From an uncultured Spirochaetaceae bacterium (GTDB lineage Bacteria > Spirochaetota > Spirochaetia > SZUA-6 > Fen-1364), in the NCBI GenBank assembly GCA_964353885.1, contig CAYGXO010000095.1, forward strand, positions 488 to 64,487: a stretch of DNA of 64,000 nucleotides, written 5' to 3'. Under the pieces are notes generated by a model. That model ran no database searches, was not told the DNA's origin, and was given only the letters and a program-made list of their open reading frames with translations. A program made the position numbers and the translations under genes. Shown piece after piece: positions 1 to 64,000 of the stretch (its first letter is position 1; each line of letters opens with the position of its first letter).

Positions 1-520
1 TCGCCGGATCGCAATTCCCCCCTGTGTCGGGCGGGCTCACCACGACGACGCGCGCGACGCCCGCCACCTGCGCGGGCACGGCCATCATGTACATCGAGGA
101 CGGAAAGCTGCCCTTGCCCCGGGGGGCGTACAGGCCCACCGATGGGATCGGCGTTGAGCGCTCGCCCGCATAGACGCCGGGCCGTATCTCCTTGAGGCTC
201 ATCGCGGCGGGCCGCTGCTCTTCGTGATACCGGCGCACGTTCTCGATCGAGACGCGGATCGCCTCCCTCACGGGCGCGGCGACCGCCTTTTCCGCCTGGT
301 CGAGCTCGGCTTCGGAGACCCGCAGGGGCTTTCCCGCCAGATCCGCGCCGTTGAAGCGCCGGGTGCAGGCGATCAGGGCCGCATCGCCCTGCGATCTCAC
401 CGCATCGATGATCGTGGCGACCTCGGCTTCGACGTCGGAGATGTCGCGTTCCGAGCGGGTGAGGATCTTCCTTTTTTGCTGCTCCGGCAGGGAGCCCCAT
501 GGGAGGATGCGAACCTGCAT
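1..520 (-). CDS. hisD: histidinol dehydrogenase, N-terminal ~173 codons (the rest of the gene lies outside the window)
   Basis: Not in the supplied track because it runs off the edge. My translation of the minus strand from the ATG at 520-518 gives MQVRILPWGSLPEQQKRKILTRSERDISDVEAEVATIIDAVRSQGDAALIACTRRFNGADL...PSVGLYAPRGKGSFPSSMYMMAVPAQVAGVARVVVVSPP. This follows the conserved HisD N-terminal layout (GLYxPGG-like segment, then MxxxPAxVAGV). Confidence 0.8.
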   Translation of the reverse strand, partial: MQVRILPWGSLPEQQKRKILTRSERDISDVEAEVATIIDAVRSQGDAALIACTRRFNGADLAGKPLRVSEAELDQAEKAVAAPVREAIRVSIENVRRYHEEQRPAAMSLKEIRPGVYAGERSTPIPSVGLYAPRGKGSFPSSMYMMAVPAQVAGVARVVVVSPPDTGGNCDPA

Positions 521-552
521 GTCGGCTACTGTACTGTTCGGCGCTGGGGCCG

Positions 553-1242
553 TCAACGGGAAGAGGAAATCACCGACGCGTTCACGAGCATCCAGCTCGC
601 GTACAGGGAGCGGGTCCCGCCGTCGGGCTGTTCGGGGGGCACGTTGTCGACCAGCATGTGAGACACGCAGCAGTTGTTCGACGCGTTGAACAGCGGCATC
701 CAGCTCTTGAGCCCGAGGGTCGAGCGGATGATCCATTGCAGGAACCCGCTGTGCGTCACGGCGAGGATGTTCCTCCTGCCCTCGGCAAACCGCTCGAAGA
801 GCCTGTCCCAGGCTGCCACGGCGCGAGCGTACAGCGCGTCGATGCGCTCGGCGCCCGGTACCCCTTCCCAGCTCTCGCGCAGGAACGCGGCGTACTCAGA
901 CGGGTAGCGTATGCGGACCTCCTCGAGCCTCATGTTGGTGAAGATCCCAATGTCGATCTCGGTGAGCTCCTCCGCGATCCCGACCTGACGGATGCCGACA
1001 GCCTCGGCGATCGCCGCCGCCGTGTCTCGCGCCCTGTCGAGCGGGGAGGAGATGATGCAGTCCAGCGACCGGTCGCGGAACCACAGGCCGGCCTCCCGCG
1101 CCTGCGCCCGCCCCGTCTCCGTCAAGGGCGAGGGGGTCCTCCCCTGCATGATGCGCTCTCTGTTGCTCTCGCTCTCGCCGTGGCGCACGAAGTAGAAGTT
1201 CATCCTCCCGGCGAGGGTCGAGAAATCCACCGCGTCGGCCAT
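553..1242 (-). CDS. histidine phosphatase (PGAM-like) family protein
   Basis: 229 aa, MADAVDFSTLAGRMNFYFVRHGESESNRERIMQGR..., with the RHGE catalytic motif and a distal AVTHSGF histidine. Its ATG overlaps the stop of the upstream GH1 gene (ATGA, 1240-1244). The first ~336 codons of the 565-aa track ORF are an off-frame shadow over the GH1 gene. Confidence 0.85.
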   Translation of the reverse strand: MADAVDFSTLAGRMNFYFVRHGESESNRERIMQGRTPSPLTETGRAQAREAGLWFRDRSLDCIISSPLDRARDTAAAIAEAVGIRQVGIAEELTEIDIGIFTNMRLEEVRIRYPSEYAAFLRESWEGVPGAERIDALYARAVAAWDRLFERFAEGRRNILAVTHSGFLQWIIRSTLGLKSWMPLFNASNNCCVSHMLVDNVPPEQPDGGTRSLYASWMLVNASVISSSR

Positions 1243-2621
1243 CAACCCGCCTCCGTGTCGGGGACGGACTCGATTTCGAGGGCGTTGTTCCTGATGAGGT
1301 CCCGGTACACGCATGCGCTTTTCCGCCACTGGCGCTCCTGCGTGGCGAAATCCGTCCTGAGAAATCCGAAGCGCATCGTGTTGCCGTACGCCCACTCGAA
1401 GTTGTCCATCAGGGTCCAGTGGAAGTATCCCCGGCAGTCCACGCCCTGCTCGATGGCCTTGCCCACCATTGCGATGTGATCGGCGAGGTAGGCGATCCGT
1501 TCGGGGTCGTCCAGGTGGTCCCGTCCCGGGACCTCGGGAAGGGGGTAGCCGTTCTCGGTGATCATGCAGGGAGGATTGCCGTACTCGTCGCGCAGACGCA
1601 GGAGAAAGCGGTAGAGACCCTGGGGGTAGATCTCCCACATTGCGCTGCGCGGAGCCGACGGGTGTTTGTGCTCCTTCGCCCGGGTGAAGGGCGTGAAAGC
1701 GGAGTGCCCGTAGCGGGTGCGCTGATAGTAATTGATGCCGATAAAATCCAACCGCCCCCTGATGCCGGCAGCTTCCTCTTCGAATCGCTTCGGGAAGAAG
1801 CGGCCTACCCGCTGGGCCAGGATCTGAGGGTAGCGGCCGAAGAAGAGGGGATCCATGAATGCGCGGTTGTAGGCGGCGTCCATCAGCCGCGCCGCCTCGA
1901 GGTCCTTGGTCTTGAGCGGATCGCGCGGGGCAATCCAATTCTGGCTCAGGGTGATGCCGATCTTTCCGCTCGGCACGAGGTCGTGGAGCGCCGCCGCGAG
2001 CTTTCGGTGGCCGAGGAGCAGGTGGTGGGAGACGTGGTACAGGGAGCGGAGGTCCCACTTGCGTCCGGGCGGAAAGACACCCAAGACATATCCGAGGCCG
2101 CCGTATTCGAAGGGCTCGTTCAGCGTGATCCAGTTCTTCACCCGATCTCCAAGGCCGCGGAAGAGGGTGGTCCCATACTCCCCAAGTGCGTCGACCGACT
2201 CGCGCGAGACGAACCCTCCCGCCTGCTCCAGCCAGACCGGCATGTCCCAATGGAATATCGTCGCGTAGGGGGTGATGCCGGCTGCGAGCAGCTCGTCGAC
2301 GAGCCGCTCGTAGAAGTCGAGCCCCTTGCGGTTGGGCTTTCCCCGCTCGGGAAAGATCCGCGACCAGGCGATTGAGAACCTGTAGGCCTGCAGTCCGAGA
2401 TCGGCCATCAGCCGGATGTCAGTCCGATATCTGTTGTAATGGTCACAGGCCACGTCCCCCGTGGTCCCGTCGGCGATCCTGCCGCGCCGGTGAGCGAATC
2501 GGTGCCAGTTGGAGGGGACCGCGCCGTCTGCCAGGGGCGACCCCTCGATCTGGTAGGCGGATGTCGCCACGCCCCACTGGAAGCCCGCTGGGAAAGCAAT
2601 CCGCGCCATGGCGCGGAGCAT
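1242..2621 (-). CDS. glycoside hydrolase family 1 beta-glucosidase
   Basis: 459 aa with FPAGFQWGVATSAYQIEG, the acid/base motif ITLNEP and the nucleophile motif ITENG. An alternative ATG lies 4 codons downstream (MARIAF). Confidence 0.92.
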   Translation of the reverse strand: MLRAMARIAFPAGFQWGVATSAYQIEGSPLADGAVPSNWHRFAHRRGRIADGTTGDVACDHYNRYRTDIRLMADLGLQAYRFSIAWSRIFPERGKPNRKGLDFYERLVDELLAAGITPYATIFHWDMPVWLEQAGGFVSRESVDALGEYGTTLFRGLGDRVKNWITLNEPFEYGGLGYVLGVFPPGRKWDLRSLYHVSHHLLLGHRKLAAALHDLVPSGKIGITLSQNWIAPRDPLKTKDLEAARLMDAAYNRAFMDPLFFGRYPQILAQRVGRFFPKRFEEEAAGIRGRLDFIGINYYQRTRYGHSAFTPFTRAKEHKHPSAPRSAMWEIYPQGLYRFLLRLRDEYGNPPCMITENGYPLPEVPGRDHLDDPERIAYLADHIAMVGKAIEQGVDCRGYFHWTLMDNFEWAYGNTMRFGFLRTDFATQERQWRKSACVYRDLIRNNALEIESVPDTEAG

Positions 2622-2663
2622 AGCCCACCGGTCGCCCTGCGTCGAGCGCTCCCTTCGGAAAAC

Positions 2664-2692
2664 TTGACTTCGACGGAGTTCCTCCGTATTTT
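2664..2692 (+). promoter_or_regulatory. candidate sigma-70 promoter for dnaK
   Basis: TTGACT (2664-2669), a 17-nt spacer, then TATTTT (2687-2692), about 130 nt upstream of the dnaK ATG. I saw no CIRCE-like inverted repeat. Confidence 0.4.
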
Positions 2693-2819
2693 TTCCCCAG
2701 ACTGAATGTCACCCGCGGCGCACGCAATTCCGACATGGACCGGTATGGTTCAAGGGGGCGGCTGAAGAGAGAGAAGCGCCCGGCAGGCGGGTGGACGGAA
2801 CCGAAAAGGAGACGAGCAC

Positions 2820-4769
2820 ATGGCGAGAGTGATCGGCATCGACCTCGGAACATCGAACTCGGCGGCGGCGGTCATGGAAGGCGGACGGCCCGTCATCATC
2901 CCGTCGGCCGAAGGGGCCGGCGTGTCCTCGGGCAAGGCATTCCCTTCGTTCGTCGCGTTCACGAAGGATGGCGACAGGCTGGTGGGTGAGCCCGCCCGCC
3001 GGCAGGCGGCGATCAACCCCGACGGCACCATCTATGCGGCCAAGCGGAAGATGGGCACGGACCACAAGTTCCGCACCTTCGGCAAGGAATACACTCCCCA
3101 GCAGATATCAGCGTACATACTACAAAAGATCAAGCAGGACGCGGAGGCATACCTCGGCGACGGCGTGGAAGAGGTCGTCATCACCTGCCCCGCGTACTTC
3201 GACGACAACCAGCGCACCGCCACCAAGGACGCCGGTGAGATCGCGGGGCTGAAGGTGCTGCGCATCATCAACGAGCCCACGGCAGCCTGCCTCGCTTACG
3301 GACTGGAGAAGGCGGGCAAGGAGCTGAAGATCCTCGTGTTCGATTTCGGAGGCGGCACCCTCGACGTGACGATCATGGAGATGTGGAAGGAGGGCGGCTT
3401 CAAGGTCGTCTCCACCAGCGGCGATACGCAGCTGGGCGGAACGGACATGGACAACGTGTTCGTCGACTACATCGAAAAAGAGTTCATGCGCCAGACCGGC
3501 ATCGACCTCAAGAAGGACACGATGGCGACGCAGCGCGTGCGCGAGGCGGCGGAGAAGGCCAAGGTGGAGCTGTCGAGCACCCTCTCCACAGACATCAACC
3601 TCCCGTTCATCACGGCGGATGCGAGCGGGCCGAAGCACCTCACGATGAGCGTCAACAGGGCGAAGCTCGAGGAGCTGATCGCGCCGATCGTCGAGCGCTG
3701 CCGTCACCCCCTGGAGACCGCGCTGCGCGACGCGAAGGGCGCCTTCGCCAAGGACGGCGTGCAGTTCACCGAGAACGGCGCCGAGGTGGACAAGATCATC
3801 ATGGTCGGCGGCCCAACCCGGATGCCCATCGTGCAGAAGTTCGTCGAGGAGTTCTTCGGCAAGAAGATCGAGCGCGGCGTGGACCCCATGGAGTGCGTCG
3901 CTTTGGGCGCGGCGATCCAGGCCGCGATCATCAAGGGCGAGGTCAAGGACGTGCTGCTGCTGGACGTGACCCCGCTCTCTTTGGGCATCGAAACCCTCGG
4001 CGGCGTGAGCACGAAGCTCATCGAGCGAAACACGACGAGCCCGACGCGGAAGAGGGAGATTTTTTCCACCGCGGCCGACAACCAGACCGAGGTCACGATC
4101 CGGGTCCTCCAGGGCGAGCGGCCCATGGCGAACGACAACGTCGAGCTGGGCCGGTTCAACCTCGTCGGCATCCCGCCCGCGCCGCGCGGCGTGCCGCAGG
4201 TCGAGGTGTCCTTCGACATCGACGCGAACGGCATCGTGAGCGTTGCGGCAAAGGACCTGGGGACCGGCAAGCAGCAGTCGATCAAGATCACGGCGCCGAA
4301 GAAACTCTCCAAGGAAGAGATCGAGAAGATGGTGCGCCAGGCCGAGCAGTACGCCACCGACGACGCGAAGAGGAAGGAGGAGGTGGAGGCCGTGAACCAG
4401 GCCGACACCCTCGCGTACTCCGTCGAGAAGTCCCTCAAGGACTACGGCGACAAGGTGAGCCAGGCGGAGCGCGCCGAGATCGAGACGAAGCTCAATGACC
4501 TCAAGACAGCGATCAAAGACAAGAACGTCGATCGGGTCAAGAAGTGCATGGAGGAGCTGACAAAGGCATCCCACAAGCTGGCCGAAGAGATCTACAAGCA
4601 GACCGCGGGCCAGCAGCAGGGAGCGGGACCGCAGCCCGGCGGCCCGGGGCCCGGTGCGGGCCCCGGCGCGCAGGGCAGCGCGGGAGGCGGGGGCAACGGC
4701 GGCCGGCCGAAGGACGACGATGTGATCGACGCCGAGTTCCGCGAAGAGAAGAAGGACGAGAAGAAGTAG
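2820..4769 (+). CDS. dnaK: molecular chaperone DnaK (Hsp70)
   Basis: 649 aa with the Hsp70 signatures [44 protein letters not shown] and [11 protein letters not shown]. It has a G/P-rich linker and an acidic C-terminus. RBS AAAGGAGA lies upstream and the stop is TAG. Confidence 0.97.
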
Positions 4770-4788
4770 TTCGAGTGAGAAAGCGCGA

Positions 4789-4815
4789 GCCCCGGTCAGG
4801 ACCGGGGCTTTTTTC
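4789..4815 (+). terminator. rho-independent terminator after dnaK
   Basis: Hairpin GCCCCGGT-cagg-ACCGGGGC followed by TTTTTT, 20 nt after the dnaK stop. Confidence 0.75.
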
Positions 4816-4836
4816 TGACCCCGAAAGGAGCTCACG

Positions 4837-5736
4837 ATGATCGAGCTTCGCGACGTGCGCAGGAGCTTCGGCGAGCTGAAAGCGGTGGACGGTGTGTCCT
4901 TCCGCACGGGCGAGGGGGAGGTTTTCGGCCTGCTCGGGCCCAATGGGGCGGGCAAGTCGACGACGATCAAGATGATCATGAACATCCTCGCCCCGGATTC
5001 GGGGAGCATCCTCTTCAATGGCGCGCCCATCACCGAGGCGGACAAGGACAGGATCGGCTACCTGCCCGAGGAGCGGGGGCTGTACCGAAAGGTCAGGCTC
5101 GGGGAGATGCTCCTGTACCTCGCCTCGTTGAAGAACGCGGACCCCGCCGTTTCCGCGCGCAGGCTCGATGAGTGGCTTGAGCGCTTCGACCTCGCTCAGT
5201 GGAAATCGCGCAGGCCCGAGGACCTGTCGAAAGGGATGGCGCTCAAGGCGCAGTTCATCGCGGCCGTGCTCCACGATCCCGAGTTCGTCTTCCTCGATGA
5301 GCCGTTCAGCGGGCTCGACCCCGTGAGCACCGACGTGCTGCGCGAGGCGGTGCGGGAGCTGGCGGAAAAGGGCAAGACGATCCTCTTCTCCACGCACAAC
5401 ATGGAGGTTGCCGAGAAGATCTGCTCGCGGATCCTCATCATCGACCATGGCCGCGAGGTCGTGAGCGGCTCACTCGCGGACATCAAGTCCCGCTACGGGA
5501 AAAACTCAGTCTCGGTCGAGTTCGACGGCGATCTCGATGTGCCGAAGCTCTCCCACCTGGTGTCCGCCGTCAGTCGGTTCCCTCGGTACGTGGAGCTGGA
5601 GCTGGCCGAGGGGGCGAGCGCACAGGAGCTGCTCGCCGCGTTGGTCGGGCAGGTGGCGGTGCGCCGATTCGAAGTGCTCGCCCCCTCGCTGCACGGTATC
5701 TTCGTCCAGATCGTGGGCAAAGGAGCGCGGGCATGA
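4837..5736 (+). CDS. ABC transporter ATP-binding protein (ABC-2 / NatA-like)
   Basis: 299 aa with Walker A GPNGAGKST, signature-like LSKGMALK and Walker B FVFLDEPFSGLD. RBS GAAAGGAG lies upstream. Confidence 0.93.
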   Translation: MIELRDVRRSFGELKAVDGVSFRTGEGEVFGLLGPNGAGKSTTIKMIMNILAPDSGSILFNGAPITEADKDRIGYLPEERGLYRKVRLGEMLLYLASLKNADPAVSARRLDEWLERFDLAQWKSRRPEDLSKGMALKAQFIAAVLHDPEFVFLDEPFSGLDPVSTDVLREAVRELAEKGKTILFSTHNMEVAEKICSRILIIDHGREVVSGSLADIKSRYGKNSVSVEFDGDLDVPKLSHLVSAVSRFPRYVELELAEGASAQELLAALVGQVAVRRFEVLAPSLHGIFVQIVGKGARA

Positions 5737-6965
5737 AGAGCAAACTCTGGAAGATCATCCGGATGGAGTTTCGACTCACGGCGGCCAACAAGGCTTTCAT
5801 CGTGCTCACCATTCTCGGGCCGTTCCTGATCGCGGCTGTCACGGTATTGCCCAGCGTCTTCTCGATGAAGGGCGGGCTCGGGGGGAACACCGAGCTGAAG
5901 ATTGCCGTGGTGAACGCGGGACCCGAATACATCGAGCGTCTGCGCTTGCCCCTCGCCCAGAACGGCATCAGGGCTTTCGAGGCCCAGGGAACCACGGCGT
6001 CCCTCGACGCGGAGGTGCTCGCGGGAAGCTTCGACGGCTACTTGGTGCTTCCCGCCGATCTCACTTCGTCGACTCCGGTCCAGTACGTGTCAAAGAATGT
6101 CGCTGATTTCCGCCTCACGGGCATCCTGCAGGGCGTCATCAGCCAGTCCATCATCGCCGCCCGCCTGCTTCAGGCGGGGCTGCCCGCCGAGACGATCGCC
6201 TCGCTCACGCGGCCGCCTCTCGTCGAGATCCGCCAGCTCGCCAAATCCGGCGAAAAGCAGAACAGGGATTTCCTCACCATCCTCATGACCGGCCTCATGC
6301 TCGCGATGGTGCTGTATATGACCACGCTCCTGTACGGCCAGGCCATCGGCCGGTCCGTGCTGACCGAGAAGACATCAAAAACCGTAGAAATCATGCTCTC
6401 CTCCGTGCGTCCTCTGGACCTGATGTTCGGCAAGATCTTCGGGAAGGCCGCGGCAAGCCTGCTGCAGTATGGCCTGTGGGTCTCTCTGACCGTCGTCTTC
6501 ATCAAGGTTTTCGGGCCCCGGCTCGGCCTGAACATCGACTTCGGCGGCAGCCTCTCCCTGCTCGGCTTCCTCGTGCTGTATTTCCTGCTCGCCTTCTTCA
6601 TGTACTGCTCGCTGTACGCGGCGCTCGGGGCTTCCTCGCAGGACGAGCAGCACCTCGGCCAGCTCGCCTGGCCGCTGATCCTCTTCCTCGTGATGCCCAT
6701 CGTCATGATCTCGCCCATCATCATGAGCCCGCATGCCCCGGTCATCGTCGCCATGTCTCTGTTCCCTCTCACGGCGCCCGTGGTCATGTTCCTGCGCATT
6801 GTGGTGGGCGGAGTGCCGGTCTGGCAGATCCTCGCCTCGATCGCCCTCATTCTCGCCACGACGGCGGGGGTCATCGTGCTTTCGGCCAAGATATTCCGCG
6901 TCGGCCTGCTCATGACGGGGAAGCGCTTCAGGCTGGGAGAAGTGCTGCGATGGGTCCGGTACTGA
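5733..6965 (+). CDS. ABC-2 type transporter permease (NatB-like)
   Basis: 410 aa with an N-terminal TM helix, a large extracytoplasmic loop and about 5 C-terminal TM helices. It has an ATGA overlap with the ATPase gene. Confidence 0.85.
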   Translation: MKSKLWKIIRMEFRLTAANKAFIVLTILGPFLIAAVTVLPSVFSMKGGLGGNTELKIAVVNAGPEYIERLRLPLAQNGIRAFEAQGTTASLDAEVLAGSFDGYLVLPADLTSSTPVQYVSKNVADFRLTGILQGVISQSIIAARLLQAGLPAETIASLTRPPLVEIRQLAKSGEKQNRDFLTILMTGLMLAMVLYMTTLLYGQAIGRSVLTEKTSKTVEIMLSSVRPLDLMFGKIFGKAAASLLQYGLWVSLTVVFIKVFGPRLGLNIDFGGSLSLLGFLVLYFLLAFFMYCSLYAALGASSQDEQHLGQLAWPLILFLVMPIVMISPIIMSPHAPVIVAMSLFPLTAPVVMFLRIVVGGVPVWQILASIALILATTAGVIVLSAKIFRVGLLMTGKRFRLGEVLRWVRY

Positions 6966-7056
6966 GACCGGTCCAGAGGAAAAATCTCTCACGGGAAAAG
7001 CCTCCGGCGCCGTGATACATGGTAGGATCGCATCGGAGAAGGCTGTCGGAGGCCCT

Positions 7057-8172
7057 ATGAAGAAGGCATTCCCCCTCGTCGTTGTTATCGCCGTCCTCGC
7101 TTCCCTCGCGGGCTGCGACTTTCTGAAAGGGAGCGTAGACGGGTACACGGTGAGCGGGACGGTTTCGTTCAGCAGCTTCGCGCGCACGGTCGATGGAGAA
7201 CTGTACATCCAACTTTTTTCCACCGTCGATGCAAACGGCGCAGTGGCCGCGGGTATCGCACCTCAAGCCTATTCGGGCGAGCAGCAGGTTTCCTTCGCGA
7301 TTTCAGGCGTCAAGCAGGACGACTACCGCATCCAGGGATTCATCGATAGGAACGCGGACGGCATCTGGGAGGACGGGGAGCCTGTCGGCAGCTACCCGTC
7401 CGATGCGGCGGGTCAACCGGCCCTGATGAGCGTGAAGCAGGACACTGTGATGAACCTCGCGATATGGGCGAATCCTATCCCCATCACGATCGTGTACAGA
7501 ATGGGGATGGACGACGCTCTTGCGGATGCCATCGAGGCTCTGCTCGAGGGCACTCTCACAAGCGTCCCAGGGGTAGTCGGAGTCATGCCTCTGTTTGCGG
7601 TCACGAAGATCAGCGACACAGACATCCCCCCGCTCTGGGACCCCGCGTATGCGCTCGCTGGCAGGCCGATCATCATCACGTCTGGCATCGCACCTGTTCC
7701 CGATCGCTCCCGCAACATTGCGCAGGCTGGGCACGGAATCATCGTTATGGGCTCGGCAGGCGCCCTTTTTCTGGATTTTGTATCCGCGAACTGGTCCGCC
7801 TGGGGTTTTACGGGTCAAGCACCAGTCGATATCGGCTTTGTTGTCAGCATTGCCGGGAGCGCATTCGCCGTGAAAACCCGTGGAACGGCGAGCGGGGCAT
7901 GGAGCTCGCCGTTGCGATCCACCGCCGTTCCGGCCGTTGATGGGGTCATTGTCCCTTTAGCCCCCGCGGCGCTTCTCACCCATGAAGTCGTTGGAGGGGG
8001 AGTCGATCCGGTTGGAGGCACGCTCCTTGCCGAGAATACCACGATTCCGACGCGATTCCCGATCGTCCGCCAGGGCAGGTTCGTCCAGTATGGATTCCAA
8101 CAGCTCGCGGACCTCTCTGACACGGGATCAGTGCTATTCGTGAATCTCGTGAAGCTGATGAGCGCGTACTGA
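7057..8172 (+). CDS. lipoprotein of unknown function
   Basis: MKKAFPLVVVIAVLASLAGC is a signal peptide plus lipobox (LAG|C). The ATG at 7057 was verified. I recognised no family motif in the mature part. Confidence 0.7.
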   Translation: MKKAFPLVVVIAVLASLAGCDFLKGSVDGYTVSGTVSFSSFARTVDGELYIQLFSTVDANGAVAAGIAPQAYSGEQQVSFAISGVKQDDYRIQGFIDRNADGIWEDGEPVGSYPSDAAGQPALMSVKQDTVMNLAIWANPIPITIVYRMGMDDALADAIEALLEGTLTSVPGVVGVMPLFAVTKISDTDIPPLWDPAYALAGRPIIITSGIAPVPDRSRNIAQAGHGIIVMGSAGALFLDFVSANWSAWGFTGQAPVDIGFVVSIAGSAFAVKTRGTASGAWSSPLRSTAVPAVDGVIVPLAPAALLTHEVVGGGVDPVGGTLLAENTTIPTRFPIVRQGRFVQYGFQQLADLSDTGSVLFVNLVKLMSAY

Positions 8173-8243
8173 GGCCGGCCGGACGCTCGGCTTGTTGTGG
8201 ATTTGCCCCGTGCATTCTTCTATACTCGGAGAGGGAGAACCAG

Positions 8244-8579
8244 ATGCCCTTTTCGACGCTTTTCGAGCGTAGAGAGAAAGAGAGAGAGCTCGAGCGGCTG
8301 CGCGTGATCGAGGAGGTCAAGCGCGCCGGTGGGGCTCTTCGGGCGAGGTTCGCGTACGATGAGCTGCTGCTCTTCGGATCGCTCGTATCGGGGAAGTTCG
8401 ATCGTCATTCCGACATCGACCTGGCCGTGAAGGGACTGGCCTCGGAGCACTTTTTCAAGGCCTGTGCTTTCCTCATGCACGAGATTTCGGGGAATCACGA
8501 TCTCGACCTCAAGCCATACGAGGACCTCGACGAGAACCTGCGCCGGAGGATCGATGGGGAGGGTATCCGCATTGGATAG
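8244..8579 (+). CDS. minimal nucleotidyltransferase (MNT/MntA-like, antitoxin-type)
   Basis: 111 aa. LFGSLVSGKFDRHSDIDLAV matches the GSx(10-11)DxD motif of the Pol-beta-type NTase fold. Confidence 0.85.
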   Translation: MPFSTLFERREKERELERLRVIEEVKRAGGALRARFAYDELLLFGSLVSGKFDRHSDIDLAVKGLASEHFFKACAFLMHEISGNHDLDLKPYEDLDENLRRRIDGEGIRIG

Positions 8580-9051
8580 GGATTTGGTGCGTATCCTGGT
8601 CTCGGATATAGGGATCGAGATCGGTCATATCGACATCCTCCTTTCCGAGATCGCCATCGCGATCCGGACGAAGTCCCCGCTCGGCCGCCGGTCGATGGGA
8701 TCGATTCTCCATGATTTCTATACGTGCTGCGAGCGGATTTTCAGACGCATCGCGGTTGAAATGAACGGCGGCTTCGAAGAGACGGAGCAATGGCATAAGA
8801 CGCTCCTCTACAGGATGACCGTTCCCGTGGAGGGAGCTCGACCGCCCGTGCTCTCAGAGGAGCTGGCAGCGGAGCTCGACGAGTACCTCGCGTTCCGCCA
8901 CGTTTTCCGCAATATCTACGGATTCGAGCTGAAGGGCGAAAGGGTTATTCGGTTGTCAGAACGGCTCCCGGAAGTAGCAGGGGGGCTGAAAGACGAGATC
9001 CGCGCCTTCCGAAAGCTTCTGGAAAGAGAGCTCGACGCTTCCTCATCCTGA
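8554..9051 (+). CDS. HEPN-like (HepT-like) partner of the MNT protein
   Basis: About 165 aa and all-helical in appearance. It contains ...SILHDFYTCCERIFRRIAVEM...WHKTLLYRM...YLAFRHVFRNIYGFEL. It overlaps the MNT gene (ATG 8554 or TTG 8572). The family call comes from the motif pattern I recall and from the gene pairing, so the start and family are uncertain. Confidence 0.55.
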   Translation: MGRVSALDRDLVRILVSDIGIEIGHIDILLSEIAIAIRTKSPLGRRSMGSILHDFYTCCERIFRRIAVEMNGGFEETEQWHKTLLYRMTVPVEGARPPVLSEELAAELDEYLAFRHVFRNIYGFELKGERVIRLSERLPEVAGGLKDEIRAFRKLLERELDASSS

Positions 9052-10272
9052 TTTTCGAAGGGCCTCTTGCACCAGGCCCAGGCATTCGTCGCGGCGTTCG
9101 TCCGTCGGCTCGCTTGCCCACAGCCCGATCAGAAACTCGCGCGCCGCGTCAGGATCGGACGCCACGGGCTTTCCCGCTTCCTCGCCCATCGCGTAGGAAA
9201 CGGCGGCTGCCGCGCCTCGGGCCATGATCCTCGGCTCGATGCCCTGCTTGAGCGCCTCGCGCATCGTGCCGAAGAGCCTGTCGCCATAACCCAGCTTTCG
9301 CCGCGGGTCCCTGATGATGCGCTCCACCCTGTCGTTCAGGTAGGGGTTGGTCATCCTCTCAAGAAGATCGTCGGCGTAGGCCGCGTATCCTTTTTCCGTG
9401 AACAAGGGGTCGCCGAACCGTCCGTGCTTGCGGATGAGGGCTGCACCCGACTCCTCGGTGAACGCCCTTCTCCCCAGCGCCATGAGAGACGCCTCCTTGC
9501 GGATCTCGCTCATCACCGCGAGCCCCCGGGCATGCGCGAGGTAGCCCAGGAGGGCGTGGATCGCGTTGTGGCCGAAGAGCTTCGCCTCCTCGAAGGGCAG
9601 GAGGTCCTCTTTCTCCTCGAAGACACGGATGCCCCGGGAGAAGCCGGGCAGCGCGATCTTCGAGATGTAGATCCGATTGAACTCCTCGACGAGCACGCAC
9701 TTGTCGAAACCGGGGACGAGCGGCGAGAGGCCCAGCCTGCGCATCTCCTCCTGCGAGGAGATCACGCCGCTCATCTTGCCGACGACAGTGTTGAGGAACT
9801 GCATTCGCTGGATCCGCTCCGAGGGGGCTCGCTTCAGGACCTCCTCGCGCAGGATTTCCGCGGCGAAGTTGTTGTTCTCGGCCGTGTAGACGATCCGCTG
9901 CCTGTCGGGCGCGGCTCCCTCGGCGATGAGCGCGGCGATCGAGGAGTCCCCGCCCGCGCCGTAGAAGCTCACGCTCGGGATGGCTGTGGCGAGCTCGTCG
10001 GCTCCGCTGATCGCCTCTACGACGGACTGCCTGTCGGTCCGCGCCCGCGGGTTGCACATCCGGATCCCGTCGAGCCGAAGGGTCGCGATACCGTCACGCC
10101 GCGCGATGTTGATCGAGACCGCGTTGCCGTTGGCCCGCACCGCGTCGACCAGGCTCTGGTCGATCTCCGCGATCGTGTATTCATCGAAATTGCCCGATGC
10201 CATGGCCTCGCAGAGCATGAGGCCGGTCTGGATCGGGCCGAAGCCGAAGCCGACGAACGCCTTCCTGTGCAT
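9043..10272 (-). CDS. mannitol dehydrogenase family oxidoreductase (sugar or sugar-phosphate dehydrogenase)
   Basis: About 409 aa from the verified ATG at 10272. It has an N-terminal Rossmann-like FVGFGFGPIQTGL. FEEAKLFGHNAIHALLGYLA matches the K-L-F-x-x-N-x-x-H catalytic segment of MtlD-type enzymes. Confidence 0.65.
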   Translation of the reverse strand: MHRKAFVGFGFGPIQTGLMLCEAMASGNFDEYTIAEIDQSLVDAVRANGNAVSINIARRDGIATLRLDGIRMCNPRARTDRQSVVEAISGADELATAIPSVSFYGAGGDSSIAALIAEGAAPDRQRIVYTAENNNFAAEILREEVLKRAPSERIQRMQFLNTVVGKMSGVISSQEEMRRLGLSPLVPGFDKCVLVEEFNRIYISKIALPGFSRGIRVFEEKEDLLPFEEAKLFGHNAIHALLGYLAHARGLAVMSEIRKEASLMALGRRAFTEESGAALIRKHGRFGDPLFTEKGYAAYADDLLERMTNPYLNDRVERIIRDPRRKLGYGDRLFGTMREALKQGIEPRIMARGAAAAVSYAMGEEAGKPVASDPDAAREFLIGLWASEPTDERRDECLGLVQEALRKSG

Positions 10273-10352
10273 CTCTCTCCCTTCCCGCACGGGGAGTGAC
10301 CGTATCACGGACTCCTCCCCGTGGAAAGGGCCGTCTCATGGCTGCCGCGGCG

Positions 10353-10934
10353 CTACCTCCGCCCCAACCAGACCCCTGTCGACAGCGTGACCTGGAAGCT
10401 CCCCAGAGGGTAGTTGATGAAGTCCGTCACCGGCGGCGGAGTCATGAAGGGAGTCCATGTGAGCTTCGCCCCGAACTGGAAATTGGCGAGGTTGACATTG
10501 AGCCCGCCGGTCAGCATGGGAAAGATGGAGATGTAGAGGTTGCCGTCGGCAGGGCCGGTCCAGTGGTCGAGGAGGACGCGGCCCGCACTTCCCAGCCCCG
10601 CCTGGAAGAAAGGATCGATGAAAGCCGCGGCGCCGAAGGGGTGGAAGCTCAGGTAGAAGGCCTGGCCGTACCAGTCCAGCCACCACTGCGGGGAGGGATC
10701 CCGGACGAAGTTGGCGAGATAGGTGCCGCCGATGCCGATCTTCCTTATGACGACTTCCCATCCCCCGCCCCAGAAGAAGGGCTGATCGGGGCTGGAGAAG
10801 GTCTTGATGATCTCCTGCGCCGTGGGGCTTTTAAGGAAATCCGCCGCGACGGTTCCCGTCAGATACACGGCCGTGCCCGCGAAGCACGCGGAACCGAGAG
10901 CGGCGAAGATGAGCACGAATAGGACTGATTTCAT
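10353..10934 (-). CDS. exported hypothetical protein, possible small outer-membrane beta-barrel
   Basis: 193 aa from the verified ATG at 10934. Signal peptide MKSVLFVLIFAALGSACFAG. The mature part is rich in aromatic and Gly residues (FFWGGGWEVV, WWLDWYGQAFYLSF). It is divergent from the ECF sigma gene. Confidence 0.6.
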   Translation of the reverse strand: MKSVLFVLIFAALGSACFAGTAVYLTGTVAADFLKSPTAQEIIKTFSSPDQPFFWGGGWEVVIRKIGIGGTYLANFVRDPSPQWWLDWYGQAFYLSFHPFGAAAFIDPFFQAGLGSAGRVLLDHWTGPADGNLYISIFPMLTGGLNVNLANFQFGAKLTWTPFMTPPPVTDFINYPLGSFQVTLSTGVWLGRR

Positions 10935-11016
10935 GGCTGGCCTCCTGTTGTCTGCTCGTTCAGCTGCACGCCCAATGGAACACCAGGAGAGGAGGGGAGG
11001 GTCACCGTGAGCGGCG

Positions 11017-11550
11017 GTGACATCTCGGCGCCGCATGCGTGTTATACTCTTTGATGAGTGGGAGAAGCCCGTGGCAGTTGACGTTGACGCCCTGTATCGG
11101 AAATACGGCCCGATGGTCCTTCGCAGATGCCGCTCGCTTCTCGGCGACGAGGAGGAGGCTCTCGACGCGATGCAGGACACTTTTGTGAAGGTGCTGCGCT
11201 ACCGCGAGCGGCTGACGGACGAGGCGCCGTCCAGCCTCCTCTACTGCATGGCGACGAACGTCTGCCTGAACGCGATGCGCTCGGAGCGCAGGCGGCCGCG
11301 TCCCAGCGGCGACGAAGTCCTTCAGACCATAGCCTCCGCCGAGGACGTGGAATCCCTCGCCCTCGCGCGGCACGCGATCGAAGGCATTTTCTCCGGGGAG
11401 CGCGCCTCGACCCGGACCATGGCGGTTCTCCACTACGTCGACGGCATGACCCTGGAGGAGGTCGCGCGGACGGCCGGCCTCTCGGTGTCCGGGGTCCGAA
11501 AGCGCCTGCGCACACTGAGGACGCGCACACGGGCGTTGGAGGTGGTATGA
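11017..11550 (+). CDS. ECF-type RNA polymerase sigma factor
   Basis: Region 2 is EEALDAMQDTFVKVLRY and region 4 is VLHYVDGMTLEEVARTAGLSVSGVRKRLRTLR. The start is uncertain: GTG 11017, ATG 11035 or GTG 11071, all in frame. Confidence 0.88.
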   Translation: MTSRRRMRVILFDEWEKPVAVDVDALYRKYGPMVLRRCRSLLGDEEEALDAMQDTFVKVLRYRERLTDEAPSSLLYCMATNVCLNAMRSERRRPRPSGDEVLQTIASAEDVESLALARHAIEGIFSGERASTRTMAVLHYVDGMTLEEVARTAGLSVSGVRKRLRTLRTRTRALEVV

Positions 11551-12362
11551 TGCGGCAGCCAGAAAGAATACCCGACCTTTCTCTCGAACAGTACGCCCTG
11601 GGCGAGCTCTCCCCCAAGGAGGAGGCCCGGGTGCGGGCCGAGCTCGCGCGGGATGCCGGCCTGAGGGACCGGCTCGACGCGCTGCGGGAGTCCGATCGCC
11701 AGATCCTCGCCGCCCACCCTGTCGCGACCATGGCCGCGGAGATCCGTGGAAAGCTTCGCGCCGAGGCATCCGCTCCTCAAGAGCGGGCGATCCGCCGTTT
11801 TCCCCCCCTCGTCTTCGCGCTGCCGATTGCGGCGTCGATCGTCCTCTTCCTCTCGTTCCTCGTGGCTCGGGAAAGGATTCTTCCTTCTTACGCTTCCACT
11901 GGGGCGGAGGTGACGCGGCTGAAGGGCGTGAAGACCCACCTCACCGTGTATCGCAAGGCGGCCGACGGCGCCGAGGAGATCGGCGACGGCGAGACCGCCA
12001 TGCCGAGGGACGTGCTGCAGATCAGCTACACGGCCGCGGAGGCGAAGTACGGCGTCATCCTGTCCGTGGACGGCCGCGGGACAATCACCTGGCACCTTCC
12101 GGGCCGATACGCGGGCGCGGCGCTGACAGCTCCCTCTCTCAGCACGCAGGGGGAGGTCATCCTCCCGTCAGCCTACGAGCTGGACGACGCTCCCAGCTTC
12201 GAACGGTTCCTCCTCGTGTACTCTGCCGCGCCCTTCGACGTGCGGACGGTCGAGCAGGCGGCCCAGGCTCTGGCCTCGCGGCCGAAGACGGCCGCGAGCG
12301 GCTCCCTCGCGCTCCCACCGGCAATGAAACAGTTCTCTGTCGTCTTGAAGAAACAGGGGTGA
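11547..12362 (+). CDS. membrane anti-sigma factor with a DUF4384-like extracytoplasmic domain
   Basis: 271 aa with an ATGA overlap on the sigma stop. The N-terminus is LSLEQYALGELSPKEEARVRAEL. There is one TM helix (FPPLVFALPIAASIVLFLSFLVA). The C-terminal domain is VYRKAADGAEEIGDGETAMPRDVLQISYTAAEAKYGVILSVDGRGTITWHLP...FERFLLVYSAAPF. Confidence 0.75.
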   Translation: MMRQPERIPDLSLEQYALGELSPKEEARVRAELARDAGLRDRLDALRESDRQILAAHPVATMAAEIRGKLRAEASAPQERAIRRFPPLVFALPIAASIVLFLSFLVARERILPSYASTGAEVTRLKGVKTHLTVYRKAADGAEEIGDGETAMPRDVLQISYTAAEAKYGVILSVDGRGTITWHLPGRYAGAALTAPSLSTQGEVILPSAYELDDAPSFERFLLVYSAAPFDVRTVEQAAQALASRPKTAASGSLALPPAMKQFSVVLKKQG

Positions 12363-12366
12363 AGCC

Positions 12367-14595
12367 ATGAAGGCACAACGTGTTCCCGTCGTCTTCCTCG
12401 CGGTTTTCTCCGCGATTTTCCTCGTCGCAGCCTCCGGGTGGGCAGAGAAGCCGGCCGCGGATCTCGTGCCGCTGCGCCGCTTCGCGCTGATCGCCGGCTC
12501 CAATGACGGCGGGCAGGGGCGCACCAGGCTGAAGTACGCGGACTCCGACGCCAAAGCCTTTGCCGCGGTGCTGAAGGAGCTCGGCGGCGTGCGCGCGGAA
12601 GACATGCTCCTGCTGGTCAATCCCGACCTGGCGCAGTTCAGGGGAGCGATCGGCCGTATGCAGCAGCTGGTGAAGGCTCCCTGGGAGATCGAGGAGCGGC
12701 GCGAGCTCATCGTGTACTACTCGGGCCACTCCGACGAGGAAGGCCTGATCCTCGGGTCCGAGCGCTTCCCGTACGACACCTTCAGGAAGGAGGTCACCGA
12801 CATTCCCGCGCAGGTGCGGGTGGCGATCCTCGACTCCTGCTCCTCGGGCGCCCTCACACGGACAAAGGGAGGGGTTGCGCGCCCCGCGTTCCTCTTCGAC
12901 GCCTCCACGGACATGAAGGGTCACGCCTTCCTCACATCGAGCTCCGCCGAGGAGGCCGCGCAGGAGTCGGACAGGATCGGCGCCTCCTTTTTCACGCACT
13001 TCCTCATCTCGGGCTTGCGCGGCGCAGCCGACAGCACCGGCGACGGGCTGGTGACCCTCAACGAGGCGTATGCCTTCGCCTTCCAGGAGACCCTTGCCTC
13101 GACCGAGCGCACGCAGTACGGGGCCCAGCATCCGGCCTACGACATCAGCCTGACCGGGTCCGGCGACCTCGTTCTCACCGACCTGCGGGCCGCCTCTGCC
13201 GGTCTCACGATCCCCGAGGGTGTGCGGGGCAGGCTCTCCATCCGCGACGAGCGCGGAGCCCTTGCCGTGGAGTTGGCCAAGACCGAAGGCCAGAGGGTGG
13301 ATCTCGGCCTGGCTCCAGGATCCTACTCCGTCCTGCTCGACGACAAGGGCAGCCGATACGGAGCCGAGGTGCGGGTGGTCTCGGGCAGAAGGACGACGCT
13401 CGCTCCCTCGTCGCTGCGGCCTGTCCCTGGAGATCGAACGGTCGCCCGGGGCGACGGCGAGGACCCCTTCGAGGCAGATTCACCCTTTGCCGAGGAGCCG
13501 CCGGTCGAAACGCCGCCGTCATTCGAGGAAGCGCCCTTGGTCGAGCCCTTCCACCTTGCGCTCCTCCCCGAGTTCTCCTTCCGCGCGAACCGCGCGGTAT
13601 CGATCAGCGCCCTCATCGGCAGCGCCGCGAATTCGACCCGGTTCGCCGCGGCGGGGATCGCGAACCTCGTCTCCAAGGACATGCGGGGGGGCCAAGCCGC
13701 GGGCGTCGGCAACATTGTGCTCGGCGACTCCTCGGGTTTCCAGGCCGCGGGTGTCGTGAACGTGACGGGAGGCGACGCGGGGTGGATGCAGTCTTCGGGC
13801 GTCGTGAGCTTCTGCGGCGGAGAGCTTCTCGGCTTCCAGGGCTCGGGCGTCGGCGGCCTCGCCCTCGGCGGCGGCCGCGGCGTCCAGGCAGCGGGCGTGT
13901 TCGCAATCGCAGGCGGTCCCTTCACGGGCATTCAGGCCTCGGGGGTCGCGAACTGGGCGCAGGGCGCCTTCCGCGGCGTCCAGGTGTCGGGCGCCGTCAA
14001 CTACGCCGAGAGGATGATCGGACCACAGATCAGCGTTGTGAACATCGCCGATACGGTCTCGGGCGCCCAGGTCGGAATTGTCAATATCGCCCGCACGGTG
14101 AAGGGCACGCAGGTCGGGATCGTGAACATCTCGAACCAGATCGACGGCATCCCGATCGGGCTCGTCACCGTCGCGCAGAACGGCAGGCAGCAGCTGGAGT
14201 ACTGGACCGACACGGACGGCTCGCAGAACCTCGGCTTCTCCCTGGGCTCCAAGCACACCTATACGCTGTTCTCGGCGGGGTGGAAGCCGGGGACCGAGCA
14301 GTGGAGCTACGGGATCGGCCTCGGCGGCAGGGTGATCATCGACAGGTTCTTCATCGACTTCGACGGCTCGGCGGTCTCCGTTCACAATGGCTTCAATGAC
14401 TGGCTCATCACGGGGCCCGGCGCCCTGGTGCCGATCGTGCGCATCATGCCGGGCTTGAAGCTCTTCGGAGACCTCGCCGTCACCGCTGGCGTCGCCCTGC
14501 GCTTCTACGTGCCGGGCGTGTCTCCCAGCCCTGACGGAACGGTTCTCACCGATGTGCGGGTGGTGCCCAGCTTCCTCGTGGGCGCTCAGATATAG
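12367..14595 (+). CDS. exported caspase-fold peptidase (C14 family) with a tandem-repeat region and C-terminal anchor-like domain
   Basis: 742 aa with a signal peptide (VVFLAVFSAIFLVAASGWA). The catalytic dyad context is intact: ELIVYYSGHS (His121, nt 12727-12729) and AILDSCSSG (Cys158, nt 12838-12840). The gene starts 4 nt after the anti-sigma stop. Confidence 0.88.
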   Translation: MKAQRVPVVFLAVFSAIFLVAASGWAEKPAADLVPLRRFALIAGSNDGGQGRTRLKYADSDAKAFAAVLKELGGVRAEDMLLLVNPDLAQFRGAIGRMQQLVKAPWEIEERRELIVYYSGHSDEEGLILGSERFPYDTFRKEVTDIPAQVRVAILDSCSSGALTRTKGGVARPAFLFDASTDMKGHAFLTSSSAEEAAQESDRIGASFFTHFLISGLRGAADSTGDGLVTLNEAYAFAFQETLASTERTQYGAQHPAYDISLTGSGDLVLTDLRAASAGLTIPEGVRGRLSIRDERGALAVELAKTEGQRVDLGLAPGSYSVLLDDKGSRYGAEVRVVSGRRTTLAPSSLRPVPGDRTVARGDGEDPFEADSPFAEEPPVETPPSFEEAPLVEPFHLALLPEFSFRANRAVSISALIGSAANSTRFAAAGIANLVSKDMRGGQAAGVGNIVLGDSSGFQAAGVVNVTGGDAGWMQSSGVVSFCGGELLGFQGSGVGGLALGGGRGVQAAGVFAIAGGPFTGIQASGVANWAQGAFRGVQVSGAVNYAERMIGPQISVVNIADTVSGAQVGIVNIARTVKGTQVGIVNISNQIDGIPIGLVTVAQNGRQQLEYWTDTDGSQNLGFSLGSKHTYTLFSAGWKPGTEQWSYGIGLGGRVIIDRFFIDFDGSAVSVHNGFNDWLITGPGALVPIVRIMPGLKLFGDLAVTAGVALRFYVPGVSPSPDGTVLTDVRVVPSFLVGAQI
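13620..14125 (+). repeat. about 12 tandem ~16-residue (48-nt) coding repeats inside the caspase gene
   Basis: Units read from the translation: FAAAGIANLVSKDMRG / GQAAGVGNIVLGDSSG / FQAAGVVNVTGGDAGW / MQSSGVVSFCGGELLG / FQGSGVGGLALGGGRG / VQAAGVFAIAGGPFTG / IQASGVANWAQGAFRG / VQVSGAVNYAERMIGP / QISVVNIADTVSGA / QVGIVNIARTVKGT / QVGIVNISNQIDGI / PIGLVTVAQNG. The consensus is xQxxGVxNxxxxxxxG. Confidence 0.8.
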
Positions 14596-15015
14596 CAGCG
14601 CGTCCACTACGCGCCCTCTCGATGACGAAGGCTCCCGCGCGGATGATCTCGCGACGGGAGCCTTCCGCCGTCAGGCCGAACACGGACACCTCGGACGAGC
14701 CGATCATGAAATCCGTGTGCACGAGGGAGATGCTGCACCCCACAGCTCCCCCTCGCTCATCGCCTCGCCGCCCTCCAGCGCATCCGGGCACCCTCCACCG
14801 AGGGCCACTTCGCCCATTCTCCGCGCCTTCGCGTCGATTGCAGGGTGCGATGCGCCAGACCAATCGATTTGGCGATGACCTGCTGAGAGAAGAAGTGCCG
14901 CGCCCGGGATTCCGCCCGCTCGATCGCGGCCATCCAGCCGACCCTGTCCCGGGACTCTGATGCTCGATTCTCCCGTCTCTTCGTGCGGCCACAGCACTTC
15001 TGGCCGATCGGACAA
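14546..15015 (-). pseudogene. possible remnant of an M29 (AmpS/PepS-like) aminopeptidase gene, C-terminal part only and frame-shifted
   Basis: One frame reads GDERGGAVGCSISLVHTDFMIGSSEVSVFGLTAEGSRREIIRAGAFVIE, which resembles the M29 C-terminus (H-x-D, then ...G....G....I..G.F). A second frame just upstream reads ARRMGEVALGG, which resembles the lGE.alG segment. Only ~480 nt lie between the flanking genes, whereas an intact gene needs ~1.1-1.2 kb. Confidence 0.35.
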
Positions 15016-15024
15016 TGTCGCGCG

Positions 15025-15054
15025 AAAAAAAGGCCGCCGGAGATTCCGGCGGCC
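15025..15054 (-). terminator. rho-independent terminator after the DUF4097 gene
   Basis: The minus strand reads GGCCGCCGG-aatct-CCGGCGGCC followed by TTTTTTT, 27 nt after the stop at 15081. Confidence 0.8.
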
Positions 15055-15080
15055 TCAGGATATCCCGCTCCCTGGCAAGG

Positions 15081-15986
15081 CTACTTCTGCGCGATCCTGA
15101 TCCCGCCGCTCGTGGTCCGTATCTCGACAGGGATCGAGCCCTGCCCGATCCTGCCCTGGAGCCTGTTGCGCCTCTGCTCCATGATGGAGACAGGGAAGCC
15201 GCAGGAAACGGTGCCGCTCACGGAGCGCAGGTCGAGGGATGCGTCGAGGCCGGCGAAGGCATCGACCCGCACGGAACCGGACACCGATTGCATGCTGATG
15301 GATCCGCCCTTCTCGATCGCGTCGATCGCGCCCTCGATGGATCCCGAAATGGATCGCGCCTCGAGCGTTTTTCCCGCGAACACGAAGTCGATCGAGCCGC
15401 TCGTGGTCCCGGCGCGCAGGTCGCGGGAGCCGTTCGTCGTGATCGAGCCCGAAACGGTGTTCAGCCACTGGTCGACGCCGAGGCCCGCATCCCTGACGGT
15501 CACGCTCCCGCTCACCGAGCGCGCCCGCACGACTTTCACAGTTTTGGGCACCGTGACGGCGAACTCGATCGAGCCCCGCCAGCCCGCGGGGGGAGCATCG
15601 CGTTTCTCCTCGATCACGAGCCTGCTTCCCTGCTTCTGGATGTCGACCCGCAAGGCATCGAGGGACGCCCGGCTCGGAGCCCGCTTCACGGAGTGCACAT
15701 TCACGGGACCGCTCGCCGCGCCGATCACCTCGATCGAGCCTGCCACATTGCGAATCTCCACTTCGGTGAAAGCACCCTCGATCTGCTGATCGTTCTCCGC
15801 TTCCTCGCGGCCGCCGATGGGGAACTCCCCGTCGTCCCACCACCCCCGCATCTCGGGGATCGACAGGCGGAAGCTGTGCATGCGGTTCTGCGCGATGAAC
15901 ACGATGCTCCCCGCCAGCATGAGGATGACGATGACCCCGAGGGTGATCCCGAGGATGTCGATGGGGCTACGTCTTGTCCGATTCAT
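15081..15986 (-). CDS. DUF4097 (LiaG-like putative adhesin fold) membrane-anchored protein
   Basis: 301 aa with an N-terminal TM helix. It has repeated beta-strand motifs: VSGSVTV, VSGSITT, TSGSIDF, ISGSIEG, VSGSVRV, VSGTVSC, TSGGIRI. Confidence 0.8.
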   Translation of the reverse strand: MNRTRRSPIDILGITLGVIVILMLAGSIVFIAQNRMHSFRLSIPEMRGWWDDGEFPIGGREEAENDQQIEGAFTEVEIRNVAGSIEVIGAASGPVNVHSVKRAPSRASLDALRVDIQKQGSRLVIEEKRDAPPAGWRGSIEFAVTVPKTVKVVRARSVSGSVTVRDAGLGVDQWLNTVSGSITTNGSRDLRAGTTSGSIDFVFAGKTLEARSISGSIEGAIDAIEKGGSISMQSVSGSVRVDAFAGLDASLDLRSVSGTVSCGFPVSIMEQRRNRLQGRIGQGSIPVEIRTTSGGIRIAQK

Positions 15987-16248
15987 TCATCTTCTCCAGT
16001 TCCCGCTTCGCGACCCGGTCCACGAGGCTGCCGGACTGGTACAGGAATGCGGAGAGGAAGTGTGACGTGACCCCGATTCCCCAGCCCAGAGCGGGCCACA
16101 GCCACCACTGGTAGCCGCCCCCCGTCGTGTTGTTGATGATCGCGAGCGCAGCCATCACGATGAGATAGATGATGGCGTGGCGGATGAAGCCCACCTTGCG
16201 CAGGGCGATCTTCCGCGCCAGCTCGAGTTTCTCGTTGGCTTCGGCCAT
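15967..16248 (-). CDS. 2TM-domain small membrane protein
   Basis: 93 aa from the verified ATG at 16248, with RBS AAGGAGGGA. It has two adjacent TM helices (RHAIIYLIVMAALAIINN ... WWLWPALGWGIGVTSHFL). It overlaps the DUF4097 start by 20 nt. Confidence 0.75.
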   Translation of the reverse strand: MAEANEKLELARKIALRKVGFIRHAIIYLIVMAALAIINNTTGGGYQWWLWPALGWGIGVTSHFLSAFLYQSGSLVDRVAKRELEKMNESDKT

Positions 16249-16348
16249 GTATCCCTCCTTGCCGGTTGATCTCCTCCATTGAACACCGGTGCGGGGAGGG
16301 AAAGACACCGCATCAGGCCGTTGCGGCGCGGATGGGGGTTTGTCGGCC

Positions 16349-16609
16349 CTACTTCTTTTCCGGCTCGTCCTTCTTGACCACTTCGAGGGTGAAGTTGGAC
16401 GCCATGGCAGCGAGGGCGCCCACCGCCGCGAGGACGGGCGCGAGCACCGCGCCCACCACACCGAAGGTGAGAGGGATCTCCATGAACGTGTTGCCTTTGT
16501 CGTCCTTGATGATGATCTTGCGGATGCTGCCCTCGTGGATGAGATCCTTCACCTTCTTGAGCAGCTCCTCACCCTTCACCTTGAACTCGCGCGCGAGATC
16601 TTCCGGCAT
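16349..16609 (-). CDS. DUF4342 family protein
   Basis: 86 aa from the verified ATG at 16609, with RBS GAGGAGG. Sequence: MPEDLAREFKVKGEELLKKVKDLIHEGSIRKIIIKDDKGNTFMEIPLTFGVVGAVLAPVLAAVGALAA. Confidence 0.7.
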   Translation of the reverse strand: MPEDLAREFKVKGEELLKKVKDLIHEGSIRKIIIKDDKGNTFMEIPLTFGVVGAVLAPVLAAVGALAAMASNFTLEVVKKDEPEKK

Positions 16610-16757
16610 AGCGTCCTCCTCATGCGGCGATTGTCCGCGGACCACTCCAAAGGTATGTCAGCGGGCAGGGGGGAGTCAAGGAAATCACTCGCGCAAGCAG
16701 CCGCAACCGGTATATACTGCTGAGCACGGACTGCAGTCGCGACACCAGGAGGGATTC

Positions 16758-18263
16758 ATGGGTTCGGAAGGCTTTCTGCTCGGCTTCGATGTCGGCAGCT
16801 CCTCCATCAAGGCGGCTCTGCTCGACGCCCGCACGGGAAGGCTCGCGGCCTCGGCCGTGTCGCCCAAGACGGAGCTGGCCATCGAAGCCAAGCGCCCTGG
16901 CTGGGCGGAGCAGGACCCCGAAGTGTGGTGGGAGAATGTCGTTGCCGCCTGTCGGGAGATACGCGCACAGGCGGGGAGCGGCTGCGAGGCGATTTCCGCG
17001 ATCGGCATCTCCTACCAGATGCACGGCCTGGTCCTGGTTGACGGCTCGGGGAAGGTCCTGCGGCCATCGATCATCTGGTGCGACAGCAGGGCCGTCGAGA
17101 TCGGCGAGAAGGCGTTCCGCCGGATCGGAGAGCAGGCCTGCCTCTCGCGGCTGCTCAACTCGCCGGGCAATTTCACCGCATCGAAGCTGGCATGGGTGAA
17201 GGAGAACGAGCCGGAGATCTTCCGCCGGGCCGCCAAGGCAATGCTGCCGGGCGACTACATTGCGATGCGCATGACGGGCGAGGCGCGCACGACCCCCTCC
17301 GGCCTTTCTGAAGGGATCCTCTGGGACTTCTCGAAAGGCGGGATCGCTGACATCGTGCTCGACGCGTACGGCATTCCCCGAGAGCTCGTTCCCGAGACCG
17401 TCCCCACGTTCTCAGCCCAAGGAGGGCTCACCGTCGACGCTGCCTCCGCGCTCGGACTGCGCAAGGGCATCCCCATCACCTATAGGGCGGGCGATCAGCC
17501 CAACAATGCCTTCTCGCTGAACGTCCTGGATCCAGGGGAGGTGGCGACCACGGCGGGCACCTCGGGCGTGGTCTATGGCGTCTCTGGCTCGCCCCGGCAC
17601 GACCCCCAGTCGCGCGTGAACACGTTCGTGCATGTCACGCACACTCCCGCGGCGCCGCGCTACGGGGTGCTGCTCTGCGTGAACGGCACGGGCATCCTCA
17701 ACAGCTGGATCAGGGCCACCCTCATGGGGCGCGGCAGCGCCATCCCCTACGACGAGCTGAATCGCATCGCGGCGGAGGCCCCCGTCGGCTCGGATGGCCT
17801 CGCGATCCTTCCCTACGGCAATGGGGCGGAGCGGACTCTCGCGAACCGCAACCCGGGCGCAGGCATCGACGGCCTCGACTTCAACAGGCATGGGATCGCC
17901 CACGTGCTCCGAGCTGCGCAGGAAGGGATCGTCTTCGCCCTCCAGCACGGCCTGGAGATCATGAAGGGCATGGGAATAGAGGCTGCCACAGTGCGGGCGG
18001 GTTACGCGAATATGTTCCTGAGCCCTTTGTTCCGGCAGGCTTTCTCGACTGTGACCGGCGCCCGGGTCGAACTCTACAGTACGGACGGGGCGCAGGGGGC
18101 TGCCCGGGGCGCGGGCGTGGGCGCGGGGGTCTACGGGGGCGTGCGTGATGCATTTGCGGGGCTTTCGGCCGTTCAGACCGTGGAGCCGGACTCTGGGACG
18201 ATCGCCGCGTACCGCGACGCCTACGGCAGGTGGAAGGAGGCTCTCGGACGGGCGCTGGGGTAG
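16758..18263 (+). CDS. FGGY family carbohydrate kinase (xylulokinase-like)
   Basis: 501 aa from the verified ATG at 16758, with RBS AGGAGGGA. Contains GFDVGSSSIKAALLD, ISYQMHGLVLVD, GDQPNNAFS and TTAGTSGVVYG. The upstream 164 codons of the track ORF are antisense shadow. Confidence 0.88.
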   Translation: MGSEGFLLGFDVGSSSIKAALLDARTGRLAASAVSPKTELAIEAKRPGWAEQDPEVWWENVVAACREIRAQAGSGCEAISAIGISYQMHGLVLVDGSGKVLRPSIIWCDSRAVEIGEKAFRRIGEQACLSRLLNSPGNFTASKLAWVKENEPEIFRRAAKAMLPGDYIAMRMTGEARTTPSGLSEGILWDFSKGGIADIVLDAYGIPRELVPETVPTFSAQGGLTVDAASALGLRKGIPITYRAGDQPNNAFSLNVLDPGEVATTAGTSGVVYGVSGSPRHDPQSRVNTFVHVTHTPAAPRYGVLLCVNGTGILNSWIRATLMGRGSAIPYDELNRIAAEAPVGSDGLAILPYGNGAERTLANRNPGAGIDGLDFNRHGIAHVLRAAQEGIVFALQHGLEIMKGMGIEAATVRAGYANMFLSPLFRQAFSTVTGARVELYSTDGAQGAARGAGVGAGVYGGVRDAFAGLSAVQTVEPDSGTIAAYRDAYGRWKEALGRALG

Positions 18264-18290
18264 CGGGGGGGTCCCTCGAGGCTCAGGCGC

Positions 18291-18911
18291 TCATCGGCCT
18301 TCAAGCTCATGGATCATGCGGAAGAAGGAAAATCGGCGGTGGCTGCTGCCGCCCAGGTCGATTTCGCGCCTTGTTCCGTCGGAGCGAAACCCGAGTCGCT
18401 CGTAGAGGCTCACGGCTTCCTCGTTGTCCGTTTCCACGTCGAGCACGATTGCCTGTGCGCCCTCACGGGCCGCCTGCCTCTCGGCATGGCTGATCAGAAG
18501 GGAGCCGATCCCTCTGCCCTGGAGCTCGGGGTAGACGGCGACATTGCTGAGATAGAACTCCTGGGGGGCGACAAACGACACGGCGGAACGCGCGGCCATC
18601 AGACGACCAAGGCGACCAAGGATGCCGGGCCCGAGCGCCAAGAACAGCGCTGCGCCCGTCCGCAGGTCCTGGGCTACTTTGTCACGGCCCGTGTAGCCCA
18701 GGAGCATCCCCGCGACCGCGTCTTTTGTCTCGGCGATCCAGGCGTGCTCGTGGCTGAACAGAGTGCCTCCTCCCGAGGCGAGATGCTCGAGTGCCCGGGC
18801 GACGCGCGGGCCGAACAGAGCGGTGAGGAACTCGTCGGCCGACGTGAGGATCAGCCTCCCGATGTGGGGAGCGTCGTTCGCGGTTGCCGGTCGGATGCTC
18901 GCTTCCCTCAT
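18291..18911 (-). CDS. GNAT family N-acetyltransferase
   Basis: 206 aa with the acetyl-CoA motif VYPELQGRGIGSLLI and ...AVSLYERLGF. Confidence 0.88.
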   Translation of the reverse strand: MREASIRPATANDAPHIGRLILTSADEFLTALFGPRVARALEHLASGGGTLFSHEHAWIAETKDAVAGMLLGYTGRDKVAQDLRTGAALFLALGPGILGRLGRLMAARSAVSFVAPQEFYLSNVAVYPELQGRGIGSLLISHAERQAAREGAQAIVLDVETDNEEAVSLYERLGFRSDGTRREIDLGGSSHRRFSFFRMIHELEGR

Positions 18912-18926
18912 GACGTTCAGAGCCGC

Positions 18927-20534
18927 TCAGCGCAGCGGAATCCCCGCGGTGAGCGGGCTTTCACGCTTGCCTCCGCTCATGATCTTCCTGCCGTTGATGA
19001 ACACGAACTCGATGCCCGATGGCGGCGCGCCGGGCCGCTCCGCGCTCGAGGCGTCCGTCACCTTCTCCCAGTCGAGGACGACGATGTCGGCGGCGAGCTT
19101 CTCTTTCAGCAGGCCTCGGTCCGCGATGCCGAACCGCTCAGCGGCCGCTCCGCTCATCTTCCGCACGGCTTCCTCCATGCGGAGCATCCGCCTGTCGCGC
19201 GCGATCTGGAGGAAACGGGGGAAGGAGCCCCGCGAGCTGAACCCCGGAGAGCCTGCCGAGAACAGGGAAGCGGGGTGCCGGGCAAGAGCGTCGAGGATCC
19301 CATCGGTCCCGCAGCGCTCGATCTGGATGCGCGCGCGACAGGCGCTGCGCCGGGCGATCTCGACGAGCGCGTTCGCGGGGCGCATCCTGAACTGCCGGGC
19401 GATCTCCGTCAGGCTCTTTCCCACGTACTCGGCGAGCGAGTCGTCGCCCGCTGCGCCCAGAGTGACGTCGTTCGCCGTGAGGCCGAGGCCGCGCTCCAGG
19501 AGGCGCAGCTCTTTGGCGAGCCGGCTGAGCGAGCCGCTCTCGTCGAGCGAGCCGGGCAGCCGCGCAATGAACCAGGGCGGGAGCAGAAGGCCGATGGGAA
19601 GCTCACGCTGCGGGCGGGGTGTGACATCGAAGCGGACATCCACGCCGTCGCCGATCGCGCGATCGATGGCCTTGAGCGCGGGCTCGCATGTCCGCCACGT
19701 CCTCGGGCCGGCGAAGAGCAGGTGCGAAATCTGAAGCCGGACGCCGGTCTGTCGGGCGAGGTCGAGAGCCTCGCGGAGGGCGACGAGGTTCTGGGGCTCG
19801 CCGAAAGGACGCGGCGGGACGCCTGGCGCGCGAGCGGAGTACGCGCGCAGGTGCACGACAAGGAGCTTTCCCTTGCGACGGACGAGGAGCGCGACCTCCT
19901 TCAGCTCGTCGAGCGGGGCGAACATCCCCGGGGCCTGCTGCAGCCCGAGCGAGACCCCTCGGGCGCCCTGGTCCAGAGAGCTCTCCAGCAGCCAGAGCAG
20001 CTCTTTTGTCTCGTAGGGATGCAGGGGCGACGGTTCGAGCCCCCGGATGGAGGCGCGCGCGGAGCCGTGGCCCGCGAGCAGCGCCAGATTGACGCAGGCG
20101 CCCGAGCTCGCCAGCCTATCGAAGAGCTCTTCGACGGTCTCCCACGGAGGGACGGGCGCCTCGCAGGGAAGCGTGGAGTGCATCTGCGCGCGGAATCCCG
20201 ACGCGCGGCGGAACCCCGCCGTGGAGCTTCCGCAGCAGCCGCCGACGGCCGTTGTGATGCCCTGGGCCACGAGGGGATGCTTCAGCTCGTCGCAGGTTTT
20301 CGGGAGAGCAATCGCGTCGAGATGGGACTGGGGATCGATGAAGCCCGGCGCGACGACCAGCCCTTCGCACTCGATGGCCGCGCCCGTCGCGCGGATCGGC
20401 CGCTCGGAGATCCGGTGGATCCTTCCCGCCCTGATGAGCAGGTTCGCCGACCGCGGCGCGCTCCCCGTTCCGTCGACGAGGAGGCCGTTTTTTAAAAGCA
20501 TGTCGGGAGGCTGCTTTCCGATTCTCGTCGCCAT
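18927..20534 (-). CDS. D-aminoacylase-like amidohydrolase (N-acyl-D-amino-acid deacylase family)
   Basis: 535 aa with MLLKNGLLVDGTG, LVVAPGFIDPQSHLD and TTAVGGCCG. The usual HxH reads QSH here. Confidence 0.8.
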   Translation of the reverse strand: MATRIGKQPPDMLLKNGLLVDGTGSAPRSANLLIRAGRIHRISERPIRATGAAIECEGLVVAPGFIDPQSHLDAIALPKTCDELKHPLVAQGITTAVGGCCGSSTAGFRRASGFRAQMHSTLPCEAPVPPWETVEELFDRLASSGACVNLALLAGHGSARASIRGLEPSPLHPYETKELLWLLESSLDQGARGVSLGLQQAPGMFAPLDELKEVALLVRRKGKLLVVHLRAYSARAPGVPPRPFGEPQNLVALREALDLARQTGVRLQISHLLFAGPRTWRTCEPALKAIDRAIGDGVDVRFDVTPRPQRELPIGLLLPPWFIARLPGSLDESGSLSRLAKELRLLERGLGLTANDVTLGAAGDDSLAEYVGKSLTEIARQFRMRPANALVEIARRSACRARIQIERCGTDGILDALARHPASLFSAGSPGFSSRGSFPRFLQIARDRRMLRMEEAVRKMSGAAAERFGIADRGLLKEKLAADIVVLDWEKVTDASSAERPGAPPSGIEFVFINGRKIMSGGKRESPLTAGIPLR

Positions 20535-20608
20535 GGCTCGGCCTCATAGATATCACGTCCGGGCGAGAATTGACAGACTCCGGGCAAACGCGCCACTGTA
20601 GGGAGATC

Positions 20609-21460
20609 ATGGTCGTCGTCGTGGGGGCCGTCAGCATCGACCTCATCGCGGTTCGCGAGAAGTTCCTCGATGGTACGTCGAACCCATCGGATATCCGCAT
20701 GGGTCTCGGCGGCGTGGGCTGGAGGGTATTCAGCAGCCTCGAGGCGCCGAAGCTGTTCATCACCGCGCTCGCCCGCGATCCCATTTCGCGCTACGCGCGC
20801 AAGGCCATGGGGGAGGAGGGCCTGGTCGCCGTTCAAGAGATCGCCGACAGGGAGGCGCGGCCCCCGCTGTACCTCGCGCTCATGGAAGCCGGGAGCCTGA
20901 AGGTGGGGGCTTCGGACTTTCGCATCATCGAGCGCGGTCTGGACCTCGCGTTCGTCCGGCGCCGGATCGGGAATCTCTCTGCCGCGGACTTCCTCGTGCT
21001 CGACGCGAACCTTTCCCCCCCGCTGCTCGCCGCGCTCGTGCAGGAGTTCGGGGTGCGCACCCGAGTCGTGTTCGAGCCCGTGTCTGTTGAGAAGGCGATA
21101 CGGCACGCCGCCGCTCTCCATGACCTTTTCCTCATGACTCCCACAGAAGAGGAGCTGAGCGCGATCATTCCCGGCGGAGAAGAGGCGATCCTGGCGTTCA
21201 TGCGGGAGAGAAGCGTCGCGAACCTCCTCGTGACCCGCGGCAGATCGGGCACGAGCCTGTACGGCGCCGCGGGGGCCGGCCCGTTCGGGCCGGAAGATTT
21301 CCCGCCGGGGCTCGTCGTTGAGGCGAGCAACACGACGGGGGCGGGCGATCTGCTCCTTGCCCATCTCCTGAGCCGCCTGCATCGCGGCATGCCGGTCGGC
21401 GTGGCGGTGCGCGAGGCGATGTCGGCGGTCGAGTCGTGCCTTCGGGAGGGAGCCCCATGA
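20609..21460 (+). CDS. psuK: PfkB-family kinase, probable pseudouridine kinase
   Basis: MVVVVGAVSIDLI..., with a C-terminal NTTGAGD motif. The ATG at 20609 was verified, with RBS GGGAGA. It is translationally coupled (ATGA) to psuG. The specificity is inferred from that coupling. Confidence 0.75.
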   Translation: MVVVVGAVSIDLIAVREKFLDGTSNPSDIRMGLGGVGWRVFSSLEAPKLFITALARDPISRYARKAMGEEGLVAVQEIADREARPPLYLALMEAGSLKVGASDFRIIERGLDLAFVRRRIGNLSAADFLVLDANLSPPLLAALVQEFGVRTRVVFEPVSVEKAIRHAAALHDLFLMTPTEEELSAIIPGGEEAILAFMRERSVANLLVTRGRSGTSLYGAAGAGPFGPEDFPPGLVVEASNTTGAGDLLLAHLLSRLHRGMPVGVAVREAMSAVESCLREGAP

Positions 21461-22356
21461 ACCGGTACCTCCGCCTGTCCGCAGAGGTGGCCGAGGCGCT
21501 CGCCGCGGCCCGGCCCGTCGTCGCCTTCGAGTCGACGATCATCAGCCACGGCATGCCCTACCCCCGCAATATCCAGACCGCCCTCGACGCGGAGGCGATC
21601 GCGCGGGAAGCGGGGGTCGTTCCCGCGACGGTCGCCGTGCTCGACGGCAGGATCGCTGTCGGCCTCGACCGCGGCGAGGTGGAGCGACTCGGGACTGAGC
21701 AGGGCCTGTTGAAGATCTCGCGCAGGGATCTGAGCGCGGCGCTCGCCCTGGGCAGGAGCGGGGCCACGACCGTGAGCGCGACAATGCTCGCCGCGCGCAT
21801 GGCCGGCATCGACCTATTCGCCACGGGCGGCATCGGCGGCGTGCATAGGGGCGCCTCCGAGAGCTTCGACGTCTCCGCGGATCTCTCGGAGCTGGCCTGC
21901 ACGCCGGTCTGCGTGGTATCGGCGGGCGCCAAGGCGATCCTCGACCTGCCGAAAACCCTCGAGGTCCTGGAAACCCTCGGGGTGCCGGTCATCGGCTACC
22001 GCACCTCCGAGTTTCCCGCCTTCTACTCCCGCTCGAGCGGGCTTCCGCTGGCTTTGAGGGCTGACGCTCCCGCCGAGGTTGCGGCGATCCTTCGTGCGCA
22101 CAGGGCGCTCGGGCTTCAGCAGGGAGTGCTCGTCGCGAACCCGATCCCGAAGGAATGGGAAATCCCCCGCGCGAGAATGGAGGAGCACATCGCGCGCGCT
22201 CTCTCCGACCTCGCCGCGCGCGGCGTGCGGGGCAAGGAGGTCACTCCCTTCCTGCTTGCCCGGATCGTGGAGCTCTCGGGCGGAGATTCCCTCGAAACGA
22301 ACGTGCATCTGTTCTACCACAACGTCAGGCTGGCCTGTGAGATCGCGCGCGCCTGA
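21457..22356 (+). CDS. psuG: pseudouridine-5'-phosphate glycosidase
   Basis: 299 aa with PVVAFESTIISHGMPYP, ATGGIGGVHRG and VVSAGAKAILD (PsuG / indigoidine synthase A-like family). Confidence 0.92.
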   Translation: MNRYLRLSAEVAEALAAARPVVAFESTIISHGMPYPRNIQTALDAEAIAREAGVVPATVAVLDGRIAVGLDRGEVERLGTEQGLLKISRRDLSAALALGRSGATTVSATMLAARMAGIDLFATGGIGGVHRGASESFDVSADLSELACTPVCVVSAGAKAILDLPKTLEVLETLGVPVIGYRTSEFPAFYSRSSGLPLALRADAPAEVAAILRAHRALGLQQGVLVANPIPKEWEIPRARMEEHIARALSDLAARGVRGKEVTPFLLARIVELSGGDSLETNVHLFYHNVRLACEIARA

Positions 22357-23341
22357 GCCCAGGTCCAGGGAGCCGGCCGGGGGGCGGCAGGGCGAGCGCC
22401 TCGAGGCAGTCGATCAGTACCGCGGCCTTGCCATCATTCTCATGGTGATCGCCAACCACCTCGCCGACATCACGAGCGTCCCCGCGTGGCTTAAGCACGC
22501 TCCCGACGTGGGGCTGACCCCCATCGACCTGATCGCGCCCATTTTCATTTTTGCGATCGGCCTGACCTTCGGGCCTTCCTATCGCGGCCGGCTCTCGCGT
22601 GACGGGCTGCCGCGGGCGTACGGCCATTTCCTTCGCCGGTCGCTCGCCCTGATCGGGATTGGCGCGATCATCAGCGCAGGGGAGATCATGGTCGGGCAGG
22701 GCGCGGGCAGGATGAGCTGGGGGGTGCTGCAGGCCATCGGCGCCGCTGGGCTGATTGCTCTGCCGCTCCTTGCCTTGCCGTCGGGATGGCGGGCGCTCGC
22801 CGGCCTGGCCCTTCTCGGCGCCTACCAGCTCCTGCTCGACGCGGTCTGGCTTCCCCTCGTTCTCGGCTCGGGGCACGGCGGCCTGCCCGGCTCTTTGAGC
22901 TGGGCGGCGATGCTCGTTCTGGCCACCGCGATCGCCGATCTGCTCCACCTCGGCAGGAAGGACCTCTTCGCGTGGGCGAACCTGGCTGCCCTCGCTGCCG
23001 GCATCGCTCTGGCCTTTCTTGTGCCAGTCAGCAAGAACCGCGTGTCGGCAAGCTACGTGCTCGTGAGCCTCGGGGCGAGCGGCATTCTGTTCATGGGGGT
23101 CCGGCTCGCTGTCGAGCGGCTCGGCGTGCGTCCGGCGTTCCTCGCCTGGTGGGGGGCCAACCCTCTCCTGCTCTACATCGGGCACTACCTGCTGCTGGCC
23201 GCCTTCGTTCTGCCGGGAGTCCCCTGGTGGCACGCGGAAGCGCCGCTTCTGCTCGCAGCGGCGCAGTCCGCTTTCCTCGTAGGCGCGCTCACAGTGTGCG
23301 CGTGGCTCCTCGCTCGCAAGGAACTGCGCGTCTCCCTGTGA
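22337..23341 (+). CDS. DUF1624/DUF5009-type membrane acyltransferase-like protein (heparan-alpha-glucosaminide N-acetyltransferase-like)
   Basis: Polytopic membrane protein. The conserved N-terminal motif RLEAVDQYRGLAIILMVIANHL precedes the first ATG (22442). The only canonical in-frame start upstream of it is GTG 22337, which overlaps the psuG end by 20 nt. The start is uncertain. Confidence 0.7.
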   Translation: MRSRAPEPRSREPAGGRQGERLEAVDQYRGLAIILMVIANHLADITSVPAWLKHAPDVGLTPIDLIAPIFIFAIGLTFGPSYRGRLSRDGLPRAYGHFLRRSLALIGIGAIISAGEIMVGQGAGRMSWGVLQAIGAAGLIALPLLALPSGWRALAGLALLGAYQLLLDAVWLPLVLGSGHGGLPGSLSWAAMLVLATAIADLLHLGRKDLFAWANLAALAAGIALAFLVPVSKNRVSASYVLVSLGASGILFMGVRLAVERLGVRPAFLAWWGANPLLLYIGHYLLLAAFVLPGVPWWHAEAPLLLAAAQSAFLVGALTVCAWLLARKELRVSL

Positions 23342-23432
23342 CGGATGCCCCGTCCCCCGAGCTTCGCGATGTCTTCATCGATATTGCCATCCCATTGCAT
23401 GTGTGCCCGAAAAGGTATATTTTCTATACAGC

Positions 23433-23702
23433 ATGGAGTTCGAGTTCGACTCCTCGAAAAGCGATTCCAATGCTCGGAAGCATGGCATCGACTTCATTGA
23501 GGCGCAGGACCTCTGGCATGATCCGGAATGGATTGAAATTCCTGTGCAGACGACGGATGAGCCCCGGCTCGTTGTTGTAGGCATGATCGGAGAAAAACAC
23601 TGGTCGGCCATCATCACCTATCGAGGTCGGAAAGTGCGGATCATTTCCGTGCGTCGTTCGAGGGAAGAGGAGAGAGCAATCTATGAAGGCCACGAGAGCT
23701 GA
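23433..23702 (+). CDS. brnT: BrnT family (DUF497) ribonuclease toxin
   Basis: 89 aa: MEFEFDSSKSDSNARKHGIDFIEAQDLWHDP...DEPRLVVVGMIGEKHWSAIITYRGRKVRIISVRRSREEERAIYE. Confidence 0.88.
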   Translation: MEFEFDSSKSDSNARKHGIDFIEAQDLWHDPEWIEIPVQTTDEPRLVVVGMIGEKHWSAIITYRGRKVRIISVRRSREEERAIYEGHES

Positions 23703-23973
23703 AGACCTGGATGTTCTCTTCGATGAGGGAAAGGACATCTCCGCATACCTCGATACGGCGGCTGCTCGTCGTTCGGGTTCCGAGCAGAAACGCGTCAACG
23801 TAGACTTCCCCGTTTGGATGGTCGTCTCGCTGGACAAGGTGGCCGCGAAACTGGGTATCCCTCGACAGTCCCTGATCAAGGTATGGATCGCTGATCGACT
23901 GGAATCCCGAGCAGCTCGAACCCAAGCGCCAGGGAGCAAGCGGAGAGCAGCCAGAAGTTCCCGGAAACGGTGA
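23683..23973 (+). CDS. brnA: BrnA-type (CopG/RHH-like) antitoxin
   Basis: 96 aa with VNVDFPVWMVVSLDKVAAKLGIPRQSLIKVWIADRLE. It overlaps brnT by 20 nt and has RBS GAGGAGAG. Confidence 0.82.
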   Translation: MKATRAEDLDVLFDEGKDISAYLDTAAARRSGSEQKRVNVDFPVWMVVSLDKVAAKLGIPRQSLIKVWIADRLESRAARTQAPGSKRRAARSSRKR

Positions 23974-24003
23974 GCCTTCCGCCGCTCGAACCGGCGAAGA
24001 GGC

Positions 24004-24441
24004 TCACACCTGGGCGAGGTGGTGCGCCACGTGCGTGATGTAGCTCTCGATCACCGCGGCGAGGCTCACGGGCTCCTTGTCGCCGATGCGGCACGGCGTG
24101 GACATCTTCGAGGCCGGTATCCGGCTCACAACGTGGGCGAGGTGAGCGTTCAACGCGCTCCACAGCTCGACCAGCGCGCGCCAGTCCTCGTGCATATAGT
24201 CCTGGACCTCGACCCACTTCTCCTGCTCGTACGCGGGGAAGGCGAGCTCGGCGGAGAGTTGGGCGCGCACGAAGCGCTGCGCGTTGTTGCCGGCCGAATC
24301 GATGAGGTGGCCGATGACCTCCTTCGCGCACCATTTCCCGGGGGAGGGCGCGCGCGAGACTCCGGGCTCGCTCATTGCCCTCAGCCGGCCGACCTCGCGG
24401 TCGCGGATCGCCAGGATCGAATCGCGTGCTTCGTTCTTCAT
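24004..24441 (-). CDS. DinB family protein
   Basis: 145 aa. WCAKEVIGHLIDSAGNNAQRF ... YITHVAHHLAQV is the spaced-His pattern of DinB-type four-helix bundles. Confidence 0.75.
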   Translation of the reverse strand: MKNEARDSILAIRDREVGRLRAMSEPGVSRAPSPGKWCAKEVIGHLIDSAGNNAQRFVRAQLSAELAFPAYEQEKWVEVQDYMHEDWRALVELWSALNAHLAHVVSRIPASKMSTPCRIGDKEPVSLAAVIESYITHVAHHLAQV

Positions 24442-24453
24442 GCTGCCTCCGCC

Positions 24454-25974
24454 CTACTTGCCCTTGAATCCAAGAAAATCCTCCTTCGTGACGTCCCTGA
24501 GGAGGTGGGTGTCGCCGAGAGCGATCCACAGGGTCGGGGCGTCACGCAGGTACTTCTGAGCCGCGCGCACCACGTCCTCGGCGCCCACCGCGTCGATCCT
24601 CTCCATCATGAGCAGGTAGTCGCGGTAGTCGCCCTGATAGACGATCGAGGAGGAGATCTGGGAGGCGACCGAGATGTTGGTCTGCTGGCTGGAGTAGAAC
24701 CGGGTGATGAACTGCCGCTTGTAGAAGGGGAGGGCTTCAGCGATGGGGACGTACACACCCTTCTGCGCCTTCACATCGACCTCTCTGCCGATCCCGCTCT
24801 TGCCTTCGGCGGACGCGGATACCTTCCCCGAAAGGCTCTGCCCCCGAAGAAGCACGGCGATCGCCTCGTCCACGTACTCCTTCACCTTCCCCGGTACCGA
24901 GGTCTGGTAGACGGTGATGTCCCCGTAGCTCGCCGTGAATCCGTGGACGGTGGACCAGACGCTGTAGCAGGCTCCCTTCTGCGTGCGCACAATCTCGAAC
25001 AGCAGGTCGTCGAGGAGGCTGAAAGCCACCAGCACGGCAGGGTACTCGGGGCTGTCGGGAGAGGGAAGGGCGAAGTCGCCCCGCACGTAGGCCGTTCCTT
25101 CCGCCTCGTCGAAGGGCTCCACGACGAGGTCGGGTTTCACCGTCCCCGCGAACAAGGGGACGGGAGGTCTCGAGAAGGGTTTTCGCGGCATGGCCCCGAA
25201 TGTCGCGTTCAGTGATTTGAGCAGCTTCGCGGGCTCGAAGTTGCCCACGGCGACGAGGATGAGCCGGCCCGAGCTCACAGTACGCTCGTAGTAGGACTTC
25301 ACGTCGTCGAGGGTGATCGATTCGAGCGATTCGCCCGCGCCGTCCCACGCCGCCGCATAAGGATGTCCGTAGAAGAACTCCTCGTGCAGCAGCCGCACGG
25401 TCCGCTGCCACGGATCGTTCTCCGCCTCCTGCTTGGCCACCTTGAAGTCGTTCATGACCCGGGGGAACTCCTCCGCGTTCCACGCGGGATGGAGGAAGGC
25501 GTCCGCGAAGACGGCGAAAAGCTCGTCGAAATACGAGTCGACGGTGATGAGGTCGAAGGAGGTCGCGTCGAAGGATGCGTACGAGGGCCCGATGGAGGAG
25601 GACTTCTCGAAGAGGATGCGCTGGAACTCGGGATAGGGGTAGCGGGCCGAGCCGCGCGTGAGCATCCGCAGGGTCACCGCCTCGAGTCCCGCCTTCTCGA
25701 CGGGGGTGAGCGAGACATGCCCCAGCAGCACCGCTTTTAGGGTGAGAATCCGGTTCGTCGTGCTGCGCTTGATGACGACGGGGATGCCGTTGTCGAGGGA
25801 GGCGAGGGTGAAGGAGGGAAGGTTCTCCGCGGCGAACGCGTTGAGGCCGCCCGCTTCGATGGCCTTCTGCTGCCGGGTCAGCTCGACCGGCTGCGCGCCC
25901 GCGCGAATGCTCGTGCAGACGGTCGCGCTGACGATGAACAGGACGGCCGCTCTTCGAAGGATGGTCTGGCGCAT
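24454..25974 (-). CDS. M16 family peptidase, non-catalytic (beta-like) subunit, exported
   Basis: 506 aa from the verified ATG at 25974. It has a signal peptide (MRQTILRRAAVLFIVSATVCTSIRAGA) and the M16 fold layout, but lacks an HxxEH motif. Confidence 0.8.
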   Translation of the reverse strand: MRQTILRRAAVLFIVSATVCTSIRAGAQPVELTRQQKAIEAGGLNAFAAENLPSFTLASLDNGIPVVIKRSTTNRILTLKAVLLGHVSLTPVEKAGLEAVTLRMLTRGSARYPYPEFQRILFEKSSSIGPSYASFDATSFDLITVDSYFDELFAVFADAFLHPAWNAEEFPRVMNDFKVAKQEAENDPWQRTVRLLHEEFFYGHPYAAAWDGAGESLESITLDDVKSYYERTVSSGRLILVAVGNFEPAKLLKSLNATFGAMPRKPFSRPPVPLFAGTVKPDLVVEPFDEAEGTAYVRGDFALPSPDSPEYPAVLVAFSLLDDLLFEIVRTQKGACYSVWSTVHGFTASYGDITVYQTSVPGKVKEYVDEAIAVLLRGQSLSGKVSASAEGKSGIGREVDVKAQKGVYVPIAEALPFYKRQFITRFYSSQQTNISVASQISSSIVYQGDYRDYLLMMERIDAVGAEDVVRAAQKYLRDAPTLWIALGDTHLLRDVTKEDFLGFKGK

Positions 25975-25985
25975 AGTCGTTCCCC

Positions 25986-27443
25986 TCACTTTCCCGCCCA
26001 CCAGAAGGCGTTGTCCCGGGTGATCACGGAGAAGCCCGCTTTCACGGCGTCGGCCTGCTCCCGGGCGAAGTCCTTCGGGTTCATCCGCGCGGCAAGGACG
26101 CTCGTGCGGGAGACCACGTAGTCGGAGAGGAACCTCCTGAGCTGCGGGAAACCTGCCCGCTTGAGGTTCTCTACGTATCCATCGTAGTAGGCCGTGCTTG
26201 CCGATGCCCACCAGAATGACAGATCTGAAACGAACCCGTCGACGGTCTCCCTCTGGTAGATCCGCTCGTCGGCCAACTTCGATTTCAGGATGGCATAGTC
26301 CTTCGGGCTGAAGTAGGACTGGTCCGAGGCCATGGCAGCGACCTCCTCAGCGATGGCCTTCTTCAGATCCGCGAGCCGCTCGAAGGTGCTCTTCGGGGAG
26401 GAGACCAGAAGGTAGGTGGAGAAGGTGATGTACCCGCCGTCGCGCTGCGTGGAGTAGGAGGCCCACAGGTATTCTTTCTTGTACAGGCCAGGGATTTTCG
26501 ACCAGATGCTGGCCTTGAACCTGCCATTGGGATCCTCGAGGAACTTGCCCCAGACGTCCGCCGCGTAGGTCGCGCCGGGGTCGGCGAGCACGTCGGGGCC
26601 GCGGAGGAGGATCTCCACGAAGGCGACGCCCTGGTACATCTGCTCGTCGGGGTACACCAGGAGCGCGTCCTTCGGCGCCGCGGGGTGCGGCGGCGGAGGG
26701 GAAGCCCATGGGTCGCCGCGTTTTTGCCAGTCGCCGAAATGCCTCTTCACCGCGGCCAGCACCGCCGCGGGATCGACGTCGCCGCCGACGAAGAGGGCCG
26801 TGTTGTTCGGCACGTACCAGGTGTCGCGGATGTCCCGCATGACTTGGACGGTGGCCGCGCGGATCGACTTCTCCGAGCCGACCACGTCCCTTCGCCAGGG
26901 GTACTTCCAGTAGAGAGCCTTGTCCACCGCGGACTCGAAGACGAGCGCGGGATCGGCCAGGGAGCCGCGGACTTCATTGGCCACGACGTCCTTCTCTGTT
27001 TCCAGCTCCGACGCCTCGAGCAGGGGGTAGCGCACCGCGTTCGCCCAGAACTCGATCCCTTTTTCCACCCTGTCGGAGGGCACCGTGATGTAGTAGGTGA
27101 CCGCCTCGGAGCTCGTGCTTCCGTTCCAACTGGCCACGCCGAGCTCCTTGAGCGCGACCTGGAACTCGCTCTGGCTGCGGTAGACCCTGTTGCCCTTGAA
27201 CAGCATGTGCTCGTAGAGGTGGAACAGGCCGGCCGTGTCCGCGGTCTGCGCGATCGAGCCGCAGCGGAAGGTGATCTCGATGCGGGCGAGGGGGACGACG
27301 TGGTTTTCGAGGATGAACAGCTCCAGCCCGTTGTCGAGGTCGACCTTCCGGTAGCCCGTGACCTCGCGCGCCTGGGGGAAGGCGGCCGCGGCGAGCAGCA
27401 GCAGCGAGATGGTGAGGACGGCGATTCTGTTCTGGCGCATCAT
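25986..27443 (-). CDS. M16 family zinc peptidase (pitrilysin-like), catalytic subunit, exported
   Basis: 485 aa with a signal peptide and the inverted zinc motif [10 protein letters not shown] (HxxEH). Confidence 0.9.
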
Positions 27444-27562
27444 GACCGCCGATCATAGCGCGCCCGCGGCCCGCGGATCAACCCGAGGCCGAGCCCGACG
27501 CCGAGTCCCGGGGCTTCGGCGAAGCTTGCGGCCGGCGGGCATTTCCACTATCCTGTGCCGGT

Positions 27563-29152
27563 ATGCCCGTGCAGTGCTGGCTCCAGGATTCGCACGCGAG
27601 GGTTTTCCCGACGGGCAACAGGGTCGGGCCTTCGGTTCTCCACATCGAGGCCGCGCGCGGCGAACGGGTCTCGCTGCAACTGTGCGCCTGCAACGGCTCG
27701 GGCGAGGAGGTCGTCGGCGTCCGCGCCGCCGTCGAGCCGGTTGCGGGGCTCTCCACACGGCTGCGGCGGGTCGGATTCATCCCACTCCTTCACCAGACGA
27801 CCGAAACCGAGTCTCGCGAGCTGGACTGCCGCGGCCGGATCCCCGGCTTCGTCCCCGATCCCCTCTTCGACGAGGTGGAAGCCGAGATCGCGCGCGGGCG
27901 GACGGCGGCGTTCTGGATCACGATCAAGGTGGGATCTCGCTGCCCCGAGGGCAGGAAGATCGTGCCGTTCACCGTCGAGAGCCGCGGGTCGCCCGTCGGG
28001 AGGCTGCACATCGTCCTCTTCGTGCGCGGGCTCACCGTCGCACCGCGCAGAGGCTTCCCCGTGCTCCATGTGCTGCGCTCGGACTCCCTTCTGGACTGGT
28101 ACGGCCTCGCCGGATTCGAGAAGGGCTACTGGGACCTTGCGGGCGCCTATATGGAAGACCTCGCCGCTCACGGTCAGGACGCGGTGAACGTGCCGGTTTT
28201 CGGGGGTCCGCAGCTGCTGCGGGTGACGCGGCGCAGCGCAGCCTACGGCTTGGACTGGACGGACGTGAAGCGCTACGTGTCACTCGCCCGCTCCTGCGGG
28301 ATCCGGTGGTTTCAGTGGCCTCCCCTCGTCGGGCAGGGAGCTCACCCCCTGGCGCCCGCGCTCTTCGAGGGGCAGGCGGGCAGGCCTCTGTGGGGTCCCC
28401 GCACTCCCGCCTTCTCCCCCGTTCATCGGGCCTTTCTCTCCCAGTACCTGCCGCGCCTGTCGAGGTTCCTCCACGCGGAGAGCCTCGCCGACTGCTCCCT
28501 GTTCCGTCTCTCGGACGGGCCGTGCGACGCGGAGGCGCTGCCGGGCCGGCGCAGGGTGCGGGAGACCCTCCGCACCCTCGCTCCCTGGCTGAAGACGATG
28601 GATCTGGTGAGCGACCTCGAGGCCGTCCGCAGCGGCATCGTCGACATGCCCGCGGCGGACATGGGGACGGCTCACCAATTGATCCACGAAGGCATTCCCT
28701 GCTTCGCCGCTCTCGGCTCGCGTCCCCGCGGCTCCTACCCGAGTCGTTTCCTCGACACCCCCCTCGCGAAGATCCGCATGATCGGATGGCTGCTCTACAG
28801 GTTCCGGCTGCAGGGCTTCCTCGGAGGGGGGTGCAACGACTGGTACGCCTCGGGAACCCGGACGCTGGTCGATCCCTTCACGGAGGCGAGCGGCAGGGCG
28901 TGGCCGTCCGTCCCGTCCGGCGCGCCATTCCTCGTCTATCCAGGTCCGCGCGGACCGATCGATTCGATCCGCTGGGAGATCTTCGGCGAGGGCCTCTCGG
29001 ACTACGCGCTGCTCGCTTCCGCCGGCGTGCCGGCCTCGGCCCGTCTGCTTTCGGCGATCAGGAACTTTCACAAATTCCCAAAGGACCCCGCGTGGATGCG
29101 GAAGGCGCGGCACGACGCGCTCAGCCTTGCCACGACGGGCTCTCACCGCTAA
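27563..29152 (+). CDS. DUF4091 domain-containing protein (putative glycoside hydrolase-like)
   Basis: 529 aa. The C-terminal [32 protein letters not shown] matches the DUF4091 hallmark (..YPG..GP..SiR.E...G.eDYe.L). Confidence 0.7.
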
Positions 29153-29211
29153 GATCAGCCCTGGGGCGCGCCGGTGACGGCGAACCGCCGAACAAAAGGA
29201 GATACCGCCAA

Positions 29212-30459
29212 ATGCCTGAGCTCAACCCATTCAAGATCTCGCAGAAGCAGCTGGACAAAGCGGCAGCGACGCTCGGTCTGGACGAGGCCACCCATCAGTT
29301 CCTGCGCTGGCCGCAGCGCGAGCTGCAGGTCCGGTTTCCCGTGCGCATGGACGACGGGACGCTGAAGATTTTCCTGGGGTACCGGGTTCAATACAACGGC
29401 GCGCGCGGCCCGACGAAAGGCGGCCTGCGCTGGCATTCAGGCGAAACGATCGACACGATCCGCGCCCTGGCCGCGTGGATGACCTGGAAGACCGCTGTCG
29501 TCGACCTCCCTCTCGGGGGCGGCAAGGGGGGCATCACGTGCAACCCCAAGGAGCTGTCCGCGGGAGAGAAGGAGAGGCTCGCGCGAGCGTACATCCGCGC
29601 CGTCGGCCGTTTCCTGTCGGCGACGAACGACGTGCCCGCCCCCGACGTGTACACGACCCCCGAGATCATGGGGTGGATGATGGACGAGTACGAGACCATC
29701 ATCGGCGCGCATCGCCCCGGGGTCATCACCGGCAAGCCCATCCCCATCGGCGGCTCGGCCGGCCGCGGCGACGCGACGGCGAGGGGCGGCATCATCGTCA
29801 CCCGGGAGGCGGCGAAGAAGCTCGGCATCGGCCTCGCCGGCGCCCCGATGGCGATCCAGGGCTTCGGCAACGCGGGCCAGCACGCGGCCCTGCTCGGCTC
29901 GGAGATCCTGGGCATGAAGCTCATCGCCGCCACGGATTCCCGTGGCGGGATCTGGAACCCGAAGGGGCTGGACGCGAAGGCCGTGGTGGACCACAAGAAC
30001 AGGACGGGCTCCCTCGCGGGATTCCCGGGCGCAGAACCGATCAGCAACGAGAAGTCGCTCGAGCTGGACGTGGCTGTCCTCTTCCCCTCAGCCCTCGAGA
30101 ACGTGATCACGGACAGGAACGCGGCACGCATCCGGGCGAAGATCGTGTGCGAGCTGGCGAACGGCCCCACGACCCCCGAAGCCGACGAGATCCTCGCGGC
30201 CGGGAACGTCTTCGTCCTTCCCGACTTCCTCGCCAACGCGGGAGGCGTCACCGTGTCGTACTTCGAGCAGGTCCAGAACGCCTACAACTACTACTGGGAC
30301 CTGACACTCGTGCACTCTCGGCTCGAAGAGAAGATGACGAAGGCCTTCCACGAGGTCTACGCGATGCGCGAGCGCCATGGGGGAACGATGCGCGATGCCG
30401 CCTACCTCGTCTCGGTGAGCAGGGTCGCCGAGGCGTGCAAGCTGCGCGGGTGGGTGTGA
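29212..30459 (+). CDS. gdhA: Glu/Leu/Phe/Val dehydrogenase family, glutamate dehydrogenase
   Basis: 415 aa from the verified ATG at 29212, with RBS AAAGGAGA. Contains [18 protein letters not shown] (catalytic Lys region) and IQGFGNAGQ (dinucleotide fold). Confidence 0.93.
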
Positions 30460-32828
30460 GCGCCGCGTCGGAACACGGCCCTGACGGGTCCCGCCTTCTT
30501 GGAAGGGACGCACCGATCCGGGCCTATAATCTCTTCCGCGCCATCTCGAAGTACCCGCAGCTCCTCCCGCAGATGCGCTCGATGTTCCTCGACGTGCTCG
30601 TGGAGCGGGGGCTTGTCTCCCGGGAGGAGCTCGCCGCGGCGGCCCGGACGCGAGTCGAGGCGGACGGCCTTCCGGCGACCCGGGAGAACCTCCGCGAGTA
30701 CAGCGACGCGCTCACCGACCTCGCCTTCGCCGAATGGCTCTCCGCCGACGAGGTAGAGAACTACGTCAACCTCGTGCGAAAGCGCGACCGGTGCCAGGAG
30801 CTGGGCAAGGTCCTGAGCAGCAGCCGCGCGACCGCCGAGACGGTCTGGCGCGCCCTGAAGGAGTTCTGCGACATTCCCAAGGGCGAGATCTACATCTCCC
30901 CCGAGGAGGCGGAAGGCATTCGGGTGTCGCTTCTGTCCTTCTACGTCTCCAGCCAGCTGCCCTTCCTCGGCATCGCAAAAAAGTACGTCACCATCCGCGA
31001 CATCTCCTCCATCCTCGAGCACACCCTCGGGCACGTCGCCTCTCCCGGCAGGCTGGGCGGCAAGGCGGCGGGCATGATCGTGGCCCAGAAGATCCTGCTG
31101 CCGATCCTCGCGCGGCACGACCCGGATTTCGAGCGGCACATCGCCGCGCCGGACACGTGGTACATCAGCTCGGGGGTTTTCTCGGACTTCATCGACCGCA
31201 ACGACTTCCACCTCTTCCATACCCACAAGTACCGCGACCGGGAGGCAATTGACGCGGAGTGTCAGCGCATCGGCGAGCGCTTCGAGAGCGCGACCTTCTC
31301 GCCGGAGATCGTCGCCCAGTTCCGCGGGCTCATCGAGGAGATCGGGGAGCATCCGATCATCGTGCGCTCCTCCAGCCTCCTCGAGGACAGCTTCGGCCTC
31401 GCCTTCTCGGGAAAGTACCAGTCCGTGTTCCTTGCCAACCAGGGCGGCGTGGAGGCGCGCCTGGCTGCCTTCCTGCGGGGCGTGAAGACGGTGCTCGGGA
31501 GCATGTACGGCCCAGACCCCATCATCTACCGCAGGGACCACGGCCTGCTCGACTACGACGAGCGCATGGCGATGATCGTCCAGAAGGTCGTCGGCCGCAG
31601 GTTCGGCGACTACTTGTTCCCTTTCGCCGCGGGGGTGATGTACTCCTACAACAGCTACGCCTGGAGCCCGAAGATCCGCAAGAGCGATGGGCTGGTGCGC
31701 CTGGTCTTCGGCCTGGGCACCCGGGCCGTCGACAGGGTGGGCGGCGAGTACCCGCGCATGGTCCCGCTGAGCCATCCGCTGCTCCGGCCCGAGGCCACGG
31801 CCGAGCAGGTCGCGAAGTATTCGCAGAGGATGATCGACGTCATCAACGTCGCGCAGGGGACTTTCCAGACCGTCGACTTCCGCACCCTCGCGCGCGCGAG
31901 CCGGCACCCCGACCTCTTCCAGGCCGTCTCGACAACCGAGGACGGCCGGCTGCGCGCCCCGATGTTCCGCACGGATGAGCTGGCCGAGGACTCGATGTAC
32001 CTGACCTTCGAGAACTTCCTCTCGCGCTCGCCCTTCGTGCCCCTCGCGAAGAAGGTCCTCGCGGCCGTGCAGGCCGCGTACGGGAGACCCGTGGACATCG
32101 AGTTCGCGTGGGACGCCGACAAGCTGTACATCCTCCAGTGCCGCTCCCTGTCGATGCGCCGGGAGATCGAGCGTGTCGCCATCCCGCAGAGGAGGACGGA
32201 GGACACCCTGTTCGTCACCCACTCGGGGCTGTCCAGCTGCCTGATCACGGACGTCGAGTACGTCGTGTACGTCGATCCGCGCGCCTACGATCGCCTGCGG
32301 ACCGTCGAGGACAAGCGGCGGATCGGCTGGGCGGTGGGGCAGCTGAACAAGCGCCTCGCGGGCAAGAGCTATGCCCTGCTGGGTCCGGGCCGATGGGGCA
32401 GCAACGACATCAATCTCGGCGTGAGCGTCACCTATTCCGACATTAATAGGACGAGGCTCCTCGTCGAGATCGCCTTCGCGCGCGATGGCTACACTCCCGA
32501 GGTATCGTACGGCACCCACTTCTTCCAGGACCTTGTCGAGGCGGACATCGCGATCATGCCCCTGTACCCGGATGCCCCCGGCACCGTGCTGAACGAGGAG
32601 CTCCTCGTTCGCTCGCCGAATGCGCTTGCCGCCGTCGACCCGGAGCTCGCGCAGCTGGTCGGAGTGGTGCACGTCGTGCACGTGCCGTCGGTCCGCGGCG
32701 GCCAGTACCTTCACGTGTACCTCGACGGGGAAGGGCAGACGGGGGTGGGGGTGTTTGGGGAGAGAATCGGAGCAGGAGGACGCCAGGACGATGAACGTCA
32801 GTCTCCCCCCGCTCCGTCGGTCAGTTGA
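30456..32828 (+). CDS. PEP/pyruvate-binding (PPDK_N ATP-grasp-like) domain protein
   Basis: About 790 aa with GGKAAGM and [25 protein letters not shown], the hallmark of the PEP synthase / PPDK nucleotide-binding domain. I saw no phosphohistidine swivel or PEP-utilizer TIM domain. A GTG start at 30456 overlaps the gdh stop (GTGA). The alternative start is ATG 30573. Confidence 0.8.
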
Positions 32829-32837
32829 TTCTTTCGG

Positions 32838-33620
32838 TCAGCTGATTTCTATGGAACCAACGCCCGTTTCGACCGAGATTTCCACCCGGTTGGCCGCGCT
32901 GTCGTAATCGGCGGACCGGTAGGAGCCCCCGACCTTCGGGAAGCGCGAAGTGTCCACGTGGATCCCCGCGAGCGCGCCTCTGATCGAGATTGAAGCCGCC
33001 ACGCCCGCGGGCACGCGAAGTTTCACAGACGCGGCTCCGGATTCCACGCGCACGCGCGTCATGCCAGCCCGAGCGGGAAGGTCCACGATCGTGGAGCTCG
33101 CCCCCGTGCTCACCGAGAGCTCGCGCACCTGCAGGTCGGTCAGGAGCAGCCGGGACTCGCTCGCCCCGGTTTCCAGGGCGAGGGTCAGCGGCACGGCGGT
33201 GTTGAACACGAAATCCCAGTCCAGCACCCCTATGTTCCCGCGGGTCCAGGGAAACACGTAGTGCGAGACGTCCCTGTCCTTCACCCTCATCTCGACGGCG
33301 AGCCGGCCGCCGTCCCTGCTCTTCTGAGCGTCCAGGCCGCCGCCGAAGCTTCCCGAAAGAAGATCGCCCGGTTCCGTGCCGGCGCCGATCGAGAGCTTTC
33401 CTGCTCCGTGACGGACCCGGACAACCGCTTCCTGGGCGCCATCGAGCGCCACGGCGGCCTGCTCGCGCGCCGCCTCGCCCCTGCGCCACGATGCCCCCAT
33501 GACGATCAGCACGCCGACGGCGATGAGCAGGAGAGGCCAGAAGATATGGAAAATGCCCATCAGTGTGATCGCCCCGAGGACGATCAGGACGATTCCGATG
33601 ACCCAGTTCCAGCGCACCAT
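32838..33620 (-). CDS. LiaF-like (DUF2154) cell-envelope stress protein
   Basis: 260 aa with two N-terminal TM helices (WVIGIVLIVLGAITLMGIFHIFWPLLLIAVGVLIV). The beta-rich C-terminal domain has L.V..GA....V repeats. Confidence 0.7.
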   Translation of the reverse strand: MVRWNWVIGIVLIVLGAITLMGIFHIFWPLLLIAVGVLIVMGASWRRGEAAREQAAVALDGAQEAVVRVRHGAGKLSIGAGTEPGDLLSGSFGGGLDAQKSRDGGRLAVEMRVKDRDVSHYVFPWTRGNIGVLDWDFVFNTAVPLTLALETGASESRLLLTDLQVRELSVSTGASSTIVDLPARAGMTRVRVESGAASVKLRVPAGVAASISIRGALAGIHVDTSRFPKVGGSYRSADYDSAANRVEISVETGVGSIEIS

Positions 33621-33621
33621 G

Positions 33622-34149
33622 TCATTTCTCTCCCTTGTGCCGGCGCCCGACGAGCGGCCGCAGGACGACGAGCACTCCGATCAGGATCAGCCCGATGGCC
33701 CACCAGTTGCCGATCGCGGGAAAGCCGCCGACATGCCGGCCGAGCAGCGAGCCGAACACGAAGAAGAGGATGGCGCTCACCACGATCGGCGTGCCGCCGT
33801 CGATCAGAGCCTTCAGAGGCCTGCCTTCCATGACCTCGCTGATGAACACGCCGACGCCGACGAAGCCGGGGATGAGCGCCCATGCGTACGACCACGTGCT
33901 CCAGAGGCCGCTCGTGTTCTGCCACAGCAGGATGCCTCCGATGCCGCCGATGATGCAGGCCGGAACCGCGAGCCCGGGCGTCCAGCTCACGAGCGCCGCA
34001 ACCATGAAAGCGGCGCCAACGCCGATGACGATCCAGGGCCATGAAAAGGGCGCGAGGATGTTCGGGACGATCCGGGTCACGAGAAAGAATATCCCCAGTA
34101 CAATGAGCAAAGTCCCCACTCCGAGAGCGGACCTGGCTTTCGGTTCCAT
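33622..34149 (-). CDS. polytopic membrane protein (LiaI/LiaF-TM-like, DUF5668-like)
   Basis: 175 aa with about 5 TM helices. Its stop lies 1 nt before the LiaF-like start. Confidence 0.6.
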   Translation of the reverse strand: MEPKARSALGVGTLLIVLGIFFLVTRIVPNILAPFSWPWIVIGVGAAFMVAALVSWTPGLAVPACIIGGIGGILLWQNTSGLWSTWSYAWALIPGFVGVGVFISEVMEGRPLKALIDGGTPIVVSAILFFVFGSLLGRHVGGFPAIGNWWAIGLILIGVLVVLRPLVGRRHKGEK

Positions 34150-34162
34150 GCGTTCCTCCTTG

Positions 34163-34492
34163 TTACCTCAGATACTCAACACCGCCGGTCGTCCACAAAT
34201 ACACCCCCCGCGCGAAAGGCAGCCGGGCGAGGACCCAGTTTCGCCTCGGAGCGAGGGCGACGAGATCGGGGCTGCGCGCGGCCTCCCTGGCCCGGCGTCG
34301 GCTGTCGGGCGACGAGAGGAATGGCAGGCCCGAGCCGCGCCTGTAGAACCAGATCGTCGCCCCGTTCGGGGGGGAATCCTTCGGGGGCATGACGTACAGC
34401 CCAGTCAGAGAGTACAGGCCGAAGGCGAGCGCGCCTGCGGCGACGAGCACCACCAGAAAGGCGCGCGGCCCGCGCCGCCTCGTTTCCGGCAT
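34163..34492 (-). CDS. small membrane-anchored hypothetical protein
   Basis: 109 aa with one TM helix (AFLVVLVAAGALAFGLYSL). It sits first in the same-strand cluster. I recognised no motif. Confidence 0.45.
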   Translation of the reverse strand: MPETRRRGPRAFLVVLVAAGALAFGLYSLTGLYVMPPKDSPPNGATIWFYRRGSGLPFLSSPDSRRRAREAARSPDLVALAPRRNWVLARLPFARGVYLWTTGGVEYLR

Positions 34493-34634
34493 GCATCCTC
34501 CTTCCTTCGACTTCCCGCGGGGAGAGTATACCCGCCCGCGCCCCCCCGCGCCAGAGCAGGGCGGGTGGACGCTCCGCCTTCGGCCTTGCCCCCGGCATGG
34601 GGTGGGGGTACACTCAGGGGAGCGGAGGCGCCGT

Positions 34635-36191
34635 ATGGAGACTGGCTGGCGGAAGGTCGCCCGTGATTCGGACCTTGTCGAGGGGATTCCCGTTCTCGCG
34701 AAGGCGGGAGAGGAGGGGATCTACCTTGTGCGGCTGGACGGGGTCGTGCGCGCGCTCGGCCACGAATGCCCCCACCACCACGATCCGCTGGAGAAAGGCG
34801 CGCTGATCGGGGGCGAGATTGTCTGCCCGGGACACTTCGCGCGTCTGGATGCGCGCGACGGAAAGCTCGTGGCGCCGCCGGCCCTCGACGACCTGCCGAC
34901 CTATCCCGTGAAGGTCGAGTCCGGGGACGTGTGGGTGGGCGAGCTCGTGAAGCCCCGACGGCCCGTCCCGGCAGAAGGCGATCCCCGCACGTTCCTCATC
35001 GTCGGCGCGGGGGCCGCGGGGAATGCGGCGGCCGAGACCCTGCGGCGCGAAGGGTTCGGGGGAAGGATCGTCATGGTCACCGCGGAAGCTGACGGTCCGT
35101 ACGACAGGCCCGAGCTCACCAAGGGGTACATCACCGGGAAGACGAAGCCGGAGTGGATACCTCTGCGCGGCCCGAAGTTCTACGCCGACCAGAGGATCGA
35201 GGTCCTGACCGGCCGCAGGGTGACGGGTCTGGACGCGTGGAAGAAGGTCGCCCTGTTCGCATCGGGAGAGTCCCTCGCATTCGACAGAGCGCTGCTCGCC
35301 ACGGGAGGAACCCCGCGGATGCTCGCGATCCCGGGAGCCAAGGCGGACTGCTGTTTCAGCCTTCGCAGCCTCGCCGACGCCCGCGCGATCGCCGACGCGG
35401 CATCCCGGGCCGCTCGCGCGCTCGTCATCGGCGCGGGATTCATCGGCCTCGAGATCGCCAGCTCGCTCGGCGAGCGGGGTCTCGGGGTGACGGTCGTCGC
35501 CCCCGACACGCTCCCTTTCGCGCGCATCTTCGGCGAGCGCGTCGCGTCGTTTTTGAAAAAGCGCCACGAGGAGGCGGGGGTCTCGTTCCGCCTCGGGAGG
35601 ACGCCGACGCGGATCACCGGCGGGAAGGGCGCGAAGAAGGTCATGCTCTCGGACGGCACCAGCCTGCAGGCCGACTTCGCGGTGCTGGGCATCGGCGTTC
35701 AGCCCGCCGTCGACTACCTGGCGGGCACGGAACTTGTCCAGGCGGGGGGCGTGCCGGTGGACGGGAGGCTGGCCACCTCGCATCCGGATATCTTCGCGGC
35801 GGGCGACATCGCGATCGTCCCAGGCGCCGACGGCGAGCCCGAGCGGATCGAGCACTGGGTCGTAGCCGAGCGGCAGGGCCGCCACGCCGCCCGCTCAATG
35901 CTCGGCGCGGCCGTCGCCTACGCCGAATGCCCCTTCTTCTGGACCCGGCAGGCCGGCATCAGCCTGAAATCCGTCGGCATCACGCGGGGCTTCGACGAGA
36001 TCGTGTACAGGGGCGAGGTGGAGAGCGGACGGTTTCTCGCCGGGTACTTCCGCAAGGGGAAGCTGAAGGCTGCTGTCGCGGTGGGTATGCCGAGGGAGTG
36101 CATTGCGGCCGAGCGGGTGATTCGGTCCGGCGCGCCCGTCACGGCGCGGCAGTTCGCCGACGAAGGCTTCGATATCCGGGCGGCGCTGTAG
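34635..36191 (+). CDS. Rieske [2Fe-2S] domain fused to an FAD-dependent pyridine-nucleotide-disulfide oxidoreductase (ferredoxin-reductase/AIF-like)
   Basis: 518 aa from the verified ATG at 34635. Rieske motif CPHHHD...CPGH. FAD motif LIVGAGAAGNAAA and NAD motif LVIGAGFIGLE. Confidence 0.88.
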   Translation: METGWRKVARDSDLVEGIPVLAKAGEEGIYLVRLDGVVRALGHECPHHHDPLEKGALIGGEIVCPGHFARLDARDGKLVAPPALDDLPTYPVKVESGDVWVGELVKPRRPVPAEGDPRTFLIVGAGAAGNAAAETLRREGFGGRIVMVTAEADGPYDRPELTKGYITGKTKPEWIPLRGPKFYADQRIEVLTGRRVTGLDAWKKVALFASGESLAFDRALLATGGTPRMLAIPGAKADCCFSLRSLADARAIADAASRAARALVIGAGFIGLEIASSLGERGLGVTVVAPDTLPFARIFGERVASFLKKRHEEAGVSFRLGRTPTRITGGKGAKKVMLSDGTSLQADFAVLGIGVQPAVDYLAGTELVQAGGVPVDGRLATSHPDIFAAGDIAIVPGADGEPERIEHWVVAERQGRHAARSMLGAAVAYAECPFFWTRQAGISLKSVGITRGFDEIVYRGEVESGRFLAGYFRKGKLKAAVAVGMPRECIAAERVIRSGAPVTARQFADEGFDIRAAL

Positions 36192-36200
36192 GTTTGGTCT

Positions 36201-36506
36201 CTACGTCTCGATCGTGATGAGGGCGTCGAACTTGATCATCCGCAGGAGCTGGAGCATCTCGGCGCTGCATTTGCGGATGACCAGCCGGCGGCCCGTCTCG
36301 TCGCATTGCTTCTTGAAGTGAAGGATCTTCCCGATGGCCGAGGAGCTGAGGCTCGCGAGGTGCTCGAAGTTCAGGACGATTGTCCGATGGCTCCCCCGCA
36401 GGGCCTCGTCGAGCCATTTCTGGAACTCGTTCATGTCGTCGCGCGAGAGGTTTCCCTCAGGCACGATCTCCACCTCGTCCGCCGAGATCTCTCTCTTGAC
36501 GATCAT
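36201..36506 (-). CDS. STAS domain protein (anti-sigma-factor antagonist-like)
   Basis: 101 aa from the verified ATG at 36506, with RBS GAAAGG. Contains VLNFEHLASLSSSAIGKILHFKKQCDETGRRLVIRKCSAEMLQLLRMIKFDALI. No partner kinase or phosphatase gene is adjacent. Confidence 0.75.
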   Translation of the reverse strand: MIVKREISADEVEIVPEGNLSRDDMNEFQKWLDEALRGSHRTIVLNFEHLASLSSSAIGKILHFKKQCDETGRRLVIRKCSAEMLQLLRMIKFDALITIET

Positions 36507-36601
36507 TACTCGCCTTTCTTTTTCCGCCACAGCCACGCCAGTATAGAGCATCGCCGCCCGGTATGCAACGGGGGAATCGGCGTGTATACTGGCTCTGCCC
36601 G

Positions 36602-37228
36602 ATGTACCGCGCGGTTCTCTTCGATTTCGATGGGACCCTCACGAAGCCCGGGGCGATAGACTTCGCCGCCCTGCGCCGGCTCCTGGGCTGCCCGCCGAAG
36701 GTCCCCATCCTCGAGTTCATTGACGCGCTTGGGTCGGTCGAGGCGCGCCGGGAAGCGCACCGCCTCCTGGATGACTTCGAGCTCGCCGCTGCTCGGGCCT
36801 CCGTGCCGAACGACGGCGCCGAAGCGCTTGTGCGTGGGCTCGGGCGCGCGGGAATCGCATGCGGCATTCTCAGCAGGAACAGCCTCGGCTCGATCCGCGA
36901 GGCGCTGGAGGGTTTCCGCGAGATCGGGGTGGAGGATTTCCCGGTCATCGTCACGCGCGAGGACGAGGGCAGGCCCAAGCCGCACCCCGACGGCGTGCAT
37001 CGCGCCGCGGGGCTCTTCGGCGTCGCGCCCGGCGAGATGCTCGTTGTCGGGGACTACGTGTTCGACATCGAAGCCGGCAAAGCGGCGGGCGCCGCCACGG
37101 CCTTCCTTTCCAATGGCGCGGCTATTCCCGTGATGGGCGTGACCCCCGATTTCATCATCGCCGCCCTCGGAGAGCTGAACGGAATTCTCGGGCTCTCGAG
37201 GACCGTCGGTCCTCAGGATCGCCTATAG
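36602..37228 (+). CDS. HAD superfamily hydrolase
   Basis: MYRAVLFDFDGTLT (motif I DxDGT), S/T motif ILSRN and motif IV VGDYVFDIEAG. The ATG at 36602 lies only ~12 nt after a TATACT box. Confidence 0.85.
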   Translation: MYRAVLFDFDGTLTKPGAIDFAALRRLLGCPPKVPILEFIDALGSVEARREAHRLLDDFELAAARASVPNDGAEALVRGLGRAGIACGILSRNSLGSIREALEGFREIGVEDFPVIVTREDEGRPKPHPDGVHRAAGLFGVAPGEMLVVGDYVFDIEAGKAAGAATAFLSNGAAIPVMGVTPDFIIAALGELNGILGLSRTVGPQDRL

Positions 37229-38421
37229 GCCTCGAGCGCGCGGGCGATGATGTCGACCGACAGCGCGATCGTGTCCGTCTCGAGCACGTAGGCGATGCGC
37301 ACCTCGTCACGTCCCTTGTCGGGCGTCGAGTAGAATCCCGCGCCCGGGGTGAGCATCACCGTGCGCCCGTTCAAGGTGAAGCTCTGCAGGAGGAACCGGC
37401 AGAAGTCCTCGGCATCGGCGACGGGCAGCCGGGCCATCAGGTAGAAGGCGCCCTCGGGCACGTGGAAGGCGACGCCGGGGATCTTCCCGAGGCCCTCCAC
37501 CAGAACGTCCCGGCGCTTCCTGTACTCGTCGCGGATCGGGGCGAAATAGCCGGGGTCCATCCTGTAGGCGGCGTCCGCCGCGAGCTGTCCCACCGTCGGG
37601 GGGCACAGCCGGGCCTGGGCGAACTTGTCCACCAGCTCCATCACTCCCTTGTTGTGCGAGACGATCGACCCGATGCGCGCGCCGCACGAGGAGAAGCGCT
37701 TGGAGATCGAATCGATGAGGATCGCGTGCTCCTCGAAGCCCTCCAGGTCCAGAAGCGAGGTGAAGCGCACGTGCTCGTCGTAGATGAACTCCCGGTAGAC
37801 CTCGTCGGAGATCAGGAACAGCCCGAACCTCTCGCACAGCTCCTGCAGGGTCTCAAGCTCGCGCCGGTCGTAGACCACGCCGGTCGGGTTTTCAGGCGAG
37901 ATGTACAGGATCGCCTTCGTGCGGGGGGTGATGCACCGCGCGATCTCTTCGCGGGAGGGAAGGCGGAATCCCTCGTCGATCGAGGAGGGGATCGGCACGA
38001 CTCTGGCCGAGATCATGGCGGCGAAGGCGATGTAGTTGGCGTAGAACGGCTCGCGCACGAGGATCTCGTCTCCTGGGTCGCACACCGCCGAGAGGGCGAA
38101 GAAGATCGCCTCGCTCCCGCCGACGGTCACCGCTACGTCGGACGCCTCGACGGCGTGCCCGTAGCGCCTGTAGTAGCCGGCGATGGACTCGCGCAGCTGC
38201 GGGATGCCCAAAGACGGGCTGTAGGCCAGCACCGGGGCGTCGAAGGAGCGGTAGGCGTCGATGATGGGCTGGGGCGTCTTGATGTCGGGCTGGCCGATGT
38301 TGAGATGAGCAATGCGCACGCCCCGCCGTTTCGCGTCATCGGCGAGCGGGGTGAGCTTGCGGATCGGGGACAGGGGCACTTCGCCCCCCCTCTTCGAGAG
38401 CGCGAGCCTTTTCTGTTCCAT
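37213..38421 (-). CDS. class I/II pyridoxal-phosphate-dependent aminotransferase (aspartate/aromatic type)
   Basis: 402 aa from the verified ATG at 38421, with the PLP-lysine context DSISKRFSSCGARIG and PENPTG. Confidence 0.9.
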   Translation of the reverse strand: MEQKRLALSKRGGEVPLSPIRKLTPLADDAKRRGVRIAHLNIGQPDIKTPQPIIDAYRSFDAPVLAYSPSLGIPQLRESIAGYYRRYGHAVEASDVAVTVGGSEAIFFALSAVCDPGDEILVREPFYANYIAFAAMISARVVPIPSSIDEGFRLPSREEIARCITPRTKAILYISPENPTGVVYDRRELETLQELCERFGLFLISDEVYREFIYDEHVRFTSLLDLEGFEEHAILIDSISKRFSSCGARIGSIVSHNKGVMELVDKFAQARLCPPTVGQLAADAAYRMDPGYFAPIRDEYRKRRDVLVEGLGKIPGVAFHVPEGAFYLMARLPVADAEDFCRFLLQSFTLNGRTVMLTPGAGFYSTPDKGRDEVRIAYVLETDTIALSVDIIARALEAYRRS

Positions 38422-38440
38422 GCGTGGTTCTCTCCTCGGC

Positions 38441-39085
38441 CTACGCGTCGCGCACGTCTTCGATGGCCAGCGCAAGAGGCGTGACGGCTTCCAGCAGCTT
38501 CTCGCGGCCGATGCCGTCGACCTTGATCGTGCAGAGCCCGCGCGTGGGATCTTCTCCGAGGAAGGTGCCCATCGCGATGATGTTCCCGCCCGCCCGGGTG
38601 ACCGCGTCGGTGAGCTTCGCGAGCTCCCCCTTCTGGTTGGGCACGATCATCGAAAGGCGCACCCCCTTCTGCCGTGCGCCGAACAGCTCGATGAAGAGCC
38701 TGAAAAGGTCGCTCTCCGTGATGATCCCCACGAGGGTCCCGCCGCGCATGACGGGGAGGCCGCCGATGTTGTTGTCGGCCATGATGCGGGCCGCCTCTTC
38801 GATCGGCACATCCTCGCCGACGGTGATCGTCTTCGCCGTCATCACCTTTTCGACCTTCAGCTTGGAGAGCAGCGAGGCGATCTCGTAGACGCTCAGCGTT
38901 GTGGCGGGGGAGGGGGAGGCGTACAGGAGGTCCTTCTCCGTGACGATTCCCGTGAGCCGCTCACCCTTGTCCAGCACCGGCAGGTGGTGGATCTTCTCGC
39001 GCTTCATCAGCGCCTGAGCCTCGGTCACGGGAAGGTCCGGCCGGATGGTGATGGGATTGCGCGTCATGCGTTCCTTCACGAGCAT
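38441..39085 (-). CDS. CBS-pair plus ACT-like domain protein (AcuB-like)
   Basis: 214 aa with two CBS motifs (HHLPVLDKGERLTGIVTEKDL; GGLPVMRGGTLVGIITESDL) and a C-terminal ACT-like segment. Confidence 0.8.
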   Translation of the reverse strand: MLVKERMTRNPITIRPDLPVTEAQALMKREKIHHLPVLDKGERLTGIVTEKDLLYASPSPATTLSVYEIASLLSKLKVEKVMTAKTITVGEDVPIEEAARIMADNNIGGLPVMRGGTLVGIITESDLFRLFIELFGARQKGVRLSMIVPNQKGELAKLTDAVTRAGGNIIAMGTFLGEDPTRGLCTIKVDGIGREKLLEAVTPLALAIEDVRDA

Positions 39086-39140
39086 GGTCGCCTCCTGGAT
39101 TCGCTGTCTTTGTCCATCCTACGTGCGCCGCGCCTCTTGG

Positions 39141-39962
39141 TCAACGCGGTCGCCTCACGGCCGCCCACAGTCCCGCCGCCCCGGCCAGGGAACCAGCCCA
39201 GCCGATGGTCTCCGCGAGCGACGGAGCTCCCGAGTACCCGAACAGCCCACGAAAAATTCCGCCAACGCTCCCCATCTCATGCAGCGCGGGGTAGCTCCCA
39301 TCGGGGCGCGCCGCGGGATTCAGGTCCCAGAGCCTGTCGATGATCGGCGGGATGATGCCCGCTTCCGACAGCTCATGGACGGCTCGGGCGACCAGGCCCG
39401 CGGCGAAAAGCACCAGGAGGACGTTCGTGACGGCGAAGAACGTCCTCATCCCCACGCGCCGGGACGCCCGCAGCAGGAGAGCCCCCAGGATGACGGCCGC
39501 GGCGAGTCCGGCAAGGCCGCCGGCAAACGCCCCCGAGGAAGATGGCGAGCCGGCGGCCGCGAGAAACAGCACAGCCTCGATCCCCTCCCTGAGGACCGAG
39601 ACGAACACGAGGAGGAAGAGGCCCCATGCTCCCCCCTGCATGCGGCTGGCTGTCCGCGCCTCGAGCTCTTCGCGGGAGCTCCCCCGGCGCGCGACCCAAA
39701 CGATGACCGTGGTCATCAGCACAGCGCCCGTGAGCATTGTGACGGCCTCGAAGATCTGTTCGGACCTGCCCTCGAATCCTCCGGCCAGCAGATGGAAGAG
39801 CGCCGCGCCCAGAATGCTCGCGGCGACGCCGGCCCCGATCCCCATCCAGACCTTCGCGCGCAGCATCCGCTTTCCCGTTTTCTGCAGGAAGCCGAGCACG
39901 ATCCCCGCCACGAGCACGGCTTCGAGAGATTCTCGAAACATGATGAGCAGCGCGGGGACCAT
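39141..39962 (-). CDS. FTR1/EfeU family iron permease
   Basis: 273 aa, polytopic, with two REXXE motifs (FRESLEA, LREGIEA). Confidence 0.85.
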   Translation of the reverse strand: MVPALLIMFRESLEAVLVAGIVLGFLQKTGKRMLRAKVWMGIGAGVAASILGAALFHLLAGGFEGRSEQIFEAVTMLTGAVLMTTVIVWVARRGSSREELEARTASRMQGGAWGLFLLVFVSVLREGIEAVLFLAAAGSPSSSGAFAGGLAGLAAAVILGALLLRASRRVGMRTFFAVTNVLLVLFAAGLVARAVHELSEAGIIPPIIDRLWDLNPAARPDGSYPALHEMGSVGGIFRGLFGYSGAPSLAETIGWAGSLAGAAGLWAAVRRPR

Positions 39963-39993
39963 GAGAAAAGGGTATCGATGCTGATCGAAAGAG

Positions 39994-41058
39994 TCAAATT
40001 TTGGGCGCGCTGCGGCGAGGCCGGCGACTTCGCGCCTTGCCCAGCAGCATTGCGATGCGGGCGGTTGCAGGTATCCTCTCGAGGACGATCTTCAGCGAGG
40101 CGGTGACGGGAACGGCGAGGATCACTCCCGCCGCGCCCCACATCCAGCCCCAGAAGAAGAGCGAAAGGAAGATCACGAAGAAGGACAGGTTCAGCCTTTC
40201 TCCCATGAAACGCGGTTCGATGAGGTTCGACACGACCACGTGCAGGACTGTGAGCGAGGCGGCGATCACGAGAGGCAGGAGGAGAGAATCGTACTGCACG
40301 AAGGCGATGAGCACGGGCATCAGGACCGCGCCGATGGGCCCGAGAGCGGGGATGAAGTTCAGGAGCGCGGCGAGGAAGCCCCACGTCACCGCGAACTCGA
40401 CCCGGAAGGCCAGCAGCAGGACGCCGGTCCCGATCCCGACCGCCAGGCTCGCGAGCGATTTGATGCCGAGGAAGGTCCTCAGGTGGCGGTCGATGTGCTT
40501 GAGCATGATGGGGATCATGCTGTGCCGGGTCGGGAAGACGGCGAGCATGATGCGGATGACCCGGTACTTTCCCAGCAGGAGGATGACGGCGAAGAAGAAG
40601 ATGAGGCCCGCCTCCGAGAGGATGCGCAGTGTCGAGCGGGCGGCGCTCAGCACGAGAGGGCCGACCTGGAAGCTGCCCAGCTCCTCCAATGGGTTCACGA
40701 TGTTCGGGATGCCGAGGGCGCGCTCCAGCCCTTCCATCGCAGCCTGCGCCCTGCCCACCAGCTCCGCCTGGAACTGGGGGAAGTTCCTTCCGAAACGGGC
40801 GAGATCGACGAAGATGAGCATCCCCAGCCCGAAGAGCAGCGCCGCGAAGAACGCGATCGAAACGATCGCGGAGGTCCAGAGGGGAAGCCGCCGGCGCTGG
40901 AGGAACACGACCAGCGGATCGATCATGTACACCACCAGCACTGTCAGCAGCAGCGCGATGAAAACGGGGGCGGCCAGGCGCAGGGCGGCCGCCCCCAGCA
41001 GGATCACGATCACGAAGAGGAGGCTGTTCGTCGTGCGGGCGGCGTCTGGCTGCGGCAT
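39994..41058 (-). CDS. AI-2E family transporter (PerM/UPF0118)
   Basis: About 354 aa, polytopic, with ...FIPALGPIGAVLMPVLIAFVQ.... The ATG at 41058 was verified. The track's upstream start at 41094 is also possible. Confidence 0.8.
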   Translation of the reverse strand: MPQPDAARTTNSLLFVIVILLGAAALRLAAPVFIALLLTVLVVYMIDPLVVFLQRRRLPLWTSAIVSIAFFAALLFGLGMLIFVDLARFGRNFPQFQAELVGRAQAAMEGLERALGIPNIVNPLEELGSFQVGPLVLSAARSTLRILSEAGLIFFFAVILLLGKYRVIRIMLAVFPTRHSMIPIMLKHIDRHLRTFLGIKSLASLAVGIGTGVLLLAFRVEFAVTWGFLAALLNFIPALGPIGAVLMPVLIAFVQYDSLLLPLVIAASLTVLHVVVSNLIEPRFMGERLNLSFFVIFLSLFFWGWMWGAAGVILAVPVTASLKIVLERIPATARIAMLLGKARSRRPRRSAPKI

Positions 41059-41144
41059 CACGGACAATCCATCAGAACCTCGGGGCGGTGTCAAGGGTTG
41101 CCTCGGGAGTCGCCCTGGGGTATGCTCCCCGGCGGGAGTACGCC

Positions 41145-41987
41145 ATGGCGAAACGCGGGTTCGCGCGCGACGGGTTCGAGGCGCGGCGGCGGAAGGAGCA
41201 CTTCGCCTTCCTCGTCGTCAAGTTCCTGAAGGCCTTCACCTCCTTCTCGGAGATCTACCGCGAGTTCAAGGAAGCATCGCGCCGTGGCTGCCTGTCGGGC
41301 TGCGGGCTTTTCGAGAAGGTGAAGGAGCTGGAGGAGAGTCTCGCCTTCGACCTGAAGGAGAAGGCCCACGCGCTGTTCCGCGCGCTCGCATCGCCTGCCG
41401 CGCGTCCCACGCGCTCTTCCGCGCGCGATACCCGTCGGCAGCTCGCCGAGCTCAGATCGGCGATCGAGACAAAATCCCTCGACTCGTACATCGGCACCGG
41501 TTTCCACCTCCTTCTCATCCTTCGGGAGTCCCTCTACCAGATCGAGCGCTACTCTCCGCAATACGAGAAGGAGCAGGAGGAGATCGGGCGCATCGAGGAG
41601 CTGGCGCGCGTGGTCGGCTACAGCCTGAGCCCGACGGAGAGGGACGAGATGGAGCGCATTCGCACGCTGGGCGGGATCAGCGCGTCGCTCGACGCCGACG
41701 CGCGCGACATGGCGGAGCGGATCATCGAGCGCTGCAACACGCTGTTCAAGGGCTCGGCGGAGGTCATTCGCCACATCATGACCGGCTCGAGCGACAACGA
41801 AATCCTCATCCAGAACCTGCTGCAGAACCGCGACCTGATCGAGGCGGTCTACGGGCTTGGGGCGGCCGAGAGCATCTTTTCGCAGCTGTGCAGCGGAAAG
41901 TCGTTCGCGGGAAAGACGGGGCTGGAGAGGGCGATGGCCTACGCGCGCGGCCGCTGCGGCAACGCTACGGCACTCCCAGCCTCTTGA
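41145..41987 (+). CDS. hypothetical protein (helical, K/E/L-rich, no recognised domain)
   Basis: 280 aa from the verified ATG at 41145. Its composition is that of real coding sequence (K, E, I, F, Y), unlike the R/G/P-rich alternative frames. I recognised no family motif. Confidence 0.55.
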   Translation: MAKRGFARDGFEARRRKEHFAFLVVKFLKAFTSFSEIYREFKEASRRGCLSGCGLFEKVKELEESLAFDLKEKAHALFRALASPAARPTRSSARDTRRQLAELRSAIETKSLDSYIGTGFHLLLILRESLYQIERYSPQYEKEQEEIGRIEELARVVGYSLSPTERDEMERIRTLGGISASLDADARDMAERIIERCNTLFKGSAEVIRHIMTGSSDNEILIQNLLQNRDLIEAVYGLGAAESIFSQLCSGKSFAGKTGLERAMAYARGRCGNATALPAS

Positions 41988-43140
41988 CGAGGAGCGTCGC
42001 GTAGCTGCCTCTCGGCAGGAAGAAGTCGAGCCTCAGTTTCCTCTTCCCCGAATACAGCTCGTCCTCCGCGGCCGGGGTCACGGCGAGGTCTTCTGGGCGC
42101 ACGAACGCGGTCCTCTCGACCCCGTGCGCGCTGATCCTCCGCATCTGGCGGACCCTCAGGTCCGAGAGCTGGATCTCCTCGCCGGCGAGCACGTCCTCGA
42201 CGATGCGCCGGACGTCCGGGTCCGGCAGGGCGCTGTCGTAGCCGGGAACCGGAAGCAACCGGGCGAGCAGCTCGGCTGCCAACCCGTCGGGCAGCTTCTC
42301 AGGGAAGAGGAACCTGCCGAAGCCGTAGGCGAGCTCCCGCACGGCGAACCCGCGCTCCGCCGAGAGCATCGCGATCCAGCGCGCGAGCACCTCATTGAAA
42401 AGGAAGGACTGGTAGGCGTTCAGAGCGAAAACCAGGAATCGCTTCTCGATCAGGCCGAGGGCGGCGTGGTGAGCGCGGGGATGCTCGCGGAGGTACGAGA
42501 GGATCCTTTCGTACTCTCCGAAGCCGAGGCCCGCGCAGCGCTCCCAGCGCCCCCAGTTGTCCGTCACGCACTTCTTGAGCTTCCGCGTCTTCTGGTCGTC
42601 GTGCTTCGACGGGGTGAAGTACAGCTTCAGGGCGGCCTCGCGCCTGCCGAGGAACATCTCCTTGCCCATGAAGCCGGCCTTGTGCCGCGCCGAGCCGAAG
42701 CGCTGCTCGTCGTAGTAGTTCGGGATCCCGTCGACAGCCGCGATCGCGGCGTTCCGCTCGTACAGGACCGTCTCGCGCTCGGTGAGGTCGCGCAGGGTGA
42801 GTGAGAACCTGTTGCCCCGAATCTCTTTCGCCGAGATGGCGCGGTCGCAGTACCCCGCGAACTCAAGCGAAAAGTTTCGCTCGCCGAAGGAGCGGGGCGC
42901 GCCCGGCAGGCCTCGCACGGAGACCAGCTGCGACGTGCGGCCGTGCCTGTCCTTCATCCCGCCGACGCTGATGTCCTCCCGCCGCACCCTCATGCGCCGG
43001 GCGAGAAGGTCGATGAGATCGAAGGTGTCCCAGGAGCTCTTCGACAGGCGGAAGACGGCATAGGGGCCCTTGCGGCTCGACAGCGGGTATTCGCTGACCT
43101 CCTGGACGAGGAAATCCTCCGGCCTCGCCTTGAGCTTCAT
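41965..43140 (-). CDS. truD: tRNA pseudouridine synthase D
   Basis: 391 aa from the verified ATG at 43140. Contains GGMKDRHG (catalytic Asp context) and NYYDEQRFG. It has an ATGA overlap with the upstream gene. Confidence 0.88.
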   Translation of the reverse strand: MKLKARPEDFLVQEVSEYPLSSRKGPYAVFRLSKSSWDTFDLIDLLARRMRVRREDISVGGMKDRHGRTSQLVSVRGLPGAPRSFGERNFSLEFAGYCDRAISAKEIRGNRFSLTLRDLTERETVLYERNAAIAAVDGIPNYYDEQRFGSARHKAGFMGKEMFLGRREAALKLYFTPSKHDDQKTRKLKKCVTDNWGRWERCAGLGFGEYERILSYLREHPRAHHAALGLIEKRFLVFALNAYQSFLFNEVLARWIAMLSAERGFAVRELAYGFGRFLFPEKLPDGLAAELLARLLPVPGYDSALPDPDVRRIVEDVLAGEEIQLSDLRVRQMRRISAHGVERTAFVRPEDLAVTPAAEDELYSGKRKLRLDFFLPRGSYATLLVKRLGVP

Positions 43141-43976
43141 GGAGCGGATCGTTCTGCGCGGTCCTTCAGGATGGAATGCAGCAGCCGAGCGCCTCGGCGC
43201 AGCTTGTCGGCGCCGCTCATGCCGGGAGAGAAGTCCTCGACAATCAGGGGGGGCGCGATGCCCGCGGCCTGGATCGCGGCGATCCAGGAGGGGATGTGCA
43301 GGTCGGACTCCTCCAGGGAGCAGAACTGGGACTCCAGTCGCTTGCACCCCCGCTCGTCCGAGCCGGCGACGACCCGGCGGCTGCCCCCGACATGCACGCA
43401 GTCGATGGAGTTCTTTAGCATCGATACGGCGAGGTCAGGAGCGAGCTCACCCTCGCGAGCAAAGCTCGCCAGGTCGAAGATGACCCCTATATCGCGCGGA
43501 TCGAGCCTGCCCACCAGGGCCCATGCGAGCCCCGGTGAGGAGGCGATGCTTCCCGTGCGCGTCTCGACGAGCAGCCGGATCCCCATGGGCCTCGCGAGCT
43601 TGCGCGCGACCTCCTCGTAGCGGGATGCCGCCTGCTCGAGCGCGGCGCGGCAATCGAAGGGCGCGGGAGGCAAAAGAGGAGGATCCAGGCGCATCCGTCC
43701 CGCGCCCGCCTCGGCGGCCCCCCGAAGGTGCAGGGCGATCGCCTCATCATCGTCGTCGACCCGGACGGCGGGGAGGGTGCCCCACGGCACGAGACCCGCG
43801 CGGGTGAGCCTCAGCGAGAGCTCCTTCCCTTCGGCGACGAGCCGTTCGGGGGCGAGGCTGAACTGGTAGCGGCGGATCCCGAGCGACACGCACAGCTCGA
43901 TCTGCTCGTCGAAGTCGATCTCGGGAAGCATGACTGCGCTGACGCCGAGGTCCATGGCCGTTTCCTCGGGCTTCAC
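43137..43976 (-). CDS. sugar phosphate isomerase/epimerase (xylose-isomerase-like TIM barrel)
   Basis: 279 aa with ...IRLLVETRTG... and ...IDCVHVGG... segments typical of the AP-endonuclease-2 / xylose isomerase-like fold. An alternative start is the Met at 43955. Confidence 0.65.
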   Translation of the reverse strand: MKPEETAMDLGVSAVMLPEIDFDEQIELCVSLGIRRYQFSLAPERLVAEGKELSLRLTRAGLVPWGTLPAVRVDDDDEAIALHLRGAAEAGAGRMRLDPPLLPPAPFDCRAALEQAASRYEEVARKLARPMGIRLLVETRTGSIASSPGLAWALVGRLDPRDIGVIFDLASFAREGELAPDLAVSMLKNSIDCVHVGGSRRVVAGSDERGCKRLESQFCSLEESDLHIPSWIAAIQAAGIAPPLIVEDFSPGMSGADKLRRGARLLHSILKDRAERSAP

Positions 43977-44033
43977 CCTACCACGGGGCGCGGGAGGCGG
44001 TACAGGGCTCGCAGTCCTGCGGTCCCGCTGGGA

Positions 44034-44063
44034 TTGCCCCGCGGCGAAATCCCGTAGTACAAT
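44034..44063 (+). promoter_or_regulatory. candidate sigma-70 promoter for the dehydrogenase-fucI operon
   Basis: TTGCCC (44034-44039), an 18-nt spacer, then TACAAT (44058-44063), 26 nt upstream of the ATG at 44089. Confidence 0.3.
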
Positions 44064-44088
44064 CAGTGCTCACGCAAAGGAGCATTCC

Positions 44089-45783
44089 ATGCAGCTACTC
44101 GAGGAGCTTCCGCAGCGGTTCCTCTCCTGGCAGCTGAAAGGCCAGGGACTCGACAACATCGGCGCCAAGGGAAGGCCGGACACGGTCGCCTTTCCCGTCT
44201 ACGGCGAAGAGAACCTCATCGCGCGCATCGACGCGGTGGGGCTGTGCTTCTCCGACATCAAGCTCATCACCGCCGGCTCCTCGCACCCGCGAATCGAGGG
44301 GCGCAATCTGGCGAAGAACCCCACCGTCCCGGGCCACGAGGTGACGATGACCATCGTCGGCGTCGGCGACAAATGGAAGGGGAAGTTCGCGCTGGGCAGC
44401 CGCTGGATCATCCAGGCCGATATCACCTACAAGGGGCGGGCTGTCGCGTTCGGCTATGCGATTCCCGGGGGCTTGTCGCAGTATGTCGTGATCGGCAGCG
44501 AGATCCTCGAGGGGGACGCGGGATGCTACCTTCTGCCCGTGAAGCCCGAGACCGGCGTGGCAGAGGCGGCCCTGGTCGAGCCATGGACGTGCGTGATCGC
44601 CTCCTACCAGATCGCCTCTCGCACCCGCATGCGCGAGGCGGCCCGAGTGTCCTTCGTCGGATTCCCCAAGGGCCAGGTTCCATTGAAGCTCGAAGGGCTC
44701 GAGGCCGGAACGATCGCGACCGTGGCCCACACGGGGCTCTCGGATGACAACAGGAAAGCGGTCGAGGAGCTCGCCCGTCGGACAGGAGCCGCGCTCGTCG
44801 CCCCGGATGCCCTTTCCGGCCCCGGCGCCGCGCCAACAGAGGTGATCTGCGCCGGGACCCCCGACCGCGAGACCTTCGCGAGGCTCGTGAACGCGATCGA
44901 TGCCGACGGCGTTCTGGGCGTGCACACGAGCGAGCCGGCGGTGGACCTCCCCGTCGACGTGGGCAAGGTGCACTACCGCGGGCTGGAGCTCGTCGGATCC
45001 TCCGACGGCGAGGTCTCGGCCAGCTATCGCGCGAACAACCGCGAAGCCCTCGTCGCGGGCGGCAAGACGTGGTTCGTGGGCGGGGCCGGACCCATGGGGC
45101 AGATGCACGTGATCAAGGCGATCATGGACGACAAGGGCCCCTCGCAGGTCCTCGTCACCGACCTCTCCGACGAGAGGCTGGAATCGCTGAAGCACCTGGT
45201 CTCGCTGATCTGCCGGGACTGCGGGCGCAAGGTCGCCCTGCGCTTCGAGAACCCGAAGGACCTGTCGGGCGACGAGCTCGACGGTTTTCTCTCCCGAGAG
45301 TACCCGGGCGGGTTCGACGACGTGGTGGTGCTCGTGCCCGTCGCCGCGATCATCGGCCAGGCCTCCTGCTACCTCGCCCCGCACGGCGTGATGAACATCT
45401 TCGCGGGGGTGAAAGTGGGGACGATCTCCGATCTGCCCCTCTCCGCCATTGTGACGAAGAAGGCGAGGATCACCGGCTCCTCCGGCTCGCCGCTTTCGGC
45501 CATGCGCGAGACCCTGCGCCTGACCGAGTCGGGCAGGCTCAGCACGGCCTACTCCCTGGCCGCCGTCGGAGACATGAACGCGGCCGCCAAGGGGCTGAAG
45601 GCCTTGATGGACAACACGTACCCCGGCAAGGTCGTCATCTTTCCCTTCGCCAACGGGATCGGATTGAAGTCGGTCCGCGAGCTCGCTCGCGATCTGCCGG
45701 AAGTGGCGCCGCTCCTTCTGGACGGCCAGTACTGGACCCGGGAAGCCGAAGGGGCATTCAGGAAGAGCAAGTATTTCCAGTAG
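44089..45783 (+). CDS. large (564 aa) medium-chain dehydrogenase/reductase-like protein
   Basis: The ATG at 44089 was verified, with RBS AAAGGAG. It has a GroES-like N-domain with PTVPGHEVT and a Rossmann segment WFVGGAGPMGQMHV. About 200 aa lie between the two, which is unusual for an MDR. Confidence 0.7.
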   Translation: MQLLEELPQRFLSWQLKGQGLDNIGAKGRPDTVAFPVYGEENLIARIDAVGLCFSDIKLITAGSSHPRIEGRNLAKNPTVPGHEVTMTIVGVGDKWKGKFALGSRWIIQADITYKGRAVAFGYAIPGGLSQYVVIGSEILEGDAGCYLLPVKPETGVAEAALVEPWTCVIASYQIASRTRMREAARVSFVGFPKGQVPLKLEGLEAGTIATVAHTGLSDDNRKAVEELARRTGAALVAPDALSGPGAAPTEVICAGTPDRETFARLVNAIDADGVLGVHTSEPAVDLPVDVGKVHYRGLELVGSSDGEVSASYRANNREALVAGGKTWFVGGAGPMGQMHVIKAIMDDKGPSQVLVTDLSDERLESLKHLVSLICRDCGRKVALRFENPKDLSGDELDGFLSREYPGGFDDVVVLVPVAAIIGQASCYLAPHGVMNIFAGVKVGTISDLPLSAIVTKKARITGSSGSPLSAMRETLRLTESGRLSTAYSLAAVGDMNAAAKGLKALMDNTYPGKVVIFPFANGIGLKSVRELARDLPEVAPLLLDGQYWTREAEGAFRKSKYFQ

Positions 45784-45816
45784 GAGCTGAGCAGTCAGCG
45801 AAACGAGGGGGACGAG

Positions 45817-47616
45817 ATGAAGAACATGCCGCCAGTGAACAGGCTTCGGGGACGCCTGCCGAAGATCGGGATCCGGCCGACGATCGACGGCCGTCGTCGG
45901 GGAGTGCGCGAGTCGCTCGAGGGCCAGACGATGGCCATGGCTCGAGCGGCGGCGGACTTCTTTTCGAAGCGCCTGCGCCATCCCTGCGGCCTTCCCGTCG
46001 AGTGTGTGATTTCGGATACCTGCATCGGCGGCGCGGCTGAGGCGGCCGATGCGGCGGAGAAGTTCCGCCGCGAAGGGGTGGGAGTCTCCCTGACGGTGAC
46101 CCCCTGCTGGTGCTACGGCTCCGAGACCATGGACATGGACCCTCTCACGCCGAAGGCGGTGTGGGGCTTCAACGGGACGGAGCGCCCGGGAGCGGTCTAC
46201 CTTGCCGCGGTCCTCGCCGCCCACACCCAGAAGGGAGTGCCGGCATTCGGCATCTACGGCCGCGACGTGCAGGAGGCGGGGGACGCGGCGATCCCCGGCG
46301 ACGTGCAGGAGAAGCTGCTGCGCTTCGCGCGCGCGGGCCTCGCCGCGGCCACGATGAGGGGGGCCTCGTACCTCGCCATCGGCGGGGTGTCCATGGGCAT
46401 CGCCGGCTCCATCGTCGATCCTCGTTTTCTCGAAAGCTGGCTGGGCATGCGCTCTGAGAGCGTGGACATGTCCGAGCTCACGCGCCGCATCGACGAAAAG
46501 ATTTACGACCCCGACGAGCTTGCGCGGGCGCTCGCGTGGGTGAAAGCGAGCTGCAGGGAAGGACAGGACCCCAACCCAAAGGCCCAGGCGAGGAGCCGGG
46601 CCCAGAAGGACGCGGACTGGGAAACCAGCGTGAAGATGGCCATTATCGCCCGCGACCTCATGATCGGCAACCCGCGCCTCGCCGAGCTGGGCTACGGCGA
46701 GGAAGCGCTGGGACGCAACGCGATCGCGGCGGGGTTCCAGGGCCAGCGAGCGTGGAGCGACCACGCCCCGAACGGCGACTTCATGGAGACGATGCTCGAC
46801 TCGTCCTTCGACTGGAACGGCATCCGCGAGGCCTTCGTCTTCGCCACAGAGAACGATTTCCTGAACGGCATCTCGATGCTCTTCGGCCATTTGCTGACCG
46901 GAACAGCCCAGATCTTCTCCGACGTGCGGACCTACTGGAGCCCCGACGCCGTGAAGAGGGTTACGGGCCGCACGCTCTCGGGGGTCTCGGAGGGCGGCTT
47001 CATCCACCTCATCAACTCGGGCTCGACGGGCCTCGACGGCACCGGGCAGCAGTCGCGCGACGGCAAGCCCGTGATGAAGCCGTACTGGGAGATCACGGCC
47101 GACGAGGTCGCGCGTTGCCTGGAAGCGACCCGGTTCTGCCCCGCCGACCTCGGGTATTTCCGCGGCGGAGGGTTCTCAACCACCTTCGAGACGCGCGGCG
47201 GCATGCCCGTCACCATGTCGCGGGTGAACATGGTCGCAGGGCTCGGGCCCGTGATCCAGATCGCGGAGGGGTGGACCGTGGAGCTCGCGGCGGAGATGGG
47301 CAAGCCCTTGATCGACAGGACCAATCCCACGTGGCCCACGACGTGGTTCGTGCCTCGGGTCACGGGCAGCGGGCAGTTCCGCGACGTGTACTCGGTCATG
47401 AACTGCTGGGGCGCCAACCACGGCGCGGTCAGCTTCGGCCACATCGGGGCCGACCTGATCGCTCTGGCTTCGATGCTCCGCATGCCCGTGGCGATGCACA
47501 ATGTGCCCGGCGAGGGCGTCTTCCGTCCCAAGGTGTGGGGGAGCTTCGGCGATCCGGATTCGCAGGGAGCGGACTACCGGGCCTGCGCCGCGCTCGGTCC
47601 CCTCTACAGCAAGTAG
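45817..47616 (+). CDS. fucI: L-fucose isomerase
   Basis: 599 aa, co-linear with E. coli FucI as I remember it: [91 protein letters not shown] and [11 protein letters not shown]. Confidence 0.95.
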
Positions 47617-49727
47617 GCGGCGAGGCGCTCGGCCAGGCGGGTGCAGCGCTTCTCCGTGCCCACATTCTTCACCGCGATGGCGAGGGCTTTCCTGCTTCCC
47701 ACGAGCACGGCGAGCTTCTTCCCACGCGTGACGGCCGTATAGAGAAGGTTCCGCCTCAGCAGCATGAAGTGCTGCGTGTGCAGCGCGATGATGACGGCGG
47801 GGAACTCGCTGCCCTGCGACTTGTGAATGGAGCAGGCGTACGCCAGCGCGAGCTCATCGAGGTCCGCCCACTCGTAGGCCACGGACCTTTCGTCGAACCT
47901 GACGCTCAGGCCGCGCTCCTCATCGTTCACGGCTGCGATCCGCCCGATGTCGCCATTGAACACGCCGAGATCGTAGTTGTTGCGCAGCTGCATCACCCTG
48001 TCCCCGACTCGCATGCTCAGGCCGCCCCGGGCGAGTGACGCACCCCGGGGATTCAGCAGGGCCTGCAGCTCGCGGTTCATGTTCGCGACGCCGAGAAGGC
48101 CCTTCTGCATGGGGGTCAGGACCTGGATGTCCTCTCGTGGATCCAGGCCGAAACGCTGAGGGATCCTCTTCGTCACAAGCTCGCGGATCGTCTCGAGGAT
48201 CTTCTCGGGCTCCTCCCTCTCGATGATGAAGAAGTCACCCGCGTCCGTTGGAGAGGTTTGGGGCATGCGCCCCTCGTTGATCCTGTGAGCGTTCACGGTG
48301 ATGAGGCTCGCTCCCGCCTGCCGGAAGATCTCCGTGAGCCGGATGACCGGCACCCTGGCCGACGAGATCACATCGGCCAGGACATTTCCCGGTCCGACGG
48401 AGGGCAGCTGGTCGGCGTCGCCCACGAGGACGAGCTCGGCAAGGGGAGGGACCGCCGCAAGCAGGTCGCGGAAGAGCATCGCGTCGATCATCGAGGTCTC
48501 GTCCACGATGAGAGTGTCGCAGCGAATCGGATTTGTCCCGCAGCGGAGAAACCCGCGGCCCTGCGGGCTCCATTCCAGCAGGCGGTGGATCGTCCGCGCC
48601 TCCCTGCCGGTCGCCTCGGCCATGCGCTTCGCTGCCCGGCCCGTGGGCGCCGAGAGGGCGACGCTCCGTCCGCTCGCCTCGAGGATGTCGATGAGGCAGG
48701 TGATCAGGGTGGTCTTGCCGGTGCCTGGTCCGCCCGTGATCACGAGGACCTTCTCGCTGATGCCTCTCGCCACCGCGTCCCTCTGCAGGGCCGAGAGCTC
48801 GATCCGGCGTCGGGATTCCCACCTCGAGATCTCGGCAGGAGCATTCGCGGCGATCGGGAGGGGGGGCGAGGAGGCGAGCCTGGCCAGAAGCCGCGCAGCC
48901 TCCTCCTCTGCGCGGACGAGGGAAGGAAGTCCCGCGAGGGGGCCGTCCGCCGCATGCTCGAGCACGAGTCCACCGCGCGCGGCAAGCGTTTCGACCGCCT
49001 TGCCGCAGATCGAAGGCTCGACTGAGAGCAGCGCCGCGGTCTGCGCGACAATCGTCTGCACGGGCGCCACGACATGGCCATCTGCAGCGGCCTGGCCGAG
49101 AACGAACCGGACCCCTGCTTCCGCCCTGTGCGGTGAGTCCGGCGGGATGCCGAGGTTTTTCGCGATCCCGTCCGCGGTCTTGAACCCCACGCCCTCGACC
49201 TCGGCCGCCAGGCGGTAGGGGTTCTCCCTGATGGCCTGGATGGCCCGGTCGCCGTACAGTTTCCAGATCCGCGCCGCGAGGCCGGTCGAGACGCCATAGG
49301 ATTGCAGGAAGATCATGACGTCCCTGATCGCCCGCTGCGCCGTCCACGCCTCGATGATCTGACGGCTGCGGGCGGCGCCGATGCCGTCGACCTCGCGCAG
49401 CCTGCGGGGAGTCGTATCGATGACGGCGAGAGTCTCCAGGCCGAACTTTTTCACCAGGCGGGAGGCGAGCTCCTTTCCCACGCCCTTCACGAGGCCCGAA
49501 CCGAGGTAACGCTCGATGCCCGCCAGGGTCGCGGGCGCCACTGTCGAGAAGGATTCGACCTGGAACTGCTCGCCGAATCTGGGGTGGACCGTCCACCTGC
49601 CCGCAAGGCGCAGGGTCTCGCCGGGCTGCACGCCCGCGAAGTTGCCGACAGCGGTCACCTCCCGTCCTGAATCGGCCAGCGCGACGACCACGACGCTCCA
49701 CGCGTCCTCCTCGTTCGCGAACCGCAC
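47604..49727 (-). CDS. recD2: RecD2-type SF1B ATP-dependent DNA helicase
   Basis: 707 aa with Walker [28 protein letters not shown] and [16 protein letters not shown]. The first canonical start is the GTG at 49727, but the conserved N-terminal sequence continues upstream of it. Confidence 0.88.
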
Positions 49728-49881
49728 CCGCTCGAGCGTCCCCTCGAGAGTGACGGTGCGAGGGGCGGGAAAGAGGGCGGGTGGGGATTTCGGGCCGGGC
49801 CCGGGACGGCGATGGCGGTCGATGGGGCGATGCTATCGGGCAGGGTAGGCAAAGTCAAGCAAATGGGCTACACAGAGCGCC

Positions 49882-50430
49882 ATGGAAGAAACGACCGGGC
49901 TCCTCGGCCGGCTGACGATCGTCGACGAGACGCTGACCCGACCGCTCTCTCTGCCCGAGAAGCCTCGTCTCGCGCGCCTGGCAGCCCTCGGCCTCGCCCA
50001 TTCGGGAGACAGCTGGGTCTGGGCGGGCCTCCTCGCCGCCGCGTGGTTCTTCGGCGACGCTCCGTGGAAGGCGCGCGCGATCGTCGTCTTCGCGGGCCTC
50101 GTTCTGACGGAGGTCGTCACCGTCGGGGTGAAGATGGCGATCCGTCGCCCCCGGCCCGCGGGGACCTCGGGGGCGATCTATCGGCGCATGGACCCCTACT
50201 CGTTCCCTTCGGGCCACGCGGCGCGGGCGACGATGCTCTGCATGCTCTCGTTCATCATGGGACCATCCGCGGCCTTTGTCGCGATCGTCGTCTGGAGTCC
50301 CTTCATGGTTCTCTCCCGGATCGCGATCGGCATCCACTACGTGTTCGACGTGCTTGTCGGCATGGCGCTCGGCGCGCTCCTGACCTGGGGGTTGTGGCTG
50401 CTCGTTCCGCTTGTCCTCGTCCGGATCTGA
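49882..50430 (+). CDS. PAP2 family (acid/lipid) phosphatase, membrane
   Basis: 182 aa with KMAIRRPRP, PSGH and SRIAIGIHYVFD, the three PAP2 motifs. Confidence 0.88.
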   Translation: MEETTGLLGRLTIVDETLTRPLSLPEKPRLARLAALGLAHSGDSWVWAGLLAAAWFFGDAPWKARAIVVFAGLVLTEVVTVGVKMAIRRPRPAGTSGAIYRRMDPYSFPSGHAARATMLCMLSFIMGPSAAFVAIVVWSPFMVLSRIAIGIHYVFDVLVGMALGALLTWGLWLLVPLVLVRI

Positions 50431-51456
50431 TCAGAATCTCATCGAACCGATGATCTTCACGATCTCCCGCGTGTCCGTGCGCGACACGTCGAGGTGGGTC
50501 ACCAGTCGGATAGAGTCTCCGCCGGGGGGGCCGCTCAGGATGCCGTGCGCCTGGAGGGCGTCGACGACGATCTGCGGATCGCGCTCAGGGGTGCGGAAGT
50601 AGAGGATGTTGGTGACCACGTCGTCGGGATCGAGGAGGGCCCAGTCCGTGGCGGCGAGGGCCCGCGCGATCGCCTTCGCGTTCTCGTGGTCCTCGGCCAG
50701 CCGCTCGACGTTGTTCTGCAGCGCGTAGACCCCTGCCGCGGCGATGACACCGGCCTGCCGCATGCCTCCGCCAAGCATTTTGCGCACTCGCCTGGCCTCG
50801 GCGATGAAGTCCTTCTTCCCGCACAGCACGGCGCCCACGGGCGCGCCCAGTCCCTTTGACAGACAGAACGTCACGGTATTGGCCTCGGCGCAGATCTCTT
50901 TGACAGGAGCAGCCGAGGCTGTCACGGCGTTGAAAAGGCGTGCTCCGTCCAGGTGAACCGTGAGCTTCTTCCGTCGAGCGAACGCGCCGATCTCCCTCAG
51001 CGTCTCCAGTGGATAGAAGGTGCCGCCCGCGGCATTGTGCGTGTTCTCGATCGCGACCATACGTGTGCGCGAGCAGTAGTAGATGTCGGGCTGGATTCGG
51101 GTCTCCAGATCCTCGACGGACAGGATGCCCTTCGCCGTGGGGATCTGGATGGGGAGGCTTCCCGCGATCGCGGTCGCCGCCGCGAGCTCATGCTGGACGA
51201 TATGGCCGCGCGAGTCGATGAGGAGCTCATTGCCCCTGCCGCAGGTGAGGTAGATCGGGATGAGGTTGCCCATTGACCCCGAGGTGACGAAGAGGGCCGC
51301 TTCCTTCCCCGTGATCTCGGCTGCCATCTCCTGCAGCCTGTTGACGGTCGGGTCCTCGGCGTACACGTCGTCGCCGACCTCAGCCTCGTGCATGGCCTTG
51401 CGCATCGCGGGGCTCGGCAGTGTGACGGTGTCGCTCTTCAGATCGTAGATCTTCAT
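50431..51456 (-). CDS. ltaE: low-specificity L-threonine aldolase
   Basis: 341 aa from the verified ATG at 51456. Contains DLKSDTVTLPSPAMRKAM, VGDDVYAEDPTVNRLQ and the PLP-lysine context FCLSKGLGAPVG. It has an ATGA overlap with the upstream sirtuin gene. Confidence 0.88.
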   Translation of the reverse strand: MKIYDLKSDTVTLPSPAMRKAMHEAEVGDDVYAEDPTVNRLQEMAAEITGKEAALFVTSGSMGNLIPIYLTCGRGNELLIDSRGHIVQHELAAATAIAGSLPIQIPTAKGILSVEDLETRIQPDIYYCSRTRMVAIENTHNAAGGTFYPLETLREIGAFARRKKLTVHLDGARLFNAVTASAAPVKEICAEANTVTFCLSKGLGAPVGAVLCGKKDFIAEARRVRKMLGGGMRQAGVIAAAGVYALQNNVERLAEDHENAKAIARALAATDWALLDPDDVVTNILYFRTPERDPQIVVDALQAHGILSGPPGGDSIRLVTHLDVSRTDTREIVKIIGSMRF

Positions 51457-52217
51457 GGGAGAATCTCCTTGTCGATGAGGTCGAGGGCTTCGCCCGCCCT
51501 CAGCGGGATGTGGATGTCCGATATCGTGTCGGTGAAGCTGGATGGCTCGGGATTCACCTCGATGATTTTCGCCCCGTGCTCGGCAGCCTGGCGTGGGATG
51601 AGCGCGGCGGGGTAGACCTCGCCCGTCGAGCCGATGACGACCATGAGGTCCGTGCGCGCCGCGGCTGCCTTCGCTTTCTCGTTGGCCTGCGGCGGAATGC
51701 CCTCGCCGAAAAAGATGAAGTCGGGCTTGTAGAGGCCGCCGCAGGAGCAGCGGGGAGGGAGGCGCTCGAGGAGGCGGGAGTCCGCCGCGACGCGCGTCCC
51801 GCAGCTCAGGCAGAGAAGCTGTCGGGAGTTGCCGTGAAACTCGACGACATTCCTGTTCCCGGCCAGGTGGTGCAGATTGTCGATGTTCTGCGTGATCAGG
51901 CATTTCAGGAGGCCACGCGCCTCCCAGGCGGCGAGCACCTCGTGTGCCCTGTTCGGCCTCGCCTTCCCGAAGTGATCGTAGAAGATCTCGCGAAGGATGG
52001 GCCAGGACTTCTCAGGGTGGGCGAGGAAATAGTCCAGCTCGAGCATCCGGGGGTCGTACCGGCCCCATAGGCCGCCCTCGCCGCGGAAGGGCGGGATGCC
52101 GCTCTCGACGCTTACCCCTGCGCCTGTGAAGGCGGTGAGGTTCCGTGCGGACCGGATGAGGCGTGCAGCTTCGCATACGAGGCCCTGTTTGTCGGAGACA
52201 GCGCACCGCTCTTGCAT
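51453..52217 (-). CDS. cobB: NAD-dependent protein deacylase (Sir2/CobB family)
   Basis: 254 aa with FTGAGVSVESGIPPFRG, ITQNIDNLHHLAG and a zinc ribbon (CLSCG...CSCGG). Confidence 0.9.
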   Translation of the reverse strand: MQERCAVSDKQGLVCEAARLIRSARNLTAFTGAGVSVESGIPPFRGEGGLWGRYDPRMLELDYFLAHPEKSWPILREIFYDHFGKARPNRAHEVLAAWEARGLLKCLITQNIDNLHHLAGNRNVVEFHGNSRQLLCLSCGTRVAADSRLLERLPPRCSCGGLYKPDFIFFGEGIPPQANEKAKAAAARTDLMVVIGSTGEVYPAALIPRQAAEHGAKIIEVNPEPSSFTDTISDIHIPLRAGEALDLIDKEILP

Positions 52218-52355
52218 GGATGCGGAATAGTGTCGCGATCAGGGCATGACAGTCAACCAGCAGGCCGTGCCTGGACGAACCATTGGAATCGTGAAACACT
52301 TGTCGCGACACCTGTGGAGAGAGCATCCATGAGCTGAGGGACTCAGGGCAATCTC

Positions 52356-52928
52356 ATGCCGGGAGGCAGTCGCATGGACAGGTCTCGGAAGGTCGCCTGC
52401 ATGCTTCTCGTGGCGGTGGCCATAGCGGTCTTTTTCGGCGCGGCCTCACCGTGCTGCGGTGCAGAGTCGAAAGGGCAGGATTGCGGCTCCACTTTCGTGA
52501 CGCTCGGGCTGGCCTTGGGCGTGTTGGATCTCGGGCCCCGGGCGGGCCTGGAGTACCGGTGGCCGGCCGGTCCCGGCGTCGAGGCGGCAATTGGGATCAG
52601 TGCAATTCCGCTCTTCGTAGGCCAATTCATCATCACGGGCGAGGCGCTCGCGGTCCTGCCGCTCTTCAGGTTCGGCCGTTCGGGCACTTTCGATCTTGCG
52701 ATCGGGGTGCCTTCGCTCATGTGGGGGGGCAAGCTCGACCCAGGCATTATAACTTCGGTCGGCGGCGTCGCACGGCTGCGTTTCGAGCTGGGCAGTCGCT
52801 GGTCGCTCCTTGTCCGCGCTGGCGCGGGCTGTCTGTTCACCCTCGACACGGCAGGATCCCACGTGGGGGCTCTGAACGGTACATACCTGTGGCCCGACCT
52901 GGGAATCTGCTCGGCCTTCCGTCTCTAG
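52356..52928 (+). CDS. exported hypothetical protein, possible small outer-membrane beta-barrel
   Basis: 190 aa (or 184 aa from the Met at 52374) with a signal-like segment VACMLLVAVAIAVFFGAASP. The pattern is Gly/Ala-rich and amphipathic, and the C-terminus is ...CSAFRL. Confidence 0.5.
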   Translation: MPGGSRMDRSRKVACMLLVAVAIAVFFGAASPCCGAESKGQDCGSTFVTLGLALGVLDLGPRAGLEYRWPAGPGVEAAIGISAIPLFVGQFIITGEALAVLPLFRFGRSGTFDLAIGVPSLMWGGKLDPGIITSVGGVARLRFELGSRWSLLVRAGAGCLFTLDTAGSHVGALNGTYLWPDLGICSAFRL

Positions 52929-53176
52929 GACCGAACGCGCTCACCTTCTCTCACCTCATCGTAGAACAGCGCGACGCACCTGCCTCGAATCCACGCCGAT
53001 CTTCGCCACATCCAGGCTATCGTCGACCACAAGATCCTAGAAACCACCCAGATCGACACCCATGTGAGTCTGGAGGATCTCAAAGTGGTTGTAGGGCGCT
53101 CGCATCCCCATGGCCGGCGAGGCGGAGCCCTCTCGGCGGGCGGAGTCCGGGGCGCGAGTCCTGATGTTCTCTCCCC

Positions 53177-53205
53177 TTGTCGTGCGGGGCCGCGGGGTGT
53201 AGAAT
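53177..53205 (+). promoter_or_regulatory. candidate sigma-70 promoter for the 53312 gene
   Basis: TTGTCG (53177-53182), a 17-nt spacer ending in TG, then TAGAAT (53200-53205). The predicted leader before the ATG at 53312 is ~100 nt, with RBS GGAGGTG. Confidence 0.3.
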
Positions 53206-53311
53206 CGGCTCATCATCGAGCGCAGACGCATAGCCGTTGCCGTTCTCGACCGACATGCAGCAGAGAGAAGTCCGGCGCGATTGGCGCTCACAAAATGTGG
53301 AGGTGATCCAG

Positions 53312-54262
53312 ATGGAACGAAATGTTGTTCGATGCGTCATTCTCTTGATGTTCTTCTTCTGCTCTTCAATCTACGCTCAGCAGTCGCTTGATCTGAATGA
53401 GGACCTCAGCGGCTCCCTCGGCAGTATCGTACGGGTGGAGACTCTCGGCGGCGGCACGTTCCAAGGGAAACTTCTGGGGACCGAGGAGGACCGGATCGAG
53501 CTTCTGGACGCCGACGGGCTTATACTCCAGATCAGCAGGAATGAGATCAAACGCGTCCTGGAGATGAAGCCGGAACGCGGAGGAAACCTGTACTTCCAGG
53601 ACGCCTCCTCGAATCGCCTCATCGTGATTCCGACGGGCTTCGGCATGGAAACGAACGAGTTCCACATCGCCGACCTGGAAATCGTCGGAGTCACGGCCAG
53701 CTACGGGGTTTCGGAGCACTTTTCCGCCTGGGCGGGCGTGAGCATACCGGGTTTCGTGCTCAACGCCCGATTCAGCTTCTCCCTTGCAGATGGTCGCATC
53801 GGCGCATCGGTCGGCTCCTTCGCGGGGATGACCTGGCTGAACATGGGACCCCCGGAAAGTCCCTCCAGACCGGGCGTGTTCATCCCCTACCTCATCACCT
53901 CCTTCGGATCTGAGAACCGGAACGTGACGATCGGCGCCGGCGGTGTCGTCACCTTCGCGAATCCCGCCCCGTCGGCTTTTCTCGGATACGCAGCTTTCGT
54001 GGCCGTGCTGGGGGGCAAGCTCCCTCTCTCGTCCACGACAGCGCTCATCACGGAGAACTGGGTCATGTTCCCCCAATGGCCGACGTCGGCCACAGACCCG
54101 GCGATCGCGATTGTGATACCCGCAGTCGTCTTCAGGATCGCGGGCAATCGCCTGAGCTGGGACATCGGCGCGACATTTCCCTTCGAAGGGTATTCCACGG
54201 GTGTGCGCTCCACTTTGGGATTCCCGCTGCCCATCCTGACCCTCACATACAGGATCAGATAG
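53312..54262 (+). CDS. exported hypothetical protein (N-terminal small beta domain plus C-terminal beta-barrel-like region)
   Basis: 316 aa from the verified ATG at 53312. Signal peptide MERNVVRCVILLMFFFCSSIYAQ. The 5' end is clearly lower in GC (one 60-nt line hand-counted at 43%). The protein ends ...LTLTYRIR. Confidence 0.6.
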   Translation: MERNVVRCVILLMFFFCSSIYAQQSLDLNEDLSGSLGSIVRVETLGGGTFQGKLLGTEEDRIELLDADGLILQISRNEIKRVLEMKPERGGNLYFQDASSNRLIVIPTGFGMETNEFHIADLEIVGVTASYGVSEHFSAWAGVSIPGFVLNARFSFSLADGRIGASVGSFAGMTWLNMGPPESPSRPGVFIPYLITSFGSENRNVTIGAGGVVTFANPAPSAFLGYAAFVAVLGGKLPLSSTTALITENWVMFPQWPTSATDPAIAIVIPAVVFRIAGNRLSWDIGATFPFEGYSTGVRSTLGFPLPILTLTYRIR

Positions 54263-54350
54263 GGCGCAGGTGCCCGCCGCTGTGGACCCGGGATGAAGCT
54301 GATCGCGCTCATCACGAACCCTGCTCAGGTAAACGGTAAAGGGGAGCACT

Positions 54351-54776
54351 ATAATTTGCGAGTTTTGCGGCGGCACAACAGCGGGGAAGGCTGTAAAGAA
54401 GCAGAACTGGCTCAAGGCCAAGCTCTCAATCGTCGAGAACGTGGAAGCGGAGGTCAGCACCCAGTGCGGGGCGAGGTACTTCCACGCCGAGACGCTTGAC
54501 GCTATCAACAGGCTCCTCGCATCGGACCACGAAATCCTGCGCTGGACCGGGTTGGAGAGCGCTTCCTGTCGGTTCCACTGTACAGAATCGATGTTCTGCG
54601 CGCTCAGCCCTGCGACGCCGGGGTTTGTAGATGATGGGCGGGTCCTGCAGGCGTGGCCGGTGCCTCGCGCAGACGTTCGTCCGCATTGGGAGGTCGGTCT
54701 ATTCCGCCCGATCGGTCCCGGACCCCGCCGAGAAGATGAAGAAGGAGCGCCCGAAATCGCGCATGAGGGGCGGTGA
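54351..54776 (+). pseudogene. YgiT-type (MqsA N-terminal-like) zinc-finger ORF without a canonical start codon
   Basis: My frame walk from the stop at 54330-54332 gives TVKGSTIICEFCGGTTAGKAVKKQNWLKAKLSIVENVEAEVSTQCGARYFHAETLDAINRLL. This follows the YgiT pattern C-x2-C ... I.NVPA.VC.QCGE.YF. There is no ATG, GTG or TTG before the first Cys, only ATA/ATT at 54351/54354 after GGGGAG. The third Cys position is Ser. Confidence 0.45.
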
Positions 54777-54785
54777 GGCGCCCGT

Positions 54786-55985
54786 CTACTTCATCCGCGT
54801 GAGCCGGGTTCGCTCGACGTACAGGTATTGACTGTTCGTGGCAGGATTGGCGCCAAGCAGTCCGCTGATCGCCGCGGTCTTGGCCCTCCCGTCCGAGTAG
54901 CTCAGCACAAGAGTGTAGTTCCTCACCTCGTACGTGCCGCTGCCCGGGCCTTCCGCGCTCTTGTCCGTATAGCTCCCGTGAAGGAATGCGAGGAATAGGC
55001 CTTGGTCGTTGAAGCGACCGTCTTTTGTAAAAGAGATGACGGGCTTCTGTCCCGCGGGCAGCGCCGCAAGGGAGGGATCAGCGGGATCCGCATAGCTGGT
55101 CCACGAGCCCTCTAGCCGCAGCCCGTCCACCTCCGGGCATTTCACATAGATGCTGTTTCCCACCGTGATCTTTGTCGGTGTCTCGGCTGCTAGAGGCCAG
55201 GGCTTGGTCATACGGGGCATGGCGATCGAGCCCGAGCTGCCGTTCCACGCGTAGGTGCCCCAATAGCCGGCCTGTTCCTTGTCTGACTTGCTCACTGCCC
55301 TGTCGAAGCTGTCCAGCCCTTCCCTCGGGATGTCGTCGTAGATCTGTCCGTCGGTGAATAGGGTCATCCAGCGGGGAGTCGGCTCATAGCTGCCTATCAT
55401 CGTGATGAATGTCATCCAGACCCCGGCAATCCCTTTTCCCCTGAATGCCCCGATGTCCCTCGACCCCGATCCCGCTTGCGCGGCAGAGCGGAAGCTTGCG
55501 AAGAAGGGAGTGACCTGGCCGGCGTATGTCTTGAAGACCGCGCTGTCCGTTGCCAGGGCGAGAACGCTCTGGGCGCGGCCGTTCACCAGAAACACGGTGA
55601 GTCGCGCGTAGTATTGCCCGCCGTTCACTTCCACGTCGGATCCGGCCTCAACGTAGCTCACCCCGGCAGCCGTGCGGCCCTAAGCTGGGCTGAGCCCGCT
55701 TTTCACCGTGAAGCCGTTCGCGACCACTGCGTCCCACTCCGTCGCGAAGTCCGCTAGGGGCTCGCCGCTTGCCGGCTGGCTCACGTAAACAACCAGCTGG
55801 CAGAAGACCCGCTTGGCGTTATCGATGCTGGTCAGGACGAGATGGTCGGCTGACAGCTCCCTTGTCCACCCGAGGGGCGCAGCGAAAGTGGCGATGTCGA
55901 ACGTGCTCGCTTGCGCGAAAAGCGAGGCCGAACCGGCTGCAACAAGCAAGAGGGCAGCCATCCATGCCGCATGGTTTCTCTTCAT
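54786..55985 (-). pseudogene. exported protein gene interrupted by a single in-frame TAG (track ORFs 55680-55985 and 54786-55661 share one frame)
   Basis: Codon-by-codon check: ...FTVKSGLSPA-TAG(55682-55680)-GRTAAGVSYVEAGSDVEVNGGQYYARLTVFLV.... The signal peptide MKRNHAAWMAALLLVAAGSASLFAQ is on the upstream piece. The downstream piece has only a GTG start and no signal peptide. Confidence 0.6.
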
Positions 55986-56101
55986 GCGCGAAAAGATATG
56001 AAAAAAACTCCACGGAGGGTATTGGAATCACGGGAAAGCGAAAAGCGCGCCCCCTGCCTCCCGCGTCCGGCGCGACGAGCTCGCGGAGAATCGCCTCTGG
56101 A

Positions 56102-56428
56102 ATGCGTCTTCTACGTGGGGGCCGGCCGATGGCAGTCGCCGATCTGGTTCGAAACGGGGCGGCGAGCAAGGAGATTGCCCGCCTTCTCCACGTCTCCGAG
56201 ACGACTGTCGAGAGACACCGGCACAATATCCGGCGGAAGGTGGGAATCGCCGGTCAGCCTCTCGACCGGGCCTTGCGCAGCAGGAAGATCCCGACGATCA
56301 CGAGGACGACTGGGATCACGAATGCCGTGATGGGGACCTCGAGCGAGAGCCACTCGCGCACGAGCCGGCCGAGAGAGCCATCGAGGAGGTTCAGCACGCC
56401 AACGAGCCCCGCGACCAGCACGACGTAG
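56102..56428 (+). CDS. orphan LuxR/GerE-type HTH ORF (possibly a remnant)
   Basis: MRLLRGGRPMAVADLVRNGAASKEIARLLHVSETTVERHRHNIRRKVGI is a complete GerE-type HTH (core 56129-56248). No receiver or ligand domain lies upstream. The ORF then runs ~60 codons antisense into the convergent gene. Confidence 0.4.
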   Translation: MRLLRGGRPMAVADLVRNGAASKEIARLLHVSETTVERHRHNIRRKVGIAGQPLDRALRSRKIPTITRTTGITNAVMGTSSESHSRTSRPREPSRRFSTPTSPATSTT

Positions 56429-56874
56429 CCGGCCGCGCGCCGGTTCAGCAGGACCGTTTCCCAGATCGTCTTCATCACGTCGTCCTCGCCTGCTGTGTTG
56501 AGCGAGTCGAAGATCGCGTAGCTCAGGAAAAGCACGGAGAGGGTCGGGATGAGGTACGCCGTCATCCAGTACATGCCCGTGGAATCGGAGTACAGGATGA
56601 TGAGGAAGATCGAGGCGATCAGCAGCCCCATCAGCGCGAAGCCCTTGCCGATCATGCCGAGGTACATGTGCCCCGCCCCGGGAATGATGCTCAGCAGCGC
56701 GGCGACGATCCTGCTCTTGTGCCTTTTCTGGACGGCCTTTGAGAGGCACTCATGGCACCACGACTGTTCGCTTGTCGGCTCGCCGAGTGCGACCGCGCAT
56801 TCGCGGCAGATCGGCTTCCCGCACCCCGCACAGCTCGCCGCGGCATCAGTCCTTGCGTGATTCGCGCACTTCAT
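56254..56874 (-). CDS. B-box-type zinc-finger membrane protein
   Basis: 206 aa with N-terminal MKCANHARTDAAASCAGCGKPICRECA...WCHECL (Cys/His cluster) and about 5 TM helices including IIPGAGHMYLG. Its start overlaps the anti-sigma stop by 4 nt. Confidence 0.75.
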   Translation of the reverse strand: MKCANHARTDAAASCAGCGKPICRECAVALGEPTSEQSWCHECLSKAVQKRHKSRIVAALLSIIPGAGHMYLGMIGKGFALMGLLIASIFLIILYSDSTGMYWMTAYLIPTLSVLFLSYAIFDSLNTAGEDDVMKTIWETVLLNRRAAGYVVLVAGLVGVLNLLDGSLGRLVREWLSLEVPITAFVIPVVLVIVGIFLLRKARSRG

Positions 56875-57365
56875 CTCGAGATACCTCCCTTGTACAGCGT
56901 TCCCTGGACCGCGCGCCCCGCGCCGTTCAGAGCGTCCTTCACGGCCGATGGCGCTCCCCGGGACAATCCTGCCGCAACGCTCTCAGGACGGATCAGGCCG
57001 GGGTAGAGCCCCCGCGGGAGAACCAGGCTCACGGTGAGCACCACGGCGGAGAGCATGAAGCTCAGCCCGAGCCGCCGGTATGTCCGCAGCTTCGACGACG
57101 GCGAACCGGCGGCCGTGGCCGGCTCGGCGGGCGACCCTTTGAGCGCCTGCCGGTACACCGCGTCCATCACCCTCTCGTGGAATCCTGCAGGCGCGCGCAG
57201 CGCATGATCCGTCTCCAGGAAACCGGCCAGGCGCCTGGCCGCCGCGACACGATGCGCGCAGCGCGCGCAGCCCTGCTCGTGCGCCCCCACCGCCTCCACG
57301 AGATCAGGCGGGAGCTGCCCGTCCACGTACCTGTCGATCAGGAGGCCGACCTTCGCGCACCTCAT
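56871..57365 (-). CDS. zf-HC2 type anti-sigma factor
   Basis: 164 aa with HEQGCARCAH (H-x3-C-x2-C) and one TM helix (LGLSFMLSAVVLTVSLVL). It has a 4-nt overlap with the sigma gene. Confidence 0.85.
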   Translation of the reverse strand: MRCAKVGLLIDRYVDGQLPPDLVEAVGAHEQGCARCAHRVAAARRLAGFLETDHALRAPAGFHERVMDAVYRQALKGSPAEPATAAGSPSSKLRTYRRLGLSFMLSAVVLTVSLVLPRGLYPGLIRPESVAAGLSRGAPSAVKDALNGAGRAVQGTLYKGGISR

Positions 57366-57919
57366 CGCCCGCCTCTCCCTTCCTCTTCCCCAAGCGCTTT
57401 GCGCAGCATCTTCCGCGCCCTGTACAGCCGGGTCTCGACGGTCTTGATCGGCACGCCGAGGATCGTCGCGATCTCCTCGTAGGGCAGCTTCTGGTAGTAC
57501 AGGAGGACGATCACGCTCCTGTAGCGCTCGTCGAGGGAGGCGAGCGCCCGGTTCACGCGCTCCTTCTCCTCGGATTCGAGCAGGCTCCCCTCCAGGTCGA
57601 CCCTGCCGTCGCGCACCTCTCCCGCCTCGTCAATCCCGGCTGCCCTCCTGCCCGGCCTGCGGTTCCTTCGAAGCCAGTCGGCGCACTGGTTGAAGGTGAC
57701 CCGGTACAGCCAGGTGGAGAACTTTGCCTCGCCCTTGAAGCCGGCCAGGCTGCGGAAGACCTTGAGGAAGACCTCCTGAGCCACGTCCTCCGCGTCGGCG
57801 CCCGCGCCCACGAACCTCGCGGCCATCCCGTACACCGGGTCCTGGTATCGCCGGACGAGCTGATCGAAGAGCCGGGTTTCGCCGCTTCGCACTCGGTCGA
57901 CGATCTGCTCGTCGGTCAT
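57362..57919 (-). CDS. ECF-type RNA polymerase sigma factor
   Basis: 185 aa from the verified ATG at 57919. Region 2 is DAEDVAQEVFLKVFRSL...FSTWLYRVTFN. Region 4 is LLYYQKLPYEEIATILGVPIKTVETRLYRARKML. Confidence 0.9.
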   Translation of the reverse strand: MTDEQIVDRVRSGETRLFDQLVRRYQDPVYGMAARFVGAGADAEDVAQEVFLKVFRSLAGFKGEAKFSTWLYRVTFNQCADWLRRNRRPGRRAAGIDEAGEVRDGRVDLEGSLLESEEKERVNRALASLDERYRSVIVLLYYQKLPYEEIATILGVPIKTVETRLYRARKMLRKALGEEEGRGGR

Positions 57920-57996
57920 CACGCCGGGCCGCCTCCCGCCTCCACGAATACCATGGCGGAATGCGGCTGTCAAACCGGTCCCCCGTCGCTCTCCTT

Positions 57997-58025
57997 TAGA
58001 CGCAGGGGAGGGGGAAATCACTTCA
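57997..58025 (-). promoter_or_regulatory. candidate ECF-type (autoregulatory) promoter
   Basis: The minus strand reads TGAAGT (58025-58020), a 17-nt spacer, then CGTCTA (58002-57997). This resembles the TGAAAC-N16/17-CGTC type of ECF promoter. It lies ~78 nt upstream of the sigma ATG. Confidence 0.3.
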
Positions 58026-58127
58026 CTTGCAGCTCAGCATTCTTTTCCGTGGCATCTGAAGGGTTTTTCCGAAGCGCACCGTCAGAATGGGCAATTGCAT
58101 CATTCGACGAGAGAGGAGTCAAGGAAC

Positions 58128-58997
58128 ATGAACGACGGAAATGCGGCATGGACGCTCATTACGGGCTCCAGCCAGGGATTGGGCCGGGCATTCGCCGAGG
58201 AATGCGCGGGCAGGGGCATGAACCTCGTGCTCGTGGCGCTGCCTGATACAGGCCTGAATGAGGTTTCGCGGATCCTCGAGCGGGCCCACGGCGTCCGCGT
58301 GGAGGCGGTGGAGATCGATCTTGCAGCTCCCGATGCGCCTGCCGCCCTGTGCGCACGGCTTCGCGAGAAGGGAATCGAGATCGGCACTCTCATCAACAAC
58401 GCGGGGGTGGGGTACAATGGGCGATTCGGCGACTCCACGCATCGCGAGAACGAGACGACGATTGAGCTGAACGTGGGAGCGCTCGTGCGTCTCACGCACC
58501 TGCTGCTGCCCGCGATGAAATGCCGGGAGAAGGCGTGGATCCTCAATGTGGCGAGTCTCGCCGCATACTTCCCCATGCCCTATATGCCGGTGTACTCGCC
58601 CACGAAGAGCTTCGTTCTGAACTTCAGCCTCGCCCTGCGCGAGGAGCTGCGCGGCTCGACTGTCGGCGTGAGCGTCCTGTGCCCCAACGGCATCCGCACC
58701 AACCGCAGCGCGAGGGCGCTGATCGAGCGGCAGGGCTTTGCGGGCCGGATCACATGCCGGTATCCCGACGAGGTGGCGCGCGCAGGCCTGGCGGGACTCT
58801 ACAGGAAGAAATCGATCATCGTGCCGGGAATCGTGAACAGGATGCTGCGCCTGGCCAGCAGCTTCGTCCCGCGAACCCTGTATATGCAGGTGATCTCGCG
58901 CAGGTGGGGGACGCAGTCGGGCAGCAAGGCGGATCAGGTCACGGCGCAATCCGCGGCGCAGTCCGCGACGCGGATTCCCGCGCCCGCGGGGGCGTGA
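58128..58997 (+). CDS. short-chain dehydrogenase/reductase (SDR)
   Basis: 289 aa from the verified ATG at 58128, with RBS GAGGAG. Contains TGSSQGLGRA (TGxxxGxG), NNAG and YSPTK (YxxxK). Confidence 0.9.
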   Translation: MNDGNAAWTLITGSSQGLGRAFAEECAGRGMNLVLVALPDTGLNEVSRILERAHGVRVEAVEIDLAAPDAPAALCARLREKGIEIGTLINNAGVGYNGRFGDSTHRENETTIELNVGALVRLTHLLLPAMKCREKAWILNVASLAAYFPMPYMPVYSPTKSFVLNFSLALREELRGSTVGVSVLCPNGIRTNRSARALIERQGFAGRITCRYPDEVARAGLAGLYRKKSIIVPGIVNRMLRLASSFVPRTLYMQVISRRWGTQSGSKADQVTAQSAAQSATRIPAPAGA

Positions 58998-59002
58998 CAG
59001 CG

Positions 59003-59926
59003 ATGCGCGCAAGGACATGCGTCGTCACGGGGGCCACATCAGGGATCGGCCACGAGCTCGCCCGCATCCTCGCGGCTCGGGGCGCCACGGTGATCGGCGT
59101 GGGAAGGGACCCCGCGCGCTGCGGGGAGGCGGCCGCGCGCATCCGCGGAGAGACGGGGAACCAGCGGGTCTTCTTCGAAGTCGCAGATCTCTCGTCCCAG
59201 ATGGAAGTGCACGCGCTCGCGGCGCGGATCCGCGACAGGAGCGACCGGATCGACGTGCTCGTGAACAATGCAGGGGGCTTCGCTTTCCACCGGCGTGAGA
59301 CCGTGGACGGCATCGAGGCGCAGTTCGCGCTGAACTACCTCGCGGGCTATCTGCTCACGCGTCTGCTCCTGCCGGCGATGACTGCCAATGGGTCATCCGG
59401 CGGCGCGAGGGTGATCATGGTCAGCTCAGGCTCGCATTATAGCGGCCGCATGCACTGGGCCGACGTGGGTCTGCGGCCGCTGTACAATGGCCTCGCCGCC
59501 TACGACCAGTCGAAGCTGGCGGCCGTCCTTTTCACGCGCGAGCTTGCGCGGCGGCTCGGGCCCGACTCGCCGGTGGGTGTGTACGCGGTCGATCCCGGCC
59601 TCGTCAAGACCGACATCGGATTGAAAGGCACGGGTGGCCTCGTTCGAATGGTCTGGCGCCTTCGCACCCGCGGAGGAATCAGCCCTGCAGATGCCGCGGC
59701 CACCGTTGCGTACCTCGCCCTGGACCCCCTGATCGAAGGGCGCACGGGCCTGTACTGGAAGGCCTGCAGGCCGGTCGTTCCTTCTCGGCGCGCCCGGGAC
59801 GCAGAGGATGCGCAGCGATTGTGGGACCTGAGCGAGATGCTGTGCGGGCTGCGCGCCGCAAGAGCGCCTTTGACAGGAGACAGCGCCCCTGCTACGATCC
59901 CCGCATGGTGCGTCGGGATTTCCTGA
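59003..59926 (+). CDS. short-chain dehydrogenase/reductase (retinol-dehydrogenase-like SDR)
   Basis: 307 aa from the verified ATG at 59003. Contains VTGATSGIGHE, NNAG and YDQSKLA. Confidence 0.9.
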   Translation: MRARTCVVTGATSGIGHELARILAARGATVIGVGRDPARCGEAAARIRGETGNQRVFFEVADLSSQMEVHALAARIRDRSDRIDVLVNNAGGFAFHRRETVDGIEAQFALNYLAGYLLTRLLLPAMTANGSSGGARVIMVSSGSHYSGRMHWADVGLRPLYNGLAAYDQSKLAAVLFTRELARRLGPDSPVGVYAVDPGLVKTDIGLKGTGGLVRMVWRLRTRGGISPADAAATVAYLALDPLIEGRTGLYWKACRPVVPSRRARDAEDAQRLWDLSEMLCGLRAARAPLTGDSAPATIPAWCVGIS

Positions 59927-60798
59927 AGGTCGCCTTCGCCTCGTCCCTGTATTTCATGGCCCGGAGGATATTTCCCGCTAGCCTGACCGCGACGGCGGAC
60001 GTCGGGATCGCGATCGGCTCGGACCCCGAGAAGGCCACGATCAGGGCGATCGCGCTGGCAGGAGGGATCAAGCGCTTCGTCTCCCCGGGCGATGTGGTGG
60101 TGGTAAAGCCGAATATCGGTTTCAACTCGCCGCCTGCAGTGAGGGCGACCACCGATCCGACCGTCGTGCGGACCGTCGTGCACCTCTGCTTCCAGGCGCT
60201 CGCCTCGAAGGTTTATGTCTTCGACCGCAGCACGACCAGTACCCGGCTCGCCTACGTGACCTCGGGCATCGCCAGGGCGGCCGAGGAGGCGGGGGCGAAG
60301 GTCATCAACGTGGACGAAGTCACCGACAAACTTTACAAGACTGTCGCGGTGAAGGACGGCTACGCGCTGAAAGAGACACTGGTCAACAGGTACGTGCTGG
60401 AGGCTGACGTGCTCATCAACGTCCCTGTCGCTAAAACCCATGGCTCGGCGCTTCTCACCTTCGGCATGAAGAACCTCATGGGCATCAGCGGCGATCAGAG
60501 GGGGCGCTGGCATTGGGCGATGCACGAGTCGATCGCCGACATCAACAGGATCGTGGCATCGAAGCTCACCGTGATCGACGCGATGACCCTCATGCTGCGG
60601 AACGGGCCGACGGGAGGCCGGGCTGAAGACTTGAAGAGAACGAACACCATCATCGCCTCGGCCAATGTCCTAGAGGCGGACTGCGAGGCGGCTCGCATGT
60701 TCGGGTTCAAGCCCGCGGACGTGGGCTACATCGACCTTGGCGCAAAGGCGGGCGTCGGGAGGATCTCGGGATACTCGACCGAGATCGCGCGGGTGTGA
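59905..60798 (+). CDS. DUF362 domain protein with a Tat-like signal
   Basis: 297 aa from the verified ATG at 59905. MVRRDFLKVAF is a twin-arginine-like motif. VVVKPNIG and VPVAKTHGSALLTFGMKNLMG are DUF362 hallmarks. Confidence 0.8.
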   Translation: MVRRDFLKVAFASSLYFMARRIFPASLTATADVGIAIGSDPEKATIRAIALAGGIKRFVSPGDVVVVKPNIGFNSPPAVRATTDPTVVRTVVHLCFQALASKVYVFDRSTTSTRLAYVTSGIARAAEEAGAKVINVDEVTDKLYKTVAVKDGYALKETLVNRYVLEADVLINVPVAKTHGSALLTFGMKNLMGISGDQRGRWHWAMHESIADINRIVASKLTVIDAMTLMLRNGPTGGRAEDLKRTNTIIASANVLEADCEAARMFGFKPADVGYIDLGAKAGVGRISGYSTEIARV

Positions 60799-60805
60799 GC
60801 CGCGC

Positions 60806-62206
60806 ATGACCAGGAGGGCGGCGTTCTTCCTCAAGCGCGCCCGCATCCTGTCGCAGGCGCTCTTCTTCGGCGGCTTCACGTACGTATTCATCCGGTCACG
60901 AGATCCCTTTGCGGTTGTCCAGAACCCATTTCTCTCCTTTGATCCCCTGATCTTCCTCACTCACCCCGTGCTGGCGCCTGCCGCGCTCGGCGCGGTCGCA
61001 GCCCTGCTCGCCCTCGCCGTCCTGATGGGCCGGGTCTTCTGCGGATGGGCGTGCCCGATGGGCAGCCTCATCGAGCTGGCCGATCTGATCCTCTCCCCGC
61101 TGCGCAGGGTCAACCCCGTCCGGCTGGATCGATGGGGGGGGAGGGCGGCTCTCGTGCGGACGCCTCCTGCTCTCTTCCTGTTGGGGCTCTCCGTTGTCAC
61201 GGTCTTCTTCATGCCGCCCCTGCTGCCGTTCCTCCATCCCAATGTCTGGATCGTCCGCATCTTCTCGCTGTCCAGTCTCGGTCTCGGTTTCCTCGCCTTC
61301 ATCGTGCTCACCGCCGCGTTCGCGCGCCGGCTTTGGTGCGTGTACCTCTGTCCCCTCGGGGCGCTGTACGGGCTCCTGGGCAGGTATTCCCTATTTGGCC
61401 TGAGGATCCGTGCCTGTTCTCGCTGCGGCCGCTGCGATGCGTGCCCTATGGAAGCGGCGGAGTCCCGCGGCCGGACCATCCTTCCGCACCAGTGCACGCT
61501 CTGCTTCGACTACGAGGAGCGCTGTCCCGTCGATGGGTTCTCCTTCGGGGCGCGTCCGGCCGCAGCCGCGAGCGGGTCGGCAACGACCTTCTCCACCTCG
61601 CGCCGCCGCTTCCTCATCCATGCGGGGACCCTCGCCGCGGGCTTCGCGGCAGGGGGCGCGCTGGGCCTCCTGCGTCGGGTGACGCGGGGAGGGGTGAACA
61701 CCCAGCTCCTGCGGCCTCCCGGCGTGGTCGACGAGGCAGTCTTCATCCAGCGCTGCATCCGCTGCCTGCATTGCGTGCAATCCTGCCCCACGGCGATTAT
61801 CCGGGCAACGGGCCTCGAGGCCGGGGCGTCCAGCCTGTTCACGCCGAGCCTCAATTTCCAGAAGCAGGGATGCGACTACCGCTGCCAGGTCTGCCAGCAG
61901 GTCTGCCCCAATGCGGCCATCCCTCTTCAGCGGCTCGAGGAGAAGCAGAGGTCAGTCATCGGCGTGGCCTCGATCGACGAGACGACCTGCGTGGTCTTCA
62001 AGGAAGGCAAGCAGTGCCTGGTCTGCGAGGAGATGTGCCCGATCCCCGAAAAGGCAATCCTCTTCGAGGACAGGACCGCGCGGACAGCCGCGGGCGTCGT
62101 CAGCTTGCGCTACCCCGCGGTCGTGCGCTCGCGCTGCATCGGGTGCGGCATCTGCCAGGCCAACTGTCCGGCTGACCCTGTCGCGATCATCGTGCACAGG
62201 GTATGA
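60806..62206 (+). CDS. membrane polyferredoxin (NapH/MauN-like 4Fe-4S binding protein)
   Basis: 466 aa from the verified ATG at 60806. TM segments carry CGWACPMG and CVYLCPLG. There are several ferredoxin-type cysteine motifs: CSRCGRCDACP, CTLCFDYEERCP, CIRCLHCVQSCP, CQVCQQVCP, CLVCEEMCP and CIGCGICQANCP. Confidence 0.88.
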   Translation: MTRRAAFFLKRARILSQALFFGGFTYVFIRSRDPFAVVQNPFLSFDPLIFLTHPVLAPAALGAVAALLALAVLMGRVFCGWACPMGSLIELADLILSPLRRVNPVRLDRWGGRAALVRTPPALFLLGLSVVTVFFMPPLLPFLHPNVWIVRIFSLSSLGLGFLAFIVLTAAFARRLWCVYLCPLGALYGLLGRYSLFGLRIRACSRCGRCDACPMEAAESRGRTILPHQCTLCFDYEERCPVDGFSFGARPAAAASGSATTFSTSRRRFLIHAGTLAAGFAAGGALGLLRRVTRGGVNTQLLRPPGVVDEAVFIQRCIRCLHCVQSCPTAIIRATGLEAGASSLFTPSLNFQKQGCDYRCQVCQQVCPNAAIPLQRLEEKQRSVIGVASIDETTCVVFKEGKQCLVCEEMCPIPEKAILFEDRTARTAAGVVSLRYPAVVRSRCIGCGICQANCPADPVAIIVHRV

Positions 62207-62248
62207 TCGCCGTGCACACGGTTGACTGACTGAAGGAAGGAGACTCCC

Positions 62249-63109
62249 ATGGCGAAGACGAAGCATTCGATCCATGACCTGTGGCGGATGAAGCGGGAGG
62301 GCGAGAAGGTCTCCTGGCTCACTGCCTACGACTACCCCACCGCCAGGTTCGCCGAGGAAGCGAGCCTGGACATGCTCCTGGTCGGCGATTCCCTGGGCAT
62401 GTGCGTGTACGGCTACGAGGGCACCGTTCCCGTGACCATGGACCAGTGCATCGTGCACTGCCAGGCTGTGCGCAGGGGCGCACCGAATACCTTCGTGATC
62501 GGGGACATGCCCTTCATGAGCTACCAGAAAAGCGACGAGGACGCGGTGGCGAACGCGGGGCGCTTCCTGAAGGAGGCCATGGTGGACGCCATCAAGCTGG
62601 AGGGAGGCCGGAGGGTGATCACACGGATACGGGCCATCCTGGACGCCGGCATGGTGGTCTGCGGCCACATCGGGCTCACGCCCCAGAGCTCCGGCCAGTT
62701 GGGCGGGCACAAGGCGCAGGGCCGGACGGCAGAGTCTGCCCAGGCCCTCATCGAGGATGCCCTCGCAATCGAGGAGGCGGGGGCGCAGCTCCTGCTCCTG
62801 GAAGCGGTGCCGCCGGAGGTGGCGGGCTTCATCGCTAAGCGCCTGGCCATACCGGTGTACAGCATCGGGGCCGGCCCGGATTGCGACGGGCAGCTCCTGA
62901 TCGTCTCGGACATGATCGGCCAGTTCCAGGCGTTCACCCCGAAGTTCGTGAAGAAATACGCGGACGTCGCGGGGATTGTCACCGCCGCGATGAAGGCGTA
63001 CGTCCGGGACGTGAAGGAGGGCACCTTCCCCGCGGACGAGCACTGCTACCACATGCTGGAGGGCGAAAAGCAGAAGTGGCAGGCCATCATGCAGAAGGAC
63101 ACGAAGTGA
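62249..63109 (+). CDS. panB: 3-methyl-2-oxobutanoate hydroxymethyltransferase
   Basis: 286 aa with WLTAYDYPTA, LLVGDSLGM, IKLEGG, GHIGLTPQS and PVYSIGAGPDCDGQ. RBS GGAAGGAGA lies upstream. Confidence 0.93.
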   Translation: MAKTKHSIHDLWRMKREGEKVSWLTAYDYPTARFAEEASLDMLLVGDSLGMCVYGYEGTVPVTMDQCIVHCQAVRRGAPNTFVIGDMPFMSYQKSDEDAVANAGRFLKEAMVDAIKLEGGRRVITRIRAILDAGMVVCGHIGLTPQSSGQLGGHKAQGRTAESAQALIEDALAIEEAGAQLLLLEAVPPEVAGFIAKRLAIPVYSIGAGPDCDGQLLIVSDMIGQFQAFTPKFVKKYADVAGIVTAAMKAYVRDVKEGTFPADEHCYHMLEGEKQKWQAIMQKDTK

Positions 63110-64000
63110 GCGACATCGGTCGGCTCCGCAGGAGCCTCGCGGCCGATGCCAAGCGGCTGCGGGAGATCAACCGCTTTCTCCTGGATCCTTCCAACGACCT
63201 GGTCACCCGTTTGCTGGAAATCGTGGAAAAGTTCGGCGGGCCGCAGCAGATCAACAGAAAGGCGCGGGAGGCCGGGAAGCTCGAGAACCTTCTCGCCCGG
63301 CTTGAGGAGGAGCGCTCGCCATACCGAAAGGACCTGGACTGGCTCACCGATCGGCGCGACGCCGGGGCGTTCGTCCCGCTCGCGGAGCACTGCCGCGGGG
63401 TGCGCGGGGCAGCCTCGGAGGCTCCCCGCAGCACAGGCGCCGTGACCCTCGAGATCAGCGCCCTGCAGTTTTTCCCCTGGCTGATAGCGGAAGCCCGGCA
63501 GGCCATCGAGCGGCGGGAGCTCATGCCGGGGCGCTTCATCCGCGTGCGGTGCATGGCCGAGCAGGTTGCCAACCAGGGCGACACCCTGGCCGTGGCCGCG
63601 GCCATGCGCATCATGGGCGCCAGCTGCGTGGACACGCTGGACACAAAGGGCACTGACGGCGCCAACGTCCACCTGGGAGGTCCCGAGACGATCACCGGCT
63701 ACTTCGGCGGGATCGGCGAGCCCAACGACTATCCTCTGAAGTGGATCGAGGAGTACCTGGGCTACTTCACCCGCTACGGCATCCGCCAGGTGCTCAACGT
63801 GAACCCCGGCACGGTGCTGGCCGCCTATCTGCTGCACAAGCTGGGCGTGGACTGCGAGTTCAAGATCTCGGTGTTCATGGGCAACGACAACCCCTTCTCC
63901 GTGCTGTGGACCCTGCTGACTGCGCGCCTGTTCTCCCGGGAGGACGGCTCCACCAGCCTGATCGGGTTCAACTTCTCGAACTCCGTGACGAACGACACGA
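63106..64000 (+). CDS. hypothetical protein, 5' ~298 codons (continues beyond the window), coupled to panB
   Basis: Not in the track because it has no stop inside the window. My translation from the GTG at 63106 (GTGA overlap with the panB stop) gives VSDIGRLRRSLAADAKRLREINRFLLDPSNDLVTRLLEIVEKFGGPQQINRKAREAGKLENLL...EISALQFFPWLIAEARQAIERRELMPGRFIRVRCMAEQVANQGDTLAVAAAMRIMGASCVDTLDTKGTDGANVHLGGPETITGYFGG...KISVFMGNDNPFSVLWTLLTARLF. It is open for ~298 codons with protein-like composition. I recognised no family. Confidence 0.6.
   Translation, partial: MSDIGRLRRSLAADAKRLREINRFLLDPSNDLVTRLLEIVEKFGGPQQINRKAREAGKLENLLARLEEERSPYRKDLDWLTDRRDAGAFVPLAEHCRGVRGAASEAPRSTGAVTLEISALQFFPWLIAEARQAIERRELMPGRFIRVRCMAEQVANQGDTLAVAAAMRIMGASCVDTLDTKGTDGANVHLGGPETITGYFGGIGEPNDYPLKWIEEYLGYFTRYGIRQVLNVNPGTVLAAYLLHKLGVDCEFKISVFMGNDNPFSVLWTLLTARLFSREDGSTSLIGFNFSNSVTNDT

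Follow-up and report, generated by a model that had tools for sequence, protein, structure and literature searches.

A sigma factor, a membrane anti-sigma and an exported caspase-like protease form a conserved bacterial signalling module with a candidate site-1 proteolytic switch

In the window, by which we mean the whole 64,000-nt stretch of DNA that was analysed, three genes follow each other head to tail and encode an ECF sigma factor, a membrane anti-sigma and an exported protein of the caspase fold. All of the open reading frames claimed in the initial annotation for this operon and for the gene divergent from it are present as described; the stop of the sigma gene and the start of the anti-sigma gene share the ATGA at 11547-11550, and 4 nt separate the anti-sigma stop (TGA, 12360-12362) from the caspase ATG at 12367. 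The genes and the signals that precede them are as follows.

10353-10934, minus strand: bb193, divergent gene for a 193-aa exported beta-rich protein
10979-11005, minus strand: ECF-type motif facing bb193, GTGACC-N15-GGTGTT
11017-11043, plus strand: ECF-type promoter of the operon, with –35 GTGACA (11017-11022), a 15-nt spacer and –10 CGTGTT (11038-11043)
11060-11064, plus strand: Shine-Dalgarno-like GGGAG ahead of the probable sigma start
11071-11550, plus strand: ECF sigma, 159 aa from the probable start GTG 11071, in a reading frame open back to 11017
11547-12362, plus strand: single-pass anti-sigma of the ActD-like family, 271 aa
12367-14595, plus strand: exported orthocaspase protein, 742 aa (Pfam, NCBIfam, AlphaFold2, Foldseek)

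The HMM searches proposed for the first gene confirm that it encodes an ECF sigma, with matches to Pfam Sigma70_r2 (5e-15) and TIGR02937 (63.5 bits, cut-off 42.9) and a match to r4_2 slightly under the cut-off; the nearest solved relatives, Mtb SigL and SigE, reach only about 30 bits. The start first assigned to it, GTG 11017, is probably not the true one, as that position is the first base of the conserved –35 box and the start of the orthologues aligns with GTG 11071. Since this start codon is conserved and the frame is closed by a stop less than 10 codons upstream of it in many orthologues, the alignments indicate that the gene most likely spans 11071-11550. Close relatives keep a 'GAGCGGGAGAA' block before this GTG.

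The pattern GTRWCM-N15-BGTGTT occurs twice in the window, where 0.04 matches are expected, and both matches lie in the divergent intergenic region. At 62 of the 80 loci surveyed below the ECF promoter motif is found at the equivalent position, across phyla and, where it lies upstream of the sigma, mostly about 50-60 nt before the start codon, and in loci devoid of the sigma gene it stands directly upstream of the anti-sigma; the operon promoter is predicted to be autoregulated. Related loci also carry equivalent minus-strand sites facing the divergent gene. The small exported protein noticed there, which gave no match in Pfam and NCBIfam, is indeed conserved in Spirochaetota, beside the operon. 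The motif, with at most one mismatch, lies within 160 nt upstream of bb193 homologues in 33 of 42 cases, copies that have moved downstream of the caspase gene being counted among the carriers, compared with 37 of 2000 random windows. Since the motif of the operon promoter also faces bb193, this gene is a predicted member of the sigma regulon in Spirochaetota. Further genes predicted to belong to the regulon, exbB/tolQ-like and HlyD-like, likewise encode envelope proteins.

The product of the second gene had been described as a single-pass anti-sigma, in agreement with its AlphaFold2 model (pLDDT 86), in which an N-terminal helical bundle, one transmembrane helix and a C-terminal beta-sandwich follow each other. 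In particular, the protein comprises a cytoplasmic helical sigma-binding domain (residues 1-78), the transmembrane segment (about 86-107), a flexible linker (about 108-122) and a periplasmic beta-sandwich (128-271). It matches NF052375 'antisigma' (3e-10) under the cut-off of that model and contains no HxxxCxxC motif, zf-HC2 being a weak match in a minority of the family. Its relatives are named 'ActD-like protein' or 'anti-sigma factor RsiW' in NCBI, and the protein belongs to the NCBI "ActD / ActD-like" family, named after the Myxococcus actABCD developmental operon: its close Spirochaetota orthologues bear the name 'ActD-like protein', and over residues 8-269 it is 42% identical to its full-length homologue in Pyxidicoccus fallax, called ActD by NCBI. 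The C-domain family is very large, with 3585 clusters at 50% identity; in the top 150 of them the architecture is the same throughout.

The third gene encodes a protein whose residues 37-260 match Pfam Peptidase_C14 (36.8 bits, cut-off 21.4). In the model, a signal peptide (1-26), the Peptidase_C14 domain (34-262) and a beta-sandwich (268-345) are followed by a disordered linker (356-390), a beta-solenoid of LA_2272 repeats (392-603) and an 8-stranded barrel (607-742), with pLDDT >90 over most of 410-670. Further elements of the two proteins are listed here.

12012-12224, plus strand: DUF4384-like stretch of the anti-sigma C-domain, residues 156-226, a sub-threshold Pfam match
12727-12729, plus strand: codon of the catalytic His121 (YYSGH), invariant in 40 orthologues
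12838-12840, plus strand: codon of the catalytic Cys158 (DSCSSG, of metacaspase/orthocaspase type), invariant in 40 orthologues
14185-14592, plus strand: C-terminal 8-stranded beta-barrel, predicted outer-membrane anchor

The His121/Cys158 dyad reported as intact is so throughout these 40 orthologues, which are 42-92% identical, and many loop residues are likewise invariant; the caspase domain, at a mean pairwise distance of 0.39, comes close to the sigma (0.35) in conservation. Foldseek relates the protein to metacaspases and its barrel to NspA, OmpA-TM, Opa60, PagL and OmpW, at weak E-values for the barrel (2e-3). The modelled strands, at residues 607-741, are joined by short turns on one side and by long loops on the other. 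From this model and the established topology of outer-membrane proteins, the protein is probably anchored in the outer membrane through the barrel, with the solenoid, the flexible linker of about 35 residues and the caspase domain presumably on the periplasmic side, from which the caspase could reach the periplasmic beta-sandwich of the anti-sigma.

The neighbourhood survey that had been suggested reveals that the triad is conserved well beyond the source genome. Among 80 genome loci found with the anti-sigma as seed, spanning at least six phyla (Spirochaetota, Myxococcota, Fibrobacterota, Acidobacteriota, Latescibacterota and others), the sigma gene is directly upstream in 73 and the caspase gene directly downstream in 74; in metagenome loci found with the caspase as seed, and counting only those with upstream sequence long enough to judge, the anti-sigma is present in 60 of 60 and the sigma in 50 of 51. 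This recurrence (74/80, 60/60) is far above chance. Inside the operon, no sigma-70-type promoter was found on the coding strand, and terminator-like matches show no excess over chance. Synteny in both directions, tight packing, the lack of an internal promoter and the single upstream ECF-type promoter thus make of the three genes one conserved functional module, and the proposal that the sensor-bearing anti-sigma and the protease belong together is supported to that extent. In fact, it is strongly supported that the sigma, the ActD-like anti-sigma and the exported Peptidase_C14 protein, whose His-Cys dyad is intact, are encoded in one conserved transcription unit, and their combination is a real signalling module present in hundreds of bacterial species. 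In Myxococcaceae the module adjoins dnaN, an ordinary chromosomal context.

The same proposal had drawn on the resemblance of the anti-sigma C-domain to DUF4384. No other Pfam family recurs among the matches of the domain; DUF4384 is hit in 23 of 34 and 13 of 37 members of the family, at best with E 5e-5 and over positions 7-78 of the 81 in the model, and the matching stretch holds the family-invariant DGRG..T.H.P and AYELDDAP.FERF, but the score is always under the gathering score (16 bits for the window protein, with 27 required). The case made from domain fusion for a caspase partner is therefore sub-threshold as well, and, of the three observations on which the initial annotation had made its case depend, conservation of the triad and of the dyad was found, while the DUF4384 match is consistent but sub-threshold.

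What the protease does within the module is a question of graded probabilities. It is plausible that it cuts the anti-sigma to switch the system on, and we tentatively favour an autoregulated, apparently whole-envelope-spanning ECF module in which the caspase acts as site-1 protease. The only direct hint of such gating is a motif that recurs in two places.

11913-11927, plus strand: T123-R-L-K126-G127, end of the anti-sigma juxtamembrane linker, candidate cleavage site
12856-12873, plus strand: T164-R-T-K-G-G169, loop after the catalytic Cys, candidate autoprocessing site

In the anti-sigma, K126 and G127 are invariant across phyla in the family alignments, usually as R-x-K-G, and the confidence of the model is low there (pLDDT <50 for residues 112-123, average 64 for 121-130); in the caspase protein, T164, R165, K167, G168 and G169 are invariant, within a loop (159-201) with pLDDT <50. 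The R-x-K-G core is hence common to two flexible segments, although it is short, was noticed post hoc, and is reduced to K-G in its strictly invariant part, M. stipitatus ActD having G-I-K-G. The motif DSC.SG is of the metacaspase type, and enzymes of this type cut after Arg or Lys (PMC6426788). An envelope cue would then activate the caspase, maybe with autoprocessing in its own R165-x-K167-G168 loop; the caspase would cut the anti-sigma linker at K126-G127 as site-1 cleavage, an RseP-type site-2 protease and cytoplasmic proteases would clear the remainder, and the freed sigma would transcribe its own operon, renewing anti-sigma and caspase in a positive feedback, together with bb193 and, in other lineages, also the exbB/tolQ-like and HlyD-like envelope genes.

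Caspase-fold proteases coupled to ECF sigmas have precedents, so the initial remark that an orthocaspase-centred ECF pathway is not known among those characterised needs qualification. A separate exported Peptidase_C14 protein is used in none of these precedents. In Myxococcus xanthus, the periplasmic CHAT domain of the anti-sigma DdvA has been proposed as its own site-1 protease, cutting a flexible juxtamembrane linker before RseP (PMC11506125). The DdvA system resembles the present one in its single-pass anti-sigma, in its ECF sigma and in its periplasmic protease module, which has the caspase fold and a His-Cys dyad. However, its protease is of CHAT type, fused to the anti-sigma and trans-acting within a dimer, rather than a separate Peptidase_C14 protein with a modelled outer-membrane anchor; its anti-sigma domain binds zinc, whereas ours lacks HxxxCxxC; DdvS controls a CBASS/CRISPR defence island, whereas the regulon predicted here consists of the operon and envelope proteins; and no solved ECF sigma is a close relative of the one in the window. 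In Craspase, the substrate of the CHAT protease Csx29 is Csx30, a protein that binds the ECF sigma RpoE and in some cases has DUF4384 as its C-terminal domain (bioRxiv 10.1101/2022.08.17.504292). As proposed for the present module, a caspase-fold protease there cuts a regulator of sigma at the linker that joins the N-domain, which binds sigma, to the C-domain, but that system is cytoplasmic, RNA-guided and encoded at CRISPR loci, while the proteins of the window are exported or membrane-bound. EACC2-caspase systems with an ECF sigma (PMC8195603) and ECF54 with CHAT/subtilase neighbours (PMC8999054), both predicted in silico, share the genomic coupling; the former differ in having EACC2, variable sensor domains and a DUF1822 TPR protein, the latter in lacking a membrane anti-sigma. 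With Sigma-E/RseA/DegS/RseP and FecI/FecR/FecA the module has in common a single-pass anti-sigma holding an ECF sigma, an autoregulated operon, an expected periplasmic site-1 cut near the membrane and an outer-membrane component in sensing. Unlike DegS, an inner-membrane serine protease, or the soluble Prc, the candidate site-1 protease is an operon-encoded, outer-membrane-tethered cysteine protease of the caspase fold, and, where FecA is a TonB-dependent transducer, the partner in the outer membrane has an 8-stranded barrel and a solenoid.

The myxobacterial variants bear on the main rival, in which the caspase would be an output only, that is, a sigma-induced, outer-membrane-tethered periplasmic protease for envelope quality control or remodelling, like DegP in the sigma-E regulon, the anti-sigma sensing its cue through its own beta-sandwich and being removed by another protease. 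We consider this unlikely, though deserving of serious attention. The caspase gene is under the sigma's own predicted promoter and co-transcribed from it, so that its role as sigma-controlled output, the second possibility raised initially, is at least predicted; the remaining predicted regulon members, including bb193, belong to the envelope. Moreover, at the sigma-linked locus of some Myxococcus, sigma and anti-sigma are intact and the downstream gene has lost caspase and repeats, the barrel persisting with just a signal peptide; the invariant motifs of the anti-sigma C-domain are kept in such lineages, and a cis-encoded caspase is thus not indispensable. Two Archangium MAGs have no caspase gene at all. 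Nevertheless, regulon members are not usually linked as tightly as this, near-absolutely and in both directions; the R-x-K-G is common to caspase and anti-sigma, DUF4384-like domains accompany caspases elsewhere and occur in the protease substrate Csx30, and in myxobacteria the caspase travels with the anti-sigma paralogue ActD, not with the sigma. M. stipitatus has, behind an ECF sigma, an ActD-like paralogue exactly as in the window and, elsewhere in the genome and unlinked to sigma, an actD whose downstream neighbour encodes a Peptidase_C14 protein of 762 aa with the architecture described above. Since this actD-caspase pair and the sigma gene both have the ECF motif seen in the window in front of them, the caspase is tied to this sigma even with the genes apart. 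The actC and actD mutants are reportedly shifted in the timing of C-signal production. The title of Gronewold and Kaiser (2001), cited in PMC4320627 and PMC4877007, attributes to the act operon control of the level and timing of this production; differently from the act genes, the window gene is sigma-linked and lacks upstream GGDEF, sigma-54 activator and GNAT genes. Our literature search found no paper calling ActD an anti-sigma or tying it to a caspase.

The persistence of the barrel beside the anti-sigma upon caspase loss also fits a co-sensor or tether, which we consider improbable. Here barrel, solenoid or beta-sandwich would bind the periplasmic domain of the anti-sigma and convey to it the state of the outer membrane or the spacing of the periplasm, in the manner of FecA with FecR and RseB with RseA, and the caspase would mainly process or release its own protein rather than cleave the anti-sigma. 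Autoprocessing is suggested by the invariant R-x-K-G-G in the flexible loop that follows the catalytic Cys, and in the model solenoid and linker could span the periplasm. Distances of the anti-sigma C-domain correlate slightly better, if weakly, with barrel and middle domain than with the catalytic domain, but these mirror-tree differences are within noise, and the barrel is the least conserved part of the protein (mean pairwise distance 0.68). The mirror-tree analysis detects no specific co-evolution of the C-domain with the catalytic domain (partial r 0.36, as against 0.46 with the barrel). For the caspase as site-1 protease we counted the synteny, the large C-domain family, the invariant dyad and loop, the promoter motif (also that of M. 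stipitatus), the modelled periplasmic reach, the shared R-x-K-G and the DdvA and Csx29-Csx30 precedents; against it, the short, post hoc motif, the caspase losses in Myxococcus and the Archangium MAGs, the mirror-tree null, the sub-threshold DUF4384, the weak Foldseek E-values of the barrel and the inferred periplasmic orientation.

Finally, a conflict or programmed-cell-death system, similar to EACC/caspase or Craspase and with the caspase as suicide or immune effector coupled to the ECF sigma, appears very improbable. Caspase-ECF couplings are known in defence contexts, and the best NCBIfam match of the caspase domain is 'caspase, EACC1-associated type' (1.7e-17), but its 63.6 bits are far under the cut-off of 140 and the architecture differs from that of EACC-type systems. 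None of the four encoded proteins is recognised by PADLOC, and in the window the operon has no cas, CBASS or NTPase gene as a neighbour. The caspase is an exported protein with a modelled membrane anchor, and the module occurs in many phyla in ordinary chromosomal contexts such as that beside dnaN.

The window carries three co-directional genes and one divergent gene, as seen in the ORF list:

11071-11550, forward strand: ECF sigma factor (most likely extent)
11547-12362, forward strand: anti-sigma factor, 271 aa
12367-14595, forward strand: exported Peptidase_C14 protein of 742 aa (the caspase protein), with the dyad His121 and Cys158
10353-10934, reverse strand: divergent gene for a 193-aa exported protein (bb193)

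The tight packing reported in the initial annotation is borne out: the sigma stop codon and the anti-sigma start codon overlap in an ATGA at 11547-11550, and a 4-nt gap separates the anti-sigma stop codon (12360-12362) from the ATG of the 742-aa ORF. The closest relatives are found in Spirochaetota MAGs, the most likely origin of the window as well. The anti-sigma side of the survey comprised an alignment of 34 homologues (A1) and a scan of one genome per species, in which the best 80 of 393 relative-encoding stretches were kept; these come from Spirochaetota, Myxococcota (Myxococcus, Corallococcus, Archangium and Pyxidicoccus), Fibrobacterota, Acidobacteriota, Aminicenantes, Latescibacterota and others. 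When the window proteins were used as tblastn queries, a sigma gene was found directly upstream in 73 and a caspase domain directly downstream in 74 of these 80 loci. The reverse synteny test, seeded with the caspase alignment A2 and performed on metagenome contigs, placed the anti-sigma gene directly upstream of the caspase gene in 60 of the 60 loci having at least 900 nt upstream, and a sigma gene was present in 50 of the 51 having at least 1500 nt. The anti-sigma C-domain profile matched 3585 clusters at 50% identity, 884 of them with E <= 1e-30; in the best 150 the proteins are mostly of about 230-330 aa, with a few shorter fragments, and the domain is always C-terminal. The pairing is near-absolute in synteny and extends over hundreds of species in at least six phyla. 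Furthermore, all of 40 caspase orthologues, the most divergent of which has 42% identity, retain H121 and C158. Restriction of the triad to this genome, or dyad residues unconserved in orthologues, had been named as grounds for abandoning the proposal, and the synteny counts and the invariant dyad clearly show the opposite. A literature search retrieved no paper describing a sigma/anti-sigma/Peptidase_C14 triad.

Profile scores assign the product of 11071-11550 to the ECF (group 4) sigma-70 factors: Sigma70_r2 is matched at 5e-15 (55.4 bits, cut-off 24), Sigma70_ECF at 24.1 bits (cut-off 21.1) and, in NCBIfam, TIGR02937 at 63.5 bits (cut-off 42.9), whereas r4_2, with 24.1 bits, falls slightly short of its cut-off (25.7). 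The protein is only distantly related to the structurally studied ECF sigmas, attains no NCBIfam subfamily or equivalog cut-off, and gave no match in an exact-sequence look-up with either start codon; the main text of the ECF reclassification (Casas-Pastor 2021) contains no mention of a caspase-associated group. The initial annotation had placed the gene at 11017-11550. An ECF sigma gene does end at 11550, but its start is most likely GTG 11071, giving 159 aa, since the conserved start codon of the orthologues aligns with this codon, GGGAG lies just ahead of it, and many orthologues have in-frame stops less than 10 codons upstream of the matching position. GTG 11017 instead opens a –35 box, which is why the plus-strand promoter motif overlaps the start codon chosen earlier.

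This motif, GT(G/A)(A/T)C(A/C)-N15-(C/G/T)GTGTT, is shared by the sequences ahead of the orthologous sigma genes; it was found in 62 of the 80 loci, nearly always as a single copy, and in most of them about 50-60 nt before the sigma start codon. The 64-kb window holds exactly two matches, against 0.04 expected, and both are inside the divergent intergenic region:

11017-11043, forward strand: ECF motif on the operon side, GTGACA-N15-CGTGTT, found by motif search of the window
11005-10979, reverse strand: ECF motif facing bb193, found by the same search

The second copy has a counterpart in most relatives of bb193, 33 of 42 of which carry the motif (with at most one mismatch) within 160 nt upstream, compared with 37 of 2000 random windows; the motif-bearing homologues include copies relocated downstream of the caspase gene. 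Within the operon, the coding strand has no sigma-70-type promoter, and terminator-like matches are no commoner than expected by chance. Because the upstream motif is conserved and an internal promoter is absent, the operon looks autoregulated by the predicted promoter, and the caspase protein is, at a minimum, a product predicted to depend on the sigma. That it is merely such a product, with no further part in the circuit, is a reading that we consider somewhat unlikely; should it hold, the module would be a new large ECF group with a regulon centred on an outer-membrane-anchored cysteine protease. Extra copies of the motif were observed in four homologous loci of other genomes, namely L054 (4261-4929, reverse strand), L075 (9271-9891, forward), L008 (9849-10919, forward) and L037 (10634-11214, forward). 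The genes behind such copies include MotA/ExbB/TolQ-family genes, a gene for an HlyD-like (HlyD-type membrane-fusion) adaptor, and one for a caspase-less protein, with no Pfam hit, whose N-terminal part resembles by eye the middle beta-sandwich of the caspase protein; these copies hint at lineage-specific envelope regulons. A relationship of bb193 to the C-terminal barrel of the caspase protein was considered and ruled out (hhalign probability 3.5%).

The anti-sigma protein matches at its N-terminus the NCBIfam model NF052375 'antisigma' (3e-10, 40 bits, below the cut-off of 100), and its AlphaFold2 model (mean pLDDT 86, above 90 for the helical bundle) has the following parts:

residues 10-75: helical bundle of four helices
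residues 91-111: TM helix
residues 112-123: disordered linker
residues 131-269: beta-sandwich with one helix

Residues 1-80 contain no Cys or His motif of the ZAS type (HxxxCxxC), and zf-HC2 was matched weakly, with a best E of 0.016, in 7 of 34 family members. The identity of the C-terminal domain, which the initial annotation described as DUF4384-like, is more delicate. DUF4384 (PF14326) is the sole Pfam family recurring across the anti-sigma family, in 23 of 34 and 13 of 37 members, with a best E of 5e-5 among these 71 proteins, and the match is near full length, covering model positions 7-78 of 81. However, the score of the window protein is 16.0 bits (E 0.013) and the gathering threshold is 27 bits, which none of the 71 members examined attains; even proteins named 'DUF4384 domain-containing' by NCBI reach 17.8-19.9 bits. 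The resemblance noted earlier is therefore recurrent and below threshold in every member, and the domain is plausibly a remote relative of DUF4384 rather than a member. A search with the C-domain profile for bona fide DUF4384 proteins returned orthologues in all of the 150 best matches among the 3585 clusters, because the family is so large. Foldseek retrieved for the anti-sigma model generic Ig-like sandwiches, with no specific PDB match and no DUF4384 structure, and nothing matched when the PDB was searched by sequence with profiles of the anti-sigma and of the caspase. The possibility that the C-domain is a paralogue of the middle beta-sandwich of the caspase protein was ruled out (hhalign probability 0.3%). 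In the literature, DUF4384 accompanies orthocaspases and other proteases, and some Csx30 proteins, the ECF-sigma-binding substrates of Craspase, have it as their C-terminal domain (bioRxiv 10.1101/2022.08.17.504292).

The caspase protein was modelled by AlphaFold2 with a mean pLDDT of 78.5, exceeding 90 across most of residues 410-670:

residues 1-24: signal peptide
residues 36-247: caspase fold, with low-confidence loops at 159-201 and 247-266
residues 269-344: beta-sandwich
residues 356-390: disordered linker
residues 392-603: beta-solenoid of LA_2272 repeats, pLDDT above 90 from about residue 410
residues 607-741: eight strands, the predicted barrel module, pLDDT about 90

Its membership of Peptidase C14 is indicated by a threshold-passing Pfam score (PF00656, residues 37-260, 36.8 bits against a cut-off of 21.4), the predicted caspase fold and the conserved dyad. 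A metacaspase-type DSC.SG motif and a Q-E-S-D motif are visible in the sequence, and many residues in the loops around the dyad are invariant among the 40 orthologues. Foldseek matched the caspase part to metacaspase 9, a C. glabrata metacaspase and caspases 3, 6 and 7 (probability ~1, E ~1e-2), and the eight-strand part to NspA, the OmpA TM domain, Opa60, PagL and OmpW, with a best E of only 2.4e-3; such weak values (2e-3 to 1e-2) are expected with a multidomain query. The EACC1-associated caspase model NF047832 scored 63.6 bits, well under its cut-off of 140, and the architecture in the window is exported. The LA_2272 repeat model (NF047436), whose cut-off is 25 bits, matched two stretches with a score of 49.3 bits. 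The strands of the barrel model are even in number and are joined alternately by turns of 2-3 and loops of 4-16 residues, so that, by the usual outer-membrane topology, the solenoid, the linker and the caspase would be periplasmic. The solenoid and barrel apparently serve as the anchor of the protein in the outer membrane. A role as a tether or co-sensor appears to us quite unlikely. A mirror-tree analysis with partial correlation over seven domains in 40 complete loci singled out no partner for the anti-sigma C-domain, all seven domains correlating at about 0.83-0.92. That the module is a defence or cell-death system is very improbable, as it gave no PADLOC matches, its architecture is exported and its chromosomal surroundings are ordinary in many phyla; identity with a defence system was rejected on the PADLOC result.

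Members of the anti-sigma family already bear a name in myxobacteria. The window anti-sigma is 42% identical over residues 8-269 (tblastn, E 3e-42) to the ActD of P. fallax at locus L067, and by this alignment it is a full-length homologue of the ActD/ActD-like family. The protein P0402 is an 'ActD protein' by its NCBI name and the Spirochaetota orthologues are 'ActD-like protein'; searched with the Pyxidicoccus protein of L067, the myxobacterial members carry one or the other name, and both often occur in one genome. The act operon, actABCD, is known to control the level and timing of C-signal production (PMC4320627, PMC4877007); no paper treating ActD as an anti-sigma factor, or linking it with a caspase, was found in the literature search. 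Unlike the act operon, the window has the ECF sigma gene directly upstream and lacks the GGDEF, sigma-54 activator and GNAT genes of the act context, which is seen in L067, L074 and L161. The act locus of M. stipitatus has the order Glrx-like, GGDEF (ActA), sigma-54 activator (ActB), GNAT (in the ActC position), ActD, a 762-aa Peptidase_C14 protein, in which the counterparts of H121 and C158 are also present, and a TPR protein, an order found also in L067 and L074. The same species has a dnaN-adjacent locus encoding an ECF sigma, an ActD-like protein and a 193-aa protein with only a signal peptide and the barrel module. Each of the two loci has a single copy of the ECF motif, which lies ahead of the sigma gene in the dnaN-adjacent locus and between actC and actD in the act locus, so the separated actD-caspase pair still carries the promoter of this sigma family. 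Similarly, in four Archangium loci (L029, L034, L066, L073) and the act-type L067, L074 and L161, the anti-sigma-caspase pair has no adjacent sigma gene and the motif is still directly upstream, so that a sigma encoded elsewhere must drive the pair. In five Myxococcus loci (L051, L058, L060, L076, L162), the gene after the anti-sigma encodes a signal peptide and the C-terminal barrel module only; this protein shares 44% identity with an Archangium caspase protein over residues 634-785 of the latter. The caspase, beta-sandwich and solenoid have thus been deleted from the Myxococcus sigma-linked locus. The record of L074 (BNCN01000010.1, 'Comamonas sp. KCTC 72670') has the act-operon order and proteins that share 57-67% identity with Pyxidicoccus or Myxococcus proteins, and is probably a myxobacterium labelled Comamonas; 'one Comamonas species' is the only non-myxobacterial match in the DdvA paper (PMC11506125).

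The release of ECF sigmas by proteolysis of a single-pass anti-sigma is a well-known scheme, and in caspases intersubunit processing occurs in the region just after the catalytic Cys. In the alignments, the anti-sigma linker ends in T-R-x-K-G, with K126-G127 invariant across phyla, and an L-T-R-x-K-G-G stretch, likewise invariant, lies in a low-confidence loop of the caspase, 6-11 residues beyond its catalytic Cys. Metacaspases and orthocaspases, the enzymes that share the DSC.SG motif, cut on the C-terminal side of Arg or Lys (PMC6426788). This specificity and the R-x-K-G shared by both proteins suggest that the caspase would process itself in the loop after the catalytic Cys, and that the processed enzyme would then cut the anti-sigma linker close to the membrane, the same logic as proposed, unproven, for the DdvA CHAT domain acting ahead of RseP (PMC11506125). 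We regard cleavage of the anti-sigma by the caspase as a tentative proposal, with chances rather below even. The R-x-K-G match is short and was noticed post hoc, M. stipitatus ActD has G-I-K-G in its place, several Myxococcus species have no caspase at the sigma-linked locus, some Archangium and Pyxidicoccus loci have no sigma, and the mirror-tree analysis was uninformative on co-evolution. In its fullest form, which is still more speculative, an outer-membrane-tethered orthocaspase would be the dedicated site-1 protease of an ECF circuit spanning both membranes, cutting an ActD-type anti-sigma at the invariant R-x-K-G; this would be the first defined physiological orthocaspase substrate outside defence and would explain in molecular terms the developmental timing function of actD and the caspase gene in Myxococcus.

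Caspase-fold proteases acting on, or coupled to, sigma regulators have precedents in Craspase-Csx30-RpoE (bioRxiv 10.1101/2022.08.17.504292), DdvA (PMC11506125), the predicted EACC2 systems (PMC8195603) and ECF54 (PMC8999054). In contrast to these, the module uses a Peptidase_C14 orthocaspase that is encoded as a protein of its own and is apparently outer-membrane-anchored via solenoid and barrel, it pairs this enzyme with a small sensor domain resembling DUF4384, and it forms a very large, multi-phylum family; unlike DdvA, there is no TPR-CHAT fusion, the periplasmic part of the anti-sigma being a beta-sandwich of about 145 residues and the caspase a separate gene. The module is real, in principle ordinary-looking and uncharacterised, and it comes with a concrete mechanistic hypothesis, directly testable because the promoter motif is defined, a regulon is predicted and a specific site has been proposed for the cleavage. 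Among bacterial signalling systems, ECF sigma pathways form a major class, and the protease that receives the signal is often unknown; bacterial orthocaspases are widespread and, to our knowledge, hardly any substrate or physiological role has been assigned to them. The module joins the two, and ties the long-known, mechanistically unexplained actD of the Myxococcus act operon to an ECF-promoter-driven anti-sigma/caspase system.

Sugar-metabolism genes with no evident link to the operon flank the module: the product of one (9043-10308, reverse strand) ends in a mannitol dehydrogenase C-terminal domain, and the other (16266-18263, forward strand) encodes an FGGY carbohydrate kinase, whose true start is well inside the listed ORF. 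Further upstream, on the forward strand, are a 386-aa exported or lipoprotein-like ORF (7012-8172; no Pfam match at E <= 0.1), a Polbeta/NTP_transf_2 nucleotidyltransferase (8244-8579, 5.9e-9) and a HepT-like_2 protein (8464-9051, 5.8e-33), whose true start is probably later than 8464; the last two are likely an MNT/HepT-type toxin-antitoxin pair. Convergent with the caspase gene is a cluster at 15081-16645 (reverse strand), beside which an intrinsic-terminator-like hairpin lies at 15056-15030 (reverse strand), and which may be another envelope- or membrane-associated trio:

15081-15986, reverse strand: DUF4097 'toastrack' protein
15967-16461, reverse strand: 2TM-domain protein
16349-16645, reverse strand: DUF4342 protein
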